NCBI GenBank assembly: GCA_045535295.1
Contig: JAZSLI010000014.1
Coordinates: 55,613-119,612, forward strand
Reading direction: 5' to 3'
DNA length: 64,000 nucleotides
From: Acutalibacteraceae bacterium
GTDB lineage: Bacteria; Bacillota; Clostridia; Oscillospirales; Acutalibacteraceae
Program-made: the position numbers and the translations under genes
In this document: positions 1 through 64,000 of the stretch, piece after piece
Numbering within the stretch: position 1 is the stretch's first letter
How the letters are laid out: each line of letters starts with the position of its first letter
The notes under the pieces: model-generated
Databases searched by the model: none
What the model was told of the DNA's origin: nothing
What the model saw: the letters and a program-made list of their open reading frames with translations, nothing else

Positions 1-115
1 AATTTATTATAACTTTTTCATGCTCCTCAGGTGTATTTTGATATTTAACTTTTCCACAAGAGCAAAAGTTAAATATCATTAAAAAAGAAATTAACACTAA
101 AAACATTCGTCTCAT
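1..115 (-). CDS. 5' end of a putative lipoprotein gene (partial; continues past window start)
   Basis: The reverse-strand ATG at 113-115 reads MRRMFLVLISFLMIFNFCSCGKVKYQ. It has a basic N-terminus, a hydrophobic core and a lipobox-like cysteine. It is too short to appear in the ORF track. Confidence 0.35.
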   Translation of the reverse strand, partial: MRRMFLVLISFLMIFNFCSCGKVKYQNTPEEHEKVIIN

Positions 116-382
116 TATATTATCACCAAATCCTATATTAACACACTCTTTTAATATTATCAAGGCAATTTAATTTATTTGGTTAGCTAAATTAAATAAA
201 TTTTCTTTTTAAAATTAGTGCAGTTTGTACATTGTGCGAAAATTTTATATAAAATATACTTTTTTTAGGTGGTGAATCAGCAACAAATATACATATATTT
301 TTCAACATTCATACAATACACATCTTTTTAGAAAATATATAATTAGATTAGTGTAAAGTATTTTTTCGGGAGGTTCTAACTT

Positions 383-1471
383 ATGAAATTTGGATATCCA
401 GGACATGAATTCACACTTGATGATAAGATTAAGTATTTTTGTGATTTCAACACCGATTTCAAAAGTGGAAAATTAGAAGAGGCAAGCGATGAATGGTATC
501 CATTACATTTTGCTATTCCAAATTCTGAAAATTATCTTGATGAGAATGTTAACGGTTGGGCGCTTAATGAAAATAATGTTACTGCAAAGGATAGTAAGTT
601 AATTCTTTGTGCTTCGGATGCAGAGTATATAGAATATGGCGGCAGAGAGTCGGTTTATAATGGTAGATACTATATGGGCTCTGAGGTTAGAAGTAAAACC
701 TTTTATAAATATGGTTATTTTGAGGCGAGAATGAAGATTAACTGCACATGTGGTGTTTGTCCTGCTTTTTGGCTTTTAGGAAGAGCAGATCATACAAAAG
801 CAGAATCGGTTTATTATGAAATAGATATATTTGAATGCTTTGCACCACAAAACTATCAGCTTCAAACAAGTGCTTTAAAGCATGTTGAAAGGTTTATTGA
901 AGATGAGAAGGGTGAGTTTATTTTTTCTAAAGAAGCGGGAAGATTTGTTGAACTGCGCCTTGATGCTAATAAAGATATTACGAAGGACGAAAATGGCAAG
1001 ATTCTTGCAAAGAACGATAAGTATTATACCTTCAATGGTAAGAGATATCTGTGCAAGCATGATACTTATAACGGATTTAACACAAAGCAGTTTTCTCCAC
1101 AAAATTGGGAATATTTCACTGATGAGCAGAACACTTATTTTTCAGGCTTCGCAGGTGATGGTAAGTATCATACCTATGCACTTGAATGGACCGATAGCTA
1201 TGTAATGTGGATTTACGATGGTATCCCCGTTGTTAAATATAATTATAAAGCGGTTGATGCATCGGTTGGAAATCACAACGAATATATTTGCGATAAAGAG
1301 ATGAACATTATTTTTACTTGTTATTCGGGTAGAAATGTTAATGGTATAACAGGTGTGCCCACTAAATGTGATTGCCAAGGCGATGTTTGCACTAAGGGGC
1401 CTGCTATTCACACCGATTGGGAAAATAATGCTTCATTAGAGGTTGATTATATAGTTGTCAGAGAAATCTGA
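383..1471 (+). CDS. Glycoside hydrolase family 16 (beta-glucanase/laminarinase-like) without a signal peptide
   Basis: The GH16 catalytic signature E-I-D-I-F-E is present, preceded by GVCPAFWLLG. GGGAGG lies 9 nt upstream of the ATG. The protein is a clear paralogue of the C-terminal domain of the next ORF. No hydrophobic N-terminal leader is present. Confidence 0.8.
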   Translation: MKFGYPGHEFTLDDKIKYFCDFNTDFKSGKLEEASDEWYPLHFAIPNSENYLDENVNGWALNENNVTAKDSKLILCASDAEYIEYGGRESVYNGRYYMGSEVRSKTFYKYGYFEARMKINCTCGVCPAFWLLGRADHTKAESVYYEIDIFECFAPQNYQLQTSALKHVERFIEDEKGEFIFSKEAGRFVELRLDANKDITKDENGKILAKNDKYYTFNGKRYLCKHDTYNGFNTKQFSPQNWEYFTDEQNTYFSGFAGDGKYHTYALEWTDSYVMWIYDGIPVVKYNYKAVDASVGNHNEYICDKEMNIIFTCYSGRNVNGITGVPTKCDCQGDVCTKGPAIHTDWENNASLEVDYIVVREI

Positions 1472-1512
1472 TAGATATATAAATAAATATTTTTTATTGG
1501 AGGTATGAATTT

Positions 1513-4500
1513 ATGTTAAAAAACCAAAAGGCATGGAAAAAGGCGCTGGCGTTGTTATGCGTTATGGCATTAATGCTAACAGCAGTTTTAAGTGTGCCTT
1601 TCTCCGTAATGGCAGAAGAGGTGGTTGAAGAGGAAATCACCCACATCACAGAGCCATTAAAAGAGTTTGAAATCATTGATGAGGAGGATTATTCTGATGC
1701 TACGGACGTTGAAACACCGTGGTATGTAAGAGAATCAAGCTGTGATTTCCTTCCCGTAACCATTCCTTCCGAAATAGATACCCAAAACTTCGGTAAGGCA
1801 ATGAAATATAAGGCTTGGTGGTACGGTACTGGCGCTATTTATTTAGGTCATGACTATACTACGATTTCTCAGGCAAGCGTTTACGGAAATTCTATTGAGG
1901 TAGAGCCGGGAACCGAGTATATGGTTGAATTTGATTATTATCTCGATGCGCCTGTGGATTCAGAATCTACATTTAAATTGTACTTAACTGCAGGTCAAAC
2001 GGCTAGCGAAACAATAATTTCCGCCGATACTAACAACGGTGTTTTAATTAAGAGCCATGCTGCTGCAACTATTCCTGAAGAAGCAGGTTCTTGGCAGAAA
2101 GTCACTCAAACTATAGTTTTCCCTGAAGATTATGATACAACCGCATATCCTTATCTTATGCTTTATGTAACAGGCGGCCATCAGCATACAATTTATGTTG
2201 ATAACGTTAAGGTTTCAAAAGCATGTGATATGATAAGAGACTATGTAACTGAACTTGAAATTTTTGAGGAAAATTATTCTAATGCTGATACGAATGGCGT
2301 AACGCCGGGACATTTAAACTTATCAAGCTGTGATTTTGTTCCCGTAACTATTCCTTCCGAAATAGATACTCAGAATTTCGGAAAGGCAATGAAATACAAA
2401 GCTTCGTGGTACGGTAATGGCGCTATTTATTTAGGACATAACTATGCTACACTTTCACAGGCTAATGTTTATCAGAATTCAGTTGCAGTTGAAAAGGGCG
2501 CAACATATAATATTGAATTTGATTATTATATTGAAGCAAATGAAGCAGCTAATACTAATATTATGTTTTGTTTCACTGCTGGTAAAACGGATAGTGTCGG
2601 AAGCGTTTCTGCTGATACCACAAACGGCATTATAATTGAAAGCTATTCCAAAGGTGAAACACCCACAGATGCAGGTACTTGGCAGCATGTAACTAAATTT
2701 ATAACCTTTGATGCCAACTATAACACAACTGCATATCCTTATCTTATGCTTTATGCTCGAGGCGAGTATCACGCATTTTATGTTGATAACGTTAAGGTTT
2801 CGAAGATGGATAAAACCACCGAAGCTGTAATGAGTGATAACGATTATTCAAATGCAAAAACAGAAGGCGATCATCCTTGGGTATTCTATAATGTTTCAAG
2901 AGATTTTTATCCTGCTATTAACCCATTTGATGTTTCCAACACTGTTATGTATGCTATAAAGTCAACATCGGATTATTCTCCAATAGTTCTCGGCGCAGAT
3001 TATGCAAGTAGTAATGTAAAGGATTCTGAGGATGTTATAAGGGTTGTTGCTGGTGAAAAATATAGAATAAGATTTGATTATTATATTCCTGAAAACTTTA
3101 AATCAAGTAAGGTTTCTATCGGCGTTTCCACAATGGGAGATAAATTTATAGAAAAGAAAGCAGCAACCGAGACTGAGCGTGCAACCGAAACAGCTCAAAG
3201 ATATGAAATAATGTCTTTCACAGCAGGCGAGGGCGCAACAAACGGTTGGGTTTCTAAGGCTGCAGACATTGAAATCTCCGCAGAGGACGCACTTGATGTT
3301 GGTAACAAGCTTGTATTGTATGTTGCTTGGGGTTCAAATTCAGATAAGATTTATATTGATAATATTGAGGTAACAAGAGTTATAGATACTCAGGTTATCG
3401 GAAATTTCCGCGATAATATTGTTGCAACAAATGATGTTGAAGATGCTGTTACATACGGAGATATGTGGGGCACTGCCAGTCGTTTTAATGATGCCTTCCC
3501 TGCGGTTGACCCAACAAATGCAGAAAATAAGGTTATGCGTTATTACCAAAACACCGGTTGTGGTATTATTCCTTTAACATCGGGAACATACACATATGCA
3601 CAGCTTATTAATTCAGGTCTTGTTACTCCTGTAGCTGGTGTATCGTATTTAGTTGAGTTTGATTATATGTTCCATGGCACACCTGATGCTAATATGAATC
3701 TTTCTATTGTTACAATTCCTAGCTTGGATACATATTATAACTTTAATTGTGCTGCAAATATAAAGGATGAGAAAATCTTTATCACTTGGGAAAAGGGTGA
3801 AACGGTTGATACTTATGAATGGAATAGGGCACAATTTATATACACAGTTCCTGCCAATATCCAAATAGCAGAGCTTGACCGTATGGCAATATTGCTTAAA
3901 AATGGCGGTAATGCTTCACGTCAAAGCACATATATTGATAACCTCAAGGTGACCGCTTTAGCGCCTGTTAATGTTGAATTTAATATTGATGGCACAACCG
4001 AAACTGCATATTACAGCGATGGTAATATCCCTGCTGATAAATACACCGCAAAGGCAGATGGCACAGCTCCTATCTGGTTCATAGATAGTGCAATGAAGAA
4101 TCCAATAAACCTTAATAGATTTGATTCTGATGTTTTAACAGTTCTTTCACTTTACGGTGTTTATGAGGATGCAACCACGGCTATGGTTATCGGTGACGTT
4201 GAAGGTGACAATGTGGTTAACGCAGCAGATATTGCAAAGATGAAGCAGTATTTCTTAGGCGCAGCTGAGCTTACCTCTCAAATGAGAGCTGATGTTAACG
4301 ATGATAACCTTGTAACACTTAAAGACCTCGTTAAGCTTAAATATGCAGTAGCTGATGCTTATGTTGAAGACTTTAATATCGGAGGTAGTGCGCTTTCCGA
4401 TTTCGCACTTGTTACACCTGATACATTTGACGGTATCTATACAGTTGATATCGAGGCATATTTAAGTGAAAACTTTGCAAATAATATAGAAGGCGATGCT

Positions 4501-5808
4501 CAAATTATTATCGGCAATGCTGATGATTATAGCAAGGCTATGAACCTAACTGAAAATGAATATGAAATTGAAGTTGTTGGCAACAAGCTTTACATTAATG
4601 GCGGAAGCGCTAATGCTTTAAAGGCAGCTCTTAAAACCTTTGAAGGTTATATTAAGAATGGCGCAAGCTTAGAAGAGGGTTGTGTTATAAGTTTCACATA
4701 TCATGGCGATGAGCTTGAGCTCGACTTTAAAAAAAAAATAGCATATTTTGAAAATTTTGACACGGATTTTGCAGCCGGTACAATGACTTCAATATACTCA
4801 GATTGGTCGGTTCAAACCTTCGGTATTCCGGTTGATACATCCGCAGGCGGAAAATACGACTATGAAGATGATACTGTAAACGGTTGGGGCTTTGAAGCGA
4901 CAAATGTTTCTGCTTCAAATGGCGTTTTAACTCTTGATGCCACCGATGCGGTTCATCGCGAATATAGTGGAAATGAGTCTGTTTATAATGGAAAATATTA
5001 TATGGGCTCAGAGGTAAGAAGCAAGACATATTACACCTATGGCTATTTTGAAGCAAGAATGAGAATTAATGCAAGTAAAGGTGTTTGCCCAGCTTTTTGG
5101 CTCTTAGGAAAGGCTGATTTAACACAACAAAAATCAGTGTATTATGAAATTGATATTTTCGAGTGCTTTGCAGCGAGGGATTATCAGATTCAAACAAGCG
5201 CTTTAAAGCATGTTGAAGAATTTAATGAAGATCCTAATGGCGACTATATTTTCTCGAATGCAGGTATTTATAAGGAGCTTTATAAGAACGAAGACGGTTC
5301 CTTTGTCCTGAAAGAAGAAGATGATATTAGCTATGCGCTTGCGAAGGATGGCGAGTGGTATTCACTAAATGAAAAACGATATAAAAGAGTACATAAAGTC
5401 TATAGCGGATTCAATACAAACCAATTCGATTCTTCAAATTGGGAATATTTAACCGAACCAGATGTGCACACTTATTTCTCAGGCTTCGCAGGTGACGGTG
5501 AGTTCCATACCTATGCGCTTGAGTGGACAGAGGATTATGTTATGTGGATATTTGATGGTATTCCGCTTGTTAAATATAATTTCTTTGACGCTGATGATTT
5601 AACGGATACGACACAGTCCTATCGTTGCGATAAGGAAATGAATATCTACTTTACTTGTTATTCAGGTCAGCCTATTAACGGAGATGCCACCGGTCTTCCA
5701 ACCAATTGTACCTGTGAGGGTGATACCTGTACCGCAGGATCTAGCGTTCATACCGATTGGGAGAACAATAGCTCTCTTGAAGTGGATTACATAGTTGTTT
5801 ATCAATGA
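1513..5808 (+). CDS. Secreted multimodular glycosidase: signal peptide, four CBM-like modules, internal dockerin, linker domain, C-terminal GH16 domain
   Basis: The N-terminus has a signal peptide (KKALALLCVMALMLTAVLSVPFSVMA). Four modules each end in Y-[VI]-D-N-[VIL]-[KE]-V-[ST]. A duplicated Ca-binding dockerin motif follows. The C-terminus carries EIDIFE and GVCPAFWLLG as in GH16. Confidence 0.85.
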   Translation: MLKNQKAWKKALALLCVMALMLTAVLSVPFSVMAEEVVEEEITHITEPLKEFEIIDEEDYSDATDVETPWYVRESSCDFLPVTIPSEIDTQNFGKAMKYKAWWYGTGAIYLGHDYTTISQASVYGNSIEVEPGTEYMVEFDYYLDAPVDSESTFKLYLTAGQTASETIISADTNNGVLIKSHAAATIPEEAGSWQKVTQTIVFPEDYDTTAYPYLMLYVTGGHQHTIYVDNVKVSKACDMIRDYVTELEIFEENYSNADTNGVTPGHLNLSSCDFVPVTIPSEIDTQNFGKAMKYKASWYGNGAIYLGHNYATLSQANVYQNSVAVEKGATYNIEFDYYIEANEAANTNIMFCFTAGKTDSVGSVSADTTNGIIIESYSKGETPTDAGTWQHVTKFITFDANYNTTAYPYLMLYARGEYHAFYVDNVKVSKMDKTTEAVMSDNDYSNAKTEGDHPWVFYNVSRDFYPAINPFDVSNTVMYAIKSTSDYSPIVLGADYASSNVKDSEDVIRVVAGEKYRIRFDYYIPENFKSSKVSIGVSTMGDKFIEKKAATETERATETAQRYEIMSFTAGEGATNGWVSKAADIEISAEDALDVGNKLVLYVAWGSNSDKIYIDNIEVTRVIDTQVIGNFRDNIVATNDVEDAVTYGDMWGTASRFNDAFPAVDPTNAENKVMRYYQNTGCGIIPLTSGTYTYAQLINSGLVTPVAGVSYLVEFDYMFHGTPDANMNLSIVTIPSLDTYYNFNCAANIKDEKIFITWEKGETVDTYEWNRAQFIYTVPANIQIAELDRMAILLKNGGNASRQSTYIDNLKVTALAPVNVEFNIDGTTETAYYSDGNIPADKYTAKADGTAPIWFIDSAMKNPINLNRFDSDVLTVLSLYGVYEDATTAMVIGDVEGDNVVNAADIAKMKQYFLGAAELTSQMRADVNDDNLVTLKDLVKLKYAVADAYVEDFNIGGSALSDFALVTPDTFDGIYTVDIEAYLSENFANNIEGDAQIIIGNADDYSKAMNLTENEYEIEVVGNKLYINGGSANALKAALKTFEGYIKNGASLEEGCVISFTYHGDELELDFKKKIAYFENFDTDFAAGTMTSIYSDWSVQTFGIPVDTSAGGKYDYEDDTVNGWGFEATNVSASNGVLTLDATDAVHREYSGNESVYNGKYYMGSEVRSKTYYTYGYFEARMRINASKGVCPAFWLLGKADLTQQKSVYYEIDIFECFAARDYQIQTSALKHVEEFNEDPNGDYIFSNAGIYKELYKNEDGSFVLKEEDDISYALAKDGEWYSLNEKRYKRVHKVYSGFNTNQFDSSNWEYLTEPDVHTYFSGFAGDGEFHTYALEWTEDYVMWIFDGIPLVKYNFFDADDLTDTTQSYRCDKEMNIYFTCYSGQPINGDATGLPTNCTCEGDTCTAGSSVHTDWENNSSLEVDYIVVYQ
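1634..3960 (+). repeat. Four tandem ~590-nt coding modules (putative carbohydrate-binding modules); modules 1 and 2 are near-duplicates
   Basis: Module 1 (1634-2223) and module 2 (2224-2808) share long identical peptide runs, such as SSCDF[LV]PVTIPSEIDTQNFGKAMKYKA and TTAYPYLMLY. Modules 3 and 4 are diverged but keep the FDYY and YIDN-x-V motifs. Confidence 0.8.
4186..4356 (+). other. Dockerin module (two F-hand Ca-binding repeats) internal to the 1431-aa protein
   Basis: The first repeat is GDVEGDNVVNAADIAKMKQYFLG and the second is ADVNDDNLVTLKDLVKLKYAV. This is the classical duplicated dockerin pattern. Confidence 0.7.
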
Positions 5809-5815
5809 TATTTAT

Positions 5816-5854
5816 CGCTCAACCTTGAAAAAGGTTGAGCGATTCTTTTCTTTT
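5816..5854 (+). terminator. Rho-independent terminator after the GH16 operon
   Basis: An 11-bp stem (cgctcaacctt / aaggttgagcg) has a GAAA loop and is followed by a T-rich run. Confidence 0.8.
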
Positions 5855-5869
5855 AAAAACACTTTAAAA

Positions 5870-5898
5870 GCTCAGGCAGAAATGCCTGAGCTTTTGTT
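5870..5898 (+). terminator. Second tandem rho-independent terminator
   Basis: The stem is gctcaggca / tgcctgagc with a GAAA loop, followed by TTTTGTT. Confidence 0.7.
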
Positions 5899-5963
5899 AT
5901 ATGTAGAAAGTAGATTTATTTTTCAAAGGTAAAGTTTTTACCTATTTTTGTTTTAAATTATAA

Positions 5964-5992
5964 TTGAAGTCTTACTGTTTATGTGGTATACT
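5964..5992 (+). promoter_or_regulatory. Sigma-A type promoter for phoH operon (extended -10)
   Basis: TTGAAG is followed by a 17-nt spacer containing TGG immediately before TATACT. Confidence 0.5.
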
Positions 5993-6031
5993 ATAATGGT
6001 AAAAATGTATGCTTGTTAGGAGATATTATAT

Positions 6032-7003
6032 TTGTTCGAACAAAGTTTGGATATTGAAAGAATCGAAGAGCTTGTTAATCTTTTTGGCAATTTTGATGAG
6101 AATATCAAGCGAATAGAAAAGCTATATAACGTAACTGTTACCTCACACGGTAGTCGTATTAAAATTAAGGGCGAGTGCGATAAGGTCTATTCTGCTGCAA
6201 GAACAATTGAAGGCTTAATTCATATTTTAAGCAAAGGTGAGCAGATAACTGACCAAAGCATTGATTATGTTGCTTCTTTGGTTAATGATGGCGAAGAGAG
6301 TAAAATCTCTGCAATCGCCGATGCTGACTGTATTTGCGTAACCGCTAAGGGCAAGCCTGTTAAGGCTAAAACCTATGGACAAAAGCAATATGTTGAGGCA
6401 ATAAAGAGCAACACGATTACCATTGGTGTTGGCCCTGCGGGTACGGGTAAAACCTATCTTGCGGTGGCGTTAGCGGTTAATGCTTTCAGAGCAAAAGAGG
6501 TTAATAGGATTATTTTAACTCGTCCTGCTGTTGAGGCGGGTGAAAAGCTTGGCTTTTTGCCGGGCGATTTGCAACAAAAGGTTGACCCTTATCTTAGACC
6601 TTTATATGATGCCCTTTTTGAAATGCTTGGTGCTGAGAATTTTGCGAGGTGTCAGGAAAGGGGAGATATTGAGGTTGCCCCGCTTGCTTATATGAGGGGC
6701 AGAACGTTGGACGATAGCTTTATTATTCTCGATGAGGCTCAAAATACAACAAGCGAACAAATGAAAATGTTTTTAACAAGATTAGGCTTTAATTCCAAGG
6801 CTGTTGTTACGGGAGATATCACCCAAATAGACCTGCCGGATGGTAAAAAATCGGGTCTTAAAGATGCAGTTAGGATATTAAAAAATATTGATGACATTGC
6901 AATTTCTAAGCTTACGGGCAAGGATGTTGTTCGTCACCGATTAGTTAGTGAAATTATCAAGGCGTATGAAAGAAGTGCAGAAAAAAATGAGCGTAAAGGT
7001 TAA
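6032..7003 (+). CDS. phoH: PhoH-like ATPase
   Basis: The Walker A motif GPAGTGKTY is present, along with the conserved GFLPGDLQQKVDPYLRPLYDAL and IILDEAQNTT blocks. The start is TTG with AGGAG upstream. Confidence 0.9.
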   Translation: MFEQSLDIERIEELVNLFGNFDENIKRIEKLYNVTVTSHGSRIKIKGECDKVYSAARTIEGLIHILSKGEQITDQSIDYVASLVNDGEESKISAIADADCICVTAKGKPVKAKTYGQKQYVEAIKSNTITIGVGPAGTGKTYLAVALAVNAFRAKEVNRIILTRPAVEAGEKLGFLPGDLQQKVDPYLRPLYDALFEMLGAENFARCQERGDIEVAPLAYMRGRTLDDSFIILDEAQNTTSEQMKMFLTRLGFNSKAVVTGDITQIDLPDGKKSGLKDAVRILKNIDDIAISKLTGKDVVRHRLVSEIIKAYERSAEKNERKG

Positions 7004-7469
7004 TATTAATTCAAAACAAAAGGAAATTAAAATCCCAACAGGAACAAGGCTTTTAATAAGAAAGGCTTGCAATGCAACCTTAAATTTTGAGAATTTTGAG
7101 GATTCGGCTGAGGTTGATGTTACTTTGGTTAATGATGAACAAATAAAAGAGATGAATTTTAAATTTAGAAATATCGATTCTTCTACCGATGTTTTGTCCT
7201 TTCCGTTAGGAGAGAACGGCGTTTTTGATATTAACCCCGAAACAAAGGCTAAAATGCTGGGTGATATTGTTATTTCGATCGAGCACGCAGTTGCGCAAGC
7301 CGAGCTCTATGGGCATTCACTCGAAAGAGAGGTAGCATTTTTAACAGTTCATTCAATGCTACACCTATTGGGCTATGACCATGTAAACGGCGGTTTAGAG
7401 CAAACCATTATGAGAGAAAAGGAAGAGGCAGTTTTAGATGCTTTAGGCTTAGCCATTAACAAGGTGTAG
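6987..7469 (+). CDS. ybeY: rRNA maturation endoribonuclease YbeY
   Basis: The metal-binding motif HSMLHLLGYDH is present. I prefer the internal ATG at 6987 (MSVKVNI) over the ORF-track start at 6948, which overlaps phoH. Confidence 0.9.
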   Translation: MSVKVNINSKQKEIKIPTGTRLLIRKACNATLNFENFEDSAEVDVTLVNDEQIKEMNFKFRNIDSSTDVLSFPLGENGVFDINPETKAKMLGDIVISIEHAVAQAELYGHSLEREVAFLTVHSMLHLLGYDHVNGGLEQTIMREKEEAVLDALGLAINKV

Positions 7470-7473
7470 GATT

Positions 7474-8388
7474 ATGAAGGAAAAATCAGCATTTATTGCA
7501 ATTATTGGCAGGCCAAATGTTGGCAAATCCTCGCTTATGAACAGGGTCTTAGGACAAAAGGTTGCTATTGTTTCTAATAAACCGCAAACAACCAGAACAA
7601 AGATTATGGGCGTTTATACCAAGAATGAAACACAGCTTGTTTTTATTGACACTCCCGGTTTCCATAAACCAAAAAATCAGCTCGATAAAAATATGAATAA
7701 GGCAATAAGCGATGGTATGACCGATGTTGAAGCTGTAATCTTAGTGGTTGAGGCGGTTTCAAAATTTAAATTAGAGGAAATTCCCGCTGCTGAAATCGAG
7801 CTTATAAAACAGCTTAAAAAGCGTTCCTTAAAAGCAATTCTTGTTATAAATAAAATTGACCTTTTAGAGAAAAAAGAGGATTTACTTTCCTTAATTTTAA
7901 AATATAATTCCGAGTTTTCGTTTGATGCAGTTATACCTTTATCGGCAAAAAGCGGGGATGGCGTTGATATCATGCTGACCGAGCTTGAAAAATATGCCAA
8001 GCCATCACCCCATTATTTTGCAAGCGATGATATAACTGACCAACCCGAAAAGGTTATGGTTGCCGAAATGATTAGAGAAAAGCTACTTAGAACGCTTGAT
8101 GACGAGGTTCCGCACGGTGTTGCGGTTGATCTGGAAAGATTTGTTGAGAGGGATACGGTAAGCGGCGAGCCTATTGTTGAAATTGAGGCAACTATTATTT
8201 GCGAGAAGGAATCACATAAGGGAATTATTATTGGTAAAGGCGGCTCGGTGCTTAAAAAAATTGGTAGCCTTGCTCGAGGCGATATTGAGAAATTTTTCGG
8301 AATCAAGGCGAATTTAAAGCTTTGGGTTAAGGTTAAAGAGGATTGGCGAAATCGAGAAGGGCTTATTCGCACCTACGGACTTGACTAA
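7474..8388 (+). CDS. era: GTPase Era
   Basis: G1 is GRPNVGKSS, G3 is DTPG and G4 is NKID. There is a C-terminal KH domain, and the gene sits in phoH-ybeY-era-recO synteny. Confidence 0.95.
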   Translation: MKEKSAFIAIIGRPNVGKSSLMNRVLGQKVAIVSNKPQTTRTKIMGVYTKNETQLVFIDTPGFHKPKNQLDKNMNKAISDGMTDVEAVILVVEAVSKFKLEEIPAAEIELIKQLKKRSLKAILVINKIDLLEKKEDLLSLILKYNSEFSFDAVIPLSAKSGDGVDIMLTELEKYAKPSPHYFASDDITDQPEKVMVAEMIREKLLRTLDDEVPHGVAVDLERFVERDTVSGEPIVEIEATIICEKESHKGIIIGKGGSVLKKIGSLARGDIEKFFGIKANLKLWVKVKEDWRNREGLIRTYGLD

Positions 8389-8448
8389 TATTTCCTTTTA
8401 TATTTTAGGTTTTTAAACCAACACTAATTGTGTAAGGAAGTGTTTGGT

Positions 8449-8613
8449 TTGGAAAATGATAAAAATTGGATTAAGTTTATAAAAAGCGGCAAGGTTGCCG
8501 ATTATTTGGAATTTGTAAATTCCTGCAAGGAGAACAAAGTTAGTGAACGAGCTGCAAACACGCTTTACAACCGAGGGATTAGTAATAAAGGTGACAAATG
8601 TGGGGGAGAGTGA
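8449..8613 (+). CDS. Small YqzL-like protein (between era and recO)
   Basis: The peptide W-x-x-F-x-x-[ST]G-x-[VI]-x-x-YL-E-F pattern (NWIKFIKSGKVADYLEF) matches the small era-recO intergenic protein of Bacillus and Clostridia as I remember it. AAGGAAG lies 9 nt upstream of the TTG at 8449. The 3' end overlaps recO. Confidence 0.35.
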   Translation: MENDKNWIKFIKSGKVADYLEFVNSCKENKVSERAANTLYNRGISNKGDKCGGE

Positions 8614-9280
8614 CCGTTTGGTTACTCTATTTACCCGTGAATATGGCATAATTAAAGCATTTGCTTCGGGTGCTAAAAATATAAAATCAAAAAAAGGCGC
8701 TGCAACCTCGTTACTTACCTTTTCAAGCTTCACTATTTTACATAAAAAAGGAACAAATAGAATTTATGAGGCGGCTCCTATAGCACAGTTTTTCACAATG
8801 GGAAGCGATATTGAGGTTTTGTTTTTAACCCAGTATTTTTGCGAGCTTGCCCTTGTTTTTGGTATTGAAGAAACACCAAATCCTGAGCTTTTGAGAATAA
8901 TTTTAAATTCTTTACATTTTGTTACTAAGAAACAAAAAGACCTTAATCTTATTAAGGCAATAACCGAGCTTAGAATAGCATCAATTTGCGGATATAAGCC
9001 CGATTTAATTGCTTGCGAAAATTGTGCAAAATTTGAGGATAACACTATGTTTTTTGATATGAAAAACGGGTTTTTTAAATGTAGCGAATGTGCGAACAAT
9101 GAGGGTTATCCGCTTGATAGAACCTTAGTTTCGGCAATAAGGCATATTGTTTTTTCAGAATTCGAAAGGTTATATTCATTTGAAATTCCCGAAGCCTCTG
9201 CAAAGGCACTTTCTGTATTTACCGAAAAATATATAACACATCAAACCGATTATAAGTTTTCGGCTTTGAAATTTTTTTGA
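8543..9280 (+). CDS. recO: DNA repair protein RecO
   Basis: The N-terminal OB-fold pattern is present (EGLVIKVTNVGESDRLVTLFT). A Cys4 zinc motif (CENC...CSEC) is also present, and the gene lies downstream of era. Confidence 0.85.
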   Translation: MNELQTRFTTEGLVIKVTNVGESDRLVTLFTREYGIIKAFASGAKNIKSKKGAATSLLTFSSFTILHKKGTNRIYEAAPIAQFFTMGSDIEVLFLTQYFCELALVFGIEETPNPELLRIILNSLHFVTKKQKDLNLIKAITELRIASICGYKPDLIACENCAKFEDNTMFFDMKNGFFKCSECANNEGYPLDRTLVSAIRHIVFSEFERLYSFEIPEASAKALSVFTEKYITHQTDYKFSALKFF

Positions 9281-9294
9281 TTAGGAGTGAGGGT

Positions 9295-11679
9295 ATGAGC
9301 TATAATATCGCAAGATATTTAAAAACCTTAGAGCTTGATAAGATTTTAGAGCTTTTATCAACAGAGGCAACCCTTGCTGATGCATCAGATTTAGCCAAAG
9401 AGCTTTTGCCTGAAACCGAAATCTCGGCCGTTTCGGCTAAGCTTTTAGAAACTGAGGATGCATATAATTTTATGTTACGCTATCAGTCACCCTCGTTCGG
9501 TGCTGTGGTTAATGTTTCCTCCTGCCTTTTAAGAGGTCAGTCAGGCGGTGTTTTAACACCAAGGGAGCTTTTAGATATTGCCGAGGTTTTGCGTGTTATT
9601 CGTTCTTTAAAGGAATGGAGAGCTAATTGCTCGGGAATAAAAGAAGCTTCGGTTGATACTTATTTTGATACACTATATCCAAATAAGTATTTAGAAGAAA
9701 AGATTTCCTTTGCAATTAAAAGTGAGGAGGAAATTTCGGATAATGCGTCACCGGCTCTTTATGATATTAGAAGAAAAATAATTGCAAAATCCTCTAAAAT
9801 CAGGGATATTCTCGATAAAATAATTCATGGACCATCTGTAAAATATTTACAAGAGGCAATTATTACTCAAAGGGATGGCAGATTTGTTGTTCCTGTTAAG
9901 GTTGAGCACAAGGGACAGTTTGGCGGCATTGTTCACGATACCTCTTCAACTGGATCAACGGTTTTTATAGAGCCTATGTCGGTTGTTGAAACAAACAACG
10001 AAATTAGGGTTTTAAAGCTGAGGGAGAAAGAGGAAATAGAAAGAATTTTAGCTGAGCTTTCGCAAGAGGCTGGTAGCTTTGCCGATTCAATTATTAACTC
10101 CTATAACGCTCTTATAAAGCTTAATTTGATTTTTGCAAAGGCTCGTCTTGCCTTTAAAATGAAGGCAATTGTTCCGAAAATCAATTCGGATGGTTACACA
10201 TATCTTAAAAATGCAAGACATCCTTTAATTAACTATAAATCGGTTGTTCCGATAACTGTTGAGTTGGGTAAGGAATATAACACATTGGTTATAACCGGTC
10301 CTAACACGGGCGGTAAAACTGTTACTCTTAAAACTCTTGGACTTTTGTCACTAATGACTATGTGCGGACTTATGATTCCCGCTGATGATGGCAGTAGTGT
10401 TGCCATTTATAGTAAAATTTTTGCCGATATCGGTGATGAGCAAAGTATTGAACAGTCACTTTCAACCTTTTCATCACATATGGTTAACATAATCTCTATT
10501 TTAGAAAATGCTGATCAGGATTCACTTGTTTTATTTGATGAGCTTTGTGCCGGCACCGACCCAATAGAGGGTGCAGCACTTGCAAAGGCTATTTTGATGA
10601 GGTTATCTATTTTTGGAAGCCGAGTTGCCGCAACAACCCATTATCCCGAGTTGAAGTCTTATGCCATTGATACTGCGGGTGCTCAAAATGCCTCCTGTGA
10701 GTTTGATGTTTCTTCCTTAAAGCCGACCTATCGTTTAATAACGGGTATGCCAGGTAGGTCTAACGCCTTTGCAATTTCCAAGCGTTTAGGGTTAGCTGAG
10801 GATATTATCGAAAACGCCAAGGCACAGGTTAGCGATGAGGATTTGAGGTTTGAAAATGTTGTTGCCGCATTAGAAAATGCGAGACATTCTGCCGAAAATG
10901 AGCAGCGCAAGGTATCTCAAATTAGAGCTGAATTAGAGGCTTTAAAGAAAAAGAATGAACAGCGTGAGCACGAGTTTCAGAAATCCCAAGAAAAACTGAT
11001 GGAAAAAACCCGTGAAACTGCTAATCAAATTTTAGAGAATGCCCGTTATAAATCATCCTTGCTTCTTAACGAATTAGAGGAAATGAAGAAGGAGCTTACT
11101 GCTAAAAATGCCACTGAGATGGCCGAAAATGCACGAAAAGCCTTTAAATCAACCATTAAGGAGTTAGAGAATGAAACCGATCCTGTTGTTAAGAAGAATG
11201 CGGCAGGTGAGTCAGTAGCAACCGTTAATAAGGGTGATATTGTCATTGTTGCCGATATCGGTAGAGATGCCACGGTTATTGATATTAAGAATGATAAAAA
11301 ACAAGCCTATGTTATGTCCGGTTCTATTAAAATGTGGGTTGATTTTGAAAATCTTAGGTATAAAAAGGGTCAAAATTCAACCGAAATTAAGAAAACACGT
11401 CGAGTTACAGGTATGCAATCAAGAGCAACCAGAGAGGTCTCGGGTGAGCTTGATATTAGAGGTATGGCATCCGATGAGGCGATATTAGAGCTTGATAGAT
11501 ATATAGATAATGCTATGGTTTCGGGACTTGAAACTATTAGAATTATTCACGGAAAGGGAACAGGGGTTCTTAGGAAAAGCGTTCAATCTCATTTAAAAGG
11601 TCATAAAGCAGTAAAGAGTTACCGTTTAGGCACCTTTGGTGAGGGTGAAAACGGGGTTACGGTTGTTGAACTAAACTGA
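9295..11679 (+). CDS. mutS2: Endonuclease MutS2 (MutS ATPase + C-terminal Smr domain)
   Basis: Walker A is GPNTGGKT. A long coiled-coil region is followed by a C-terminal Smr block (LDIRGM...IIHGKGTGVLR). I prefer the ATG at 9295, which has GGAGTGAGGG upstream. Confidence 0.9.
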   Translation: MSYNIARYLKTLELDKILELLSTEATLADASDLAKELLPETEISAVSAKLLETEDAYNFMLRYQSPSFGAVVNVSSCLLRGQSGGVLTPRELLDIAEVLRVIRSLKEWRANCSGIKEASVDTYFDTLYPNKYLEEKISFAIKSEEEISDNASPALYDIRRKIIAKSSKIRDILDKIIHGPSVKYLQEAIITQRDGRFVVPVKVEHKGQFGGIVHDTSSTGSTVFIEPMSVVETNNEIRVLKLREKEEIERILAELSQEAGSFADSIINSYNALIKLNLIFAKARLAFKMKAIVPKINSDGYTYLKNARHPLINYKSVVPITVELGKEYNTLVITGPNTGGKTVTLKTLGLLSLMTMCGLMIPADDGSSVAIYSKIFADIGDEQSIEQSLSTFSSHMVNIISILENADQDSLVLFDELCAGTDPIEGAALAKAILMRLSIFGSRVAATTHYPELKSYAIDTAGAQNASCEFDVSSLKPTYRLITGMPGRSNAFAISKRLGLAEDIIENAKAQVSDEDLRFENVVAALENARHSAENEQRKVSQIRAELEALKKKNEQREHEFQKSQEKLMEKTRETANQILENARYKSSLLLNELEEMKKELTAKNATEMAENARKAFKSTIKELENETDPVVKKNAAGESVATVNKGDIVIVADIGRDATVIDIKNDKKQAYVMSGSIKMWVDFENLRYKKGQNSTEIKKTRRVTGMQSRATREVSGELDIRGMASDEAILELDRYIDNAMVSGLETIRIIHGKGTGVLRKSVQSHLKGHKAVKSYRLGTFGEGENGVTVVELN

Positions 11680-11704
11680 TTTTTTAAAGGGGAATTTTAA
11701 AATA

Positions 11705-12271
11705 ATGGATGCGAGCAATACAAAAAACATTTATATTGTTATAACCCAAACGGGAACAGTGCTCTCAAGAATTCTTAAAAGAATAACCAAAGCGGAGTAT
11801 AACCATGTTTCATTGGGGCTTTCAGAGGATTTGCAAACGCTATATTCTTTTGGCAGAAAATTCGCAAGAAATCCTTTTATTGGGGGTTTTATCATTGAGT
11901 CGCCAAATTATGGAACTTTTAAGCACTTTTCAAACACAAAGGCACTTGTTTTAGCTTTACCGATTGAAAATGAAAAATTTGAGGCTATTTCTGAATTTAT
12001 AAATGATATGGTTTCTAATCGCAAGAAATATAAATACAACTATTTTGGGTTATGGTTTGCGGCTTTTAATCTTTGCTTAAAGTTCAATAATCGCTATTAT
12101 TGCTCAGAATTTGTAAGAGATGTTTTGAAAAAATTCGAGATTGAGGGTAGCGATAAAATGGAGGATATCGTTCAGCCAATTCATTTTTTGGATATACCAA
12201 ACACAACTGAATATTATTGCGGCAAGCTTTCAAAATTTGCCGATAAAAATTATGTATATACATATAAATGA
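11705..12271 (+). CDS. Hypothetical protein, possibly a permuted papain-like (YiiX/C92-type) amidase
   Basis: A His-containing block (YNHVSLG) precedes a Cys block (YYCSEFV). This matches the permuted NlpC/P60 order, recognised by motif only. Confidence 0.35.
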   Translation: MDASNTKNIYIVITQTGTVLSRILKRITKAEYNHVSLGLSEDLQTLYSFGRKFARNPFIGGFIIESPNYGTFKHFSNTKALVLALPIENEKFEAISEFINDMVSNRKKYKYNYFGLWFAAFNLCLKFNNRYYCSEFVRDVLKKFEIEGSDKMEDIVQPIHFLDIPNTTEYYCGKLSKFADKNYVYTYK

Positions 12272-12368
12272 AAAAGTTCATTCACAAGAATGAGCTTTTT
12301 TATTTATGCCTATAAGCGACATTATTTTTAAATTAAAAGTTGTATAATAAAATCACCGTTTTATTGGG

Positions 12369-13208
12369 GTGATATTTTTGATAGTTTATGTTGATATTTT
12401 GGTTATCTTAAATGTTGCGGTTGATTATTTGTTGTTATTAACCAGTGCCAAAATTTTAGGTAAAAAAGTAAAGACTTTAAGGCTTGTGCTTTCTTCGTTA
12501 TTAGGCGGAGTTTCCTGTATCTACATATTTTTACCCTCTGTTTCGCTCTTTGGTGAGATAATCTATAAAATATTAATTTCGCTATTGCTTTCATTAGTGG
12601 CATTTGGTTTTAATTCGCTAAAAGCTTACATTAAATCATTTTTAGCGGTTTTTGTAGTTTCTTCCTGTTATGCGGGGCTTATGTTGGCGGTTTGGCAAAT
12701 ATTTAAGCCAGGCAGAATGATAGTTAAAAATTCAGTTGTTTATTTTGATATTTCTCCCATTGTTTTGGTAATAGCAACAACAATTTTCTATTTTTGTTTT
12801 ACCATTATTAATAATATCTTTTCAAAGAACGCACCCTTTGCAAGAGAATGCGAAATAACGGTAGCAGTAGGGGAAAGGAGAATGGAATTAAAAGCAATTC
12901 TCGACACAGGAAATTCGCTTACCGACTTCTTTGGTAATAGTGAGATAATTATTACTGATAAAAATTTAGTTGAAGGACTTCTTGGTTCACTTGATAAAGA
13001 GAGCAATACTGAGCTTTCAAGAAGATATCGTGCGATACCTTGCAGTACTGTTTCGGGAAACGATATGCTTGACGGCTTTCGCTGCGATACCGCTGTCGTT
13101 TGCAAAGAAAAGAAAAGTATAACATTAAAAAAACCTATTTTAGCGGTTGCTAAAAGCGATATAAAAGATGGCTATAACGCTATTGTCAATCCAAAAATTT
13201 TTGAATGA
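12369..13208 (+). CDS. spoIIGA: Sporulation sigma-E processing aspartic protease SpoIIGA
   Basis: The N-terminal half is polytopic membrane. The DTGNS active-site motif is present, and the gene lies immediately upstream of a pro-sigma-E gene. Confidence 0.85.
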
Positions 13209-13218
13209 GGTTGCTATT

Positions 13219-13911
13219 ATGAAATTAAGATTATTTTTTATAAAATTATTAGCTAAAATAGGCTTACTAAAACCGATATTTTATATAAACGGTCCTCAAA
13301 CACTTCCGCCACCCTTATCTCATGATGAGGAAAACAGTTTAATTTTGGAAAACACAAATGCCGCAAGGGATAAACTGATAGTTCATAATTTGCGCTTGGT
13401 TGTTTATATTGCTAAGAAATTTGATGCAACCGCAGGAAATTTAGAGGATTTAATTTCGATAGGCACAATAGGGCTTATTAAGGCAGTTAATACGTTCAGA
13501 GCTGATAAAAATATTAAGCTTGCAACCTATGCTTCAAGATGTATTGAAAATGAAATTTTAATGTTTTTAAGAAAAACCTCATCGCTTAAAAATGAAATTT
13601 CGATTGATGAACCCCTTAATATTGATTGGGACGGTAATGAGCTATTGCTTTGTGATGTATTAGGTAGCGATGGCGATGAAATCGGCAGGGAAATAGAGCA
13701 AGAGGATGAGCGACTTCAACTTAATGAATTTGTTAAAAGGTTACCTGTTAGGGAGAAACAAATAATGGAAATGAGATTTGGAATGAATGGGTATGAGGAA
13801 TATACACAAAAAGAGGTTGCAGATACCTTAGGAATTTCACAGTCATACATTTCAAGGCTCGAAAAAAGAATAATAATAAAATTAAAAAAACAAATTGAAA
13901 AAGCGGTTTGA
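13219..13911 (+). CDS. sigE: Sporulation sigma factor SigE (pro-sigma-E)
   Basis: The pro-sequence ends near the PPPLS-x-EE block. Sigma-70 regions 2 and 4 are recognisable ([34 protein letters not shown]). I prefer the ATG at 13219 over the ORF-track start, which overlaps spoIIGA. Confidence 0.9.
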
Positions 13912-13923
13912 ATGTGTTATAAT
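13895..13923 (+). promoter_or_regulatory. Near-consensus sigma-A promoter with extended -10, overlapping the sigE stop codon
   Basis: TTGAAA (13895-13900) is followed by a 17-nt spacer ending in TGT, then TATAAT (13918-13923). Confidence 0.5.
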
Positions 13924-13929
13924 GAGTAT

Positions 13930-14125
13930 AGAATGTCGAAACGCTTTTAGCGTTTCAACAAGCCGATTTTATCGGTTTTCGCGCAATTAAATTTCTTGAT
14001 ATTTAATTGCGCTCTACATTCATTGTAATGGGTATATACAAATTTTCACTGAAAATTTGTTACCGGTTCAAAGATTTGGTGTCGAAATAGTGAGATTTCC
14101 CACTATTTCGTCATACTATAACCAT
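13930..14125 (+). ncRNA. Hairpin-dense untranslated region (long structured leader of the DUF1294 gene, or a separate small RNA)
   Basis: Five consecutive stem-loops are visible: 13938-13956 (7 bp), 13962-13980 (5-6 bp plus TTTT), 13981-14012 (12 bp perfect), 14039-14059 (9 bp perfect) and 14083-14110 (10 bp perfect). There is no ORF. Confidence 0.3.
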
Positions 14126-14146
14126 TATAATCACTGAGGAGATTAT

Positions 14147-14425
14147 ATGATTCCGTGCAAACTTTTTTTAATTTATTTTATTATAATAAGCTTTTTGGGG
14201 GCAATAATTACAATATACGATAAAATTGCTTCAAAAAAGAGGATAAAACGAATAAGTGAAATTGCTTTATTTGGTGTTGGAATTATGGGTGGCGCATTAG
14301 TAATGTTTTTAACTATGCGCCTTATTCATCATAAAACAAGGCATAGATCATTTATGAAGGGATTTCCTGTTATTTTTTTGTTACAATTTATATTTTTGAT
14401 TATTAATGCGGACATTTTTTATTGA
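14147..14425 (+). CDS. DUF1294 family membrane protein
   Basis: The pattern YDK-x-x-SKK-x-x-x-RISE, then GG-x-x-x-x-F-x-x-M-R-x-x-HKTRH, is typical of DUF1294. The protein is small and hydrophobic. Confidence 0.75.
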   Translation: MIPCKLFLIYFIIISFLGAIITIYDKIASKKRIKRISEIALFGVGIMGGALVMFLTMRLIHHKTRHRSFMKGFPVIFLLQFIFLIINADIFY

Positions 14426-14449
14426 TTTTCAAAAAAATCGAAACTTTCT

Positions 14450-14479
14450 ATTGACAATTAAACCCCACATTGATATAAT
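14450..14479 (+). promoter_or_regulatory. Promoter of tRNA-Lys
   Basis: TTGACA (14450-14455) is followed by an 18-nt spacer and TATAAT (14474-14479), about 30 nt upstream of the tRNA 5' end. Confidence 0.55.
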
Positions 14480-14507
14480 ATTAAAGCTGTCCAAATTCAG
14501 CAATTTT

Positions 14508-14583
14508 GATTCATTAGCTCAGTTGGCAGAGCACTTGACTTTTAATCAAGGTGTCCGGGGTTCGAATCCCCGATGGATCACCA
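14508..14583 (+). tRNA. tRNA-Lys (anticodon UUU), CCA encoded
   Basis: A cloverleaf was built by hand. The acceptor stem is gattcat/atggatc, the D arm is gctc-agttggcaga-gagc, the anticodon stem is cttga/tcaag with loop cTTTTaa, and the T arm is cgggg-ttcgaat-ccccg. The sequence ends in a plus cca. Confidence 0.95.
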
Positions 14584-14605
14584 AACGACATATTGTCGAA
14601 CAAAG

Positions 14606-14638
14606 TAGCGTTCCATAAGGGACGCTATTTTGTTTTTG
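14606..14638 (+). terminator. Rho-independent terminator after tRNA-Lys
   Basis: The stem is tagcgt...acgcta, followed by TTTTGTTTTTG. Confidence 0.65.
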
Positions 14639-14705
14639 TAGAGTTTCTTATATAAAGCAAGAGCAGACCGCCCTACATTGATTGTAGAGCGGTCTGTTTT
14701 GCATA

Positions 14706-15122
14706 TTAAAAAGACAAATCGCCGTCGTCGTCAATTTCGGTAAAATCAGCCGTAGGAACGGTAAATTCTTCCTCTGGTCCCTCAAATTGATTCGCAGAGA
14801 AATTGACATACATTGATTTCATTGTGTTTGATTTAGGTGTGTGAAGATAGACACAAGAGATTGGTACACCTTTCTCGTAAGCATCAATGCAAAGTTGATA
14901 GTCGGGGTTGGGGTATTTGTTGTCGCCTTTCCCTTTTCTTTCAAATACCATAATATTTATGTATTCGGAGCCATAACTATCAAAAGATTTCATTCCTATT
15001 GTCAAGAAACACTCTTTATCCTTTGTGGCAGGCTTATACCATATCTTTTGGATATATCCACCCAAATGTTGATTTTCTTCGCCATTTCTTGTATTGGCAT
15101 TTGTAATTGATTTTGCTTTCAT
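14706..15122 (-). CDS. Hypothetical 138-aa protein with an SSB-like acidic C-terminal tip (possible non-canonical OB-fold ssDNA-binding protein)
   Basis: The C-terminus EIDDDGDLSF resembles the D-D-D-[IL]-P-F tip of bacterial SSB. The body has beta-rich segments such as INIMVFER and GVPISCVYLH. It lacks the canonical SSB N-terminus. Confidence 0.35.
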   Translation of the reverse strand: MKAKSITNANTRNGEENQHLGGYIQKIWYKPATKDKECFLTIGMKSFDSYGSEYINIMVFERKGKGDNKYPNPDYQLCIDAYEKGVPISCVYLHTPKSNTMKSMYVNFSANQFEGPEEEFTVPTADFTEIDDDGDLSF

Positions 15123-15194
15123 TTAAATCAATCCTTTCTTTAAATATTTTTATTTTAAACTTAATAAGATATTTTAAAAAAATCAAGAATAGGC

Positions 15195-15350
15195 AAGATA
15201 ATATTATTTAACTAATCAAGCAAATACTTTTTACCCTGTTTAAGACAGTTAACTATTATCTTTATGAAAGATAATATCTATTACTTATTTTAAGTACACT
15301 AGTAATTACTTAACAAAGTATATTAATAATTACTTATTAGAAGATAATAT
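15195..15350. repeat. Three copies of AAGATAATAT at exactly 73-bp phasing; the middle copy is part of a 10+3+10 perfect palindrome
   Basis: Copies lie at 15195-15204, 15268-15277 and 15341-15350. The palindrome TATTATCTTT-atg-AAAGATAATA spans 15254-15276. All sit in the AT-rich spacer between the integrase stop and the start of the SSB-tip gene. Confidence 0.7.
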
Positions 15351-15431
15351 TTAAATAACTTATTAAGATATTAATTAATTAACTTGTTGCGATTTTTTTG
15401 TCAAGAAAAAATGAGAACTTTTTTCAAGCCC

Positions 15432-16319
15432 TCATTTTTTGCTATGCAAATATGTATCTTCAAGGTCTTTTCTATCTTCGCCGTGACCGAGTGCGACCAT
15501 TGTTTTTGCGACCCCGTTTTTCTCTGCAAATTGCTCTGCCCATAATTTGCGAATTGAATGCACACCACTTTTGACTTCGCCGTTAGGTGTGTAAATATTC
15601 AGTTTTTCGCAACGGCGACGAAGATAACGATTGACCGACCCTTTCTTGACACCGAAAACCTTGTCTTGTGGGTTCTTGCCCTTGATTTGTTCACGGAGCA
15701 GTTTGGCCGTTTCTTCGCTCATAGATAGCACCCTTGTTCTATTACCCTTATCTTTGAAAATAGTGATTTCTTTGTTCTTAAAGTCTATGTGACGAACTTC
15801 AAGTCGTTCAAGGGTGTTGACCCTGACTCCCGTTTGAAAGGCGAAATTAAGGGCGATAAGACTATCGCAAGAACGGGGTGCAGCGAGTATCTTTTCCATT
15901 TCTGCACGGGTAAAAGAAAATTGCTTTATTGTTTCGGTTTTCTCAATCTTGCTTTCATCAACCGACACAGAATAATCGGTTCGGATATTAAAAGTCTTGT
16001 TTACACATTTTGAGATTTTAAGAAAATTGCTTTGATAGGTTTTAATCGTTTTCAAAGAACAACCTTCAGCTGACTTTCGCTCAATATACGATTGGCACAT
16101 ATCGGGGGTTATTTGCTTTACTTGTTTAACCCCGTATTCACTTTTGATAAAAGTAGAGAAATCGTGAGCAAAGTCTTTGAGGTTGCTTTTAGCAGATAAT
16201 GATTTGACAATATGACTGCTATCTGTTTCAGGGTTTGATTTATCTCCGTGCTTATTGAAATGATGACGATAATTTAAATCTATCGCACTATTAAATTGAT
16301 AAAAAAGTGATTTTGACAT
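15432..16319 (-). CDS. Tyrosine site-specific recombinase (phage integrase family)
   Basis: An N-terminal SAM-like core-binding block is present (ITPDMCQSYIERKSAEGCSLKTIKTYQ). Catalytic candidates are R in GVRVNTLERL, H-x-x-R in HSIRKLW, H in LGHG and Y in DTYLH. I prefer the ATG at 16319 (MSKSLF), which has AAGGGG 8 nt upstream. Confidence 0.85.
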   Translation of the reverse strand: MSKSLFYQFNSAIDLNYRHHFNKHGDKSNPETDSSHIVKSLSAKSNLKDFAHDFSTFIKSEYGVKQVKQITPDMCQSYIERKSAEGCSLKTIKTYQSNFLKISKCVNKTFNIRTDYSVSVDESKIEKTETIKQFSFTRAEMEKILAAPRSCDSLIALNFAFQTGVRVNTLERLEVRHIDFKNKEITIFKDKGNRTRVLSMSEETAKLLREQIKGKNPQDKVFGVKKGSVNRYLRRRCEKLNIYTPNGEVKSGVHSIRKLWAEQFAEKNGVAKTMVALGHGEDRKDLEDTYLHSKK

Positions 16320-16352
16320 TTTTGTCGCCCCTTTTGTTGTTAGTGTCGTCAT

Positions 16353-16735
16353 TGTCGAGTGAACGCCGAGCGTCCACTCGTTAATGACGACCTAATTTAT
16401 CTATAATGAAAGGGCACCGAACCATTGTCTGACACCCTTTTTGTATCGTTATATTGTTCAGATGAAAGGCAAACGGTGCCGTCGCACCTTGCCCCAAAAC
16501 AACGGCAAATGCCGTCGATAAACCGAACTATCGTGTCGGTTAAGTGTCGCACAATCGCCCCACGATAATGGGCGATTAAGGGCGAACGTCATGGTGGTGT
16601 GCCTTTGAGATTTCGTTTGCAGTCAAGCGGCGGCACACAACACACGACTTGGGATTAATGTGTGTAGTTTTCTGTCTTGTGTGTGATTTTCAAAGATAAA
16701 ATATTGCTCCTTCCTTTATTCTTTTTTAATTTCTC
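16353..16735. other. G+C-rich, ORF-free, hairpin-dense segment upstream of the tyrosine recombinase gene (candidate structured RNA, att/oriT-like site or decayed foreign DNA)
   Basis: At least six stems are visible: 16356-16380, 16468-16493, 16502-16515, 16522-16540, 16554-16576 and 16597-16638. A hand count gives 76 G+C in a central 136 nt, against AT-rich flanks. A GTCGCAC-n3/4-GCCCCA motif occurs twice. The longest ORF is 44 aa. Confidence 0.4.
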
Positions 16736-16805
16736 CTACAATGTATTATCGAATACAATATTAGAATTACATGATTTTTTTAAAAAATCAAGAAAGATAT
16801 AAAAA

Positions 16806-16833
16806 ATGCTCGGACCGATTAAAGTCCGAGCAT
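16806..16833. terminator. Bidirectional rho-independent terminator (serves the lipoprotein gene on the minus strand)
   Basis: A 10-bp stem (atgctcggac / gtccgagcat) is flanked by an A-run on one side and a T-run on the other. Confidence 0.7.
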
Positions 16834-16877
16834 TTTTTGACAATTTATAAGTGAATTTGTTTTTTAATGAAATATTC

Positions 16878-17774
16878 TTACCAAGGAGTAGGAACTTCGT
16901 CAACATAATGCCAACTGTTTTCTTTTTCCGTTTCACTGTAATATAATAACTTTCCCCTAAAACCAGCATACCATTTAAGTTCTTGACCATCAACTGTTTC
17001 GGTTTCCAATATTTTTTCAAAAGCTTCTTCTGTTGATTTATAGTACACATTATTTTCACAATCGCCAAATGCACCTGCACCTAAACTTTTTACTGTTTCT
17101 GGTATTACTAACCCATTAAATTGTGAATGATAAAACGCCCTATAGCCGATTCTTTCTACTGTTGACGGAATAGTGATTTTACAATTTCCCATATTATAAA
17201 AAGCATATCTACATATACTTGTTACACCCTCGTCAATTATTACCTCTTTAACAAATCTTGCATATTTGTTCCATGGAAGAGATTTGCCTTTGTTTGCGGG
17301 ATTGGAAAATTGATAAGCCACGAAATATTCATCCATTTCCCCTTTCCCAGAGATATGAAGAGTGAAATTTTCATAATATGTCCAAGTGACATTTTCTCCA
17401 CATTTACCACTATCAATTATTTTTGATTTAACAATTATTTCACAAGTTTCCTTTATGCCGTTTGGACCAGTTGCAGTGATTTTGCACGAGCCTATATTTT
17501 TTCCAATTATTTCACCATCGAAGTATTTTGCAATATTCTCGTCTGTTGATTCCCAAATTATGTCATTCTCATTAAAGTTGCCTGACACTTTGATTAACAA
17601 GGGCTTGATTTCTCCAACCGAGAGTTCTATTTTGGTCTCGGACAATGTTATAGTGTTATTCAAAGTTTCATTGTTTTTTAAATCATTATTAGAAGCGTTG
17701 ATTTTTTTGCTTTCACAAGCGCAAAGAGAAAATAAAACAAAACCTAATAATACCAGAGCCAAAAATCTTTTCAT
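16878..17774 (-). CDS. Lipoprotein with Big_2 (bacterial Ig-like) domain and BspA-type leucine-rich repeats
   Basis: The signal peptide plus lipobox is MKRFLALVLLGFVLFSLCAC. A Big_2-like block is present (VGEIKPLLIKV...WESTDENIA...GSCKITA). LRR_5-like repeats follow (IPSTVERIGYRAFY, IPETVKSLGAGAFGDC). I prefer the ATG at 17774. Confidence 0.7.
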   Translation of the reverse strand: MKRFLALVLLGFVLFSLCACESKKINASNNDLKNNETLNNTITLSETKIELSVGEIKPLLIKVSGNFNENDIIWESTDENIAKYFDGEIIGKNIGSCKITATGPNGIKETCEIIVKSKIIDSGKCGENVTWTYYENFTLHISGKGEMDEYFVAYQFSNPANKGKSLPWNKYARFVKEVIIDEGVTSICRYAFYNMGNCKITIPSTVERIGYRAFYHSQFNGLVIPETVKSLGAGAFGDCENNVYYKSTEEAFEKILETETVDGQELKWYAGFRGKLLYYSETEKENSWHYVDEVPTPW

Positions 17775-17928
17775 TTGCAAATCACCTTTTGTATTTGATA
17801 CCTTAATAATATCATTTTTGTAAAATAAAATCAATCTTTTTGAATAGTCATTTCATATTAATTTCTCTTTATTATAAATTGATTGTTTTTTAAAAAACAA
17901 AATAAGTTGTAAAAAAACAAAAAAGTCA

Positions 17929-17957
17929 TTGACATATTAAATATTTTTGCATATAAT
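17929..17957 (+). promoter_or_regulatory. Perfect consensus sigma-A promoter
   Basis: TTGACA (17929-17934) is followed by a 17-nt spacer and TATAAT (17952-17957). Confidence 0.65.
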
Positions 17958-17963
17958 AATGGT

Positions 17964-18178
17964 GTAAGGATGTAATCCTTATTAGGAAACGTGAGTTTCT
18001 GGACAAACGGCGAAACGAAAGTGGGAACGTTTGTTAAGTGATGAAGTGTGTGTTTATTCGAGTGAATACATTACGGAGCTTATTTGATGGTTGCATATCA
18101 GCCATGACTCGAATAGTTCTTTGAGCGAACAAAAAATATGACGAAGGCCTTGCTCTTTTGCAAGGCCTTTTGTTTTTT
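17964..18178 (+). ncRNA. Candidate ~215-nt structured non-coding RNA (or cis-regulatory leader) upstream of the nuclease-like ORF
   Basis: The unit is bounded by the consensus promoter and a strong terminator. Stems lie at 17965-17981, at 18003-18009/18028-18034, and at 18055-18063/18107-18115 (9 bp, enclosing 43 nt), plus the terminator stem. There is no credible ORF on the sense strand. Confidence 0.5.
18144..18178 (+). terminator. Rho-independent terminator ending the candidate RNA, about 15 nt before the next start codon
   Basis: A 10-bp G+C-rich stem (aaggccttgc / gcaaggcctt) has a 6-nt loop and is followed by TTGTTTTTT. Confidence 0.8.
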
Positions 18179-18193
18179 GAGGGGAATTTAAAA

Positions 18194-18901
18194 TTGGAAG
18201 ATTGTTTAAAAAAATTAGCTGACTCTTTTTCACGCGCAATACAATATGATTATATATACACTTTAGGGGATAAAAAAAGAAATATTAAAATTTCAATCGT
18301 TTCTAATAAAAGAGGCAATTTTACACATGTGTTTGGATTGGACCATTTAAAAGAATCACCTATTGTGATTGGGAACAATATTAAGCAGAAAGAAAAAATT
18401 TTCAAAAAAATAATAGATAAAAAAATTACTATGGATGATATAAAACAAGACCCAAACCTAAATAGTCCGATTGAAAAAACATGGAACGAATTAGAACAAA
18501 GACCTTATACGATATATGATAGAATTATCTTGCTTGAAAAATTCGATGAAATACTTGATGAGTCTGGTAATGGTAAGATATACCCATGGAACAATTCAGA
18601 TTGCCAAGTCGTAACAAATGAAGGTGTTCCAAGGATGGTAAACATAGAAGCCGATTATGTTTTAACTATGCCAACAAAACGCAGTACAAATGAGAAGTAT
18701 TATTTCTTTTTATATTTAGACAACAAACGTAACACAAACTCCGAGGAAATTTCCTTAGTTGTTCATTCTGCTTTTGTTGATTGCTGTGACTTAGTTCGCG
18801 GTCAACATTCTAAATATACTATTCTAAAATTAGATAAACGCTCGAGGGATAAAAAAATAGAAAATCTTTACATACATCCTAATTATAAAGAAGAACAATA
18901 A
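18194..18901 (+). CDS. Hypothetical 235-aa protein, possibly a PBECR-type (barnase/EndoU/RelE-fold) nuclease of mobile elements
   Basis: GAGGGG lies 9 nt upstream of the TTG at 18194, and the ORF-track start at 18158 lies inside the terminator stem. The N-terminal pattern YDYIYTLGD...NFTHVFGLDHLKE resembles what I remember of PBECR4-like proteins, but I could not verify this. Confidence 0.35.
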   Translation: MEDCLKKLADSFSRAIQYDYIYTLGDKKRNIKISIVSNKRGNFTHVFGLDHLKESPIVIGNNIKQKEKIFKKIIDKKITMDDIKQDPNLNSPIEKTWNELEQRPYTIYDRIILLEKFDEILDESGNGKIYPWNNSDCQVVTNEGVPRMVNIEADYVLTMPTKRSTNEKYYFFLYLDNKRNTNSEEISLVVHSAFVDCCDLVRGQHSKYTILKLDKRSRDKKIENLYIHPNYKEEQ

Positions 18902-18988
18902 TAATCGCACGCAATATATTCGTGTAGCAAACGCTTCTTTTTATTGATTCTGTGCGTAGCGGTGCGAAATATTTAAACGCTTTGCTCA

Positions 18989-19017
18989 TTGATATAACAT
19001 CTTGATTATGGTAAAAT
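18989..19017 (+). promoter_or_regulatory. Promoter of the serine recombinase gene (extended -10)
   Basis: TTGATA is followed by a 17-nt spacer ending in TGG, then TAAAAT. Confidence 0.5.
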
Positions 19018-19044
19018 ATCTATAACAGAAAGCGAGGGCTTACG

Positions 19045-20724
19045 ATGAAGAAAGCGGTTATTTATGCGAGATACAGTTCTCACAAACAAAGAGAAGAATC
19101 TATTGAAAGACAACTTGAAATCTGCCACAAGTTTGCAGAAGATAACGATTACGAAATAATTGCGGAATACTGTGACCGAGAGCGAACAGGAAGAAACGAT
19201 AATCGCTTAAACTTTCAAAAAATGATGAAAGATGCCGAGCGAAAAGAGTTCGAGGCAGTTATTATTTTAAAACAAGACCGCTTTGCGAGAAAAAGAGCAG
19301 ATAGTCAAATCAACAAGTTACGGTTAGCAGCCTTTAACATACGGGTATTGTCGGCAACCGAACCAATTCCCGAAGGTTCAAGTGGCATCTTAATGGAGTC
19401 GCTTTTAGAGGGTATTGCCGAATACTATTCTGCCGAATTGGCCGAAAAGGTTACCGACGGAATGAGAAAGAATATTTTGAAAGGCACGGCAAACGGCAGT
19501 TATAGAACCTATGGCTATGACATAGTAGATAAGAAATATGTTGTGAACCCCGATGAAGCCGCCCTTGTCAAAAAGATATTTGAAAAGTATGCCAACGGCG
19601 ACACAGTAAAGTCCATTATTGAATATTGCAATAACCGAGGTTACAAGACTGCACAAGGCAAAGAGTTTGGTTATTGCTACATAGAGCGAATGCTCAAAAA
19701 TAAAAAGTATATCGGCATCTACTCTTGGTCAGACATAGAAAAAGCCGACAGTATTGAAGCCATTGTTGATGAGCGAATTTTCAATAAGGTTCAAAAGCGA
19801 ATAGAAGAAAATGCCAACACAGGAGCAAGGGAAAATGCGGTTGTTGACTATGTATTAAGCGGTAAAGCATTTTGCGGTCATTGTGAGCAACCTTTGGTGG
19901 CAGACTCGGTTACAAAGACAGTTAAAAATGCAAAAACCGATAACTCAAAAAAGGCCGTCTTTGATTTTACTCTGCTTACCTTTAACAAGATAAACGAACT
20001 GCTTTCAGAAGAACCCGAACCCGAATTGCAAGAAGATGCAAACAAACGAGTATATCGTTATTATGTTTGCAGAGGCAGAAAAGAAAAGGCATTTAAAAAT
20101 GGTTGTCACAAACAACGACTTAACAAAGACAAATTAGAAAATGCGGTTATTGCATATACTGCAAATCAATATCTTTGTGACGAGAATATAGAAGAACTTG
20201 CAAAAGCAATTTACAAAGTGCAAAATCAAGTTACAAGCAACCCGAACATAAAAGAAATTGAGTATAAGATATTGGAAGAGGCCAAGAAAATAGAAAACCT
20301 TTATGTTATGGTTGAGTCGGGGCATTTTACAAATAAAGTCTTTGAACGAATAGAACAGGCAGAACTGCGAAAAGAAGATTACGAAAAAGAATTAAGGCGA
20401 TTAAAGAAAGAAATGCCGAAACTGACACTTGAACAAATAAAGGAAAAACTTGGTTTAATAAGACTAACAATGCAGTCGTATGTTAAGTTCGGCGAGATAC
20501 CGATTAAAATCAAAAAAGCATTTTGCGATGCATTTATTGAAAAGGTTTATGTCTTTGACGATGACGACGGCGACGACGGAAACGGCAAGGGCAAAAAGAC
20601 AAGAGTTAAGATAATATTTGATGCATTTGAGTCGGAGGGCCTTTTGGGGTTCGACGATGCTGAAATTGAAATAAGTTCGAAATTGGAAACACTTGGTTCA
20701 CCACGAGCAACTCCGCTTAAATAG
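19045..20724 (+). CDS. Large serine recombinase (resolvase/invertase catalytic domain + recombinase domain + zinc ribbon + coiled coil)
   Basis: The N-terminal catalytic block AVIYARYSSHKQ is followed by RQ and by DR-x-x-R. Cys-rich zinc-ribbon segments are present (CGHCEQ...YYVCRGR...GCH). The C-terminus is a coiled coil with an acidic DDDDGDDGNG tract. Confidence 0.9.
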   Translation: MKKAVIYARYSSHKQREESIERQLEICHKFAEDNDYEIIAEYCDRERTGRNDNRLNFQKMMKDAERKEFEAVIILKQDRFARKRADSQINKLRLAAFNIRVLSATEPIPEGSSGILMESLLEGIAEYYSAELAEKVTDGMRKNILKGTANGSYRTYGYDIVDKKYVVNPDEAALVKKIFEKYANGDTVKSIIEYCNNRGYKTAQGKEFGYCYIERMLKNKKYIGIYSWSDIEKADSIEAIVDERIFNKVQKRIEENANTGARENAVVDYVLSGKAFCGHCEQPLVADSVTKTVKNAKTDNSKKAVFDFTLLTFNKINELLSEEPEPELQEDANKRVYRYYVCRGRKEKAFKNGCHKQRLNKDKLENAVIAYTANQYLCDENIEELAKAIYKVQNQVTSNPNIKEIEYKILEEAKKIENLYVMVESGHFTNKVFERIEQAELRKEDYEKELRRLKKEMPKLTLEQIKEKLGLIRLTMQSYVKFGEIPIKIKKAFCDAFIEKVYVFDDDDGDDGNGKGKKTRVKIIFDAFESEGLLGFDDAEIEISSKLETLGSPRATPLK

Positions 20725-20742
20725 TGGGGTTGCTCTTTTTTT
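20705..20742 (+). terminator. Terminator overlapping the 3' end of the serine recombinase gene
   Basis: The stem gagcaac / gttgctc has a 17-nt loop and is followed by TTTTTTTG. Confidence 0.5.
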
Positions 20743-20806
20743 GTTTATAAAGAGAAATCTCGAAAATTGGATTTTTCTTTCACTTTTTCTTTCACTTTGA
20801 GTTTTT

Positions 20807-21073
20807 TCAAGATGTGCAAAAATCATTTGTTTTAAATGAGTTTGCAATATTCATTTTTCTTTCAATATCAAGATGCCCATAAATGTATTTTCTTGCATCA
20901 AACAGCAGAGAAACGGTTGGTGCAGGCGTTATGGTTAGACCTAACAGTTTTGTAAGCTTCCAGTATGATGCATCGGGCGTCACGACTTGGTTTGATGTCA
21001 GATGTGGTGGTGTTGGTGTAAGGCTTGCAGGCAGATAACAGCGTTCTTCTATGGTAAGATGGGTGTAGTTCAT
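20807..21073 (-). pseudogene. Possible decayed IS30-family transposase stub
   Basis: The first 12 residues, MNYTHLTIEERC, match the characteristic IS30 N-terminal HTH start (x-HLT-x-EER). The remaining sequence is Pro/Thr-rich and unlike any transposase. Two overlapping frames are open in a locally G+C-rich patch. Confidence 0.2.
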
Positions 21074-21184
21074 ATGGTTCTCTCATTGTGGTTTATTGTG
21101 TGGTAACTTTATTCTACCAGAGATCCATATGAACTTCTATTTTATTTTGCTAAAGTGTTGCACTTGATAGTATAACTCACCCTG

Positions 21185-21220
21185 TTTTAAAACCCGAAGT
21201 AACCTTATGGTTGCTTCGGG
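21185..21220 (-). terminator. Rho-independent terminator of the HAD hydrolase gene
   Basis: On the minus strand the stem is cccgaagcaacc / ggttacttcggg, followed by TTTTAAAA. Confidence 0.65.
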
Positions 21221-21232
21221 TATAATTTTGTT

Positions 21233-21913
21233 TCATAATATTTCTTTTAATTGTTCTAATGAATTGATTTCAAAGTCACAAGGGTATTTTGCGGTGAGCT
21301 TATCGGGATTAAACCAACAGGTTTTAATTCCCGAATTAATTCCGCCCAAAATGTCTGAGCTTTGGCTATCACCGATAATAAGCATTTTATTTTTATCTGT
21401 TTCGGGGATATTATCAACAACATAGTCAAAGTATTCCTTTTCCGGTTTTTGATGACCTGCATCCTCAGAAACGAACACTTTATCAAAATATGTCACTAAG
21501 CCTGAATTATTTATTCTTTTGAATTGTGTTGATGAAAGTCCGTTAGTAGTTGCATAAAGCTTATAACCCTTTTGTTTTAGGTATTGAAGAATATCATCAG
21601 CACCTTCAATCTTGAAATAACCCTCGGATAAATTTGCTGAATAGGTTTTTGAAATGGCTGAAATATCACCACTTTTGCCAAGAAATTCTAAAAGGGTTTC
21701 AAATCTTCCTTCAAAAATTGCCGATTTGGGTATTTCACCCCGTTCAAAGCTTTCCCAATAGCTTTTGTTAATTTGGGAATATTTAGTTACAGTTTCATCA
21801 TCGTATGGCAAACAAAAGGTTTTAAGCGTTTTTCTAACCGCTTGTTTTTCTGCTATATTGAAATCGAGCAGAGTATTATCAATATCTAAAAATAATGTGG
21901 TGAAATGATTCAA
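21233..21913 (-). CDS. HAD-superfamily hydrolase (YjjG-like nucleotidase subfamily)
   Basis: Motif I is FLDIDNTLLDF, motif II is ATTNG, and motif IV is IGDSQSSDILGG. Confidence 0.75.
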   Translation of the reverse strand: MNHFTTLFLDIDNTLLDFNIAEKQAVRKTLKTFCLPYDDETVTKYSQINKSYWESFERGEIPKSAIFEGRFETLLEFLGKSGDISAISKTYSANLSEGYFKIEGADDILQYLKQKGYKLYATTNGLSSTQFKRINNSGLVTYFDKVFVSEDAGHQKPEKEYFDYVVDNIPETDKNKMLIIGDSQSSDILGGINSGIKTCWFNPDKLTAKYPCDFEINSLEQLKEIL

Positions 21914-21938
21914 GTTAAAAAACGTCCTTTGTTTTTAT

Positions 21939-22730
21939 TTATATAACAAATGCTAAAATTGATGAAATAATTGAAATTATGTACTGCGAAACAAACATTA
22001 GAATAATGCCAAGAGCTAACATTCCTTCCGAAACACCGCCTATAGCCGAAAGTCCGATTTTGTAATAACGCTCATCAGCAATGCGGTTTTTATAATCCTT
22101 GATTTTTGAAACACAGTGATTTTTATAAATATAAAAGCCAAAAAGTCCAGAAAACAGTAAGGTTGCAATATTTGCAATTTCCTCAATAGCTGAGGCAATT
22201 ATGGTTAAGATGGTTTCGGTTGGGGAAATGTTTTCAAAAGCATTTATAATAGCATTACGGTCAGCAGAAGAAAAGGCATCAACAAGAGCTTCTAATGTGG
22301 TGCTGGTTTCTCCAAATGTAAGGGCAGTTGTAATGGCGGTAATAATTGCGCCCAAACCTGTAAAAATAATTGCAGGTTTATACATTTTACGGTAAAAAAA
22401 CCATATTGAAGCACCAAATGGACCTAAAAGAAAACTTAAAATAGCCGCCGGCCAACACCAAGAAATTTTGCTGCCGCTATATTCCATTTTCAAGAATTTA
22501 GGCAAAATGTTTGCTTGTTTTTTGCCGATAAATATTGAAATTTCCTCACTGGGAATTCCTTCAATTAAAGCATCGTTTGAAAAAGATGTTGTGGGCTCGG
22601 GGTTTTGATTTTGAAAGCCTTGGCCTTCGATTTCGTTTTTAAGTGGTTTGAGCTGATTGCCGCAATTTTTACAGTAAATAAATTCACTTTCGTTTTCGGT
22701 TCCACATTCTGAACAAAATATTTTTTCCAT
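21939..22730 (-). CDS. Zinc-ribbon plus DUF2628-like membrane protein
   Basis: The N-terminus has CSECG...CKNCG. The central block SWCWPAAILSFLLGPFGASIWFFYRKMY is followed by several TM segments. Confidence 0.6.
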   Translation of the reverse strand: MEKIFCSECGTENESEFIYCKNCGNQLKPLKNEIEGQGFQNQNPEPTTSFSNDALIEGIPSEEISIFIGKKQANILPKFLKMEYSGSKISWCWPAAILSFLLGPFGASIWFFYRKMYKPAIIFTGLGAIITAITTALTFGETSTTLEALVDAFSSADRNAIINAFENISPTETILTIIASAIEEIANIATLLFSGLFGFYIYKNHCVSKIKDYKNRIADERYYKIGLSAIGGVSEGMLALGIILMFVSQYIISIISSILAFVI

Positions 22731-22761
22731 AAATAACAGTCCTTTTAGTATATTATAATCA

Positions 22762-23679
22762 TTATAAAAACGTTAAAATAATATTAGGGAGATATTGTGT
22801 TATAATCATTCCAACAAAGAAAAGCAGAATATTAACGCCGCCTTTTTTAATGAAATCGGTTTCTATATCTTCACTTTCAGCCTTGATTTTCTTTATAGCC
22901 GAAATTGTGTGATTTTTATAGATATAGTCGCCAAATAGGCCCGCAATAATGCTGCTGGCTAATCCGATTACAAAGGCAATAAGAGATAAAATAATTGGCC
23001 AGATAAGGCTTGAAAAATTATTGGTAACAGCAGTAAGTATTTCGGTGCTAGTGGCTTGGCTTAATCCTAAAGTGTTTAGCGAAGCTGCAAGGGGATATGA
23101 AAATAAAACTGAAATTATTTGCAAAAACCCAAGAATGAAAGCGGGCTTGAAGATTTTTCTTGAAAGTGCCCATTCGAATGGAAAAAGAAAAGCCATCCAG
23201 TTCCAAGAAATCTTGTTGCTTTTTGTAATGGAAACAAATTTCGGGATATATCTATGGGTGTTGGTTGCAACAAACTTTTTTGTCTCTTCGGCGGTTATAT
23301 CGTCTTCAATGATATAGTCGGCGGGGATGCCACCTAAAAAATCAAACTGCGAAAATCCCGGAAATTTTAAAGGATTAGGGGAATGACATTTTAAGCAGTA
23401 TTTTTCCGTGACGGGATATTTTTCATGACAATTGTTGCAAACGATATAATCTTCTTTTTTATCTTCTTGTGAATTTTCACTTTTGATATTTTGAGGCTCG
23501 TCATTCGCACTATACTGATTTTGCGTTCCGTGAAATTCCTCTAATGCACAATGACCAAGGGCACTGTAACATTCTCTGTGATGTGGAGCGCCGCATTCGG
23601 GACAAAATACAACATCATCATTTTCAAAAAGATATGCACTGCAACGGGCACATTTTAGATTTTCAAGATTTAAGCTCAT
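22762..23679 (-). CDS. RING/zinc-ribbon plus DUF2628-like membrane protein (paralogue of the downstream gene)
   Basis: The N-terminus has CARC...CPECGAPHHRECY, and a second CNNC...CLKC pair follows. The SWNWMAFLFPFEWALSRKIF block and C-terminal TM segments are also present. Confidence 0.6.
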   Translation of the reverse strand: MSLNLENLKCARCSAYLFENDDVVFCPECGAPHHRECYSALGHCALEEFHGTQNQYSANDEPQNIKSENSQEDKKEDYIVCNNCHEKYPVTEKYCLKCHSPNPLKFPGFSQFDFLGGIPADYIIEDDITAEETKKFVATNTHRYIPKFVSITKSNKISWNWMAFLFPFEWALSRKIFKPAFILGFLQIISVLFSYPLAASLNTLGLSQATSTEILTAVTNNFSSLIWPIILSLIAFVIGLASSIIAGLFGDYIYKNHTISAIKKIKAESEDIETDFIKKGGVNILLFFVGMIITQYLPNIILTFL

Positions 23680-24200
23680 ACCATAGCTCCTCTAAATTCC
23701 TCTATTTTTTGGAAAACATTTTTAAAATATTCGTGCCCGTAATTATGAAAAAGGCTTTTTTCGATCATTTGCTTTAATTCCCCAAGGGTTACCCATTTAA
23801 CCTCAGCAACCTCAGAAGCCTGAAGCTTTAAAGATGTAATATCGGCATCAAACTGTGTAAACCAAACATCTAGCAAAGAGTTTCTCCTTTTAATTCTGAG
23901 CATTTGTTTAAGGGTTTTAGGGCTGGTTTTAATGCTTAACTCCTCAAATAATTCGCGTGAAGCAGCAGTGAAAGAATCCTCTCCCGCAACTGCTGCGCCG
24001 CCCGTTGCCGCCCATTCACCCGGCATTAGTTTTTTATGCTTTGAGCGGCGTTGAATTAAGATTTTACCGCTTTGCGAAACAACCCAAATATGAACAACAA
24101 GATGATATTCATTTTTGGAGAGTGTATTAGCACCTCTAAAAACGGTTTTTCCTGTTGGGATTCCGTTTTTATCTAAAACATCCCATCTTTCAGGCATCAT
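23676..24200 (-). CDS. NUDIX hydrolase
   Basis: The Nudix box is GEWAATGGAAVAGEDSFTAASRELFEELSI. I prefer the start MMPERWD at 24200, which gives only a short overlap with the upstream gene, over the ORF-track start at 24350. Confidence 0.8.
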   Translation of the reverse strand: MMPERWDVLDKNGIPTGKTVFRGANTLSKNEYHLVVHIWVVSQSGKILIQRRSKHKKLMPGEWAATGGAAVAGEDSFTAASRELFEELSIKTSPKTLKQMLRIKRRNSLLDVWFTQFDADITSLKLQASEVAEVKWVTLGELKQMIEKSLFHNYGHEYFKNVFQKIEEFRGAMV

Positions 24201-24861
24201 ATTTTTCAACAACCTCACCGAATTTTTTATAAATGCTATTTTCGGCGACATAACCCCTAACGGAAGAAAGGGGATAGATATTGGTGTTTTTACCAACAAC
24301 TGTACCGGGGTTAAGAACAGAACCGCAGCCAACCTCAACTCCGTCACCAATAATAGCGCCGAATTTTTTAAGACCTGTTTCTATTTTAAGGTCACCCATT
24401 TTAACGGTAACAAGAGTTTTATCGGATTTAACATTTGAAGTTATCGACCCTGCACCCATATGCGATTTTGTTCCTAAAATGGAATCACCAACATAATTGT
24501 AATGGGGAACCTGAACTGTATCAATTAAAACAACATTTTTAAGCTCGGTTGAGTTTCCGACAACGCAATTAGGGCCAACAAAGGCGTTGCCTCTAATAAA
24601 AGCACAGTGGCGAACCTCTGCATCCTCACAGATAATGCAGGGTCCATTAATAAAAGCGGTAGGAGCAATTTTTGCTGATTTTGCAATCCAAATATTTTCG
24701 CCTTTTTGCTCGAAAATTGTGCCATCAAGGGTTGGACCTAAGACCTTAATAAAGTCACCTATTTTTGCTAATGCTTCATAAGGATATTTAACGCCTTCAA
24801 ATAATGGCGCAGCAAGTTTATTTTCGAGATTAAAAAGATTAGTGGTTAAAATTCTATTCAT
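24190..24861 (-). CDS. Left-handed beta-helix (hexapeptide repeat) protein, similar to the GlmU C-terminal acyltransferase domain
   Basis: Hexapeptide-type [LIV]-G-x-x-x-x turns recur through the C-terminal two thirds, for example VGPNCVVGNSTELKNVVL and IGDGVEVGCGSVLNPGTVVG. Confidence 0.6.
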   Translation of the reverse strand: MNRILTTNLFNLENKLAAPLFEGVKYPYEALAKIGDFIKVLGPTLDGTIFEQKGENIWIAKSAKIAPTAFINGPCIICEDAEVRHCAFIRGNAFVGPNCVVGNSTELKNVVLIDTVQVPHYNYVGDSILGTKSHMGAGSITSNVKSDKTLVTVKMGDLKIETGLKKFGAIIGDGVEVGCGSVLNPGTVVGKNTNIYPLSSVRGYVAENSIYKKFGEVVEKYDA

Positions 24862-24981
24862 AATATCATACCTTTTATATATTTTTTATTAATTATACCA
24901 TTATGCTAAAATATTTTCAATATAACTATTGTAAATTTTTTTAGTTTGTGTTAAAATTGTTTTGTAATTAGTTTACTATTT

Positions 24982-25117
24982 GCGTATCGGAGTGTGCGAA
25001 TGGGCGGGTCCTGTGCGACGGGATGCCACGAACCATGTCAGGCGGGGAACCGAGCAGCATTAAGTGGTTTTTTTCGTGCGCCGCAGTAAATCGGTTCATT
25101 CGTACACTCGGGTGCGC
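24982..25117 (+). ncRNA. ffs: Signal recognition particle RNA (small 4.5S-like form)
   Basis: The domain IV core GTCAGGCGG-GGAA-CCGAGCAGC is present, with a GNRA loop and AGCAGC. A long closing helix forms between gcgtatcggagtgtgcgaatg and cattcgtacactcgggtgcgc. The gene is followed by a T-rich run and keeps the conserved position just upstream of dnaX. Confidence 0.8.
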
Positions 25118-25145
25118 AATTTATTTTATTTTACGAGGTGAAATA

Positions 25146-26744
25146 ATGGCTTATCAAGCTCTGTATCGTAAATATCGACCTCAAACATTTTCACAGGTTG
25201 TGGGTCAGGAGCATATTACTGTTACTCTTAAAAATCAATTAGCAGAAGGTAAAACGGTTCACGCTTATTTATTTACCGGAACAAGAGGAACAGGCAAAAC
25301 GAGCTGCGCTAAAATTTTGGCGAAGGCTATAAATTGCACCCATTCTCAAAACGGTGACCCCTGCTTAGAATGTGATATCTGCACGGCAATTACGAATGGT
25401 GAGAACACCGATATCGTTGAAATTGATGCTGCCTCGAATAATAGTGTTGATAGTATTAGAGATTTAAGAGACCTTGTTAATTTTTCTCCAGCCAACTCAA
25501 AATATAGGGTTTATATAATTGACGAGGTGCATATGCTTTCTATTGGTGCTTTTAATGCATTGCTTAAAACATTAGAAGAACCGCCTGATCACGTTGTGTT
25601 CATTTTAGCAACAACTGAGGTTCATAAGCTTCCCGCAACTATTTTATCTCGTTGTCAACGCTTTGATTTTAGAAGAATTGAAAGTGATAAAATTTGTGAG
25701 AGACTGCAAGAAATTTCTAAAAATGAAGGTTTAACACTTACAAATGATGCCGCAGTTTTAATAGCCGCCGCTGCTGATGGCGGAATGCGAGATGCGTTAT
25801 CTATTCTTGATTTGTGTGCTTCAAGTAACAAAAATATTGATGAGCAAACGGTTGAACAGGTTTGTGCAATGGCGGGTAATGATTATCTCGTTGAAATGTG
25901 CGAACATATTAAGAACCGTGATACCGAGAAGGCTATAATGCTTATCGACCGTTTGCATGCTTCATCTGTTGATATGCAAAGACTTCTTTCGGAGCTCACC
26001 TCACATTATAGAGATTTAATGATTTTCAAAACTGTTAAAAGCAAGAAGAAGCCAATTGTTTGCTCGAATAAAAGAGCTGAGGCGCTTGCTAATCAAGTTT
26101 CGGATTATGATATTAAGGATATAATGTTTGCGCTATCTGTTTTGCAGTCCTGTGTTTTAGATATGCAAACCGGTAACCGCCGAGCTATAATGGAAATGGC
26201 AGTAATAAGACTTTGCGAACCAAGACTTTCGGTTGATATTGATTCACTTGAAAAAAGAATTTCAATGATCGAGGATGCCCTAAAAAAAGGAATAGTACCT
26301 GCAAAGATAAAGCAAAGCAAGGAAGCACCAAAAGAAATTTCCGAAACTATACAAGCCGAATCGGAAAATCCGCCGCCCGAAGCACCCGATTCTTCGGTTG
26401 CAGAAAAAAACCATAAAACAACTTTGAATGTTGTTGCCGAGGTTGAGTCTTGGCCACAAATTATGACGGTTTTAAGCACCACATGTCCTGCAATTCACGG
26501 TGTGCTAAATGGATCAAAGGCATATATCAAGGGCGATTATCTTTTAATAGATGCACCAAATTCAATGTTCCGTTCATTTATTAATAAGGACACGGGAAAT
26601 TATAAAAATTATATTAGAAAAGCGGCAGAGGAGATTTTGGGACGAACCTACAAACTTGGTCCGTATACACCCTCTAAGGTTGAAGACCAAACCGATGAGC
26701 TTGCAATTCTTGCCGAAAAGCTTAAAAATCTTGAAATTAACTAA
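25146..26744 (+). CDS. dnaX: DNA polymerase III subunits gamma/tau
   Basis: The N-terminus is YRKYRPQTFSQVVGQEH, Walker A is GTRGTGKTS, a zinc module is present (CLECDIC), and the SRC motif is present. I prefer the ATG at 25146, because the ORF-track start runs through the SRP RNA. Confidence 0.95.
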   Translation: MAYQALYRKYRPQTFSQVVGQEHITVTLKNQLAEGKTVHAYLFTGTRGTGKTSCAKILAKAINCTHSQNGDPCLECDICTAITNGENTDIVEIDAASNNSVDSIRDLRDLVNFSPANSKYRVYIIDEVHMLSIGAFNALLKTLEEPPDHVVFILATTEVHKLPATILSRCQRFDFRRIESDKICERLQEISKNEGLTLTNDAAVLIAAAADGGMRDALSILDLCASSNKNIDEQTVEQVCAMAGNDYLVEMCEHIKNRDTEKAIMLIDRLHASSVDMQRLLSELTSHYRDLMIFKTVKSKKKPIVCSNKRAEALANQVSDYDIKDIMFALSVLQSCVLDMQTGNRRAIMEMAVIRLCEPRLSVDIDSLEKRISMIEDALKKGIVPAKIKQSKEAPKEISETIQAESENPPPEAPDSSVAEKNHKTTLNVVAEVESWPQIMTVLSTTCPAIHGVLNGSKAYIKGDYLLIDAPNSMFRSFINKDTGNYKNYIRKAAEEILGRTYKLGPYTPSKVEDQTDELAILAEKLKNLEIN

Positions 26745-26761
26745 GGAAATGGTGAAAGAAT

Positions 26762-27103
26762 ATGAAGGTTAGAATTCCTAATTCAAATCCTACGGGAAAT
26801 ATGAATCAAATGCTCAAAACTGCACAAAAAATGCAAGAGGATATGGCTGCATTACAGGCCGATTTGGAGCAAAGAGAGTTTACTGCTGTTTCAGGCGGCG
26901 GAATGGTTGAGGTTACGGTTGATGGCAAGCATTTCATCAAATCAATAAAAATCAACCCAGACGCTGTTGACCCCGATGATGCAGAGATGCTTGAAGACCT
27001 TGTTACAGTTGCAGTTAATGATGCTATTTCACAAGCAATTAAAACCTCTGAGGAAGAAATGGGAGCTATTACGGGTGGATTTAATATGCCCGGAATGTTT
27101 TAA
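26762..27103 (+). CDS. ybaB: Nucleoid-associated protein YbaB/EbfC
   Basis: The protein is about 110 aa and has MQEDMAALQADLEQREFTAVSGGGMVEVTVDG. It sits in dnaX-ybaB-recR synteny. Confidence 0.9.
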   Translation: MKVRIPNSNPTGNMNQMLKTAQKMQEDMAALQADLEQREFTAVSGGGMVEVTVDGKHFIKSIKINPDAVDPDDAEMLEDLVTVAVNDAISQAIKTSEEEMGAITGGFNMPGMF

Positions 27104-27108
27104 AAACT

Positions 27109-27708
27109 ATGGTTAATAATATTATACCCCTAACCGAGCTAATTTCTCAATTTGAAAGATTACCCGGTATTGGTAAAAAAACTGCCCAAAGACTTGCTTT
27201 CAGTATTTTGGAGCAACCGCCCGAGAGAGCAGAAAAATTTGCCGAGGCACTTGTTAACGCACGCCGCAAGGTACATTTTTGTAAAACTTGTCAAGCCTTT
27301 ACCGATAGAGAGATTTGTGCTGTTTGTGATGATGCTACCCGTGATAAATCAACAATTTGTGTTGTTTCTGAGCCAAAGGATGTTATGGCATTAGAGCGAA
27401 CACGGGAATATAAGGGACAATATCACGTTTTACACGGTGTTATTTCACCGCTTGATAATATTGGTCCGGATCAGTTAAAAATCAAAGAATTAATGACAAG
27501 ACTTTCTTCCAAGAATATTAAAGAGCTTATAATGGCAACTAATCCAACCGTTGAGGGTGAAGCCACCGCAAGCTATATTTCAAGGCTTGTGAAACCAATG
27601 GGAATTAAGGTTACTCGTTTGGCTTACGGTATACCGGTTGGTGCAGAGCTTGAATATGCCGATGAATTTACATTGGCTCGTGCACTTGAAGGCCGAAATG
27701 AAATTTAG
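27109..27708 (+). CDS. recR: Recombination protein RecR
   Basis: The HhH motif is LPGIGKKTAQRLAF, a C4 zinc finger is present (CKTC...CAVC), and there is a Toprim domain. Confidence 0.95.
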   Translation: MVNNIIPLTELISQFERLPGIGKKTAQRLAFSILEQPPERAEKFAEALVNARRKVHFCKTCQAFTDREICAVCDDATRDKSTICVVSEPKDVMALERTREYKGQYHVLHGVISPLDNIGPDQLKIKELMTRLSSKNIKELIMATNPTVEGEATASYISRLVKPMGIKVTRLAYGIPVGAELEYADEFTLARALEGRNEI

Positions 27709-27717
27709 GTGAAATTG

Positions 27718-27951
27718 ATGATACAAGAAAAAATTGATAGAATCAACGAGCTTGCGAGAAAGAAAAAAACGCTTGGACTTACCGATGAAGAGGTAAAAGA
27801 GCAGGCTATTTTAAGAAGAGAATATATCGAAAGCTATAAAGCCTCCTTGGTGGCTCAACTGGAAAATACATATATTGTTGAACAGGATGGTACCAAGAGA
27901 AAGCTCAAATCAAAGGCTAACATCGCAACTCAACCAAGTAAAGAAAACTAA
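27718..27951 (+). CDS. DUF896 (YnzC/UPF0291) family protein
   Basis: KIDRINELARKKKTLGLTDEEVKEQAILRREYIE is the typical DUF896 signature. Confidence 0.7.
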   Translation: MIQEKIDRINELARKKKTLGLTDEEVKEQAILRREYIESYKASLVAQLENTYIVEQDGTKRKLKSKANIATQPSKEN

Positions 27952-27976
27952 AATTTTAGAAAGGGAACCAATTATT

Positions 27977-30900
27977 ATGAAATCAAAACACACTCTTTTA
28001 AGCAAACTATTATCCTTCGTTTTAGCGCTAACGGTTCTTTTGGGCGTTATGCCTATTATGAGCCTTTCGGCAGACGAAGATTCAACCAGCATAGCGGATC
28101 CAAAAACCATTGATAACTGGCAGTATTGGTTCTCTAAAGAGAGCAGTCGTTATGCGGGCGGTATTTTCATTGATAAATCCGTTTATACCGCAAAAGAGGC
28201 TGTTGCACCAAACAGTTATTTCTACGATATTGCAAATAAGCTCAAATTCGGCAAGGATAATTTTGGTAACGATAACTTTATGGTTTCCTTGTCAGCAGTT
28301 GGTTCAACAACCCAGATAACTGGAAAAACATCAGTTCCTGCTGATACTGTGTTTATTCTTGATTTATCGGCTTCAATGTCTAACGATGAAGTAACAACCA
28401 TGATAAGAGCAACCAACCGAGCTATCACAGAATTACTTGAAAATCCTGATAGCCGAGTTAGTGTTGTGCTTTATTCGGGAAATAGCACAACTTCAAATAA
28501 CGCAACGCTCAATAACGCTACTGTTATTCTGCCGCTTAATCGTTACACAACCACAATTTCTATAACTGAAACCGACTGGGTAAATGTGGATGGCGATTGG
28601 CAAAGACAGGAATTAACCTATGATAGCTTTTTATCCTATACCAATAGCAGCGTATCAGTTTCCGCTCGGTATAGTGGCAATGGAAACAACCGCAGACAAA
28701 CGGGCGGTGTTAAGGTTGAAGGCGAGCAGGACTATGTAAGCGGCTCAAAGGCTAAAAACGGCGGTACATATACACAAGCAGGTCTTTGGAAGGCTTATGG
28801 TCAATTTCCAATGGGCGATGAAACCAAAACCGCATCGGGCACACAACGTAAGCCTATTGTTGTTTTAATGACTGATGGTGCGCCTACAATTGCAACAACA
28901 AATTATAATAACATTGCTAATTCAAATGTTGGTGATGGTAGGAATACCAATGCTGAAACGAGCTTTTTGGTTCAAATGACCGCTGCTTGGGTTAAGGCAA
29001 ATTTAAAAATTAAATATAATGGTGTAGACCCATTATTCTATACATTAGGCTTGGGTGTTGGTAACGATAGTAATGCAGTTGGTGTTTTGAACCCTGCGGC
29101 TGCAGCTAACCCCTCAGCTGAATATTGGACTGATTTTTCTACCGATGGAAAAGTTTCAAACATTTCTTTTTCCTCTGCTGCAAGCGGCGCAACCGGAACC
29201 GGACCAATATCGGGCGACCAATCTATAATTTTGAGAAACTATGTTGATAAGTACTATTCAGCAGCCGATGCTGATGAGCTTTCACAAATGTTTGACTCTA
29301 TTGTTGAGGATATCGGCTCTAAGTTGAAAAACTACCCAACCCTTATTGAGAGTGGTAATCCAACACAGGACGGATATATTTCCTTTACCGATGAAATTGG
29401 TAGATATATGGAGGTTAAGAATGTTAAGGGTATTCATATTGGCGAGGGCAGCTTAGTAACGGGCGGAATGTTCTCTCAATATCTTACCGAAGGTAAAATC
29501 GGCAATGTAACAACAGGTCAGCTCACAGAACTTGGTGTCACCCTTATTGATGCGTTGAAGAGTCGTTTTGATATTTCTGAAAGTCAAGCCTTACAACTAT
29601 TAAATAGCGCAATTAACAATAATTATATTTATTTTAACAATGCAAATGATTTTTCAAACTATGTTGTTTGGTATGCTGATGAGGATAATAATTTTATAGC
29701 TCCATATAGTAGAGCAATTACCACTGCACCACAAAATGCAAAATATAAGGTAAAATCGTATTTATATTTGGGTAGTGTTTCGGATGAGAGCGGTACTGAT
29801 ACCGATATGCTTTATATTCTTATTCGTGTTAGAGAGGATTTAGAAACCGGCATCCAAATAGTTGATGCTAACCTACCTGCATCGCTTTTACCTCTTGTTA
29901 TATATACGATAGAGCTTAATGGTACTTCTTTAACAGATAGTACAGTTAAGAGTATGACAAATAATATTGATGATATTCATCCTGCTTGTTTGCTTTTCGA
30001 GGTTGGACTTAAAGATACAATTAATCGTTATAATATTGATGAAATAGTTAAAAACTATCCTAAAAATGCTGACGGCACCTATCATTTCTATACAAACAGA
30101 TGGAAATCCGATAATAATGTTGCATTTACTGTGCCAAATGAGGCCAATTTACCTTCGGGAATTTATGAGCATGGTCTAATTGGTTCTACCGAGGCTCATT
30201 TCCATCCCGCACTTACAAATCGCCGCTATTATTATACAGAGGACACGACCGTGTATTATAAGGATGGTGAGGATTACAAGGTTTATAATGGCAACACAAA
30301 TCCCTCGGGTGACGGATACTATCACATTTATTCTTGGGTCGTTACGGAAAATAACACAACTAAGGTTGAATCTATTTATAACCCAATTTTAACCGATGCT
30401 TTATCAAAGGCACAAAAAACCGCAAACGGTTGGATAATTCCAGCAAATACGCCTAAACGCTATTTTGGTGAGGTTGCAGTTAATCCTCACGAAAATCATA
30501 CCGACAAGACTGCTAATACAACGGAAACACTTGGTTGGTCGGTTCATCCCGCAAGTTCCTATGAAACCTCGGGAACAGCACAAGGTTATCACATATTTAG
30601 TTACCTTGGAAATAACGGTAGAATAACAGTTTCTCCAACACAGGGTATAAGACTTTCAAAAACTATTGCCGAAAATGTAGATAATGCTCCAACACAGTTT
30701 AAGTTTAATATTACTTTATCGGTTGATGGCACATTTGATTATCGCTTGATTAAGGCTGATGGCACTTATACCGATGGAACATGTTCAACCAATAATAAGG
30801 TGTTATCAGTAACCTTGAGTGATGGTGAGACGGTTTACATTGCCGATATTCCCGCTAATACTACATATACTGTTGAAGAGGAATATACTGCTGAGTATGT

Positions 30901-33895
30901 TGGCAATTCAACTAATCAAACGGGTACGATTAGTGCCGGCAAGTTTGAGCTTGTTGATTTTGTAAATTCACCAAGAGGTGCGGGTTCCTTGCGTGTTAGC
31001 AAGGATGTAACCCATCCTTTCCAAACAACCGCAATACCTGATGCACTTTTAAATGAAGAATTTAATGTTACTGTAGCCTTTACAGGCGAGACAACCGCTC
31101 TTGCAAAAATAACTGCTACTGACGGTACAAATGCTATAACCTCAAATGATGGAGGCAAAACCTTCTCATTTAAGTTAAAGGATAATGGAGATGTTTTATT
31201 CTCCAACATTGCGGAGGGTGTTACCTATAAGGTGGAGGAGAATATAGCTGCTTCGCAGGTTGGATATACTCTTGATACTTTAAAAACAAGTGGCCTTGAA
31301 GGAAGTATTTTAAAGGATACCCAAAGCCATGCTCATATTGTTAATAAATATGAGTTTAGCAAGGTTAAGGATTTCGAGATTAAAGTTAGCGGTACAAAAA
31401 CCGTAATAGGAACTAATTCTTTGGCTTGGAATAATGAAACATTCCAAATAGCTCTTTATATGATTGATCTTGCAAGCGGTAATCATAATCAAATAGGCGC
31501 CATTCAAACTGTTTCAAAGAGTAATACGAATTACAAATTTGTTATTGATGAAAATATTCTTGATTTAGATAAGATAGGAACTTATCATTTCCATATTGTT
31601 GAAATTATTCCTGACACACCTGTTCCAAATATGGCTTATGATGAGTCGGTTGGCGGCTTTAATGTAACTGTTGACGATTCTGATGCTGACGGTTATCTTG
31701 AAATCACATCGGTTACATCTCCGGTTGGAAATACCGTAACCGATGCGAGCGATAATAATATTAATACATATAATGTTGTTAAGAATTTTGAAAATGTTTT
31801 CAATTCTGCAAATGTTCATATTCCTGTTGAAAAGAGAATTGTTGATGGAGCAGGAAACCCTGTAACAAGCATTAGTAAGGTTGGTTTTGTATTCGGTTTA
31901 TATGACGGAAATACATTGCTTCATACTGCGGCTACCAATGAAAATGGTATTGCAACCTTTGCGGTTCCTATTTCAAAGGGTGAGGAATTTAGCTACACAA
32001 TAAAGGAAATTGTGCCAAATATCGAAACTGCAATAGTTGGTATGACCTATAACACAACCACAAGCTATACCGCAAATATTAAGTGGGATAATTCTAAAAC
32101 AGAGCCTGAATATTCGGTAGCTAATGTTAATGGAACACCTGTTATAACTAATACCTATAATAGCAATATGACTACACCTGAAATCACATTAAGCGGTATA
32201 AAAACCCTTAATGGCGGTAATTTGAGAAATGGTGATACATTCAGCTTTGAACTTTATGAAACCGATGCAGATTTCAATCTTAGCGGTCATTCGGTTTTAC
32301 AAACTAAATCGGTTAATGCTACTAACAACAGTATCACATTTAGTTCTTTAAGCTTTTCAACAACCGGCACAAAGTATCTCGTAATAAGAGAGAAAAATGG
32401 CGGCGAGGTTATTGATGGTGTATCTTATGACGTTACTGAATATCATATTATTGTTGAGGTTATAAAAGAATTTAACGGTGATTCGGTAGTGCTTAAAAAC
32501 GATAAGGTAATTGTTCATAAGTCGGGCGCTGCTAATGTTGAAACCGATGAAATCAACTTTAATAATACATACACAATTAGTGACGTTGAGCAGGTTATTT
32601 TGAAGGGCAAAAAGAGCATAACCGGTAGAACTCTTATTGCTAATGGCTTTGAGTTTGGTCTTTTCGATGAACAAGGTGGATTAATTGAAAAGGTTAAAAA
32701 TGCAGCAGATGGCACATTTGCTTTCTCGCAGCTTCATTTTAATGCTATTGGCACATATACTTATAAAATTAAGGAAATAATTCCTAATAATGCGGTTAAT
32801 GGCATTTTAGACGGGGTTACTTATGATGATACCGAATATACTGTTACTATCACTCTTACAGATGACCAAAAGGGTGGCCTTAATAAGTCTGTAAAGGTTA
32901 ATAATTCTGATTATAACGATTCGGTAATCACCTTTGTTAATGAGTATAATGCAAAGAGCACATCAATTTCATTCACTGGAACCAAAACATTATTAGGTCG
33001 TGACTTTAAGGATACCGATAGATTCTATTTTGAATTATATTCGGCAGATGAAAGCTTTGCAATTACCTCTACAACACCGCTAAAAACAGCAACTGCTGAT
33101 GTTAAGCAGAGTGGCAATAAGAGTGAGTTTGAAATAAATGTTGAGTATGAAATAAATAATATCGGAACTCATAGATATGTTCTTTTAGAAAAAATCCCAA
33201 CAACCAATAAGATGGGAATCGGTTACGATGCTAATGAATATCATATAACCGTTTTGGCTATTGATAACGGCAAGGGATCTATTGTTGCTAATGTCCAAAG
33301 CATTGTTCACACAGGCGATGATACTCATCCAAAAGCAGATTCACTTAATTTCACAAATATTTATAAGCCCGCTGCCGCCTCACACATAATTCCTGCTAAA
33401 AAGGTATTAGAGGGCAAAGCACTTACAGCAGATGAGTTTATCTTTGAACTTTATGAGGCAGACAATAGCGGCAATAAAACGAATCTTCTTGCAACCGCAA
33501 AGAACGATGTTAATGGCGATATAGACTTCAATTATGAACTGTTATTCGAAAAAGAGGGAACTTATAAGTATGTTATAATTGAAAAGAACACTGGTACCGC
33601 TAATGTTATTTTTGATGACAGCGTTTTTGTTGCTACCATTGAGGTTAAGGATGATACAAATGGTGAACTTTACATATACGAAATCACCTACACAAAGAAC
33701 GGTGATCAAGTGCAAGGTGTCGAGTTTACTAATACCTATAAAGAACCCGATCCAATACCTGAGCCACCTGTTCAACCTGAGATACCTCAAACAGGGGATA
33801 AAACACATCTTAATTTGTGGTTAGCTCTTTACTTTATTTCAGGTGGAGGTCTTTTAGGTTTATTCTTTCTTAAAAAAAGAGCAAAAGGTAAATAG
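27977..33895 (+). CDS. Cell-wall-anchored adhesin: signal peptide, vWA domain with MIDAS motif, multiple pilin-type isopeptide/CnaB-like Ig domains, C-terminal sorting signal
   Basis: I prefer the start MKSKHTLLSKLLSFVLALTVLLG at 27977. The MIDAS motif is DLSASMS, with TDGAPT further on. Repeats of the form G-x-K-x-L-x-G-x-x-L-x-x-x-x-F-x-F-x-L-Y recur. The C-terminus has IPQTGD, a hydrophobic helix and KKRAKGK. Confidence 0.85.
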   Translation: MKSKHTLLSKLLSFVLALTVLLGVMPIMSLSADEDSTSIADPKTIDNWQYWFSKESSRYAGGIFIDKSVYTAKEAVAPNSYFYDIANKLKFGKDNFGNDNFMVSLSAVGSTTQITGKTSVPADTVFILDLSASMSNDEVTTMIRATNRAITELLENPDSRVSVVLYSGNSTTSNNATLNNATVILPLNRYTTTISITETDWVNVDGDWQRQELTYDSFLSYTNSSVSVSARYSGNGNNRRQTGGVKVEGEQDYVSGSKAKNGGTYTQAGLWKAYGQFPMGDETKTASGTQRKPIVVLMTDGAPTIATTNYNNIANSNVGDGRNTNAETSFLVQMTAAWVKANLKIKYNGVDPLFYTLGLGVGNDSNAVGVLNPAAAANPSAEYWTDFSTDGKVSNISFSSAASGATGTGPISGDQSIILRNYVDKYYSAADADELSQMFDSIVEDIGSKLKNYPTLIESGNPTQDGYISFTDEIGRYMEVKNVKGIHIGEGSLVTGGMFSQYLTEGKIGNVTTGQLTELGVTLIDALKSRFDISESQALQLLNSAINNNYIYFNNANDFSNYVVWYADEDNNFIAPYSRAITTAPQNAKYKVKSYLYLGSVSDESGTDTDMLYILIRVREDLETGIQIVDANLPASLLPLVIYTIELNGTSLTDSTVKSMTNNIDDIHPACLLFEVGLKDTINRYNIDEIVKNYPKNADGTYHFYTNRWKSDNNVAFTVPNEANLPSGIYEHGLIGSTEAHFHPALTNRRYYYTEDTTVYYKDGEDYKVYNGNTNPSGDGYYHIYSWVVTENNTTKVESIYNPILTDALSKAQKTANGWIIPANTPKRYFGEVAVNPHENHTDKTANTTETLGWSVHPASSYETSGTAQGYHIFSYLGNNGRITVSPTQGIRLSKTIAENVDNAPTQFKFNITLSVDGTFDYRLIKADGTYTDGTCSTNNKVLSVTLSDGETVYIADIPANTTYTVEEEYTAEYVGNSTNQTGTISAGKFELVDFVNSPRGAGSLRVSKDVTHPFQTTAIPDALLNEEFNVTVAFTGETTALAKITATDGTNAITSNDGGKTFSFKLKDNGDVLFSNIAEGVTYKVEENIAASQVGYTLDTLKTSGLEGSILKDTQSHAHIVNKYEFSKVKDFEIKVSGTKTVIGTNSLAWNNETFQIALYMIDLASGNHNQIGAIQTVSKSNTNYKFVIDENILDLDKIGTYHFHIVEIIPDTPVPNMAYDESVGGFNVTVDDSDADGYLEITSVTSPVGNTVTDASDNNINTYNVVKNFENVFNSANVHIPVEKRIVDGAGNPVTSISKVGFVFGLYDGNTLLHTAATNENGIATFAVPISKGEEFSYTIKEIVPNIETAIVGMTYNTTTSYTANIKWDNSKTEPEYSVANVNGTPVITNTYNSNMTTPEITLSGIKTLNGGNLRNGDTFSFELYETDADFNLSGHSVLQTKSVNATNNSITFSSLSFSTTGTKYLVIREKNGGEVIDGVSYDVTEYHIIVEVIKEFNGDSVVLKNDKVIVHKSGAANVETDEINFNNTYTISDVEQVILKGKKSITGRTLIANGFEFGLFDEQGGLIEKVKNAADGTFAFSQLHFNAIGTYTYKIKEIIPNNAVNGILDGVTYDDTEYTVTITLTDDQKGGLNKSVKVNNSDYNDSVITFVNEYNAKSTSISFTGTKTLLGRDFKDTDRFYFELYSADESFAITSTTPLKTATADVKQSGNKSEFEINVEYEINNIGTHRYVLLEKIPTTNKMGIGYDANEYHITVLAIDNGKGSIVANVQSIVHTGDDTHPKADSLNFTNIYKPAAASHIIPAKKVLEGKALTADEFIFELYEADNSGNKTNLLATAKNDVNGDIDFNYELLFEKEGTYKYVIIEKNTGTANVIFDDSVFVATIEVKDDTNGELYIYEITYTKNGDQVQGVEFTNTYKEPDPIPEPPVQPEIPQTGDKTHLNLWLALYFISGGGLLGLFFLKKRAKGK
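31370..33745 (+). repeat. Array of at least five diverged pilin-isopeptide-linker type domains within the adhesin gene
   Basis: The repeated openings are FEIKVSGTKTV..FQIALY, ITLSGIKTLNG..FSFELYETD, VILKGKKSITG..FEFGLFDEQ, ISFTGTKTLLG..FYFELYSAD and IPAKKVLEG..FIFELYEAD. Each is followed by a Y-x-[IL]-x-E motif. Confidence 0.75.
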
Positions 33896-33922
33896 ACTTG
33901 TTTTCTGATTTGCTAATCCTTT

Positions 33923-33952
33923 ACGGGCGCACTAATATGTGCGCCCGTTTTT
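33923..33952 (+). terminator. Rho-independent terminator of the adhesin gene
   Basis: A 10-bp G+C-rich stem (acgggcgcac / gtgcgcccgt) is followed by TTTT. Confidence 0.8.
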
Positions 33953-34022
33953 ATATTTCTTGTAATTTTTTTAATAATATGTTAAAATATTTTTGGTTTT
34001 AAAAGAGGGGAGACTTTGTTAA

Positions 34023-34595
34023 ATGGCAAATAGAATATTTATTGATGTGAACGAAGTAAAAAAATGCTGTTTTACAGGTTACAGACCCTCTAAAATGCCT
34101 TTTTTGTTAGATAGTAAAAATAAAGAATATAATAATTTTGAAAACGCACTTTTTAAAGAGCTGACTAATATAATTAACCTTGGCTGCACCACCTTTTATA
34201 CCGGTATGGCAATGGGCTTTGATATTATTGCGGCTGAGGCGGTGCTTCTTTTAAAAAAGATTAACTCTAACCAAAAGATTTCACTTGTTTGCGTTTTGCC
34301 TTTTGAAAACCAAGAAGAAAGCTTTTATAAGGAATGGAAGATTCGTTACTATAATGTTCTAAATGAATGTGATGAAAAAGTTGTTTTATCCCAGAATTAT
34401 TATAAAGGTTGCTATCAAAAAAGGAATATTTATATGGTGGATAATTCCGATTGTGTTCTCACTTGGTATGATGGAAAGGCGGGCGGAACCCGTAATACAC
34501 TTGACTATGCCGCAAAAAAACAAAGACATATTTTCAATGCCTATAAGGATGAAACTTATGAATTTGCACGACAAACTGCAATAGAAATACTATAA
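34023..34595 (+). CDS. DUF1273 (YpsA-like, SLOG superfamily) protein
   Basis: CCFTGYRPSKMPF is followed by GMAMGFDIIAAEAVLLLK and GGTRNTLDYA, which are characteristic of DUF1273. Confidence 0.65.
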   Translation: MANRIFIDVNEVKKCCFTGYRPSKMPFLLDSKNKEYNNFENALFKELTNIINLGCTTFYTGMAMGFDIIAAEAVLLLKKINSNQKISLVCVLPFENQEESFYKEWKIRYYNVLNECDEKVVLSQNYYKGCYQKRNIYMVDNSDCVLTWYDGKAGGTRNTLDYAAKKQRHIFNAYKDETYEFARQTAIEIL

Positions 34596-34650
34596 TTTTA
34601 AAAAACAGAGGATTTTCTTCTGTTTTTTTGCATTTTATGAGCCTTTTTAG

Positions 34651-34679
34651 TTGACAAGAGCGTATAAACGGCGTATAAT
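34651..34679 (+). promoter_or_regulatory. Consensus sigma-A promoter of the citrate synthase-aconitase-IDH cluster
   Basis: TTGACA (34651-34656) is followed by a 17-nt spacer and TATAAT (34674-34679). Confidence 0.6.
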
Positions 34680-34707
34680 TGTATACAGTTATGCAAGGAG
34701 TGATGAA

Positions 34708-36084
34708 ATGCTTGAATTATCAAATTCAACTAATTTATTAGAGCAAAAAAGTTATAAATATTCTCTACAAGATGTTAAGGAGCCAAATCTTTATCGTGAC
34801 CTATATAGTTATGAGGATGTTCCTAAGGTATCCTTTAACCATAGGCGTGTTCCTATGGGTATGCCAAATGATATTTGGATTACTGATACATCTCTTCGAG
34901 ATGGTCAGCAATCGGTTGAGCCATATTCCGTTGAACAAATAGTTACCTTGTTCAAGCTTATGTCAAAGCTTGGCGGTCCTTATGGTATAATTCGTCAAAC
35001 TGAATTCTTTGTTTATAGTAAGAAGGATAGGCAGGCTCTTGAAAAATGTCAGGCTTTGGGACTTAAATTCCCCGAAATCACAACCTGGATAAGAGCAAAC
35101 AAGGAAGATTTTAAGCTTGTTAAGGACCTTGGAATTAGAGAAACGGGAATTTTGGTTTCTTGTAGTGATTATCACATTTTCAAAAAGCTTAAAATGACAA
35201 GAAAGCAGGCTATGGATACATATTTAGCCGCAGTAGCGCAAGCTTTTGAAGCGGGTGTTATGCCTCGTTGTCATTTAGAGGATATTACCAGAGCTGACTT
35301 TTACGGATTCGTTGTTCCTTTTGTTAACGAATTAATGAAAATGTCAAAGGATGCAGGTATACCCGTTAGAATTCGTGCTTGTGACACGATGGGTTACGGT
35401 GTGCCATATAGTGAGGTTGCAATTCCAAGAAGTGTTCCCGGAATAATTTATGGCTTACAGCATTATTCTGATGTGCCAAGTGAAATGCTTGAATGGCATG
35501 GCCATAATGATTTTTACAAGGCAGTTGCCAACGCTTCAACCGCTTGGCTTTATGGCGCCTCGGCAGTTAACTGTTCACTTTTGGGAATAGGCGAGAGAAC
35601 GGGTAATGTTCCGCTTGAAGCAATGATTATGGAATATGCATCGCTTAGAGGATCGCTTGACGGTATGGATACAACGGTTATCACAGAAATTGCCGATTAT
35701 TTCAAAAATGAAATGGGTTATGAAATTCCACCCATGACTCCCTTTGTTGGAAGAAACTTTAATGTTACCCGTGCAGGTATTCACGCAGATGGTCTTTTAA
35801 AGGATGAGGAAATTTATAATATTTTCAACACCGAAAAACTTCTTAATAGACCCGCATCTGTTACAATTAGTAAAACAAGTGGACTTGCCGGTATTGCTTA
35901 TTGGATTAATAATACCTATCATCTAGTAGGTACTGAGGCATTAGATAAAAAAGACCCGCTTGTTGTTAAATTGAAGGAATGGGTTGATAAAGAATATGAG
36001 GATGGCAGACAAACTGCCCTTTCTAATGTCGAGCTTGAGAATAAAATCTATGAGCTTTCATTCGGAAAATATAAAATGTTGTAA
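34708..36084 (+). CDS. Re-citrate synthase-like enzyme (HMGL/isopropylmalate-homocitrate synthase family)
   Basis: The HMGL-like N-terminal motif is TDTSLRDGQQS, with H-x-H (WHGHND). The gene is clustered with aconitase and isocitrate dehydrogenase rather than with leu or nif genes. I prefer the ATG at 34708, which has AAGGAG upstream. Confidence 0.6.
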   Translation: MLELSNSTNLLEQKSYKYSLQDVKEPNLYRDLYSYEDVPKVSFNHRRVPMGMPNDIWITDTSLRDGQQSVEPYSVEQIVTLFKLMSKLGGPYGIIRQTEFFVYSKKDRQALEKCQALGLKFPEITTWIRANKEDFKLVKDLGIRETGILVSCSDYHIFKKLKMTRKQAMDTYLAAVAQAFEAGVMPRCHLEDITRADFYGFVVPFVNELMKMSKDAGIPVRIRACDTMGYGVPYSEVAIPRSVPGIIYGLQHYSDVPSEMLEWHGHNDFYKAVANASTAWLYGASAVNCSLLGIGERTGNVPLEAMIMEYASLRGSLDGMDTTVITEIADYFKNEMGYEIPPMTPFVGRNFNVTRAGIHADGLLKDEEIYNIFNTEKLLNRPASVTISKTSGLAGIAYWINNTYHLVGTEALDKKDPLVVKLKEWVDKEYEDGRQTALSNVELENKIYELSFGKYKML

Positions 36085-36096
36085 AGGAGATATCAA

Positions 36097-36741
36097 ATGA
36101 TAGAGCATAAAACTGTATCTCTTGCTGATCAGGTTTTCGAACATTTAGAAAATGATATTTTAAGTGGAAAACACCAGCGTGGCGAGATTTTAACAGAAAG
36201 CAAGCTCAGTTCTCAACTAGGTGTTAGTAGAACTCCAATAAGAGAAGCATTGCGTCGTCTTGAACAGGAGCATTTAATTGAGGAATCGGGCAAAGGTTCT
36301 GTTGTTATTGGAATAACCGATAAGGATTTAGAGGATATTTTTGCAATTAGAACAAGCCTTGAAAGTATGGTTGCATCTATTGTTGCTAACAAGCGCTCTA
36401 ACGATGAGTTGGCAGAATTAAAGGAAACCCTTGAACTGCAAGAATTTTATTTATCCAAACAGGATGCTGACCGCATTAAGCTTATGGATAATAAATTTCA
36501 TCAAACCCTTTATAGGTTGAGCGGCAGTATGACCTTTTATGATGTGCTTGTTCCGCTTCACAAAAAGGTTCAAAAATATCGTAAAGCTTCGGTTGAGAGC
36601 AAGAGCCGAGCTATTGAATCGGTTAATGAACATAGAAAAATTTTTGAGGCCATTGAGGAGCAAAATCCCGAAATGGCAGCTCTTTATGCAAAAGAGCATA
36701 TCGAAAACGCATATAACCACATAATTAGAAAGGATAAGTAA
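36097..36741 (+). CDS. GntR-family transcriptional regulator (FadR/FCD subfamily)
   Basis: The winged HTH is LSSQLGVSRTPIREALRRLEQEHLI. The C-terminus is all-helical, as in an FCD-like domain. Confidence 0.85.
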   Translation: MIEHKTVSLADQVFEHLENDILSGKHQRGEILTESKLSSQLGVSRTPIREALRRLEQEHLIEESGKGSVVIGITDKDLEDIFAIRTSLESMVASIVANKRSNDELAELKETLELQEFYLSKQDADRIKLMDNKFHQTLYRLSGSMTFYDVLVPLHKKVQKYRKASVESKSRAIESVNEHRKIFEAIEEQNPEMAALYAKEHIENAYNHIIRKDK

Positions 36742-36743
36742 AA

Positions 36744-38675
36744 ATGGGTTTAACTATTGCACAAAAGATTATTAAATCACATCTTATAAGCGGAGATATG
36801 ACGGTGGGAAACGAGGTTGCGCTTAAAATTGATCAAACCTTAACACAGGATGCTACCGGCACAATGGCATATCTCGAATTTGAAACAATGGGAATTGAGC
36901 GTGTTAAAACCGAGAAAAGCGTTGCTTATATTGACCATAATACACTGCAATCAGGCTTCGAAAATGCTGATGACCATAGGTATATTCAATCGGTTTGTAA
37001 AAAACATGGAATTTATTTTTCCCGACCAGGTAACGGAATTTGCCATCAGGTTCATCTTGAACGATTTGGCAAGCCGGGTAAAACCTTAATTGGTTCTGAT
37101 AGCCACACCCCAACAGGCGGAGGAATTGGTATGCTTGCAATGGGCGCAGGTGGTCTCGATGTTGCGGTTGCTATGGGTGGCGGAGCTTACTATATAACAA
37201 TGCCTAAAATGTATAAGGTTAATCTTACAGGAAAGCTAAATCCGTTTGTTACTGCTAAGGATATTAGCCTTGAAATTTTGAGAATTTTATCGGTTAAAGG
37301 CGGAGTTGGTGCTATAATCGAATGGGGTGGAGAGGGTATTAAAAACCTTTCAGTACCCGAAAGAGCAACAATAACTAATATGGGCACTGAGCTTGGCGCT
37401 ACAACTTCGATTTTCCCGTCAGACGAAATTACAAAGAAGTTTTTAATCGCCGAAGGCAGAGGAGAGGATTATGTTGAATTAAAGAGTGATGAGGATGCTA
37501 TTTATGATAAGGTGATAGATATTAACTTATCTGAGTTAAAGCCTCTTATTGCTTGTCCTCATAGTCCTGATAATATTGTAACGGTTGAGTCATTAAAAGG
37601 CACAAAGGTTGACCAGGTTTGTATTGGTTCTTGCACAAATTCTTCCTTGCTTGATATGCTTCAAGTTGCGGCATTGCTTAAAGGCAAGGTTATTGACCCA
37701 TCAGTTAGTCTTTCAATTTCTCCCGGTTCAAAGCAGGTTTTAAAGATGCTTTCGGACTGTGGCGCTTTAACAGATATTCTTTCAAGCGGAGCTCGTCTTT
37801 TAGAGTGTGCTTGCGGACCTTGTATTGGAATGGGCTTTTCGCCAAATTCCGCAGGCATTTCTCTTAGAACCTTTAACCGTAATTTCTTAGGTCGCAGCGG
37901 AACCGCTGATGCAGGTGTTTATCTTGTATCGCCCGAAACTGCTGTTGCAGCAGCGTTAACGGGTGAAATTACCGACCCGAGACTTTTAGGCACTATGCCA
38001 AGGGTTAAAATGCCAAAGAAATTTGTCATTGATGACTCGGCAGTTATTGCCCCTGCCTCACCCGAGCAGGCAAAAGACCTTGAAGTGTTAAGAGGTCCTA
38101 ATATAAAACCCTTCCCGCAGGAAATTCCGCAAGAGGATTCTTTAACCGCTGAATTAGCACTTAAAGTTGAAGATAATATCACTACCGACCATATTATGCC
38201 GGCGGGTGCTAAAATTCTTCCTTACCGTTCAAATATTCCTCATCTTTCTAAGTTTTGCTTTGGTGTTTGCGATACCACTTTCCCCGAAAGAGCAAAGGCA
38301 CTTGGCAGAAGTATAATTGTTGGTGGTGCTAATTACGGTCAAGGCTCTTCTCGTGAGCACGCAGCATTAGTTCCTATGTATTTAGGTGTTCGTGCTGTTA
38401 TTACCAAGAGCTTTGCAAGAATTCACGTTGCAAATCTTATAAATGCAGGAATAATGCCTTTAACCTTTAAAAATCCTGATGATTACGATAAGCTTACCCA
38501 GGGTGACAAATTAACCTTAACCGATATTTTCAGCGGTATGGATAATGGCGAAATAATCTTGAAAAACGAAACAACCGGTGAAAGCTTTGAGCTTTGTTGT
38601 TCATTCACCGAACGTCAAAAAGCAATTTTAAAAGCAGGCGGACTGCTATCTTATACAAAGAATGGAGATAACTAA
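36744..38675 (+). CDS. Aconitate hydratase
   Basis: The Fe-S ligand regions IGSDSHT, GSCTNSS and CGPCIGMG are present. The swivel domain has NYGQGSSREHAA. Confidence 0.9.
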   Translation: MGLTIAQKIIKSHLISGDMTVGNEVALKIDQTLTQDATGTMAYLEFETMGIERVKTEKSVAYIDHNTLQSGFENADDHRYIQSVCKKHGIYFSRPGNGICHQVHLERFGKPGKTLIGSDSHTPTGGGIGMLAMGAGGLDVAVAMGGGAYYITMPKMYKVNLTGKLNPFVTAKDISLEILRILSVKGGVGAIIEWGGEGIKNLSVPERATITNMGTELGATTSIFPSDEITKKFLIAEGRGEDYVELKSDEDAIYDKVIDINLSELKPLIACPHSPDNIVTVESLKGTKVDQVCIGSCTNSSLLDMLQVAALLKGKVIDPSVSLSISPGSKQVLKMLSDCGALTDILSSGARLLECACGPCIGMGFSPNSAGISLRTFNRNFLGRSGTADAGVYLVSPETAVAAALTGEITDPRLLGTMPRVKMPKKFVIDDSAVIAPASPEQAKDLEVLRGPNIKPFPQEIPQEDSLTAELALKVEDNITTDHIMPAGAKILPYRSNIPHLSKFCFGVCDTTFPERAKALGRSIIVGGANYGQGSSREHAALVPMYLGVRAVITKSFARIHVANLINAGIMPLTFKNPDDYDKLTQGDKLTLTDIFSGMDNGEIILKNETTGESFELCCSFTERQKAILKAGGLLSYTKNGDN

Positions 38676-38676
38676 T

Positions 38677-39825
38677 ATGGAAAACTATGTTAACAGCGCT
38701 GTTGAACAATTTAGAACAATTTTGGAGGAGCAAATTGCCCGCCAAAGAAAAATGGAGCAGGATAAGGCCTACACTGATTATAAAAGCCTCGATAAAATTA
38801 TAATTGGCGTTTGCGGCGGAGACGGTATCGGCCCGATTATTTCGGCTGAATCTGAGAGATTATTAAAGTTCATCTTAAAGGATGAAATTGCAGCCGGCAA
38901 GGTAGAAATTCGCACTATTGAGGGTCTTACCATTGAAAATAGAATTGCGCATAACAAGGCAATTCCTGATGACGTTTTGGCTGAGATTAAGGCTTGTAAT
39001 GTAATTCTTAAAGCACCAACCACCACATTAAAGGGCGGAACTCTCGAAAGCGCAAATGTTGCTATGAGACGTGAGCTTGACCTTTATGCTAACGTTCGCC
39101 CTGTTTGCGTTCCTGAGGATAATATTGACTGGACGTTTTTCAGAGAAAATACCGAGGGTGAATATGTTTTAGGTTCACGAGGCGTTGAAATTCCCGATAC
39201 CTTGGCTTTTGATTTCAAGGTAACTACTAATGAAGGAACAAAGAGAATTGCCCGTGCTGCTTTCGAGTATGCTAAAAATAACGGTAAAACTAATGTTGCC
39301 ATTGTTACAAAGGCAAATATTATGAAGAAGACCGATGGTAAATTCTCAGAAATTTGTCATGAGGTTGCAAAGGATTACCCCGGTATAGAGGCTGAGGATT
39401 GGTATATTGATATTATGACCGCTAACCTTGTTAATCCTCGTGTTCGTTCAAAGTTCCAGGTTATTCTTCTTCCTAACCTTTATGGCGATATTATCACCGA
39501 TGAGGCCGCTCAACTACAAGGCGGTGTTGGTACTGCGGGAAGTGCAAACCTTGGCGATGTTTATTCAATGTTTGAGGCTATTCACGGTTCGGCTCCCAGA
39601 ATGATGGAAGAGGGCAGAGGTCAATACGCTAACCCAACAAGTATGTTCAAGGCAAGCGAAATGCTGCTTCGCCATATTGGATTTACTGAATATGCTAATA
39701 AGCTTGATAAGGCTTTGCATATTTGCACAGAGCTTGAGCCTAAATATGTTATAACCGGCAGAAGCGATGGCGCAACCTGCTCTGAGCTGGGTGACTATTT
39801 AATGGAGACAATTACTAAACTATAA
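38677..39825 (+). CDS. icd: Isocitrate dehydrogenase (isocitrate/isopropylmalate dehydrogenase family)
   Basis: NLYGDIITDEAAQLQGGVGTAGSAN and the family fold are present. The gene lies directly after aconitase. I prefer the ATG at 38677, which starts just after the aconitase stop. Confidence 0.8.
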   Translation: MENYVNSAVEQFRTILEEQIARQRKMEQDKAYTDYKSLDKIIIGVCGGDGIGPIISAESERLLKFILKDEIAAGKVEIRTIEGLTIENRIAHNKAIPDDVLAEIKACNVILKAPTTTLKGGTLESANVAMRRELDLYANVRPVCVPEDNIDWTFFRENTEGEYVLGSRGVEIPDTLAFDFKVTTNEGTKRIARAAFEYAKNNGKTNVAIVTKANIMKKTDGKFSEICHEVAKDYPGIEAEDWYIDIMTANLVNPRVRSKFQVILLPNLYGDIITDEAAQLQGGVGTAGSANLGDVYSMFEAIHGSAPRMMEEGRGQYANPTSMFKASEMLLRHIGFTEYANKLDKALHICTELEPKYVITGRSDGATCSELGDYLMETITKL

Positions 39826-42693
<2,868 letters not shown>

Positions 42694-42790
42694 TAAAAAT
42701 CAGGTGTTAGCGTGAAAAATCACGCTAAACAAATATAGAGATGCGTATTTCTCGCCGATTACTCGGCAACCGAAATACATGCGTTATAAT

Positions 42791-42847
42791 AATCACCATA
42801 TCCGTGATTTTATATCGCATTTTGTGTCTTGAAAAGATATGGTGATT
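42791..42847 (+). promoter_or_regulatory. 12-bp perfect inverted repeat able to sequester the proB ribosome-binding site
   Basis: aatcaccatatc (42791-42802) pairs with gatatggtgatt (42836-42847). The 3' arm contains the GGTGA that lies 5 nt upstream of the proB ATG at 42851. Confidence 0.3.
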
Positions 42848-42850
42848 ATT

Positions 42851-43621
42851 ATGAGAATTGTTGTTAAAATCGGAACCTCAACCTTGGCTCATAAAACGGG
42901 TAGAATAAATATTCGTCGAGTTGAAGAGCTTTGCAAGGTTATGAGTGATTTAAAAAATGCAGGGCACGAGCTAATTTTAGTTTCGTCCGGTGCTATTGGT
43001 ATGGGTGTTGGTAAGCTTATGCTTGGTGCAAAGCCTACTGATATCCCAACAAAGCAGGCAGCGGCTGCGGTTGGTCAATGTGAGTTAATGTATGTTTATG
43101 ACAAGATTTTTTCGGAATATAATCACAATGTTGCTCAAATCCTTATAACAGGTGAGGATATTGAGCATAGTGACCGCAGAGTAAATTTTGAAAACACTAT
43201 GCGCCGACTTTTAGAGCTAAACGTTTTACCAATTGTTAACGAAAATGACTCTATTGCAACCGACGAAATTGTTATTGGTGATAATGATACATTGGGCGCC
43301 ATTGTTGCCACAACACTCGAAGCAGACCTGCTTATAATTTTATCTGATATTAATGGGTTTTACACTGCCGATCCGCATAAAGACCCTTTGGCAAAGCTAT
43401 TGCACAGAATAACCGAAATTACCCCTGAAATCGAGGCTATGATCGGAGGAGTTGGCAGTGAGCTCGGAACGGGTGGAATGACAACTAAAATCAGCGCCGC
43501 TAAAATAGTTAATCAATGCGGCATTGATATGGTTATCGCTAACGGTAATAATCCCGATATTCTTTATGATATTGTTGAAGGCAAGGATATCGGAACAAGA
43601 TTTGTTGGTAGAAAGGCATAA
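42851..43621 (+). CDS. proB: Glutamate 5-kinase (short form lacking a PUA domain)
   Basis: The protein starts MRIVVKIGTSTL and contains SSGAIGMG and NENDSIATDE. It ends after the kinase domain. Confidence 0.9.
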   Translation: MRIVVKIGTSTLAHKTGRINIRRVEELCKVMSDLKNAGHELILVSSGAIGMGVGKLMLGAKPTDIPTKQAAAAVGQCELMYVYDKIFSEYNHNVAQILITGEDIEHSDRRVNFENTMRRLLELNVLPIVNENDSIATDEIVIGDNDTLGAIVATTLEADLLIILSDINGFYTADPHKDPLAKLLHRITEITPEIEAMIGGVGSELGTGGMTTKISAAKIVNQCGIDMVIANGNNPDILYDIVEGKDIGTRFVGRKA

Positions 43622-43623
43622 AT

Positions 43624-44856
43624 ATGACTGAAACGATTGAATTGCTTAAAAGGGCGAAGGCGGTGTCAAATTTTGCGCCTCTTTCAACCGAAAAGAAAAA
43701 CGAAGCATTAAAGGCTATGGCAGATTATCTGCTTATTAGCGCCGATGAAATTTTGGTTGCTAATGAGCTTGATATTGCAAAGGCTAAAACTTTGATTAGC
43801 CCTGTAATGCTTGACCGTTTGAGACTTGATATAACAAGAATTCAAGGTATGGCTAACGGAATTTTAGAGGTTGCCGCATTACCTGACCCCGTTTTTAGCA
43901 TTTTAGAGCAAACCGAACATAATAATGGACTTGCAATAACTAAAACCTCTGTTCCGTTTGGTGTTGTTGCTATAATTTACGAGAGTCGTCCAAATGTAAC
44001 CTCTGATGCGGCGGCACTATCCTTTAAAAGTGGAAATGTTTGCGTTTTAAGGGGTGGCAAAGAGGCATATAATAGCTCATTTGCCATTGTTTCGGCCTTG
44101 AAAAAAGGTCTTAAATCGGTTGGGGTTGATGAGGACTATATAAACCTTGTTGAAGATACAACCCGCCAAAGCGCCGCAGAGCTTATGACGGCGGTAGGCT
44201 TTGTTGACCTTTTAATTCCCAGAGGTGGCAAGGGACTTATTAAGGCTTGCACCGAAAATGCCAAGGTTCCATGTATAGAAACGGGAACCGGTATCTGCCA
44301 TATTTATGTTGATGAACATGCCGATTTTGAAAAAGCACTTAATATTATTGATAATGCTAAAACAAGTCGCCCTTCTGTATGTAATGCAGCTGAGGTTTGT
44401 CTGGTTAATAGGAAAATTGCGCCAGAATTTTTACCCTTGTTGACAGAAAAATTAAGCGGTAGGGTAGAGCTTATCGGTGATAATGAGGTTTTAAGGTTTA
44501 TTCCTGTTACTTTGGCGGATAATAATTCCTTTGATACTGAGTTTCTTGATTATAAAATGGCGATTAAGCTCGTTGATAGCGTTGTTGAGGCTACCGAGCA
44601 TATTTCGGTTCATTCAACCCATCATAGCGAGAGTATTATTACCGAAAATAGCGAAAATGCGAATTATTTCGTTTCACTCGTTGATTCGGCGGCAGTTTAT
44701 GTTAATGCTTCAACCCGTTTTACTGATGGCGGTGAGTTTGGTCTTGGTTGCGAGATGGGTATTTCAACCCAAAAGCTGCACGCAAGAGGTCCAATGGGAT
44801 TACGAGAATTAAATACTTATAAATATATAATTAAGGGTGACGGTCAAATTAGATAG
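43624..44856 (+). CDS. proA: Gamma-glutamyl phosphate reductase
   Basis: This is an aldehyde dehydrogenase-type fold with a catalytic Cys region (PSVCNAAE) and a C-terminal STQKLHARGPMGL block. It follows proB. Confidence 0.9.
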   Translation: MTETIELLKRAKAVSNFAPLSTEKKNEALKAMADYLLISADEILVANELDIAKAKTLISPVMLDRLRLDITRIQGMANGILEVAALPDPVFSILEQTEHNNGLAITKTSVPFGVVAIIYESRPNVTSDAAALSFKSGNVCVLRGGKEAYNSSFAIVSALKKGLKSVGVDEDYINLVEDTTRQSAAELMTAVGFVDLLIPRGGKGLIKACTENAKVPCIETGTGICHIYVDEHADFEKALNIIDNAKTSRPSVCNAAEVCLVNRKIAPEFLPLLTEKLSGRVELIGDNEVLRFIPVTLADNNSFDTEFLDYKMAIKLVDSVVEATEHISVHSTHHSESIITENSENANYFVSLVDSAAVYVNASTRFTDGGEFGLGCEMGISTQKLHARGPMGLRELNTYKYIIKGDGQIR

Positions 44857-44868
44857 GAGTTGTAAAAT

Positions 44869-45678
44869 ATGTCGGCTGTTAAATTTGGGTTTATTGGATG
44901 CGGTAATATGGGCTCGGCTTTGGCAAAGGCAGTTTGCAGGTCACAAGGCGGAGGCAACGTTTTACTTTCGGATATTTCTATCAATAAGGCGGAGCTTTTA
45001 TCACAGGAATTAGGGAGCTTATGTGCTGATACCGCTTCGGTTGCCACTAACGCAAAATATATTTTTTTGGGTGTTAAGCCTCAGGTTATGCCTGAGCTGA
45101 TTAAGGAATTAACTCCTATCTTTGAAAATAGGAAAGATAGATTTGTCCTTATCACGATGGCGGCGGGAGTTAAGGTTTCTTCTATTTGCAATTATTTTGG
45201 AAAAAGTTATCCAATTATTAGAATAATGCCTAATACACCTGTTTCGGTGGCGAAGGGAATGATTTTATATACAACCTCAAAAGAGGTTTTAGATGAGGAA
45301 ATAAACGATTTTTGTAAAGCTCTTGAATTTGCAGGAAAGCTCGATAAAATTGATGAAGAATTTATTGATGCTGCCTCTGCACTTTCAGGCTGCGGACCAG
45401 CCTTTGTTTATATGTTTGCTGAGAGTCTTGCCAATGCGGGCGAAAAATGCGGTTTAACAAGAGAAAAAGCCTTGCTTTATGCCTCTCAAACCCTTTCGGG
45501 TGCTGCCGAGCTTTTATTAACCTCTAATAAAAATCCATCGGTTTTAAGAGAAGAGGTTTGCAGTCCCGGTGGAAGCACTATTGAAGGTGTTAGAAAGCTT
45601 GAAAACAATGGATTTAATTCTTCGGTTATAGAGGCGGTAGAGGCTTCATTTAAGCGCACAAAGGAGCTTGGAAAATAA
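44869..45678 (+). CDS. proC: Pyrroline-5-carboxylate reductase
   Basis: The NADP-binding site is FIGCGNMG, and the C-terminus has SPGGSTIEG. Confidence 0.9.
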   Translation: MSAVKFGFIGCGNMGSALAKAVCRSQGGGNVLLSDISINKAELLSQELGSLCADTASVATNAKYIFLGVKPQVMPELIKELTPIFENRKDRFVLITMAAGVKVSSICNYFGKSYPIIRIMPNTPVSVAKGMILYTTSKEVLDEEINDFCKALEFAGKLDKIDEEFIDAASALSGCGPAFVYMFAESLANAGEKCGLTREKALLYASQTLSGAAELLLTSNKNPSVLREEVCSPGGSTIEGVRKLENNGFNSSVIEAVEASFKRTKELGK

Positions 45679-45688
45679 GTTCCTAAAG

Positions 45689-45725
45689 GGATGGCAAAAT
45701 ATTTTGCCATCCTTATTTATTTTAT
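45689..45725 (+). terminator. Rho-independent terminator after proC
   Basis: A 12-bp perfect palindrome (ggatggcaaaat / attttgccatcc) is followed by a T-rich run. Confidence 0.75.
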
Positions 45726-45746
45726 AGAATATTTACATTTAAATGC

Positions 45747-45792
45747 TTGACAATAAGGGTATATAGGTCTATAATTAGTTAGCAAACTAACT
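45747..45792 (+). promoter_or_regulatory. Consensus promoter plus palindromic operator upstream of the MarR gene
   Basis: TTGACA (45747-45752) is followed by a 17-nt spacer and TATAAT (45770-45775). The palindrome AGTTAG-caaa-CTAACT follows at 45777-45792, around the expected start site. Confidence 0.55.
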
Positions 45793-45808
45793 TTTTAGGT
45801 GGTGTGGT

Positions 45809-46255
45809 ATGAACAAAGAAAATGATATTGGTTTTGCTGTTAGAAGACTTTCGAATTTAATAAAGAGGGATGTTGAAAATTCCCGTTCAAAATTAGGGCT
45901 TGACCGTGTTAAAGGCGTTAACGGTTGGGCAATTTCTTATTTTTACGAAAATAGAAAAAATAATATATTTCAAAAGGATTTTGAAAATCATTTTTCAATA
46001 CGTTCATCAACTGCGAGTAATATTTTAAAAACAATGGAAACAAAAGGCTTTATTGAAAGAGTAAGCTTTAATACAGATGCGAGGCTTAAAAAAATTGTGC
46101 TAACTGATAAAGCGATTGAAATTTATAGGAAAATTACCAAGGATATTGAGCAAAGAGAGAAGCTTTTAAGAACAAATGTTAATGATGATGAATTAAAGAT
46201 ATTCTTTAAAGTTATAAAGCAGCTATCTAAAAATATGGAGGACCAAAATGATTAA
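45809..46255 (+). CDS. MarR-family transcriptional regulator
   Basis: The winged-helix block is SSTASNILKTMETKGFIERV...DARLKKIVLTDKA. The protein is 148 aa and lies upstream of the ABC exporter genes. Confidence 0.75.
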   Translation: MNKENDIGFAVRRLSNLIKRDVENSRSKLGLDRVKGVNGWAISYFYENRKNNIFQKDFENHFSIRSSTASNILKTMETKGFIERVSFNTDARLKKIVLTDKAIEIYRKITKDIEQREKLLRTNVNDDELKIFFKVIKQLSKNMEDQND

Positions 46256-47990
46256 AACATTAGCAAAAAGTATTAGGGAATATAAATTACCCTCAATTTT
46301 AACCTTAATTTTTATTATGTGCGAGGTAATTATTGAAGTTTTAATTCCTTTTATAACTGCCGACCTTGTTAATAACATAAAAGCGGGAGTTGAATTATCT
46401 GTTGTTTTAAAAACCGGCCTTTTGCTCATAGCAATGGCTTTAATTTCGCTTTGTTGCGGAGCGGTTGCTGCTGTTACTTGCGCAAATGCATCGGCAGGCT
46501 TTGCCAAAAATTTGCGCCACGATATGTTTGTTAAAATTCAAGGCTATTCATTTGCAAATATTGATAAATTTTCTACCGCTTCGCTTGTTACAAGATTAAC
46601 TACCGATATCAACAGTGTTCAAATGTCATATATGATGTTGATTAGAACAGCTGTTAGAAGCCCAATGATGTTTGTTTTCTCAATTATAATGGCTTATAAA
46701 ATGGGCGGAGCCTTGGCAACAACCTTCGTTGTTGTTATTCCGGTTTTGATTATTGGCTTATTGCTTATAGCTAAAAATGCAATGCCTGCATTTAGAAGAG
46801 TTTTTAAAAAGTATGATAAGCTTAACGAATCTATCGAGGAAAACGTTAGAGGAATGAGAGTTGTTAAGGGCTTTTCAAGAGAGGAATTTGAAAAGCAAAA
46901 GTTTGATAATGCATCGGATGATATTAAGAATGACTTTACAAAAGCTGAAAGAATTGTTGCACTTAATATGCCTATAATGCAGTTTTGTATGTATTTCAAT
47001 ACGGTTGGAATTTTACTTATAGGTTCATTTTTGGTTATAACTACGGGCGGTAGTAAGGTTGACGTTGGTCAAATTTCGGCAATGTTAACCTATGGAGTTC
47101 AAATTTTGATGTCCTTAATGATGCTTTCAATGATTTATGTAATGTTAACTATGTCTATTGAATCAATGAAGCGTATTTGTGAGGTGCTTAACGAGGAATC
47201 AACCCTTAAAAATCCTGAAAATCCCGTAACCGAAATTAAGGACGGAAGCATTGTTTTTGAAAATGTTAGCTTTAAATATTCAAAGGAAGCAAAAAGATGT
47301 GCTCTTGAAAATATAAACTTTAAAATACCGTCCGGTGCAACGGTTGGTATAATTGGCACAACTGGTTCGAGTAAATCCTCATTGGTTCAGCTTATTCCGA
47401 GACTTTATGATGTTACCGAAGGCAGTGTTAAGGTTGGCGGTGTTGATGTTAGGGATTATGATCTTGATGCTTTGCGAAATGCTGTTGCAATGGTTTTGCA
47501 AAAAAATCAACTTTTTTCGGGCACGATTAAGGAAAATTTACGTTGGGGCAATGAAAATGCAACCGATAGCGAAATAGAATATGTTTGCAAGCTTTCGCAG
47601 GCCAATGAATTTATTGCAACTTTTCCCGATGGCTATGATACCTATATTGAGCAGGGCGGTTCAAATATTTCGGGTGGTCAAAAGCAAAGGCTTTGTATTG
47701 CAAGAGCATTACTTAAAAATCCGAAAATCTTAATTTTAGACGATTCAACGAGTGCGGTTGATACTAAAACCGATGCCTTTATTCGTATGGGATTTAAGGA
47801 ATTCATTCCCGAAACAACCAAACTTATTATTGCTCAAAGAATTTCCTCGGTTGAGGATGCAGATATGATTATTGTTATGGATAACGGTAGAATTGCTGAT
47901 ATTGGAACTCATATAGAGTTGCTTAAAACCAGCGAGATTTATAAAGAGGTTTATGAACAACAAATTAGTGGAGGTGAGAGCGATGAGTAA
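46248..47990 (+). CDS. ABC exporter, fused permease/ATPase (heterodimer partner 1)
   Basis: The N-terminal half has six TM segments. Walker A is GTTGSSKSS, the signature is ISGGQKQR, and Walker B is ILILDDSTS. Confidence 0.9.
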   Translation: MIKTLAKSIREYKLPSILTLIFIMCEVIIEVLIPFITADLVNNIKAGVELSVVLKTGLLLIAMALISLCCGAVAAVTCANASAGFAKNLRHDMFVKIQGYSFANIDKFSTASLVTRLTTDINSVQMSYMMLIRTAVRSPMMFVFSIIMAYKMGGALATTFVVVIPVLIIGLLLIAKNAMPAFRRVFKKYDKLNESIEENVRGMRVVKGFSREEFEKQKFDNASDDIKNDFTKAERIVALNMPIMQFCMYFNTVGILLIGSFLVITTGGSKVDVGQISAMLTYGVQILMSLMMLSMIYVMLTMSIESMKRICEVLNEESTLKNPENPVTEIKDGSIVFENVSFKYSKEAKRCALENINFKIPSGATVGIIGTTGSSKSSLVQLIPRLYDVTEGSVKVGGVDVRDYDLDALRNAVAMVLQKNQLFSGTIKENLRWGNENATDSEIEYVCKLSQANEFIATFPDGYDTYIEQGGSNISGGQKQRLCIARALLKNPKILILDDSTSAVDTKTDAFIRMGFKEFIPETTKLIIAQRISSVEDADMIIVMDNGRIADIGTHIELLKTSEIYKEVYEQQISGGESDE

Positions 47991-49929
47991 AAAAATTAAC
48001 CCTCCGGCTACTAATCAAAAGCAAAGACCGAAATTTAATCCTAATGTTTTTAAAAGGGTTATGAAAATGCTTTTTGAAAGCTATCCGGTGTTATTCCCCT
48101 TAACCCTTGTTTGCATTATTTTTTCTGCCATTGTTAACACAATGCCCGCAATATTTAATCAACAAATAATCGCTCTCATTGAAGAGTGGTATATTTCGCA
48201 GGACTGGGCATCCGCAAAGCTTGAAATCATACCCAAAATTATAACATTAGCTGTTTTATATCTTCTTTCTCTCATTTCATTTTTCGCACATACTCAGCTT
48301 ATGGCATATATCACACAAGGCTTTTTAAGCAAGGTGAGAAAAAGAATGTTTTCAAGTATGCAAAATTTGCCGATAAGCTATTTTGATACTAAAAAGCACG
48401 GAGATATAATGAGTCATTACACTAATGATATTGATACCTTGCGTCAGTTGGTTTCTCAAGCAGTACCCTCCGTTTTACAAGCGGGACTTATTGTTATAAC
48501 TGTTTTCTTTATAATGCTTTGGTATAGCTTCTGGATGACACTTATTGTTATCGGCGGTGTTATTTTATTATCCCAAGTAACAAAAATTGTTGGCGGCGGC
48601 TCAGCAAAATACTTTATTCGTCAGCAAAAGGCGGTTGGTAAAACCGAAGGCTTTGTTCAAGAAATAATGAGCGGTCAAAAGGTTGTTAAGGTTTTTTGTC
48701 ACGAGGAAAAGAGCAAACAAGATTTTGATGAGATAAATAATGCTCTATATGAGGATAGTAAGCGGGCTCATAGCTATGCAAATATTTTAGGCCCCGTAAC
48801 TATGAATATAGGAAATATTTTGTATGTTATTATTGCAACCTTTGGCGGTATTTTCCTTCTCTCAAAGGGTTTTACAAATATAAGCATTTCAAAGCTTGTG
48901 GGTAGAGAGGTCATTTTTGGAATTAGTGTTGTTATTCCTTTTCTTAATATGACCAAGCAGTTTACAGGAAATGTTAACCAGGTTGCCCAACAAATAAATG
49001 CAATTGTTATGGGTCTTGCAGGTGCGGACCGTATTTTGCAGTTGATGGATACTCCACCTGAGACGGACGATGGCTATGTAACTCTTGTTAATGCCGAAAT
49101 TGATAAGAATGGAAATATAACCGAAACAAACAAAAGAACACATCTTTGGGCTTGGAAGCATCCTCATTCGGATGGTAGTATTAGTTATACACGTCTCCAA
49201 GGTGATGTTCGTTTATTGGATGTTGATTTTGGTTATGTTCCCGAAAAAACAGTTCTTCATAATATTGATGTTTATGCCGAGCCGGGTCAAAAGGTTGCAT
49301 TTGTTGGTGCAACGGGTGCCGGTAAAACAACCATTACAAACCTTATTAACCGTTTTTATGATATTGCTGACGGTAAAATAAGATATGACGGTATTAATAT
49401 CAACAAAATCAAAAAGAATGATTTAAGGCGGTCATTGGGTATTGTTTTGCAGGATACCAACCTCTTCACCGGCACAGTTATGGATAATATCCGTTATGGC
49501 CGACTTGATGCTACCGATGAGGAATGTATTGAGGCTGCAACCCTTGCGGGTGCGCACGATTTTATAACCCGTTTGCCGCAAGGCTACGAAACCCAGCTTG
49601 CCAATAATGGTTCAAATCTTTCACAAGGTCAGCGGCAGTTAATTGCAATTGCTCGTGCCGCAGTTGCAGACCCACCGGTTATGATTCTTGATGAGGCAAC
49701 ATCATCAATTGATACCAGAACCGAGGCAATAGTTCAAAAGGGTATGGATAGGCTAATGCAGGGCAGAACAGTTTTTGTTATTGCGCATAGGCTTTCAACC
49801 GTTAAAAATTCTGATGTTATTATGGTACTCGACAAGGGTAAAATAATTGAAAGAGGAAACCACGATGACCTTATTGCTCAAAAAGGCAAGTATTATCAAC
49901 TTTATACGGGTGCCTTTGAATTAGAATAA
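47983..49929 (+). CDS. ABC exporter, fused permease/ATPase (heterodimer partner 2)
   Basis: The N-terminal half is a TM domain. Walker A is GATGAGKTT, the signature is LSQGQRQ, and Walker B is VMILDEATS. I prefer the ATG at 47983, which overlaps the upstream stop. Confidence 0.9.
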   Translation: MSKKINPPATNQKQRPKFNPNVFKRVMKMLFESYPVLFPLTLVCIIFSAIVNTMPAIFNQQIIALIEEWYISQDWASAKLEIIPKIITLAVLYLLSLISFFAHTQLMAYITQGFLSKVRKRMFSSMQNLPISYFDTKKHGDIMSHYTNDIDTLRQLVSQAVPSVLQAGLIVITVFFIMLWYSFWMTLIVIGGVILLSQVTKIVGGGSAKYFIRQQKAVGKTEGFVQEIMSGQKVVKVFCHEEKSKQDFDEINNALYEDSKRAHSYANILGPVTMNIGNILYVIIATFGGIFLLSKGFTNISISKLVGREVIFGISVVIPFLNMTKQFTGNVNQVAQQINAIVMGLAGADRILQLMDTPPETDDGYVTLVNAEIDKNGNITETNKRTHLWAWKHPHSDGSISYTRLQGDVRLLDVDFGYVPEKTVLHNIDVYAEPGQKVAFVGATGAGKTTITNLINRFYDIADGKIRYDGININKIKKNDLRRSLGIVLQDTNLFTGTVMDNIRYGRLDATDEECIEAATLAGAHDFITRLPQGYETQLANNGSNLSQGQRQLIAIARAAVADPPVMILDEATSSIDTRTEAIVQKGMDRLMQGRTVFVIAHRLSTVKNSDVIMVLDKGKIIERGNHDDLIAQKGKYYQLYTGAFELE

Positions 49930-49996
49930 TAATGAATAATCCTTTCTTTGCAGGAATATTATTTAATAGTAATTCTTACAAAGAGAGGATTTTTTT

Positions 49997-51523
49997 ATGG
50001 AAAAGTGTTTAAAAACGAATGTTTTAGTTAAAGAAGTTTTGTTTTCGGATTCAGCCGAACAACCAATAGATATTGATTTTACTTTACCGGATTATTGCAA
50101 AGAAATCTCAAGAATTTTCAAATGCCAGTCGGCACCTCGAATTTCCTCTAAGAGTATTAACGGAAAAAACATTACGGTTGAAGGTGTTGTAACGATAACC
50201 CTGCTTTATGCCGCTTTAAATGGTGAACTATGTTCCTATGAATATCAATATCCTTTTTCAAAAACCTTCGAAGCCTCTTGTGACTGCGTTGGAATGAATC
50301 TTGTATGTAAAGCAAAAAATCAATACTTAAATTGTAGAGCAATTACGGGGCGCAAGGTTGATATTCACGGTGCGGTTGGTATTTATGTTACTATAACTAA
50401 GCGCAAATCAACCGAAATCGTTTCGGATTATGATGATAAAAACGTTGAGTTAAAAAGGGGAATGGCGGCAGCAACCGTGCCAATGGGCAGTGCCGAAAAA
50501 TACATATTAATTGAAGAGGAAATAGATATAGGCCAAGGACAGCCTCAAATAAGAAATGTTTGGCGAAGCGATGTTAAGGCTTGCGTTAAAGAAACAAAGG
50601 TTATAAATGATAAGGCGGTTATAAAAGGGGAAATCAAGGTATGTATTATTTATTGCAGCGATTCCACACCCAATCCGCAGTCGGTAAAAACAACCATTCC
50701 GTTTAGTCAAATACTCGATATTGAGGGTATAACCGATTCTTGCGCTTGCGATACAAAGGCAGAGGTTGTTTTCTTTGAAATTAAGCCACGAATTTCGGCA
50801 AGTGGGGAAACAAAAAGCTTTTCATTAACCGCAAAGCTGCTACTAAATTCAGAAGCATATTGCAGTAATGAAATACCTGTTATATTTGATGCTTTTTCAA
50901 GAAAATATGAAGCTGATATTAAGAAAACCAATGTTGTTTTTGAGAGAATTACGCAAAATATCAGTGAAAATTATCATTGCAAAAAAGCAATAACTTTTGA
51001 TGAGGAAATCTCATCAGTTGTTGATTTATGGTGCAATATTGAAGAATGTCACACAAAGTTTGAAAACGAAAATATGATAGTTTACGGAACTGTTTTGGCG
51101 GCAATAATTGTTTGCGATACTAAAAACATTCCGATTTACCATGAAAAACAAATAGAGTTTGAGCACAAATTTCCTTTGGATATAGCTTCAAATCTTCATT
51201 GTGAGCCTCAAATTGAGGTTACATCTTGCGGATTTACAATAACCTCAACCACCAGTATGGAGCTAATGGTTGATATTTTGCTTAATGCGGCTGTTTATCA
51301 AAAAAGTAATGTGACCTTAATTAGTGAAATGAATGTTGATACTAAAAAACCGTGTAAGAATACTAACCGCACTGCTTTAACAATATATTTTTGCGGTGCA
51401 GGTGAGTGCGTTTGGGATATTGCAAGAATATATAATGCAAGTGTCGAGGAAATAATGGCGATAAATGAGCTTGAAAATGAGCAGTTAGAAAACGGAAAAA
51501 TGATTTTAGTGCCGATAATATAA
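49997..51523 (+). CDS. DUF3794-repeat protein with C-terminal LysM domain (spore-associated type)
   Basis: The C-terminal LysM is YFCGAGECVWDIARIYNASVEEIMAINELENEQLENGKMILVP. The N-terminal part has repeated beta-rich modules typical of DUF3794 proteins. Confidence 0.6.
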   Translation: MEKCLKTNVLVKEVLFSDSAEQPIDIDFTLPDYCKEISRIFKCQSAPRISSKSINGKNITVEGVVTITLLYAALNGELCSYEYQYPFSKTFEASCDCVGMNLVCKAKNQYLNCRAITGRKVDIHGAVGIYVTITKRKSTEIVSDYDDKNVELKRGMAAATVPMGSAEKYILIEEEIDIGQGQPQIRNVWRSDVKACVKETKVINDKAVIKGEIKVCIIYCSDSTPNPQSVKTTIPFSQILDIEGITDSCACDTKAEVVFFEIKPRISASGETKSFSLTAKLLLNSEAYCSNEIPVIFDAFSRKYEADIKKTNVVFERITQNISENYHCKKAITFDEEISSVVDLWCNIEECHTKFENENMIVYGTVLAAIIVCDTKNIPIYHEKQIEFEHKFPLDIASNLHCEPQIEVTSCGFTITSTTSMELMVDILLNAAVYQKSNVTLISEMNVDTKKPCKNTNRTALTIYFCGAGECVWDIARIYNASVEEIMAINELENEQLENGKMILVPII

Positions 51524-51524
51524 A

Positions 51525-51560
51525 GATAAGTCCTTGTTGTAATTGCAACAAGGACTTATC
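51525..51560. terminator. Bidirectional terminator between convergent genes
   Basis: A 15-bp perfect stem (gataagtccttgttg / caacaaggacttatc) has a 6-nt loop, with a T-run on the plus-strand side. Confidence 0.8.
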
Positions 51561-51563
51561 AAT

Positions 51564-52118
51564 TTATTTTTTAGTTATTAGCGAAATAATTTGTGCATAA
51601 AGATTTGTTGGACTATTTAAAATTTTTTCTTTAATGTGTAGAGCCTGCTCAGTATCACCAACCATTAGCTTAACGCTGATAAAGGGTTGTTTGCCATCGT
51701 AAGCAGTGCAGGTGAGAAAGGTTCTTCCGTCTTCATGCGAAATTTTATAATCGGTTTCTTTTGTATACCTATATCGTGAGAGCATTTTTAAAGCGGCAGT
51801 ATAAGCTCTGTCCTTCACAGTGAGGGGAAGTGTTGTTTTAAGAGTTTCAGCGGTATCTCTACCTAAATCGGTTACAACATAGGTATCTTCTTTTTCGTCG
51901 ACCAACTTTAAATGTCCCGAATTGCATAGCCAAGCAATCGAGTCATTAACCTCGAAGCAGTTTGCTATTGCCTCATAATGAAGTGTGTCTGCCAACTGTC
52001 TTCCCGGGATGGGCTCGTTAATGCTTGAAAGAATATAACAAATAAGAATTCTTATTTGCGCCGTGTTGAAAAGGCCGCCATACTCTGAAACTCCTGCCGA
52101 AACTGCATCTCTTTCCAA
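51564..52118 (-). CDS. Hypothetical protein, possibly DUF4364 family
   Basis: The protein is 184 aa and begins with a winged-helix-like N-terminus (IRILICYILSSINEPIPGRQLADTL). The family name is a weak recollection. Confidence 0.3.
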   Translation of the reverse strand: MERDAVSAGVSEYGGLFNTAQIRILICYILSSINEPIPGRQLADTLHYEAIANCFEVNDSIAWLCNSGHLKLVDEKEDTYVVTDLGRDTAETLKTTLPLTVKDRAYTAALKMLSRYRYTKETDYKISHEDGRTFLTCTAYDGKQPFISVKLMVGDTEQALHIKEKILNSPTNLYAQIISLITKK

Positions 52119-52145
52119 AGTTTTAATCTCCTTTTGGTTAGTATA

Positions 52146-53354
52146 TTAGCCTAAAAATGCATCGTGAACAGCGGTTACTGCCTTATCAGCATATTTAGAA
52201 TCAATAAGCACAGAAATTTTGATTTCGCTTGTTGAAATCATTTGAATGTTAATTCCTGCATCCCATAATGCCTCAAACATTTTGGAAGCAACGCCGGGGT
52301 GACTTTCCATTCCCGCACCAACTATTGAAACCTTGCTAACGGTTTCATCAACGGTTAAATCCTCAAATTTGAGGCTATCCTTTAAGGAATTCATCGCCTC
52401 TACTGCTTCTGCACCTTGACTGTTAGGAACAGTAAAGGTGATATCCTTAGTGCCTTCACGGCCAACTGATTGAAGAATGATATCAACGTTAACCTTATAT
52501 TGAGCTAACTTGTTGAAAATTTTGAAAGCGATACCGGGGGTATCCTGCAAACCTACTATTGATACTCGTGCAATGTTATCGTCCTTAGCAACGCCTTTAA
52601 TTAAAGTTTTTTCCATTTTAACTATCTCCTTTACGATTGTTCCGGGTTTATTTTCAAGACTTGAAAGCACTTCAAGCTCAACATTATATTTTTTTGCCAT
52701 TTCAACCGAACGGTTGTTAAGTACCTGTGCACCTAATGTTGCGAGCTCTAACATTTCGTCATAGCTGATTTCATCCATCTTTTTAGCAGTGGAAACCTTT
52801 CTTGGATCGGCAGAGTAAACACCGTCAACATCGGTGTAAATTTGGCAAAGGTCTGCCTTCATTGCGGCGGCTATTGCAACTGCACTTGTATCCGAACCGC
52901 CTCTTCCTAAGGTGGTTATGTCATCATATTTGTTGAGACCTTGGAAGCCCGCAACAATAACAATATTTTTCTTTGCTATTTCGTTTCTAAGACGCTCAGT
53001 ATCAACCTTTTTGATTCTTGCAATAGTGTGGTGAGAATCGGTTGCAAAGCCTGCTTGCCAGCCTAAAAGTGATTTAACAGGGCAGCCAAGCTTTTCAATT
53101 GCCATTGCAAGAAGTGCAATCGATATTTGCTCACCTGCTGAAAGAAGCATATCCATTTCTCTTTTTGAAGGATTATCAGGATTAATTTCCTTTGCTTTTT
53201 CGATAAGGTCGTCGGTTGTATCGCCCTGTGCCGAAACAACAACAATAATATCGTTATCTTTTTTGTAATCTTCAATAATTCTCCTTGCAACATTAAAAAC
53301 TCGCTCGGCGTTTGCAACAGAAGAACCACCGAATTTTTTAACTATTAGTGCCAT
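52146..53354 (-). CDS. lysC: Aspartate kinase with tandem ACT domains
   Basis: The N-terminus is VKKFGGSSV, and TLGRGGSDTSAVA is present. Two ACT repeats lie at the C-terminus. Confidence 0.9.
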   Translation of the reverse strand: MALIVKKFGGSSVANAERVFNVARRIIEDYKKDNDIIVVVSAQGDTTDDLIEKAKEINPDNPSKREMDMLLSAGEQISIALLAMAIEKLGCPVKSLLGWQAGFATDSHHTIARIKKVDTERLRNEIAKKNIVIVAGFQGLNKYDDITTLGRGGSDTSAVAIAAAMKADLCQIYTDVDGVYSADPRKVSTAKKMDEISYDEMLELATLGAQVLNNRSVEMAKKYNVELEVLSSLENKPGTIVKEIVKMEKTLIKGVAKDDNIARVSIVGLQDTPGIAFKIFNKLAQYKVNVDIILQSVGREGTKDITFTVPNSQGAEAVEAMNSLKDSLKFEDLTVDETVSKVSIVGAGMESHPGVASKMFEALWDAGINIQMISTSEIKISVLIDSKYADKAVTAVHDAFLG

Positions 53355-53374
53355 AAAAATAACCTCCGAAGGTA

Positions 53375-54601
53375 TTAATCTAAAATTTCAAATGCTTTAA
53401 CTACACAGTCTTCAAAGCAATTAAGCTTATTTAAAAGACCGCTTTTGAGCATTGGACCTGCAATAAACTGAATTTCGTTGCGATATTTGTTTTTAATAAA
53501 GGGCAAATTTTCAAATATCCCAATGAATTTGTTCTCAATGGCGGTGTAATCTTTGCCCGTAACCCTAACTAACATACGAACCTCATCATCGCAGTTTGTT
53601 TCAAGGCACGAACCGTCATTATCGTTCCAGAAAAGATACTTTCTTACTTTAAGGTGCTTTGCACAGTCAATTATATCAGCAACAACTGCGCTTGCAGTGG
53701 CTTCCTTTCCTGCGCCTTTACCATAGAACATAACATCGCCGGTTTGGTCACCGGTTACTAAAACTGCATTGAAAACGCCATTAACACCTGAAAGTATATT
53801 TTCTTTGCTAACTAAGGTTGGTCTAACCCAAGCGGTAACCTTATCATTTTCGAGCTTTTTCGCATGTGCAATTAGCTTAACAACATATCCAAATGTATCA
53901 GCAGCTTCAACATCATCAAGCGAAATATCGGTTATTCCTTTGGTTTCGATATTTTCGGGATAAATATGTTTTCCAAAAGCAATAGAGGCTAAAATGCAGA
54001 TTTTTCTGCAAGCATCGTGCCCTTCAATATCGGCAGCGGGATTTTTTTCAGCATATCCTTTATCCTGTGCCAATTTTAAGGCGGTTTCAAAATCCATATT
54101 ATCCACTATCATTTTATCTAAAATGTAGTTGGTTGTTCCATTGAGAATACCAGAAATTTCGGTTATTTCGTTTGCGCTAAGGCATTGTGACATTGGCCTT
54201 ATAATCGGGATACCACCGCCAACGCTTGCCTCAAACAAAAAGTTCACATTGTTTCTTTTAGAAATTTCAATAAGCTCGGCACCCTTTGCCGCAACCAATT
54301 CCTTATTAGAGGTAACAACGCTTTTACCTGCTAAAAGGCAGGATTTAACAAATTCATATGCAGGGTTAAGACCGCCCATTGCTTCGGCAACGATTTTAAT
54401 CTCATCGTCGTTAAGAATAATGTTAAAATCCTTAATAAATTTATCTGAATAGGACAAACTATTAAAATCTCTTAAATCAAGGATATATTTAACATTAATA
54501 TCGTCCTTAATTTTATCGGAAATTCTTTTGTTGTGGTTAATTAAAATTTCAGCAACACCGCTACCAACAACACCGTGCCCCATTATAGCAACATTAACCA
54601 T
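53375..54601 (-). CDS. hom: Homoserine dehydrogenase
   Basis: The NAD-binding site is MGHGVVGSG, the catalytic region has NGTTNYIL and EADPxxDIEG-like ADIEGHDA, and there is a C-terminal ACT-like domain. I prefer the ATG at 54601, which has GGAGG upstream. Confidence 0.9.
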   Translation of the reverse strand: MVNVAIMGHGVVGSGVAEILINHNKRISDKIKDDINVKYILDLRDFNSLSYSDKFIKDFNIILNDDEIKIVAEAMGGLNPAYEFVKSCLLAGKSVVTSNKELVAAKGAELIEISKRNNVNFLFEASVGGGIPIIRPMSQCLSANEITEISGILNGTTNYILDKMIVDNMDFETALKLAQDKGYAEKNPAADIEGHDACRKICILASIAFGKHIYPENIETKGITDISLDDVEAADTFGYVVKLIAHAKKLENDKVTAWVRPTLVSKENILSGVNGVFNAVLVTGDQTGDVMFYGKGAGKEATASAVVADIIDCAKHLKVRKYLFWNDNDGSCLETNCDDEVRMLVRVTGKDYTAIENKFIGIFENLPFIKNKYRNEIQFIAGPMLKSGLLNKLNCFEDCVVKAFEILD

Positions 54602-54762
54602 TTTAACCTCCAAAGACCAAAAACTTTTTTATTACAAAGGTCTAATATTTAGCAAAGCTTAAAAGCATACTAATTATTATATTACATTTTTACTTTAAAA
54701 TCAACATAAAAGTATTGAAAATCACAATTTTAGATTTTTAGCAAAAAAATGATAAAAAACGG

Positions 54763-55824
54763 GTGAGAAATTTGGAACAAGCATCAAAAAAAGCATTTAT
54801 TATTGAAGTTTTTTATACATTAATTTGGGTATTTTTAATTTTTTTGTTAGTTAAATTTTTATTTGGATATTTTTTTCCTTTTGTTTTGGCATTTGTTGTT
54901 AGTTATTATGTTCAAAAGCCTGCCGAAAAATTATCTGAAAAAATTAAATTATCAAAGAAAAATATCGCTTTAATTTTTGCGGTTATGTTTTATGCTTTAA
55001 TAGTTGCAATATTATCCTTGCTTTTCTATCTTATTTTTCATTCTGTAAGAGATATTTTTACTTTTATGCCGCAGATTTTTGAGGCTTTAAGTACCTTTAT
55101 TGAAAAATTTAAAAGCTTTCTTAATGGTTTTTTTAACGGTTTTTCTTCCGAAACCGCAAATTATATTGTTGAGTTTTCAAAAAATGCACTTACCTTAATG
55201 GCGGAAAGAATTAGTGGATATTTATCTGATTTTGCAGCTAATATACTCAAAAAAACGCCATCATTCTTAATAGCAAGTATTGTTGCTTTTGTTGCGAGTT
55301 GTTATTTTTCAAGAGATTATGAAAAATTTATCAAGTTTTTTAAAAACATTTGCGGCGAAAAGGTTAGCGGAAAGGTTATAAAAATTAAAGCTATCATAAG
55401 CAAAAATGTTTTAAAAATTATAAAGGGATATATTATTTTATTTGCTATAACCTTTGTCGAGCTATTTGTTGGCTTTTTGCTAATTGGTCTGCCATATCCG
55501 TTAACAGTTGCAATTCTTATATCGTTTGTTGATTTGTTGCCTATTTTAGGAACAGGAACGGTTCTTATTCCTTGGGCGATTTTAGAAATAATTTTTGGAA
55601 AGCTCGGTTATGGAGTTTCACTTATAATACTCTATTTGGTTGTAACTATTGTTAAAAATTTTTGCGAGCCAAAGGTTATAGGAGGTCAGTTAGGAATAAA
55701 TCCGCTCTTTACCTTGGCGGCAATATTTGTTGGGCTTAAATTATTCGGCTTTATCGGGGTTATTGCTTTACCTATAATTTTCATTGTAATTGTAAAATAT
55801 TACGAACAAGAAAAAATATCTTAA
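54763..55824 (+). CDS. ytvI: AI-2E/PerM family membrane protein (sporulation protein YtvI-like)
   Basis: The protein is polytopic, with the conserved FVDLLPILGTG and PKVIG-x-xLG-x-xPL blocks. Confidence 0.6.
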   Translation: MRNLEQASKKAFIIEVFYTLIWVFLIFLLVKFLFGYFFPFVLAFVVSYYVQKPAEKLSEKIKLSKKNIALIFAVMFYALIVAILSLLFYLIFHSVRDIFTFMPQIFEALSTFIEKFKSFLNGFFNGFSSETANYIVEFSKNALTLMAERISGYLSDFAANILKKTPSFLIASIVAFVASCYFSRDYEKFIKFFKNICGEKVSGKVIKIKAIISKNVLKIIKGYIILFAITFVELFVGFLLIGLPYPLTVAILISFVDLLPILGTGTVLIPWAILEIIFGKLGYGVSLIILYLVVTIVKNFCEPKVIGGQLGINPLFTLAAIFVGLKLFGFIGVIALPIIFIVIVKYYEQEKIS

Positions 55825-55892
55825 AGCCCGTCTTGTCATATAATCACTTCGTGCATATTATATATTGTAGGCTAAACATTCGGAGTGATAAA

Positions 55893-56114
55893 ATGAAAGG
55901 CTATATAATAACCACAGGAACTGTGACCTACGCCTTAAAGGGTAGAGATATTTTACGAAAAAAAGGTTATAAAGCAACCGTTTCTCGAATAACTTCCGGC
56001 AAAGGCAGTTCGGGCTGCGGATATTCTATCATAACTGAGGATGATAGCACAGAGCCTGAAACAATTTTGCGTAACGCAGGAATTAAAATACTTGAAATTA
56101 ACAAAAGAGCGTGA
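55893..56114 (+). CDS. DUF3343 domain protein (putative S/Se carrier-like)
   Basis: The 73-aa protein MKGYIITTGTVTYALKGRDILRKKGY...GCGYSI fits the DUF3343 pattern. GGAGTGA lies upstream of the ATG at 55893. Confidence 0.5.
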   Translation: MKGYIITTGTVTYALKGRDILRKKGYKATVSRITSGKGSSGCGYSIITEDDSTEPETILRNAGIKILEINKRA

Positions 56115-56157
56115 AAACGCTCTTTTTTAGATAGGTGATTTGAAGGGAGAATATGAA

Positions 56158-57282
56158 ATGATATATTTTGATAATGCGGCAACAAGCGGTAAAAAGCCGC
56201 AAGAGGTAATTGATTCAGTTAAAAATGCTTTAATATATTACAATGCAAACCCAGGCAGAAGCGCTCATAAAACGTCGGTTAAGACAGCCGAGGCGGTTTA
56301 TAACTGCCGAGAAAAAATATCGGATTTTTTTGGTGCTTCGGGTCCTGAAAGGGTTGTTTTTACCCTTAATTGCACACATAGCATTAACTGTGTTCTAAAA
56401 GGAGTTTTGAAGAAGGGCGACCATATAATTGTTTCCTCATTGGAACATAATGCGGTTATGCGCCCATTAACTGCAATGGGAATAAATTATAGCATAGCGG
56501 AAGTTTCGCTTTTTGATGATAATAAAACGCTTGTCGAAATTAAAAAGCTGATAAAGCCTAATACAAAAATGATTTTTTGCACAGGTGCTTCAAATGTTAT
56601 TGGTAAAATTTTGCCTATAAAAGAGATAGGTCAGTTAGCGCATAGTAACGGAATTCTATTTGGTTTAGATGGGGCACAGGTGGGCGGAATTTTGCCAATA
56701 AATATGCGTGAAATGAATATAGATTATCTTGCAATTGCGCCACATAAAGGGCTTTACGCACCCACAGGTATTGGAATATTAATTTGTGAAAAAGGTATTG
56801 AAAATACAATTTTACAAGGTGGTACAGGAACTAATTCATTAGAGCTTACACAGCCCGAGAGTTTACCTGAAAAATTAGAAAGCGGAACCCTTAATATTTC
56901 AGGAATAATGGGAGTTTCGGCAGGCATAGACTTTGTTAGAAAAATAGGTATCAAAAAAATTTACAGCAACGAAATGATGCTTGCAAAAAAAGCTTATGAA
57001 TTTTTGAAAAATAACGGATTCAGTTTATATACACCGAGCTTTGAAAACGGTGACTATGTGCCTGTGATATCGTTTAATTTGCCGGAGAAAAAGAGCGAAG
57101 AAACCGCATTGTATTTAGCTGAAAAGGGTATAGCGGTGAGGGGCGGTTATCATTGTGCACCACTTGCGCATAAGCAAATCGGAACACTTAAATGCGGAAC
57201 GGTTAGACTTTCGTTTTCGCATTTTAACAGCATAAATGAGATTATCGATTTTGAAAGGATAATGAAACTCAAAAAAAGATAA
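56158..57282 (+). CDS. Class V aminotransferase-fold PLP enzyme (cysteine desulfurase family)
   Basis: The start is IYFDNAATS, the PLP-lysine region is IAPHKGLYAPTGIG, and the C-terminal region is GGYHCAPLAH. Confidence 0.8.
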   Translation: MIYFDNAATSGKKPQEVIDSVKNALIYYNANPGRSAHKTSVKTAEAVYNCREKISDFFGASGPERVVFTLNCTHSINCVLKGVLKKGDHIIVSSLEHNAVMRPLTAMGINYSIAEVSLFDDNKTLVEIKKLIKPNTKMIFCTGASNVIGKILPIKEIGQLAHSNGILFGLDGAQVGGILPINMREMNIDYLAIAPHKGLYAPTGIGILICEKGIENTILQGGTGTNSLELTQPESLPEKLESGTLNISGIMGVSAGIDFVRKIGIKKIYSNEMMLAKKAYEFLKNNGFSLYTPSFENGDYVPVISFNLPEKKSEETALYLAEKGIAVRGGYHCAPLAHKQIGTLKCGTVRLSFSHFNSINEIIDFERIMKLKKR

Positions 57283-57356
57283 AAAATATTAAAAAATCTA
57301 TTGAATGAGGCGGAAATATATGTTAATATAAAATAGATAATAATATAAAAAGAGGG

Positions 57357-58256
57357 ATGTTAACGGTGGGCGAAATTTTTACCGCAATTTATGCGATTTG
57401 GAACCAAATAATTTATGCCATTTCGAATTTCCGTATATTCGACCTTTTGGATATTGCACTACTTGCATTTATCATTTATAAGGTTATCGGATTTTTGCGT
57501 GAATCAAGAGCAGGTCAGCTTGTAAAGGGCTTGTTCATTTTGTTCCTTTGCTATTTTATTGCAAGCTGGTGGGATTTGGTAACAATTAATTGGTTGTTAT
57601 CAAGAATCCTCGATTCTGTTATTATCGCTGCCGCCGTTATTTTTCAACCTGAGCTTAGGCGGTTGCTCGAAAAGGTTGGTAGGGTATCCTTTAACCGCCA
57701 AGGTCTTGAAGGCGAGAATAACCCTCTTTCAAAATCTATTGATGATGTTAGCAAAGCTGCCGCAATTATGCAAGAAAAGAGAATTGGTGCTTTAATCGTT
57801 TTTGAGCGTACAACCCAGCTGGGTGAAATTATTAATACCGGAACGGTTATTAATGCCGAATCTTCGGTTTCGATGATTAACAATGTCTTTTTCCCAAAAT
57901 CCCCATTGCACGATGGCGCAATGATTATAAGGGACGGTAGACTTTATGCGGCAGGTTGTATTTTGCCTCTTTCTCAACGGGAGGATTTAAGCCTTCAGCT
58001 TGGAACTCGTCATAGGGCTGCTATTGGAATGACCGAAAACTCCGATGCGGTTGTTTTAGTTGTTTCTGAGGAAACCGGCAACATATCACTTGTATCTAAC
58101 GGTCAAATAACCCGTAATTATAATCCTGTTTCGGCAGGTGCCGAACTTAGAAGACTTTTAATTCAAACCGAGCAAAAGCAAAATAGTGTTTTGGTTAAAG
58201 GGATAATTGAAAAATTTATTCCTAAAAAGTCAGAAGGTAAGGAGGGTGGAAAATGA
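57357..58256 (+). CDS. cdaA: Diadenylate cyclase CdaA
   Basis: Three N-terminal TM helices are followed by DisA_N motifs (GALIVFE, DGAMII, GTRHRAA). The start could also be the GTG at 57366. Confidence 0.9.
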   Translation: MLTVGEIFTAIYAIWNQIIYAISNFRIFDLLDIALLAFIIYKVIGFLRESRAGQLVKGLFILFLCYFIASWWDLVTINWLLSRILDSVIIAAAVIFQPELRRLLEKVGRVSFNRQGLEGENNPLSKSIDDVSKAAAIMQEKRIGALIVFERTTQLGEIINTGTVINAESSVSMINNVFFPKSPLHDGAMIIRDGRLYAAGCILPLSQREDLSLQLGTRHRAAIGMTENSDAVVLVVSEETGNISLVSNGQITRNYNPVSAGAELRRLLIQTEQKQNSVLVKGIIEKFIPKKSEGKEGGK

Positions 58257-59539
58257 GATTTAAATTTCTTGAAAACTTTTCTTTAAAAAAGCTTTTATAT
58301 AACAAACGCTTTACAATTCCTTTTTCAATTCTTGTTGCCTTTACTTTTTGGATGGTTATAACCATAAATCAAAAGCCTGTTATTAACCGCACTTTTACCG
58401 ATATAACGGTTACTGTCAACCTTGAAAATTCTCCTAATGAAAATTCTTTGAGGGTAATCGGTGATATATCGGAGCAAAAATTCACGGTTTCTCTTAAAGG
58501 CCCAAGCTATCTTATTAGCTCGCTTACCTCGTCGAATTTGTCGTTATATGCTTCCACTGCTTCGGTGGATACACCTGGCGAATACACACTGGATGTTGCT
58601 TTGTTGAGGGACGCTGTGACCTCCGAATGTGAGGTTTTAAGCATTTTCCCATCTAAAATAACCCTTGATTTCGATTATTTTGAAGAAAAAACTGTTTCAC
58701 TTAGTGATATTAAAGTTAGTGCTGAGGGAATTACCCCAACTGATGACGAGCTTGATATTGGTGATACTGTGGTTACTGCCGAAAATACCGAAAGCTTGGT
58801 TATTAGCGGTCCGAGAACAACCATTAATAAAATAGACAAGGTTGTGGCTTCGGTTACTGAAAATAAATCGATTTCAAAAACTGAAAACTTTAATGCTAAA
58901 ATTGTTTTATACAATTCTGATGGTGATGAGATTAATCAAAAGAACCTCGAATTTAGCACAAAGGATTTAACCGTAACTGTACCAATTATTAAGCAAAAAA
59001 CAGTTTCAGTTGTTCCTGAGTTTACCGGGCTTCCTTTGGATTTTAATAAATCCTCTATCGGATATACGATTGATTATCCATCGGTTACAATTGTTGGCAA
59101 ACCCGAGGCGGTTGATTCTATTGATGTTTTAACCCTTTCGGCTATTGACCTTACAAATGTTACACCTACTACAACAAGCTTTGATGTTTCACCAAAGATT
59201 CAGGTTGATAATGTTAAGCTGCTTGACGAAATTGATCATTTCACAGTTAAGCTAAATCTTAAAAACTATTCTGAAAAAACCTTGGATATTACTAATGCAG
59301 TTAAATTCACAGGACTTTCAGGTGGTCTTTCCGCATCAAGCACAACCACAATTAAAAATGTTAGAATTTGTGGTCCAAGGGCTGCGGTTAATAAAATTAA
59401 TGCTTCTATGGTAACGGCTCAGGTTGATTTATCTGGTAAAAAAGCAGGTCAGTACACTGTTGATGTAACCTTTAAAATAGCTGGATACAACAACGCTTGG
59501 GTTATTGGCACATATAAAGCAGTGGTAACTGTTAAATAA
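58253..59539 (+). CDS. cdaR: CdaA regulatory protein CdaR (YbbR-domain repeats)
   Basis: An N-terminal TM anchor is followed by repeated YbbR-like beta modules. The gene is translationally coupled to cdaA through an ATGA overlap. Confidence 0.7.
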   Translation: MRFKFLENFSLKKLLYNKRFTIPFSILVAFTFWMVITINQKPVINRTFTDITVTVNLENSPNENSLRVIGDISEQKFTVSLKGPSYLISSLTSSNLSLYASTASVDTPGEYTLDVALLRDAVTSECEVLSIFPSKITLDFDYFEEKTVSLSDIKVSAEGITPTDDELDIGDTVVTAENTESLVISGPRTTINKIDKVVASVTENKSISKTENFNAKIVLYNSDGDEINQKNLEFSTKDLTVTVPIIKQKTVSVVPEFTGLPLDFNKSSIGYTIDYPSVTIVGKPEAVDSIDVLTLSAIDLTNVTPTTTSFDVSPKIQVDNVKLLDEIDHFTVKLNLKNYSEKTLDITNAVKFTGLSGGLSASSTTTIKNVRICGPRAAVNKINASMVTAQVDLSGKKAGQYTVDVTFKIAGYNNAWVIGTYKAVVTVK

Positions 59540-59626
59540 TCTTTAATTATTTTTCGGGGCGGATTTTATCCGCCCTATAATTTAGAATATCATTCCTTTT
59601 CTTTTTTCATATAATATAAGGGAGGA

Positions 59627-59980
59627 ATGATTGTGGTCGAACTAATTTTAACAGTTATTTGTATTTTTCCATTAATGCTTGGTCTTGCCGATATTTTACA
59701 TAATATAAAGTTGTTTTTGCTTGGCGGTAAGGTAAGGAGCAATAAAACCGTTATTTTTTTACTTGATGATGCATTTCCTCAAAGGGAATTAGCACTAATT
59801 GCCGAACAAAAAAGATGGCAAGGTAAAGCCTTTGCAAATAAGGTTTATGTTGTTTACTCTAAGCTTTCAAATGATGAAGTTTTAGAATGTGAGAATGTTG
59901 CTTCCAAGAACAACATATTTTTATATTCATTAAATGATTTTTTAGCTGATTTTAATTTGTTTTATAACTATTATAATTAA
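59627..59980 (+). CDS. Hypothetical small membrane-anchored protein
   Basis: The ORF has GGGAGG upstream and one N-terminal hydrophobic helix. I recognise no motif. Confidence 0.4.
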   Translation: MIVVELILTVICIFPLMLGLADILHNIKLFLLGGKVRSNKTVIFLLDDAFPQRELALIAEQKRWQGKAFANKVYVVYSKLSNDEVLECENVASKNNIFLYSLNDFLADFNLFYNYYN

Positions 59981-60005
59981 TGATTTTTTTGAGGGAGGTG
60001 ATTTT

Positions 60006-62228
60006 TTGGCAGAGCAAAACGGAAATTTTGAACAAATTTCGGGAACTGTTGAAAAAATCACCTTTCAAAATGTTAATAATGGATATACTGTTGCTGAGGT
60101 AAAGGTAAAAAATGAAATAATAACAGTTGTTGGAATTTTACCCTTTTTAAACGAGGGCGATACCGCCGATTTCTTTGGTAGTTTTACAGTTCACCAAATT
60201 TATGGGAGTCAGTTTTCGGCTAATACTTATGAACGAAAAATGCCCGAAACCGTAGCTGCAATTTTAAGATATTTATCCTCGGGCGCTATTAAGGGTATTG
60301 GTCCTGCAACTGCAATAAAAATTGTTGAACGATTTGGTGAAGAAAGTCTTAATATAATTTCAGAAAACCCAATAGAATTAACAGTTATTAGCGGTATTTC
60401 AAAGCAAAAGGCACTAACAATTTGCGAAGAATATAAAAAGCAATTTGGCGTTCGTGACATTTTAATGCTGCTTTATAAATATAAAATAACCCCGGATAAA
60501 TGCTATGCTATTTATAAGCACTTTCCTAAAAATCCAATTGGGCTAATTAGGGACAACCCTTATATTCTTTGCGAAGATGGCATTGATTTTTCTTTTGAAT
60601 TAGTTGAAGAAATTGCTGAGGATTTTGGCTTTGATAAAGATAACGAAGCTCGGATTTGTGCGGGAATTGAATATGTTTTGAGAAAAAATTTACATAACGG
60701 GCATACCTGCTTGCCAAGAAAAAAGTTGGTTGAGGTTGCTTCTAAGTTATTAGACACAAGCGAAACAACGGTTGATATTTGTTGCGACCGATTAACCGAA
60801 TGTTTTAGAATTTCAAAAGGGTTAATTGAGGGTATTGAGTTTTTATCTCTTCCTGAATATTTAAGTGCTGAGCAACAAATAGCGTCAAGGCTTTTAAATA
60901 TCAAACGATTCATAAACCCAAATGTAACCGCCGATGAACTCGAAATTCAAATGGTTGAAAACAGTTTAGGTATTAAATTTGAAAGCCTTCAAAGAGAGGC
61001 AATTTTTGAGGCTTTTAAAAGCGGTGTGCTTGTCTTAACGGGTGGTCCCGGAACTGGAAAAACAACAACACTTAATGCTATTATCAAACTCTTTGAAAAT
61101 AGAAATTTAGTTATTGAATTAGCGGCACCAACCGGTAGAGCTGCTAAGCGAATGACCGAGCTTACGGGCAAAAAAGCAAAAACAATTCATCGCTTGCTTC
61201 AAGTTGAGTGGGGAAGGGATGATAAAAGAGAATTTGCCCGAAATGAAAAAAATCCACTCGAATGTGACGTAATTATTATTGATGAAGCTTCAATGATAGA
61301 CTCGTTGCTTTTTAATGATTTGTTGAAAGCACTTAGACAGTCTTGCAGAATAATTTTGGTAGGAGATTATAATCAGTTGCCAAGTATTTCTGCGGGTAAT
61401 GTTTTAAGCGATATACTCTCTGCTAATATTTTCCCATCGATAACACTAAAAAAGGTTTTCAGACAAGCTGCTAACAGCAAAATAATTGCTAATGCTCACG
61501 CTATCATTAATAATGAACCTGCCGATTTTTCTTGTAAAACCTCAGACTGCTTTTTTATAAGGCAAGAAAACTCAGTTTCAGCTCACGATACAGTTTTAGA
61601 GCTTGTAACTAAGAGATTACCAAATGCGTATAACATTAATCCTATGCAGGACATCCAGTTAATTTGCCCTTCAAGAATAGGTGAGGTTGGCACGGTTAAT
61701 TTAAACAATTCCTTGCAAGAAATTTTGAATCCTGTAAAGAAAGGTGAACCACAGGTTAACTTTAAAGGGTTTAGTCTTCGCAATGGTGACAGGGTTATGC
61801 AAATTAAAAACAATTACGATTTGCAATATCAAAAAGATGATGGCGGATTTGGCACCGGTGTTTTTAATGGCGACGTTGGTTATGTTACCGATGTTGATAT
61901 AAGGAACAATATAATAAGAGTTCGTTTTGACGATAAGGTTGCAACCTATTTTTCAGAAGATTTTTCACAGCTTGAATTAGCCTATGCAGTAACAGTGCAT
62001 AAAAGCCAGGGAAGCGAATATGATTATGTTATTCTTCCGCTATACGATACCCCTTTAAAGCTTAGATATAGGAATTTGATATATACAGCGGTGACAAGGG
62101 CTAAAAAACTGCTTATTATTGTTGGAAGTCAGAAAATATGGAGTGATATGGTTGCAAACGACCGCAAAACCCTCAGATACACTTGGCTTGAAAGCTTGCT
62201 TAAAGAAAAAAGCAAGGAGTTATTTTAA
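60006..62228 (+). CDS. recD2: ATP-dependent RecD2-like (SF1B) DNA helicase
   Basis: The N-terminus has an OB/HhH region. Walker A is GGPGTGKTT, Walker B is IIIDEASM, and the C-terminal SH3-like region is followed by AVTVHKSQGSE. Confidence 0.9.
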   Translation: MAEQNGNFEQISGTVEKITFQNVNNGYTVAEVKVKNEIITVVGILPFLNEGDTADFFGSFTVHQIYGSQFSANTYERKMPETVAAILRYLSSGAIKGIGPATAIKIVERFGEESLNIISENPIELTVISGISKQKALTICEEYKKQFGVRDILMLLYKYKITPDKCYAIYKHFPKNPIGLIRDNPYILCEDGIDFSFELVEEIAEDFGFDKDNEARICAGIEYVLRKNLHNGHTCLPRKKLVEVASKLLDTSETTVDICCDRLTECFRISKGLIEGIEFLSLPEYLSAEQQIASRLLNIKRFINPNVTADELEIQMVENSLGIKFESLQREAIFEAFKSGVLVLTGGPGTGKTTTLNAIIKLFENRNLVIELAAPTGRAAKRMTELTGKKAKTIHRLLQVEWGRDDKREFARNEKNPLECDVIIIDEASMIDSLLFNDLLKALRQSCRIILVGDYNQLPSISAGNVLSDILSANIFPSITLKKVFRQAANSKIIANAHAIINNEPADFSCKTSDCFFIRQENSVSAHDTVLELVTKRLPNAYNINPMQDIQLICPSRIGEVGTVNLNNSLQEILNPVKKGEPQVNFKGFSLRNGDRVMQIKNNYDLQYQKDDGGFGTGVFNGDVGYVTDVDIRNNIIRVRFDDKVATYFSEDFSQLELAYAVTVHKSQGSEYDYVILPLYDTPLKLRYRNLIYTAVTRAKKLLIIVGSQKIWSDMVANDRKTLRYTWLESLLKEKSKELF

Positions 62229-62934
62229 TTATTTTACCGAGCTTTTATATCCTTCAACCTGCGCATATTGCGGTGAGATAATTGAAGGCGGCGAATATGT
62301 TTGCGATTATTGCTACACAATGTTAGAAAGAATTGACCTTAATAAGCTTTGTGTAAATTGCGGAAATCCTAAAAAGAAATGTAGCTGCAATACAAGAATT
62401 TATCATTTTAATGCGGTTATAGCGCCCTTTTATAACACCGATATTTCACGTCTAATAATGAATCGCTTTAAATTTAGACATTACGAATCGCTTTCCTTGT
62501 TTTTTGCAAGGGAAATGGCTTTATCGGTAAAACAACGCTACGGCGATATAAATTTTGATTTTATTACTTATGTTCCAATGACTAAATTTAGGCAGTTTAG
62601 AAAAGGATATAATCAAAGTGCTCTCTTAGCAAAGGAGCTTTCAAAAATACTTAGTATTCCTATTGTGCATGATATTCTTTTTTCTCACAAAAAACGCAAA
62701 AGCCAACATAAAACCACCTCAAAAGAGAGGTTTGACAATGTTAAGCAAATTTATTATACTAAAAAAAGAATTTCGGGCGGTACAGTGCTTTTGGTTGATG
62801 ATATCAAAACAACCGGCGCAACCCTCGATTCTTGTGCAAGACAATTACTTATGTGCGGAGCCGATAAGGTATACTGCATTAGTGCACTTATAACTGAGCC
62901 AAAAATAAAGAAAGGAAAACAAAATGGCAACTGA
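62119..62934 (+). CDS. comFC: ComF-family protein (zinc finger + phosphoribosyltransferase domain); start codon uncertain
   Basis: The zinc motifs are CAYCG...CDYC and CVNCG...KCSC, and the PRTase motif is VLLVDDIKTTGATL. The conserved part begins near 62240. No canonical start lies between the AAGGAG at 62212 and that point, so the frame is only open from the TTG at 62119, inside recD2. Confidence 0.75.
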   Translation: MLEVRKYGVIWLQTTAKPSDTLGLKACLKKKARSYFNYFTELLYPSTCAYCGEIIEGGEYVCDYCYTMLERIDLNKLCVNCGNPKKKCSCNTRIYHFNAVIAPFYNTDISRLIMNRFKFRHYESLSLFFAREMALSVKQRYGDINFDFITYVPMTKFRQFRKGYNQSALLAKELSKILSIPIVHDILFSHKKRKSQHKTTSKERFDNVKQIYYTKKRISGGTVLLVDDIKTTGATLDSCARQLLMCGADKVYCISALITEPKIKKGKQNGN

Positions 62935-63946
62935 TATTGGTATTGATTTAGGCACCTCTAAAACTGTGATATTTTCATCTTCTCGTGTTGTTTTAGAGCT
63001 TCCAAATGTTGTAACGGTTGACGCTGAAACCTATGAACCGATTTATTTTGGTGAAAAGGCTAAGCAAACCTTGGGAAGAACACCAGATAGCCTTGTTTGT
63101 GTTCGTCCTATTGAACATGGGGTTATTGCCGATTATGATATTGCAGAAATAATGCTTAAAAACTATATGGAAAAAGCTTTTGGAAATAAAATTTTAAGGC
63201 CAAGAATTATGGCGACCTTACCCGCAGGTCTTACCGAGCTGCAACACCATTCGCTTGCAAATGTTGTTGAATCGGCAGGTGGTAGAAATATTTCGGTTAT
63301 AGAAAGCCCACTTGCTATTGCATTTAGCTTAGGAATTGATTTTTCGGAGCCGAGAGGGACACTCATTGTTGATATTGGTGCAGGAACAACCGATATTGCG
63401 GTTATTTCCTTGGGTGGTATTGCGGCTTGCGAATCTTTTAAGGTAGCTTCCTTAGATTTTGATGCACAAATTATTAGATACATTAGAAAAGAATATAATA
63501 TTGAAATTGGTCCCTTAACCGCCGAAACAATTAAAATGAAGATAGGCGCTGCTGTTAAGAGAGACATTGAAATTGCAATGGTTGCAAAGGGTAGAAATGT
63601 TTTTTCAGGCCTGCCTGAAAGCTTTGAGATTACAAGCGGCGAGGTTTATGATGCTATTATTGATACCGTTGATACGATTTGTAATGCAATAAGGCAGGTT
63701 CTTAATAAAACCAATCCCGACCTTGTTGCTGATATTATGACTGACGGCTTATTCTTAACGGGTGGTGGCTCATGTCTTTTCGGGATTGATAAACGAATTT
63801 CGGAATATATAGGGGTTAAGGTGCATAATTTACCCGACCCCGCATATAGCGTTGTTAAAGGTGCGGCGGTTGCACTTAAAAAGCCACAACTACTTAAAAA
63901 TGTGGATTATCAGCTCCGTTCGATTAAAGAACTTGAAATTAAATGA
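62924..63946 (+). CDS. mreB: MreB/Mbl-type actin-like rod-shape protein
   Basis: The N-terminal phosphate-1 motif is IGIDLGTSKT. DIGAGTTD and LTGGGS are also present. Confidence 0.85.
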   Translation: MATDIGIDLGTSKTVIFSSSRVVLELPNVVTVDAETYEPIYFGEKAKQTLGRTPDSLVCVRPIEHGVIADYDIAEIMLKNYMEKAFGNKILRPRIMATLPAGLTELQHHSLANVVESAGGRNISVIESPLAIAFSLGIDFSEPRGTLIVDIGAGTTDIAVISLGGIAACESFKVASLDFDAQIIRYIRKEYNIEIGPLTAETIKMKIGAAVKRDIEIAMVAKGRNVFSGLPESFEITSGEVYDAIIDTVDTICNAIRQVLNKTNPDLVADIMTDGLFLTGGGSCLFGIDKRISEYIGVKVHNLPDPAYSVVKGAAVALKKPQLLKNVDYQLRSIKELEIK

Positions 63947-63965
63947 TGTTAAGAGGTTATAATTT

Positions 63966-64000
63966 ATGATTTCAGAAAAAATGACAATGCTGGGCAAAAA
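63966..64000 (+). CDS. Start of an unidentified gene (partial, runs off the window end)
   Basis: The ATG at 63966 is preceded by AGAGG. Only 11 codons are visible (MISEKMTMLGK). Confidence 0.25.
   Translation, partial: MISEKMTMLGK

Follow-up and report, generated by a model that had tools for sequence, protein, structure and literature searches.

What is the G+C-rich, hairpin-dense DNA that lies directly upstream of a tyrosine recombinase gene in an Acutalibacteraceae genome, and does it act as RNA or as DNA? The locus was analysed within a stretch of 64,000 nucleotides (the window), and a preliminary description had placed the segment at 16353-16735, offering as readings a structured RNA, an attP- or oriT-type region, a single-strand origin, or decayed foreign DNA. 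The segment is a real, conserved non-coding element of ~440 bases on the gene's own strand, and it is larger than first reported, with the corrected feature occupying about 16320-16793 of the minus strand. G+C makes up 0.449 of the stretch 16353-16735 and rises to 0.497 in the structured core (16345-16648), compared to 0.385 for the recombinase gene, 0.312 for the right flank, and 0.365 for the whole window. The earlier count of 76 G+C in a central 136 nt is exact (the richest 136-nt stretch begins at 16468), and composition and conserved helices together bear out the picture of a G+C-rich segment dense in hairpins.

Recurrence beside homologous tyrosine recombinases had been proposed as a check on the element, and it is found. 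The same region lies 5′ of orthologous recombinases (59-98% amino acid identity) in about 30 gut Clostridia contigs, where it forms a block of ~480 nt (loci L001-L022, L026-L030, and L041-L043). As a sign of horizontal transfer, the module as carried by a Faecousia MAG matches that of an Acutalibacteraceae MAG with 96% identity across 2232 nt, at different tRNAs in the two. About 125 protein clusters are available for a larger alignment. The element matches no described RNA family: a search of Rfam 15 returned nothing at the gathering threshold, and 16345-16760 gave only chance-level matches at E <= 10. Comparison of the region with phage and plasmid collections by nucleotide similarity gave no match, and a protein-based scan of viral contigs found no relatives. 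A DNA-pattern scan of viral contigs returned a single match, which was rejected as chance on the basis of the covariance model and the G+C-rich ORFs at that site.

The leader has no reading frame that is conserved across related loci, and the local ORFs have no protein-family match in Pfam. The 44-aa ORF that had been singled out as the longest does exist, but mechanical ORFs reach 51 aa, and as a gene it was rejected, with amino acids that differ between relatives and a frame that is missing in other lineages. This frame survives in some relatives only because paired indels in helix H8 cancel out. The motif GTCGCAC-n3/4-GCCCCA, described as occurring twice, is indeed present in both copies (16481 and 16546), but the second is not conserved in other lineages, which indicates that the repeat is a by-product of two helices in this lineage.

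The leader folds into about ten helices on the gene's own strand (Table 1). All six stems named previously are real and conserved, and they correspond to upper H10 (16356-16380), H8 (16468-16493), H7 (16502-16515), H6 (16522-16540), H5 (16554-16576), and upper H2 (16597-16638). Overlooked at that stage were H9 (16410-16439), the outer stem of H10 (16345-16353 with 16383-16391), H4, the junction helix, and the 5′ hairpin. H2 is capped by the conserved loop CUGYAAAYG; its base stem shows the exchanges UA<->CG, CG<->GC, and GC<->AU, and its upper stem is rebuilt differently in a second lineage. In H4 and H5, 3 and 5 pairs, respectively, are changed on both sides, while the UAUCG of the H5 loop (16567-16563) is invariant. 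The ACGAUA linker and the H5-loop UAUCG(U) are both invariant in all sequences, and their complementarity, read directly from the sequence, marks them as possible pseudoknot partners. The junction helix is almost invariant, with one compensatory cell in 28 sequences, and is therefore hardly tested by covariation. In H10, a 2x2 internal loop separates the lower from the upper stem; 98.6-100% of cells are paired across its 17 pairs, 8 of which are changed on both sides.

Table 1. Features of the leader and its island (positions in the window).
Feature	Position	Strand	Description
attL core TCACCA	14578-14583	+	3′ end of tRNA-Lys(UUU); island from 14584
138-aa protein gene	14706-15122	-	Downstream of recombinase; SSB-like acidic ...DDGDLSF tail
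Tyrosine recombinase gene	15432-16319	-	295 aa; Pfam Phage_integrase, E = 5e-16
RBS and true start codon	16317-16333	-	RBS AAGGGG 16333-16328; ATG 16319-16317
Whole non-coding leader	16320-16756	-	~437 nt; conserved 5′ of orthologous recombinases, no Rfam match, no conserved ORF
H10	16345-16391	-	Terminal hairpin and inverted repeat GUCGUCAUUAACGAG...CUCGACAAUGACGAC; ends 12 nt before RBS
H9	16410-16439	-	G·U-rich hairpin; 97.4% of cells paired, 4 pairs changed on both sides
ACGAUA linker H8-H9	16444-16449	-	Invariant; candidate pseudoknot partner of H5 loop UAUCG(U)
Three-way junction	16457-16522	-	Junction helix UUUA/UGAA (16522-16519 with 16460-16457) around H7 and H8
CCUUUC, anti-Shine-Dalgarno-like hexamer	16464-16469	-	Just 3′ of H8; conserved
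H8	16494-16467	-	Nested GGCAA..GGUGC-GACG-GCACC..UUGCC; 7 pairs changed on both sides; conserved G·U pairs
H7	16517-16500	-	3 pairs changed on both sides; conserved G·U pairs
H6	16523-16539	-	Hairpin CCGAC/GUCGG, loop variable; 92.9% of cells paired, 3 pairs changed on both sides
H4 enclosing H5	16546-16587	-	H4 16587-16582 with 16550-16546; H5 16576-16570 with 16560-16554
H2	16588-16648	-	Long and irregular; basal stem 16648-16643 paired to 16593-16588, upper stem 16637-16632 paired to 16603-16598
A-rich 5′ segment	16707-16737	-	Two Shine-Dalgarno-like boxes: AGGAG 16737-16733, GAAGGAG 16713-16707
H0	16742-16757	-	5′-terminal hairpin UGUAUU-CGAU-AAUACA; in 14 of 20 sequences, no hairpin in other lineage; weakly supported
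Promoter-like element	16763-16791	-	-35 TTGATT 16791-16786; 17-nt spacer with TG 16771-16770; -10 AATTCT 16768-16763
Large serine recombinase (island integrase)	19045-20724	+	Pfam Resolvase, Recombinase, and Zn_ribbon_recom
attR core TCACCA	20698-20703		Within last codons of large serine recombinase gene

Folded as RNA, the sense strand is far more stable than its shuffles (z = -4.4 to -4.6; none of 100 shuffles matched it), while the antisense strand reaches z = -1.4. The consensus that RNAalifold derives from 20 sequences contains 69 pairs, and compensatory changes are seen at 30 of these. In alifold comparisons of the two strands, the energy is -63.5 for the sense strand versus -48.5 for the antisense strand. 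Covariation analysis of the homologues, another check that had been suggested, yields strong covariation in both the middle and the 3′ domain. In the middle domain, 91.4% of cells are paired, 22 of the 39 pairs are changed on both sides, and the covariation score of 0.341 compares with at most 0.138 in slid controls and was matched by 0 of 500 shuffles. The 3′ domain, whose alignment was not fitted to the structure, is 98.2% paired, with a score of 0.413 versus at most 0.097 for controls.

The wobble pairs, too, speak for the sense strand, with 200 G·U cells against 12 A·C cells, and several G·U pairs are kept in 24-28 of 28 sequences. This bias indicates that the element folds as a single strand, which is most likely the transcript. 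With DNA parameters, however, both strands fold better than shuffles (z = -4.5 for the sense DNA strand), and G·T wobbles also occur in folded single-stranded DNA, so that covariation alone cannot separate the RNA from the sense DNA strand. A perfect 14-nt complementarity that links 16686-16699 of the leader to 15748-15761 in the recombinase coding sequence was considered as a long-range pairing and rejected; it is a chance match, since it is kept in only 2 of the 21 loci examined.

The position of the structure between signals for transcription and translation bears on the same question. It had been reported that the minus strand carries no convincing promoter here, which is wrong: a conserved promoter-like element occupies 16791-16763. 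Across 20 aligned loci its spacing is constant, and neither the TTG of the -35 hexamer nor the A and T at positions 2 and 6 of the -10 hexamer ever vary. A consensus promoter scan missed the element, as its -10 hexamer is too weak. Homology with related loci begins exactly at this motif, which marks the module boundary, and the motif adjoins the 3′ side of the upstream gene's terminator (16838-16801). From its placement we infer a transcription start near 16756. The same promoter-like motif is also present 5′ of the gene for the 138-aa protein (15168-15189). The CTTGAT of the motif was considered as a pC194-type nick site and rejected because its A is not conserved (TTGCTT and TTGCAT variants occur) and there is no HUH Rep gene.

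At the other end of the leader, the RBS and the ATG at 16319 are kept in 22 of 22 loci, the RBS in the conserved forms GAAAGGAG or AAAGGGG, while an upstream ATG at 16352 is not kept in frame. The recombinase therefore starts at 16319 rather than 16352, and the non-coding region runs from 16320. The A-rich 5′ segment is nearly invariant (20 sequences), and its second box is complementary to CCUUUC (16469-16464). In no fewer than 92% of sequences, this hexamer is complementary to the RBS (16333-16329) as well as to the 5′ GAAGG box; the 5′ Shine-Dalgarno-like boxes may be decoys. Such pairing among CCUUUC, RBS, and decoys is a candidate and serves as a lead only, as purine and pyrimidine runs pair easily by chance. 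The other extra helices proposed by an all-against-all column scan were mostly G-rich/pyrimidine-rich or ACAC/GUGU pairings and were not trusted.

The segment lies inside a 6.1-kb island (14584-20703) at the 3′ end of tRNA-Lys. The island ends fall at 14583/14584 and 20703/20704, each at a TCACCA repeat: sequence identical in tRNA-Lys and tRNA-Glu loci starts right after TCACCA, and homology to related islands ends at 20703, where the host terminator follows. The large serine recombinase accompanies the module in 17 of 17 loci with enough flank, and the integration sites of the relatives are tRNA-Glu/Lys, cotJC, or sigK. These islands contain no capsid or conjugation genes. The tyrosine recombinase is probably not the integrase of the island. 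A drum RNA is present in the same island.

The R, K, HxxR, H, and Y catalytic residues of the tyrosine recombinase are invariant, the catalytic Tyr being residue 290 of its 295 aa, and its best NCBIfam and PDB relatives are of the XerA and integron-integrase types. The integron-integrase model TIGR02249 scores 40.7 bits against a cut-off of 265, and the locus has a single site and no cassettes; a loose tblastn search against plasmids (E <= 1) gave only weak, partial IntI1 matches. In hhalign, the protein aligns with TcpM over the catalytic domain with 95% probability (E = 4e-8), but BLASTP against TcpM gives only E = 0.02, and the XerA and integron-integrase models score equally well or better. 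Since the similarity to TcpM is no better than that to XerA or integron integrases, a relaxase role rests on context and analogy. The context agrees with that of MOB_M proteins: a tyrosine-recombinase fold with its catalytic tyrosine, a separate integrase nearby, and inverted repeats upstream. MOB_M relaxases are common in chromosomes, usually beside an integrase, and are often annotated as integrases; a dedicated profile with a score cut-off of 84 defines them (bioRxiv 10.64898/2026.01.13.699239).

The 138-aa protein encoded downstream is found in 20 of 23 loci, and the tails of its relatives include DDLPF and EEMPF. Its AF2 model has the topology b1-b2-b3-a-b4-b5 followed by a disordered tail, at a pLDDT of only 57. 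Nearly all of the best Foldseek matches to this model are OB folds, including SSBs, with none significant, and a search for a sequence-family match found none. On this low-confidence model it is a probable OB-fold protein. The structured leader, the tyrosine recombinase, and the OB-fold protein form a conserved three-part module on 5-7 kb non-phage islands.

More distant homologues share a smaller part of this arrangement. An inverted repeat of the GCATTAA type, comparable to H10, lies 5′ of distant homologues at L024, L025, L033, L038, L046, L050, and L051, and recombinases with this upstream repeat on 3-4-kb plasmids are 25-35% identical. A spacer of 9-35 nt separates the arms of the repeat and forms a palindrome of its own. 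A covariance model of the middle domain finds no copy in the distant plasmid loci, with which only the last hairpin is shared. The plasmid relatives, many on 3-4-kb contigs, adjoin a Rep_1 rolling-circle initiator or NikA-like proteins; for the gene overlapping one plasmid homologue, the NikA-like match has E = 0.0018, below the Pfam cut-off. Long structured regions with compensatory changes also lie 5′ of distant homologues on 3-4-kb plasmids, a hint that RNA partners are perhaps general in this recombinase clade.

Among the functions considered for the element, a structured RNA is the best supported of those first proposed, given its location between the promoter-like motif and the RBS, its covariation, and its wobble bias; the parallel with bridge and seek RNAs that had accompanied that proposal finds no support. 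The explanation tentatively preferred here, for which the chances approach even, is that the element forms the non-coding half of a module for transfer, at the center of which stands a tyrosine-recombinase-like protein of the TcpM/MobK/MpsA type. In broader terms, it probably helps the island to control or carry out its own transfer. Transcription from about 16756 would give the recombinase/OB-fold operon a ~437-nt 5′ leader that acts mainly as RNA. The recombinase would be a DNA-processing enzyme of the TcpM/MobK/MpsA (MOB_M) kind that mobilizes the excised island, with the terminal inverted repeat as its oriT-like recognition site. The GCATTAA repeat is probably where the protein itself binds, and its position 12 nt away from the RBS also makes it a likely place for autoregulation. 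The lineage-specific helices H2-H9 could serve as a translation gate, in which CCUUUC pairs with either the RBS or the 5′ decoys, or as an RNA cofactor in transfer, the part that sgm-sRNA plays in SGI1. A stronger version, which we regard as distinctly unlikely, makes the leader an RNA subunit dedicated to the recombinase-like enzyme, within a ribonucleoprotein relaxase/recombinase complex that processes DNA: the ~330-nt RNA would scaffold or license cutting of the GCATTAA hairpin, or would couple the island to the transfer machinery of a helper.

By analogy, the closest counterpart of the element is the oriT plus sgm-sRNA of SGI1, where the order is oriT - sgm-sRNA - inverted repeat - mpsA - mpsB and transfer needs sgm-sRNA (PMC9299015). 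Both reside on small integrative islands that are unable to transfer alone. In each, a long non-coding transcript (inferred for the present leader) lies directly upstream of, and on the same strand as, a tyrosine-recombinase-family gene and ends at an inverted repeat just before that gene, which here is H10, and in each the integrase is another protein. The likeness is one of position and description, as sequence homology is not expected between Proteobacteria and Clostridia. The sgm-sRNA has a core of about 280 nt that is processed from an mRNA 3′ end, and it is without a published covariation-supported structure, whereas the RNA discussed here would be the leader of the recombinase mRNA itself. 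Furthermore, integration here falls to a large serine recombinase, and where SGI1 has MpsB, the present module has the probable OB-fold protein. While function is proven for sgm-sRNA, a transfer role for the present leader is proposed by analogy.

Known origins of transfer provide a second comparison. An oriT lies 5′ of tcpM in pCW3 and of mobK in pIGRK (PMC8152469). In pCW3 this region consists of three successive hairpins, G+C-rich amid A+T-rich DNA. As in those systems, G+C-rich inverted repeats are arranged head to tail in A+T-rich DNA immediately 5′ of a tyrosine-recombinase-family gene. The catalytic tyrosine is retained, as in MOB_M proteins, and relatives occur on tiny plasmids with only a Rep gene, like pIGRK. 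However, the known origins measure 125-150 bp with about three repeats, in contrast to about 440 nt, ~ten helices, and a sense-strand wobble bias here. TcpM is no nearer to the protein than Xer-type recombinases are, and pCW3 contains no GCATTAA repeat.

The oriT half of the earlier attP/oriT proposal is live, at least for the last hairpin, and in a rival account the structure acts as single-stranded DNA. According to this account, which appears unlikely, the element would combine an origin of transfer with an sso/ssi-like single-strand initiation site and the sense strand would be transferred; the relaxase would read the terminal hairpin, the fold would prime the complementary strand in the recipient, and the SSB-like protein would coat the strand. 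Such a role would suit the SSB-like protein encoded in the same module, the location of oriT directly upstream of all three characterized tyrosine-recombinase-like relaxase genes (PMC8152469), and the similar G+C-rich hairpin cluster of pCW3. It would also suit the strong fold of the sense DNA strand, the relatives on rolling-circle plasmids, which replicate via single-stranded DNA, and the retention of the GCATTAA sequence across very distant homologues, as expected for a DNA site recognized by a protein. The extensive, strand-specific intrastrand pairing of the leader fits the original single-strand-origin proposal and is shared with sso elements, attC, and the CTX attP, which are likewise extensively folded non-coding DNA. 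In addition, H10 resembles the two-stem hairpins with an internal loop that tyrosine recombinases recognize in attC (IntI) and the CTX phage attP (XerCD). On the other hand, the ssoA hexamer CS-6 (TAGCGT/TAGCGA) is absent from both strands of 16320-16793, there is no cassette array, and the structured region is a leader that fills the exact space between the promoter-like motif and the RBS. To keep G·U pairs as they are in almost every sequence is typical of RNA; in DNA, the same pairs would be G·T mismatches under conservation. With its ten helices, multi-way junction, and invariant loops, an element of ~330 nt also far exceeds the needs of known oriT or sso sites. Finally, the relaxase gene enters last in most systems, and the transferred strand would then be the antisense strand, which has the poorer comparative fold.

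It is unlikely, too, that the element is an ordinary large cis-regulatory 5′ UTR which only sets the amount of a true site-specific recombinase (an enzyme that resolves multimers of, or maintains, the excised circle and the small plasmids, for instance), with the repeat as its recombination site or operator. The full catalytic set is kept, the best relatives are Xer/XerA-type recombinases, and for Xer-type enzymes such as XerS, the site immediately precedes the gene. In pRGI00546 the arm GGTGGGCATTAA resembles the XerC arm of dif, GGTGCGCATAA, and the anti-Shine-Dalgarno and Shine-Dalgarno-like complementarities inside the leader are suited to translational control. There is also a precedent for a tyrosine-recombinase fold in another role in the MrpR/YopR repressor of SPbeta, an element likewise integrated by a serine integrase (PMC10516654). 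However, arms 9-35 nt apart around a palindromic spacer do not match a duplex core site whose overlap is 6-8 bp, it is not obvious why a 6-kb island that does not replicate should need to resolve multimers, and a 330-nt multi-helix domain is excessive for simple translational control. Moreover, the spread of the module between bacterial families calls for a transfer function, which nothing else in the island supplies. The idea of a guide, in which the RNA base-pairs to program the DNA target of the recombinase, is very improbable and largely refuted. As with the IS110 bridge RNA and IS1111 seekRNA, a structured non-coding RNA is encoded beside, and on the same strand as, a recombinase gene whose product may use it, but the enzyme is a Phage_integrase-family tyrosine recombinase (RKHRHY residues) rather than an IS110 transposase of the DEDD/serine kind. 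The RNA sits within the island, at distances of 1.7 and 3.9 kb from its junctions and not at an element end, it has no target- or donor-matching loops, and the ever-present large serine recombinase explains integration. Near-identical RNAs occur at tRNA-Lys and tRNA-Glu (L001 versus L002), and L011, at tRNA-Glu, has the 5′ domain typical of sigK-inserted islands; RNA variants do not track the integration site, which argues against a bridge-type guide. Least probable of all, with next to no likelihood, is an attP or element junction, or decayed coding or foreign DNA, as the atypical composition beside a recombinase gene might suggest. The element is not attP because it lies inside an island integrated by a large serine recombinase; the mapped junctions with their TCACCA core are elsewhere, and the repeat arm occurs in the H10 hairpin alone, with no second copy in the window. 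Strong purifying selection with compensatory changes refutes decay, and no conserved frame or protein-family match speaks for a former gene.

A structured core of ~300 nt with about ten covariation-supported helices and invariant loops is uncommon among bacterial non-coding elements. Such large structured bacterial RNAs known to date have usually proved to do something biochemically demanding. In size and complexity the leader is comparable to ROOL, GOLLD, HEARO, and drum, which also belong to Firmicutes mobile elements and were found only by comparative analysis, but it differs from them in matching no Rfam family and in its link, as a 5′ leader, to a single gene and a single position. Its genetic partner is clear: a distinct tyrosine-recombinase clade that accompanies serine-integrase islands in gut Clostridia, including ones that interrupt the sporulation genes sigK and cotJC, and that also occurs on tiny plasmids. 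For annotation, this means that proteins of the clade are labeled integrases, though here the protein is not the integrase. If the leader were indeed an RNA subunit, the sgm-sRNA precedent would extend to a second phylum, with a structure defined by covariation. The module would then offer a tractable system for asking why a tyrosine-recombinase-type relaxase needs an RNA, for which SGI1 is the sole known, and unexplained, case. If the module moves islands between families, it would explain the spread of "non-phage" gene-intervening elements, a question that the gin-element study left open (PMC5595907).

The stretch derives from a low-G+C genome of the spore-forming Clostridia, with era, recO, mutS2, spoIIGA and sigE at 7.4-13.9 kb. 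A 306-codon minus-strand ORF (15432-16352) matches Pfam Phage_integrase (E = 5e-16), and the G+C-rich segment singled out in the preliminary description adjoins this tyrosine recombinase ORF on its upstream side. The contrast in composition is borne out: the richest 136 nt contain exactly 76 G+C, and the core stands at 0.50 G+C vs 0.31-0.39 in the flanks. All six of the hairpins named there were also found.

Relatives of the recombinase with 59-89% identity were compared at 22 loci, with one genome taken per species. All 22 share a ribosome-binding site (RBS; GAAAGGAG or AAAGGGG) and an ATG at codon 12 of the window ORF, and the reading frame from the upstream ATG at 16352 is not preserved across them. 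The gene therefore starts at 16319 rather than at 16352, as had been implied. Nucleotide homology with these loci extends from the stop codon to ~16795-16805 and ends there, and a conserved TCTTGATTTT sits at this upstream end. TCTTGATTTT, the hexamer NANNCT and, between them, a TG-bearing spacer fixed at 17 nt make up a promoter-like element that comes after the terminator of the upstream gene, and in which TTG and the A and T at positions 2 and 6 of the -10 hexamer are invariant. Because the hexamer is weak, a consensus promoter scan misses this element, and the earlier report of no minus-strand promoter has to be revised. The limits of homology and the gene start thus define a non-coding unit of ~16320-16793, with a leader of ~437 nt.

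When folded as RNA, the minus strand is far more stable than its shuffled versions (z = -4.4 to -4.6), and the plus strand is not (z = -1.4). The leader alignment is rich in compensatory exchanges, and RNAalifold on 20 sequences returns 69 pairs with compensatory changes in 30. A covariance model built for the middle domain identifies one copy ahead of each close homologue of the recombinase, loci added later among them, but no copy at the distant plasmid loci; recurrence beside homologous recombinases, a check proposed earlier, holds for the close homologues and, for this domain, fails at the distant ones. In the alignment from this model, 91.4% of cells are paired, 22 of 39 pairs are changed on both sides, and the covariation score is 0.341 compared with at most 0.138 for slid partners, with the observed values reached in none of 500 shuffles. 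The 3' domain (H9 and H10), scored on a plain MAFFT alignment, is 98.2% paired with a covariation score of 0.413 (at most 0.097 in controls), so that the proposed check on homologues came out positive for both domains. The base of H2 covaries too. Over the scored helices there are 200 G·U cells vs 12 A·C cells, several G·U pairs are preserved in 24-28 of 28 sequences, and the consensus fold is better on the sense strand by 15 kcal/mol. Such an asymmetry would not arise from a palindrome in duplex DNA or from folding of the antisense strand. The leader element works in single-stranded form, in the orientation of the mRNA.

Features of the leader upstream of the tyrosine recombinase gene (window coordinates)
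Feature	Position	Strand
H0	16757-16742	minus
A-rich segment, two SD-like boxes	16737-16733 and 16713-16707	minus
H2	16648-16588	minus
H4/H5	16587-16546	minus
H6	16539-16523	minus
Junction helix around H7 and H8	16522-16457	minus
Invariant linker CCUUUCAUCUGAAC...ACGAUA	16469-16444	minus
H9	16439-16410	minus
H10	16391-16345	minus
RBS	16333-16328	minus

The H5 loop UAUCG and the linker ACGAUA are both invariant and mutually complementary, which makes them a pseudoknot candidate, and CCUUUC has two alternative pairing partners, the RBS and the 5' GAAGG box. As these segments are invariant or of low complexity, the pairings are leads rather than findings. Among loci with recombinase relatives, L026 (1-161) carries an inverted duplicate of the leader's 5' portion and L029 (882-1010) a tandem one, and in L016 (3553-3750) this portion is substituted; these changes could be rearrangements or assembly artefacts. 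The 44-aa ORF reported earlier is present in some relatives, surviving there only through cancelling paired indels in H8, but its amino acids are not the same and other relatives have lost the frame, so it is not a gene. A search for known RNA families gave no Rfam match, and no published description of the element was found.

The leader, the recombinase and a protein of 109-138 aa constitute a conserved module; in locus L020 the small protein is 87 aa, from an ATG-only ORF call. The recombinase retains the catalytic R, K, HxxR, H and Y, and its ~125 protein clusters in metagenomes are all unnamed or labelled 'integrase'. The small protein in the window (14706-15122) has no family match, and only 14 clusters of it occur among 5.8 billion proteins. 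An OB-fold-like topology is predicted by a low-confidence model with the order b1-b2-b3-a-b4-b5, followed by a disordered acidic tail whose tip (LPF, MPF or LSF) resembles that of SSB; the best structural matches are nearly all OB folds, SSBs among them, with none significant. In the 310-nt spacer between the two genes (15123-15431; 17-19% G+C), a 24-nt repeat occurs in tandem (15292-15339) and the promoter-like motif TTCTTGATTTTT is present a second time (15168-15189). Relatives have a spacer of 230-410 nt at the same place. The spacer may serve as a promoter region or resemble an origin.

Comparison with related loci places the module in a 6.1-kb island that spans 14584-20703. Sequence common to the tRNA-Lys and tRNA-Glu loci starts directly after the TCACCA of the tRNA, and at the right end homology to related islands ends at 20703, after TCACCA and within the final codons of the gene for a large serine recombinase; a host terminator comes after this end. 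At 20698-20724 the serine recombinase ORF crosses attR, and since its last seven codons and stop are host DNA, its C-terminus would change on excision and circularisation. Related islands lie at the 3' ends of tRNA genes (tRNA-Lys/Glu: L001, L002, L004, L011, L012, L014) or interrupt one of the sporulation genes cotJC (L005, L022, L041) and sigK (L016-L021, L042, L043); they are small (5-7-kb) non-phage gene-intervening elements of gut Oscillospirales, whose cargo includes LRR_5 surface proteins. A large serine recombinase is found at the edge in each case, an arrangement also seen in Bacillus sporulation-gene intervening elements (PMC5595907). Integration is explained by this enzyme, not by the tyrosine recombinase.

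Guide RNA, attP and decayed DNA are effectively excluded as readings of the leader. Both island ends map elsewhere, with the structured region 1.7 and 3.9 kb inside, which disposes of the attP option. The suggested parallel with bridge/seek RNAs fails because leader variants do not track the integration target and the serine recombinase accounts for integration: L001 and L002 are 96% identical from promoter to junction but lie at different tRNAs, in different bacterial families, and L011, at a tRNA-Glu site, carries the 5' domain of the sigK group.

At 18036-18901 the island also holds a drum RNA (Rfam RF02958; 51.3 bits vs a cut-off of 43), 14 nt upstream of a gene for a 247-aa PBECR4-family nuclease. 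According to Weinberg et al. in 2017, drum RNAs reportedly go with one nearby protein family of unknown role, and this may be that pairing. Elsewhere in the window, a bacterial small SRP RNA (25002-25100) is overlapped by a mechanically called dnaX-like ORF (25023-26744), so the true dnaX start lies further downstream.

Distant relatives of the tyrosine recombinase (25-35% identity) occur on very small replicons. pRGI00546 (3.6 kb) encodes a Rep_1 rolling-circle initiator and the recombinase relative, nothing more, and on pCQ92_6 (3.4 kb) there are NikA-like ribbon-helix-helix genes; one of them overlaps the recombinase start but falls below the Pfam cut-off. Further contexts are the 12-kb C. 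perfringens plasmids, 4.1-kb units that encode a large HTH protein and DUF6075, and one more case in which a large serine recombinase is the partner. A GCATTAA inverted repeat lies upstream of the gene in almost all of these, directly before the RBS in some and at most ~100 nt from the start codon in others. Its arm occurs within the window only in H10, to which the repeat is homologous. That the repeat's sequence is conserved between relatives this distant suggests that the recombinase itself recognises it, which makes the repeat a candidate recognition site. H2-H9, the rest of the leader, are specific to the island lineage, although hairpin-bearing non-coding gaps of 700-800 nt lie upstream in other lineages too. 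In the assemblies, the 4.1-kb plasmid-like units (L046-L049) appear as dimers whose two copies have diverged; their genes are those for an HTH protein of 460-508 aa, a DUF6075 protein and the distant recombinase homologue, with a small gene on the reverse strand, and the ~680-nt non-coding gap upstream of the homologue contains the GCATTAA repeat and a hairpin with a compensatory change between the two copies.

Three tyrosine-recombinase-like proteins, TcpM (pCW3), MobK (pIGRK) and MpsA (SGI1), are known to act as conjugative relaxases, each with its oriT on the upstream side of its gene (PMC8152469). In pCW3 the oriT region is a G+C-rich row of three hairpins within A+T-rich DNA. SGI1 additionally requires sgm-sRNA, which is encoded between oriT and mpsA, ends at an inverted repeat beside mpsA, and may have its role in the relaxosome (PMC9299015). 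According to a 2026 preprint, relaxases of this kind are the commonest relaxase type in chromosomes, have an adjacent integrase in 96% of cases and are often annotated as integrases (bioRxiv 10.64898/2026.01.13.699239). The island has its own integrase and no capsid or conjugation genes, yet it recently moved between bacterial families, which suggests that the module may serve as its transfer module. The recombinase would then be a relaxase-like enzyme, H10 the site that it recognises, and the leader a structured RNA with a part in operon control or in transfer. This composite is quite possible but tentative, and the enzyme role is its weakest link, as the recombinase stands no nearer to TcpM than to XerA-type recombinases.

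Alternatively, the structure may operate in sense-strand DNA during transfer, combining oriT with a single-strand initiation site and aided by the SSB-like protein. Folding of the window sequence with DNA parameters puts both strands ahead of their shuffles, so thermodynamics alone cannot tell RNA from sense-strand DNA; the element's place as a leader, its size and its conserved G·U pairs all count against the DNA version, which we consider rather unlikely. It is likewise unlikely, to a slightly greater degree, that the leader is a large, purely regulatory 5' UTR of a genuine recombinase, with H10 as site or operator. In kind, the leader is similar to the RNA/oriT region, itself little understood, of mobilisation modules of the tyrosine-recombinase type, and its size, strong covariation and constant partner gene recommend it for experimental work.

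Follow-up and report, generated by a model that had tools for sequence, protein, structure and literature searches.

The locus described here lies between positions 17929 and 18901 of the window, i.e. of the whole 64,000-nt stretch of DNA that was analysed, and all its features are on the forward strand. It begins with a sigma-70-type promoter of perfect consensus, TTGACA-17-TATAAT (17929-17957; score 12/12), which is the sole perfect match within 17400-19400 and whose hexamers are kept in five related loci, L001-L005. The promoter is followed by an extended RNA of the drum family with its terminator, a predicted non-coding transcript of ~215 nt (17964-18178, the ends being set by the promoter and terminator). 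The intrinsic terminator (18143-18178) consists of an 11-bp stem with 6 G-C pairs, a 6-nt loop and a U-run, the stem (18143-18170) being followed by TGTTTTTT. A Shine-Dalgarno sequence, GAGGGG (18179-18184), abuts the U-run and is found 9 nt ahead of the TTG start of a 235-aa ORF (18194-18901) of the PBECR4 family (Pfam PF18813), a predicted metal-independent RNase; this start is also compatible with the reading frame in L001-L005.

The promoter, the terminator stem with its T-run and the ORF preceded by a ribosome-binding site and no promoter of its own were all part of an original prediction made on the letters of the sequence, and they are present as described. So is the lack of a credible sense-strand ORF across the RNA: in the ORF listing, none of at least 40 aa starts on the + strand between the promoter and the TTG at 18158, which is the first start of the PBECR4 frame and sits within the terminator stem. 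Between the terminator stem and the start codon there are just 23 nt, too few for a separate promoter, so that PBECR4 expression must presumably rely on read-through. As also predicted, the RNA is without tandem repeats (none found by TRF in 17800-19000). The RNAfold energy of 17964-18178 was -66.6 kcal/mol (z = -4.64), and none of 200 shuffled sequences was as stable.

The block running from promoter to terminator is kept in L001-L005, the proteins of which are just 59-95% identical, and compensatory changes were found there in the taagga/tcctta and acaaacg/cgtttgt hairpins and in a long-range stem. The type III gene order (promoter, RNA gene, Rho-independent terminator, candidate toxin gene) is present in the window and kept in its relatives. 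The locus is best explained as a module of two genes, one for a drum RNA and the other for a PBECR4 protein; for the annotation of the window, the gain is an unannotated RNA gene (17964-18178) which forms, with the PBECR4 gene, one cargo module of the tRNA-Lys island.

A variant of the drum RNA

By its covariance-model match, the window RNA is a member of the already published drum family (Rfam RF02958). An Rfam scan of the RNA region, one of the checks proposed with the original prediction, gave a match of 18036-18144 to model positions 1-112 of 112, without truncation, at 51.3 bits for a gathering score of 43 (E = 1.1e-6 for the whole 64-kb window and 2.2e-8 for the local region). The new RNA-protein pair that had been suspected on the island is indeed a conserved pair of mobile elements, but its RNA is not new. 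Rfam classes drum as an sRNA gene; drum being a candidate sRNA and not a leader class, the objection foreseen in the prediction, namely that the region might belong to a known riboswitch or leader family, does not arise. Weinberg et al. (2017, NAR 45:10811, PMC5737381) described drum RNAs as having 3' terminators and as associated with one protein encoded nearby; they took the many invariant unpaired nucleotides and the pseudoknot as signs of a 'sophisticated biochemical function', and considered drum an improbable riboswitch. We infer that the associated protein is PBECR4. A literature search for functional follow-up on drum found none.

The window locus is a rare variant: three hairpins extend its RNA by 72 nt at the 5' end, and its protein is divergent and carries inserts. 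It shares with the family the match to the full model, the 3' intrinsic terminator, a neighbouring gene of one given protein family, the core nucleotides GGAGC, GGUU, CCA and GAAUAG, and the pseudoknot. It differs by a score of 51 bits, low for a family in which canonical copies reach 98-102 bits, by the 5' extension, by a distance of ~75 nt from the end of the -10 box to P1 (versus ~35 nt in most loci) and by a 6-bp pseudoknot of another sequence. In most other drum loci, a TTGxxx-16-TATAAT promoter precedes the RNA at a constant distance.

The three hairpins of the extension, all seen in the RNAfold prediction, include the two short stems of the original prediction at the positions given for them (taagga/tcctta, 17965-17970/17976-17981; acaaacg/cgtttgt, 18003-18009/18028-18034). 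Hairpin a (GUAAGGAU/AUCCUUAU; 17964-17982) is subfamily-specific, and its TAAGGA/TCCTTA pairing is changed in a compensatory way to CAAGGA/TCCTTG in L002 and L005. In the same two loci the stem of hairpin b (GGAAAC-GUGA-GUUUCU; 17985-18000) is retained while its loop varies (GTGA, ATTA, AATA). The third hairpin, P0 (ACAAACG ... CGTTTGT; 18002-18035), lies immediately 5' of drum P1 and falls outside the Rfam model, which begins at 18036; there too a compensatory change was found (ACAAACG/CGTTTGT to ACAAACA/TGTTTGT). All the drum classes examined have a hairpin at the place of P0, its sequence being unrelated from one class to another (GATAGC/GCTATC, TTGCAG/CTGCAA, GTAGATA/TATCTAC and others), and P0 is apparently a general feature of the family. 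A statistical control was non-discriminating (mean best stem of 6.5 bp versus 5.8 bp in shuffles), so that the case for P0 is that of a fixed position occupied by unrelated sequences and not that of a significance test.

The long-range stem tattcgagt/actcgaata (18055-18063/18107-18115) was predicted as a 9-bp helix. The letters are there, but the helix is really a 6-bp pseudoknot, TTCGAG/CTCGAA: its 5' arm (UUCGAG, 18057-18062) is in the apical loop of drum hairpin P2, with the stem of which the outer 3 bp would compete, and its 3' arm (CUCGAA, 18108-18113) belongs to the 3' domain, just 5' of the conserved UAG. The pseudoknot helix exists in 7 sequence types across 18 representative drums (versions TTCGA/TCGAA, TTCGG/CCGAA, TCCAA/TTGGA, GTAGG/CCTAC, GCTGG/CCAGC and GTTGG/CCAAC). 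In a position-fixed 5-mer test, a perfect 5-bp match was obtained with the drum's own partner in 14 cases out of 18, and in only 7 of 212 between-type pairings; it is this test that supports the pseudoknot, a cruder first control having failed to discriminate. In the MAFFT alignment of drum sequences, the window subfamily is one column off register in the P2 loop.

The PBECR4 protein

The 235-aa protein matched Pfam PF18813 at 39.2 bits, for a cut-off of 27, its residues 6-224 aligning with profile positions 3-183 of 188. The resemblance to PBECR-type nucleases, which the original prediction had put forward, was therefore correct, as was the remark that the protein does not look like ToxN or AbiQ: PBECR4, a predicted BECR-fold RNase, was its sole Pfam match, no match to the ToxN_toxin family was obtained, and PADLOC returned nothing. 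Alignment with a canonical drum-linked PBECR4 by hhalign gave a probability of 99.4% (E = 1.7e-21; 23% identity). The match covers the whole domain, and the protein, a solo version carried by a mobile element, has the active-site pattern described by Iyer et al. (2017), with an early-helix His (H45, in an FTH motif) and a late-strand Ser (S192, in a SAF motif), which align with the FPH and SAF of canonical PBECR4. It differs from canonical PBECR4 by two inserts, at residues ~84-106 and ~132-150 and by its length (235 aa versus ~200). Among 59 homologues, H45, G48 and R110 are invariant, and S192 (at least 90%) and D154 are nearly so.

An AlphaFold2 model of high confidence was obtained (pLDDT 93.3, pTM 0.90); with a 5-sequence alignment, the pLDDT was only 38. 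The model places H45 in a helix (40-46) and S192 in a strand (186-196), and its order of elements (two strands, the His-bearing helix, more helices and a 5-stranded sheet) would be compatible with the PBECR description of 'extra strands before the pre-alpha element'. A Foldseek search of the PDB found no solved nuclease like the model (best E = 0.76), and sequence profiles found no PDB match for the protein; Foldseek against BFVD retrieved just two unnamed viral proteins (E about 1e-5). Searches of PHROGs and NCBIfam, and tblastn against phage and plasmid collections, gave no match for the window protein. A link with DUF3800 was discarded, since that family reportedly adopts an RNase H fold and was not matched by the protein in Pfam.

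The clade is rare, with 108 clusters at 50% identity among 1.84 billion representatives. These were found by an exhaustive HMMER search; a word-indexed protein search gave 4 close homologues, and 16 with a 59-sequence profile. Some members of the clade have an extra C-terminal extension of 150-230 aa. The name PBECR4 itself goes back to a sequence-profile prediction (Iyer, Burroughs, Anand, de Souza and Aravind 2017, J Bacteriol 199:e00245-17); the portions of that article which deal with PBECR domains treat them as injected phage effectors and do not mention an RNA partner. A literature search for biochemical data on any PBECR4 protein found none.

Association of drum and PBECR4

The association of the two genes was assessed from both sides. 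Starting from the protein, a drum was found directly upstream and on the same strand in 20 of 23 PBECR4 loci; the original prediction had proposed to look for an RNA with a terminator conserved ahead of the homologues. The drum-linked loci were L001-L005, L006 (protein 49% identical), four loci encoding ~400-aa forms of the protein (L159, L160, L162 and L163), six new viral contigs, and four plasmids of Enterococcus and Streptococcus where the gene is annotated 'PBECR4 domain-containing protein'. NZ_OR734227 and NZ_CP098745 are examples of Enterococcus plasmid carriers. Starting from the RNA, and considering drum loci followed by 800 nt or more of sequence, with ORF starts barred inside the RNA, an intact PBECR4 gene abutted the drum terminator in 103 of the 133 drum loci among the matches listed, 82 of these pairs being tandem and 21 convergent; remnants or fragments of PBECR4 were present at 11 more of the 133. 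The sample is redundant and gut-biased, at least 147 units collapsing to at least 70 distinct core sequences. We have thus shown that drum and PBECR4 are near-obligately linked, in both orientations. A terminator-like hairpin with a T-run separates the drum from the gene in all 35 distinct tandem loci.

Several loci depart from the simple pair. In L159, a single gene is preceded by three complete drum units that each possess a promoter and a terminator of their own, and in L163 by two; in both, the only repeated element is the whole ~315-nt drum unit. Intact drums remain beside decayed PBECR4 genes. About ten large-phage contigs, L012 being one example, contain a drum and no PBECR4 gene in the 3-15 kb examined, the full contigs with orphan drums measuring 82-233 kb; these orphan drums stand at the end of phage lysis operons, with no downstream gene on their own strand, and a PBECR partner may lie further away. 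In the opposite direction, none of the 20 drum-type PBECR4 genes checked was without a drum. At two PBECR4 genes with no detectable drum, the same place is taken by another structured RNA, with a promoter before it and a terminator behind, one of these RNAs carrying three similar hairpins. What looked like another PBECR4 gene, 727 nt downstream in L008-type loci, proved to be an artefact of the distance calculation.

The pairs occur at prophage ends, near lysis genes and a serine recombinase, on plasmids and in the tRNA-Lys island. No conserved protein partner was found at the PBECR4 loci, and the neighbours vary even among close relatives. ToxN, epsilon/zeta or AbiH genes adjoin some of the drum-PBECR4 loci.

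Possible roles of drum and comparison with known systems

We propose that drum and PBECR4 form a type III-like toxin-antitoxin or abortive-infection pair in which drum would be a non-repetitive, pseudoknotted antitoxin of the RNase, a proposal to which we attribute about an even chance of being right. A strong constitutive promoter would provide an abundant and highly structured RNA of ~215 nt ending at an efficient intrinsic terminator, and the rare transcripts reading through that terminator would be the sole mRNA for PBECR4. The enzyme is predicted to be a metal-independent RNase of BECR fold, in which an N-terminal helix carries a His and a C-terminal strand a Ser. Drum would work in trans on the enzyme, most likely by binding and neutralising it as a type III or abortive-infection RNA antitoxin does. 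When RNA synthesis drops, either because the element is lost or because of a phage-induced transcription shut-off, the longer-lived RNase would be freed and would cleave cellular or phage RNA.

Several observations point in that direction, besides the anatomy of the locus, the two family assignments, the near-obligate linkage, the settings on mobile elements and the structured RNAs at the two PBECR4 genes with no detectable drum. The convergent PBECR4 genes cannot be controlled by read-through, which argues for an action of drum in trans. The two or three drum units per gene in L163 and L159 fit an RNA needed in excess over the protein. Drums outlasting dead PBECR4 genes or standing alone in phages, with genes never found drumless (20 checked), recall the asymmetric decay of antitoxins and toxins. 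Finally, the lack of a conserved protein partner at the loci leaves the RNA as the sole candidate for neutralising a predicted toxic RNase. We infer that PBECR4 would have RNase activity and be toxic, that drum would bind it directly, and that the effect would be inhibition and not activation.

A broader and more tentative reading, which we hold as plausible but would not favour, is that drum-PBECR4 constitutes a previously unrecognised and widespread class of RNA-antitoxin/RNase-toxin systems, probably of the abortive-infection kind, in mobile elements of Bacillota. Such a class would work in the type III manner, but its toxin would have another fold, that of BECR, and its antitoxin would be long, pseudoknotted and devoid of repeats. 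The orphan drums that, without a promoter, end the lysis operons of large phages would then be antitoxin mimics disarming the host system, as pseudo-ToxI does against ToxIN. On this reading, a structured RNA described in 2017 and an orphan since then would acquire a function.

The same co-occurrence would fit equally well with drum being a positive partner of a ribonucleoprotein (a scaffold, specificity subunit or activator) that switches on or directs the PBECR4 nuclease. The complexity of the RNA, with its conserved unpaired nucleotides, conserved pseudoknot and extra conserved hairpin P0, would suit such a function. A role as a guide RNA was rejected, however: the variable parts of drum are paired stems, and no variable single-stranded segment is available for a guide. 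Drums beside decayed PBECR4 genes or alone in phages would be less expected if the RNA were useless by itself, and the two to three RNA genes per protein gene, together with the throttling terminator, suggest an excess of RNA which is typical of neutralisers. We consider a positive partner unlikely.

Still less probable, in our view, is that drum is a substrate, matured by PBECR4 to a small regulatory RNA serving the element (in lysogeny, transfer or the control of host genes). We know of no target complementarity or conserved regulon of drum, which counts against this possibility, and there would be no reason to hold down a processing enzyme by means of a terminator and a TTG start. On the other side, Rfam lists drum as an sRNA gene, orphan drums end phage lysis operons, the invariant unpaired nucleotides and the pseudoknot would suit a substrate as well as a cofactor, and some BECR RNases are processing enzymes of high specificity, RegB being given as an example in the section concerned of Iyer et al. 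(2017, J Bacteriol 199:e00245-17). Processing would also be compatible with the antitoxin model, since ToxN likewise processes ToxI.

The weakest alternative, also raised in the original prediction, is a cis-acting leader (riboswitch or attenuator) sensing a ligand or condition and setting read-through into the nuclease gene: an RNA preceding the gene on the same strand in the window and 82 other loci, with a terminator in between and no separate promoter, would suit it, but it is highly improbable because the convergent layout of 21 of the 133 loci and the serial promoter-drum-terminator units of L163 (two) and L159 (three) rule out a simple riboswitch or leader, orphan drums have no same-strand gene downstream, the fold predicted by RNAfold contains no alternative anti-terminator pairing to the terminator stem, and Weinberg et al. 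(2017, PMC5737381) had themselves thought a riboswitch improbable.

Drum is one of the few bacterial RNA motifs that were flagged in 2017 for a 'sophisticated biochemical function'. If the proposal of an RNA antitoxin is correct, type III-like systems would be extended by a toxin fold and a type of RNA that are new to them, human-gut phages and Enterococcus plasmids would be recognised as frequent carriers of a defence or addiction module, and the orphan drums of phages could be regarded as candidate RNA anti-defence genes. Should the near-obligate pair act in trans, the question of what drum does would reduce to expressing the nuclease with and without the RNA.

The antitoxin RNAs of type III systems are made of short tandem direct repeats, of 34-50 nt, present in about 2-5.5 copies. 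With these systems (ToxIN, AbiQ/antiQ, CptIN, TenpIN), drum-PBECR4 shares the succession of a promoter, an RNA, an intrinsic terminator and a predicted endoribonuclease gene that has only a ribosome-binding site, as well as a pseudoknot in the RNA, phage, plasmid and island settings and, in some drum relatives, several RNA units per toxin gene. It differs by its RNA, which is one long unit of 110-215 nt where theirs is an array of 34-50-nt repeats, by a protein without a match to ToxN-type families and by the existence of convergent pairs. The type III-like character announced in the original prediction is therefore retained, with middling confidence, as the best mechanism available and for the gene order that is kept, but not as membership of ToxIN, CptIN or TenpIN, from which the locus is set apart by the lack of tandem repeats (TRF), PBECR4 as the only Pfam match and the empty PADLOC result.

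[quoted passage not shown] It is a precedent for the role proposed here for drum; that of RCd22 has experimental support, whereas that of drum is a prediction. The proteins differ, AbiF being an Abi_2/AbiD/F protein linked to Cas13 ancestors, and so do the RNAs, RCd22 having two short hairpin motifs and drum a pseudoknotted, multi-helix structure. The two systems nevertheless have in common the promoter-RNA-terminator-toxin layout, a SigA-type promoter, a terminator that yields a short RNA and a read-through mRNA, and a location in Bacillota prophages close to the phage lysis module.

The drum RNA and its promoter region

The promoter TTGACA-17-TATAAT at 17929-17957 was the sole 12/12 match to the consensus in a scan of 17400-19400. 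Transcription should start near 17964, and the predicted 215-nt transcript (17964-18178) folded at -66.6 kcal/mol against a shuffle mean of -47.7 (z = -4.64; 0 of 200 shuffles as stable). Direct reading gave the stems taagga/tcctta (17965-17970/17976-17981) and acaaacg/cgtttgt (18003-18009/18028-18034); the terminator comprises an 11-bp stem (18143-18170) and, after it, TGTTTTTT. GAGGGG (18179-18184) precedes the TTG start (18194) of the 235-aa ORF, whose stop codon ends at 18901. The first + strand start of an ORF of at least 40 aa past the promoter is TTG 18158, the first in the frame of the 235-aa ORF and inside the terminator stem; there is none earlier. No tandem repeats were found at the locus by a repeat search. 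The promoter-RNA-terminator-ORF arrangement noticed in the original prediction is therefore real and beyond chance.

When the whole window was compared with Rfam 15, positions 18036-18144 matched the drum RNA family RF02958 over the full model (51.3 bits versus a gathering score of 43, E = 1e-6). The RNA-protein pair had been proposed as new, which does not hold since its RNA belongs to this known family. Weinberg et al. 2017 (PMC5737381) describe Rho-independent terminators at the 3' ends of drum-type motifs, call the motifs "improbable riboswitches" and note that drum goes together with a single protein encoded close by; no functional follow-up on drum RNA was found in the literature searched. 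The supposed long-range stem does consist of complementary 9-mers (18055-18063 and 18107-18115), its identity being that of the drum pseudoknot: UUCGAG (18057-18062), located in the P2 apical loop, pairs with CUCGAA (18108-18113), the 3' arm sitting just 5' of the conserved UAG. Among 18 representative drums this helix takes seven sequence versions, including TTCGG/CCGAA, TCCAA/TTGGA, GTAGG/CCTAC, GCTGG/CCAGC and GTTGG/CCAAC; perfect 5-bp pairing was seen with the own partner in 14 of 18 cases versus 7 of 212 between types. All three defining features tested are present, which makes the window locus a drum family member.

The 72 nt between 17964 and the start of the Rfam model (18036) are predicted to form three hairpins, which the five closest loci retain, showing compensatory changes (TAAGGA/TCCTTA to CAAGGA/TCCTTG in the first hairpin, ACAAACG/CGTTTGT to ACAAACA/TGTTTGT in P0). 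The outer two occur specifically in the window's subfamily; the third, P0, abuts P1. Most drum loci have a TTGxxx-16-TATAAT promoter whose end lies ~35 nt before P1, with one hairpin in between, the sequence of P0 varying by drum class (GATAGC/GCTATC, TTGCAG/CTGCAA, GTAGATA/TATCTAC, GCACACAAC/GTGTTGTGC). A shuffle control did not discriminate P0 from shuffles, so the case for it rests on positional conservation: from its constant position with unrelated sequences, P0 seems general to the family.

The PBECR4 protein and its island

The original prediction had likened the protein to PBECR-type nucleases, rightly, because Pfam assigns the 235-aa product (18194-18901, + strand) to PF18813, PBECR4 ("phage-Barnase-EndoU-ColicinE5/D-RelE like nuclease 4"; 39.2 bits versus a cut-off of 27). 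It belongs to a rare, divergent clade: among 1.84 billion cluster representatives, searched exhaustively with HMMER, 108 matched at E <= 1e-3, and many of these are extended by 150-230 aa at the C-terminus. When 59 members were combined into a profile, it aligned to canonical PBECR4 with an hhalign probability of 99.4% (E = 1.7e-21). Across these 59 homologues H45, G48 and R110 are invariant, and S192, D154, H51 and W132 are conserved at 90% or more. An AlphaFold2 model from a deep alignment (pLDDT 93.3, pTM 0.90) puts H45 on the helix spanning 40-46 and S192 on the 186-196 strand, which agrees with the active-site pattern given by Iyer et al. Foldseek found no solved structure resembling the model in the PDB (best E = 0.76) and its only BFVD matches were two unnamed phage proteins; no solved relative emerged from sequence profiles. 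By score and active-site pattern the protein is a PBECR4 member, with a predicted BECR fold and RNase activity. In long (~400-aa) PBECR4-like forms (L160:5133-6113, L163:4536-5720, L164:1280-2464), a methyltransferase-like gene with weak Spermine_synth/MTS matches lies downstream. The C-terminal extension of these forms has no Pfam match, and two separate ORFs, of 195 and 190 aa, make up the long form in L163 and L164.

A small island adjoining tRNA-Lys (UUU; 14508-14583) carries the drum-PBECR4 module as cargo. Also present are an unknown 138-aa ORF (14706-15122), a tyrosine integrase (15432-16352) and a BspA-type leucine-rich-repeat (LRR) protein (16878-17834), all on the - strand, and a large serine recombinase (19045-20724). 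The related contig L001 shares the module, integrase and tRNA end with the window; where the window has the LRR gene, L001 and L003 have a PASTA-domain gene, the flanks being otherwise homologous. DNA homology with L001 ends at 18892, 9 nt before the PBECR4 stop codon, and the L001 protein has a different C-terminus (KKPLLST). Since homology stops there and the recombinase is absent from L001 and kept in L003 and L004, the recombinase-bearing segment may have its boundary within the 3' end of the PBECR4 gene. Outside the island, an ordinary housekeeping gene, the bacterial small SRP RNA (RF00169, 64.7 bits), is found at 25002-25100.

Linkage between drum RNA and PBECR4

Starting from the protein, a drum was found directly upstream on the same strand in 20 of the 20 drum-type PBECR4 loci examined. 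These were all loci of close homologues (L001-L005), L006 from an Oscillospiraceae genome (protein 49% identical), four loci with ~400-aa forms (L159, L160, L162, L163), six previously unseen viral contigs found by canonical PBECR4 alignment, and four Enterococcus/Streptococcus plasmids with a RefSeq "PBECR4 domain-containing protein". L191, a further match but without drum, consists of the C-terminal part of a gene truncated by an IS element. Rfam detected no drum at three more distant PBECR4 matches. In one of them, Lactiplantibacillus plantarum plasmid NZ_CP150085 (L198:1735-1928), three hairpins resembling one another (loop (A)AGUAAUGG or GUAAUCGG) precede a terminator (z = -3.76), and only a weak -10-like element was seen by eye upstream; this RNA differs from drum, although the layout is alike, and is nearer the classical repeated type III antitoxin. 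In another, Erysipelothrix phage phi1605 (MF172979; L196:2228-2500), TTGACA-16-TATACT, a ~190-nt RNA containing short drum-like stretches (UUGAAAUC, GGAGAC, ACCAAAUAG) and a terminator precede the PBECR4-like gene, which is followed, as in the window, by a serine recombinase. The third, Streptococcus phage Javan100, gave only a partial match.

Starting from the RNA, the pattern GGAGC-N9-GGTT-N9-CCA-N6-GAATAG was scanned in IMG/VR and JGI metagenomes; with the loci already compared added, this gave a redundant sample, biased to gut metagenomes, of at least 147 genuine drum units with at least 70 distinct cores. Neighbours were recorded wherever the downstream sequence reached at least 800 nt, in at least 133 units. 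Among the 133 listed, a PBECR4 ORF stood in tandem in at least 82, starting within ~100 nt of the drum core 3' end (Pfam E = 1e-31 to 1e-36), and was convergent in at least 21, ending at the drum terminator (Pfam E = 1e-30); at least 11 had PBECR4 fragments, about 9 had miscellaneous neighbours and about 10 were orphans (contigs of 82-233 kb where length is known). A terminator-like hairpin and T-run separated RNA and gene in 35 of 35 distinct tandem loci. RNA and protein are a pair.

Some loci had unusual arrangements. The named orphans (L007, L012, L017, L019, L025, L028, L029 and L126, on IMG/VR 3300045988 contigs and one metagenome contig) each come immediately after genes for an endolysin (M23 peptidase plus GH25) and two holin-like proteins. 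The promoter scan, which covered six of them, detected no promoter, and the 3-15 kb examined contained no PBECR4 gene; orphans could be phage-borne antitoxin mimics or have their partner elsewhere in the genome. In L159:3060-4000, three drum units, each with its own promoter, ~80-95 nt leader, drum and terminator, stand in series (period ~315 nt) before one 401-aa PBECR4-like gene; L159 also carries an epsilon/zeta toxin-antitoxin pair and a resolvase. Two drum copies, by Rfam matches only, lie at L163:2828-3254. At L005:1442-1951 a gene for a ToxN_toxin (type III toxin) converges on the PBECR4 gene, and an AbiH gene lies directly downstream of the module on an Enterococcus faecalis plasmid (L194:3305-4492).

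Possible mechanism and known systems

A BECR-type RNase normally requires an immunity or antitoxin partner. PBECR4 has no conserved protein neighbour, its flanks differing even between loci of ~90% identical DNA, and it is the only constant partner of drum RNA, which would be its sole candidate immunity or antitoxin partner. Starting from the observed anatomy, family assignments and linkage, we infer an active, toxic RNase that drum RNA would bind and neutralise in trans; such a type III-like toxin-antitoxin or abortive-infection mechanism has, in our judgement, about an even chance of being correct. The perfect promoter, the strong terminator, the Shine-Dalgarno abutting the U-run and the TTG start, compatible with the frame in close relatives, should yield abundant RNA and little protein. 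The multiplied RNA genes of some loci fit type III-like logic, as do the asymmetric decay (RNA retained beside a dead gene; no drum-type gene without RNA among the 20 checked) and the carriers, which are prophage ends, plasmids and islands, sometimes with ToxN, epsilon/zeta or AbiH genes alongside.

That the RNA activates PBECR4 or confers its specificity is unlikely, and that it is a PBECR4 substrate and sRNA precursor is more doubtful still. A cis leader, including the riboswitch or attenuator offered as the alternative in the original prediction, is highly improbable because convergent pairs are transcribed separately, several drums precede one gene in L159 and L163, and orphan drums exist, all of which argues for action in trans.

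To conclude, the original observation stands and its interpretation is partly supported: the window locus adds a somewhat atypical new member to a known, functionally unexplained RNA-protein association, and what is gained is a concrete mechanism for drum RNA that can be tested. Membership of ToxIN, CptIN or TenpIN is ruled out because the window RNA is without their short repeats and the locus without a ToxN-type protein; the likeness of drum-PBECR4 to type III toxin-antitoxin systems is in its proposed working. [quoted passage not shown]
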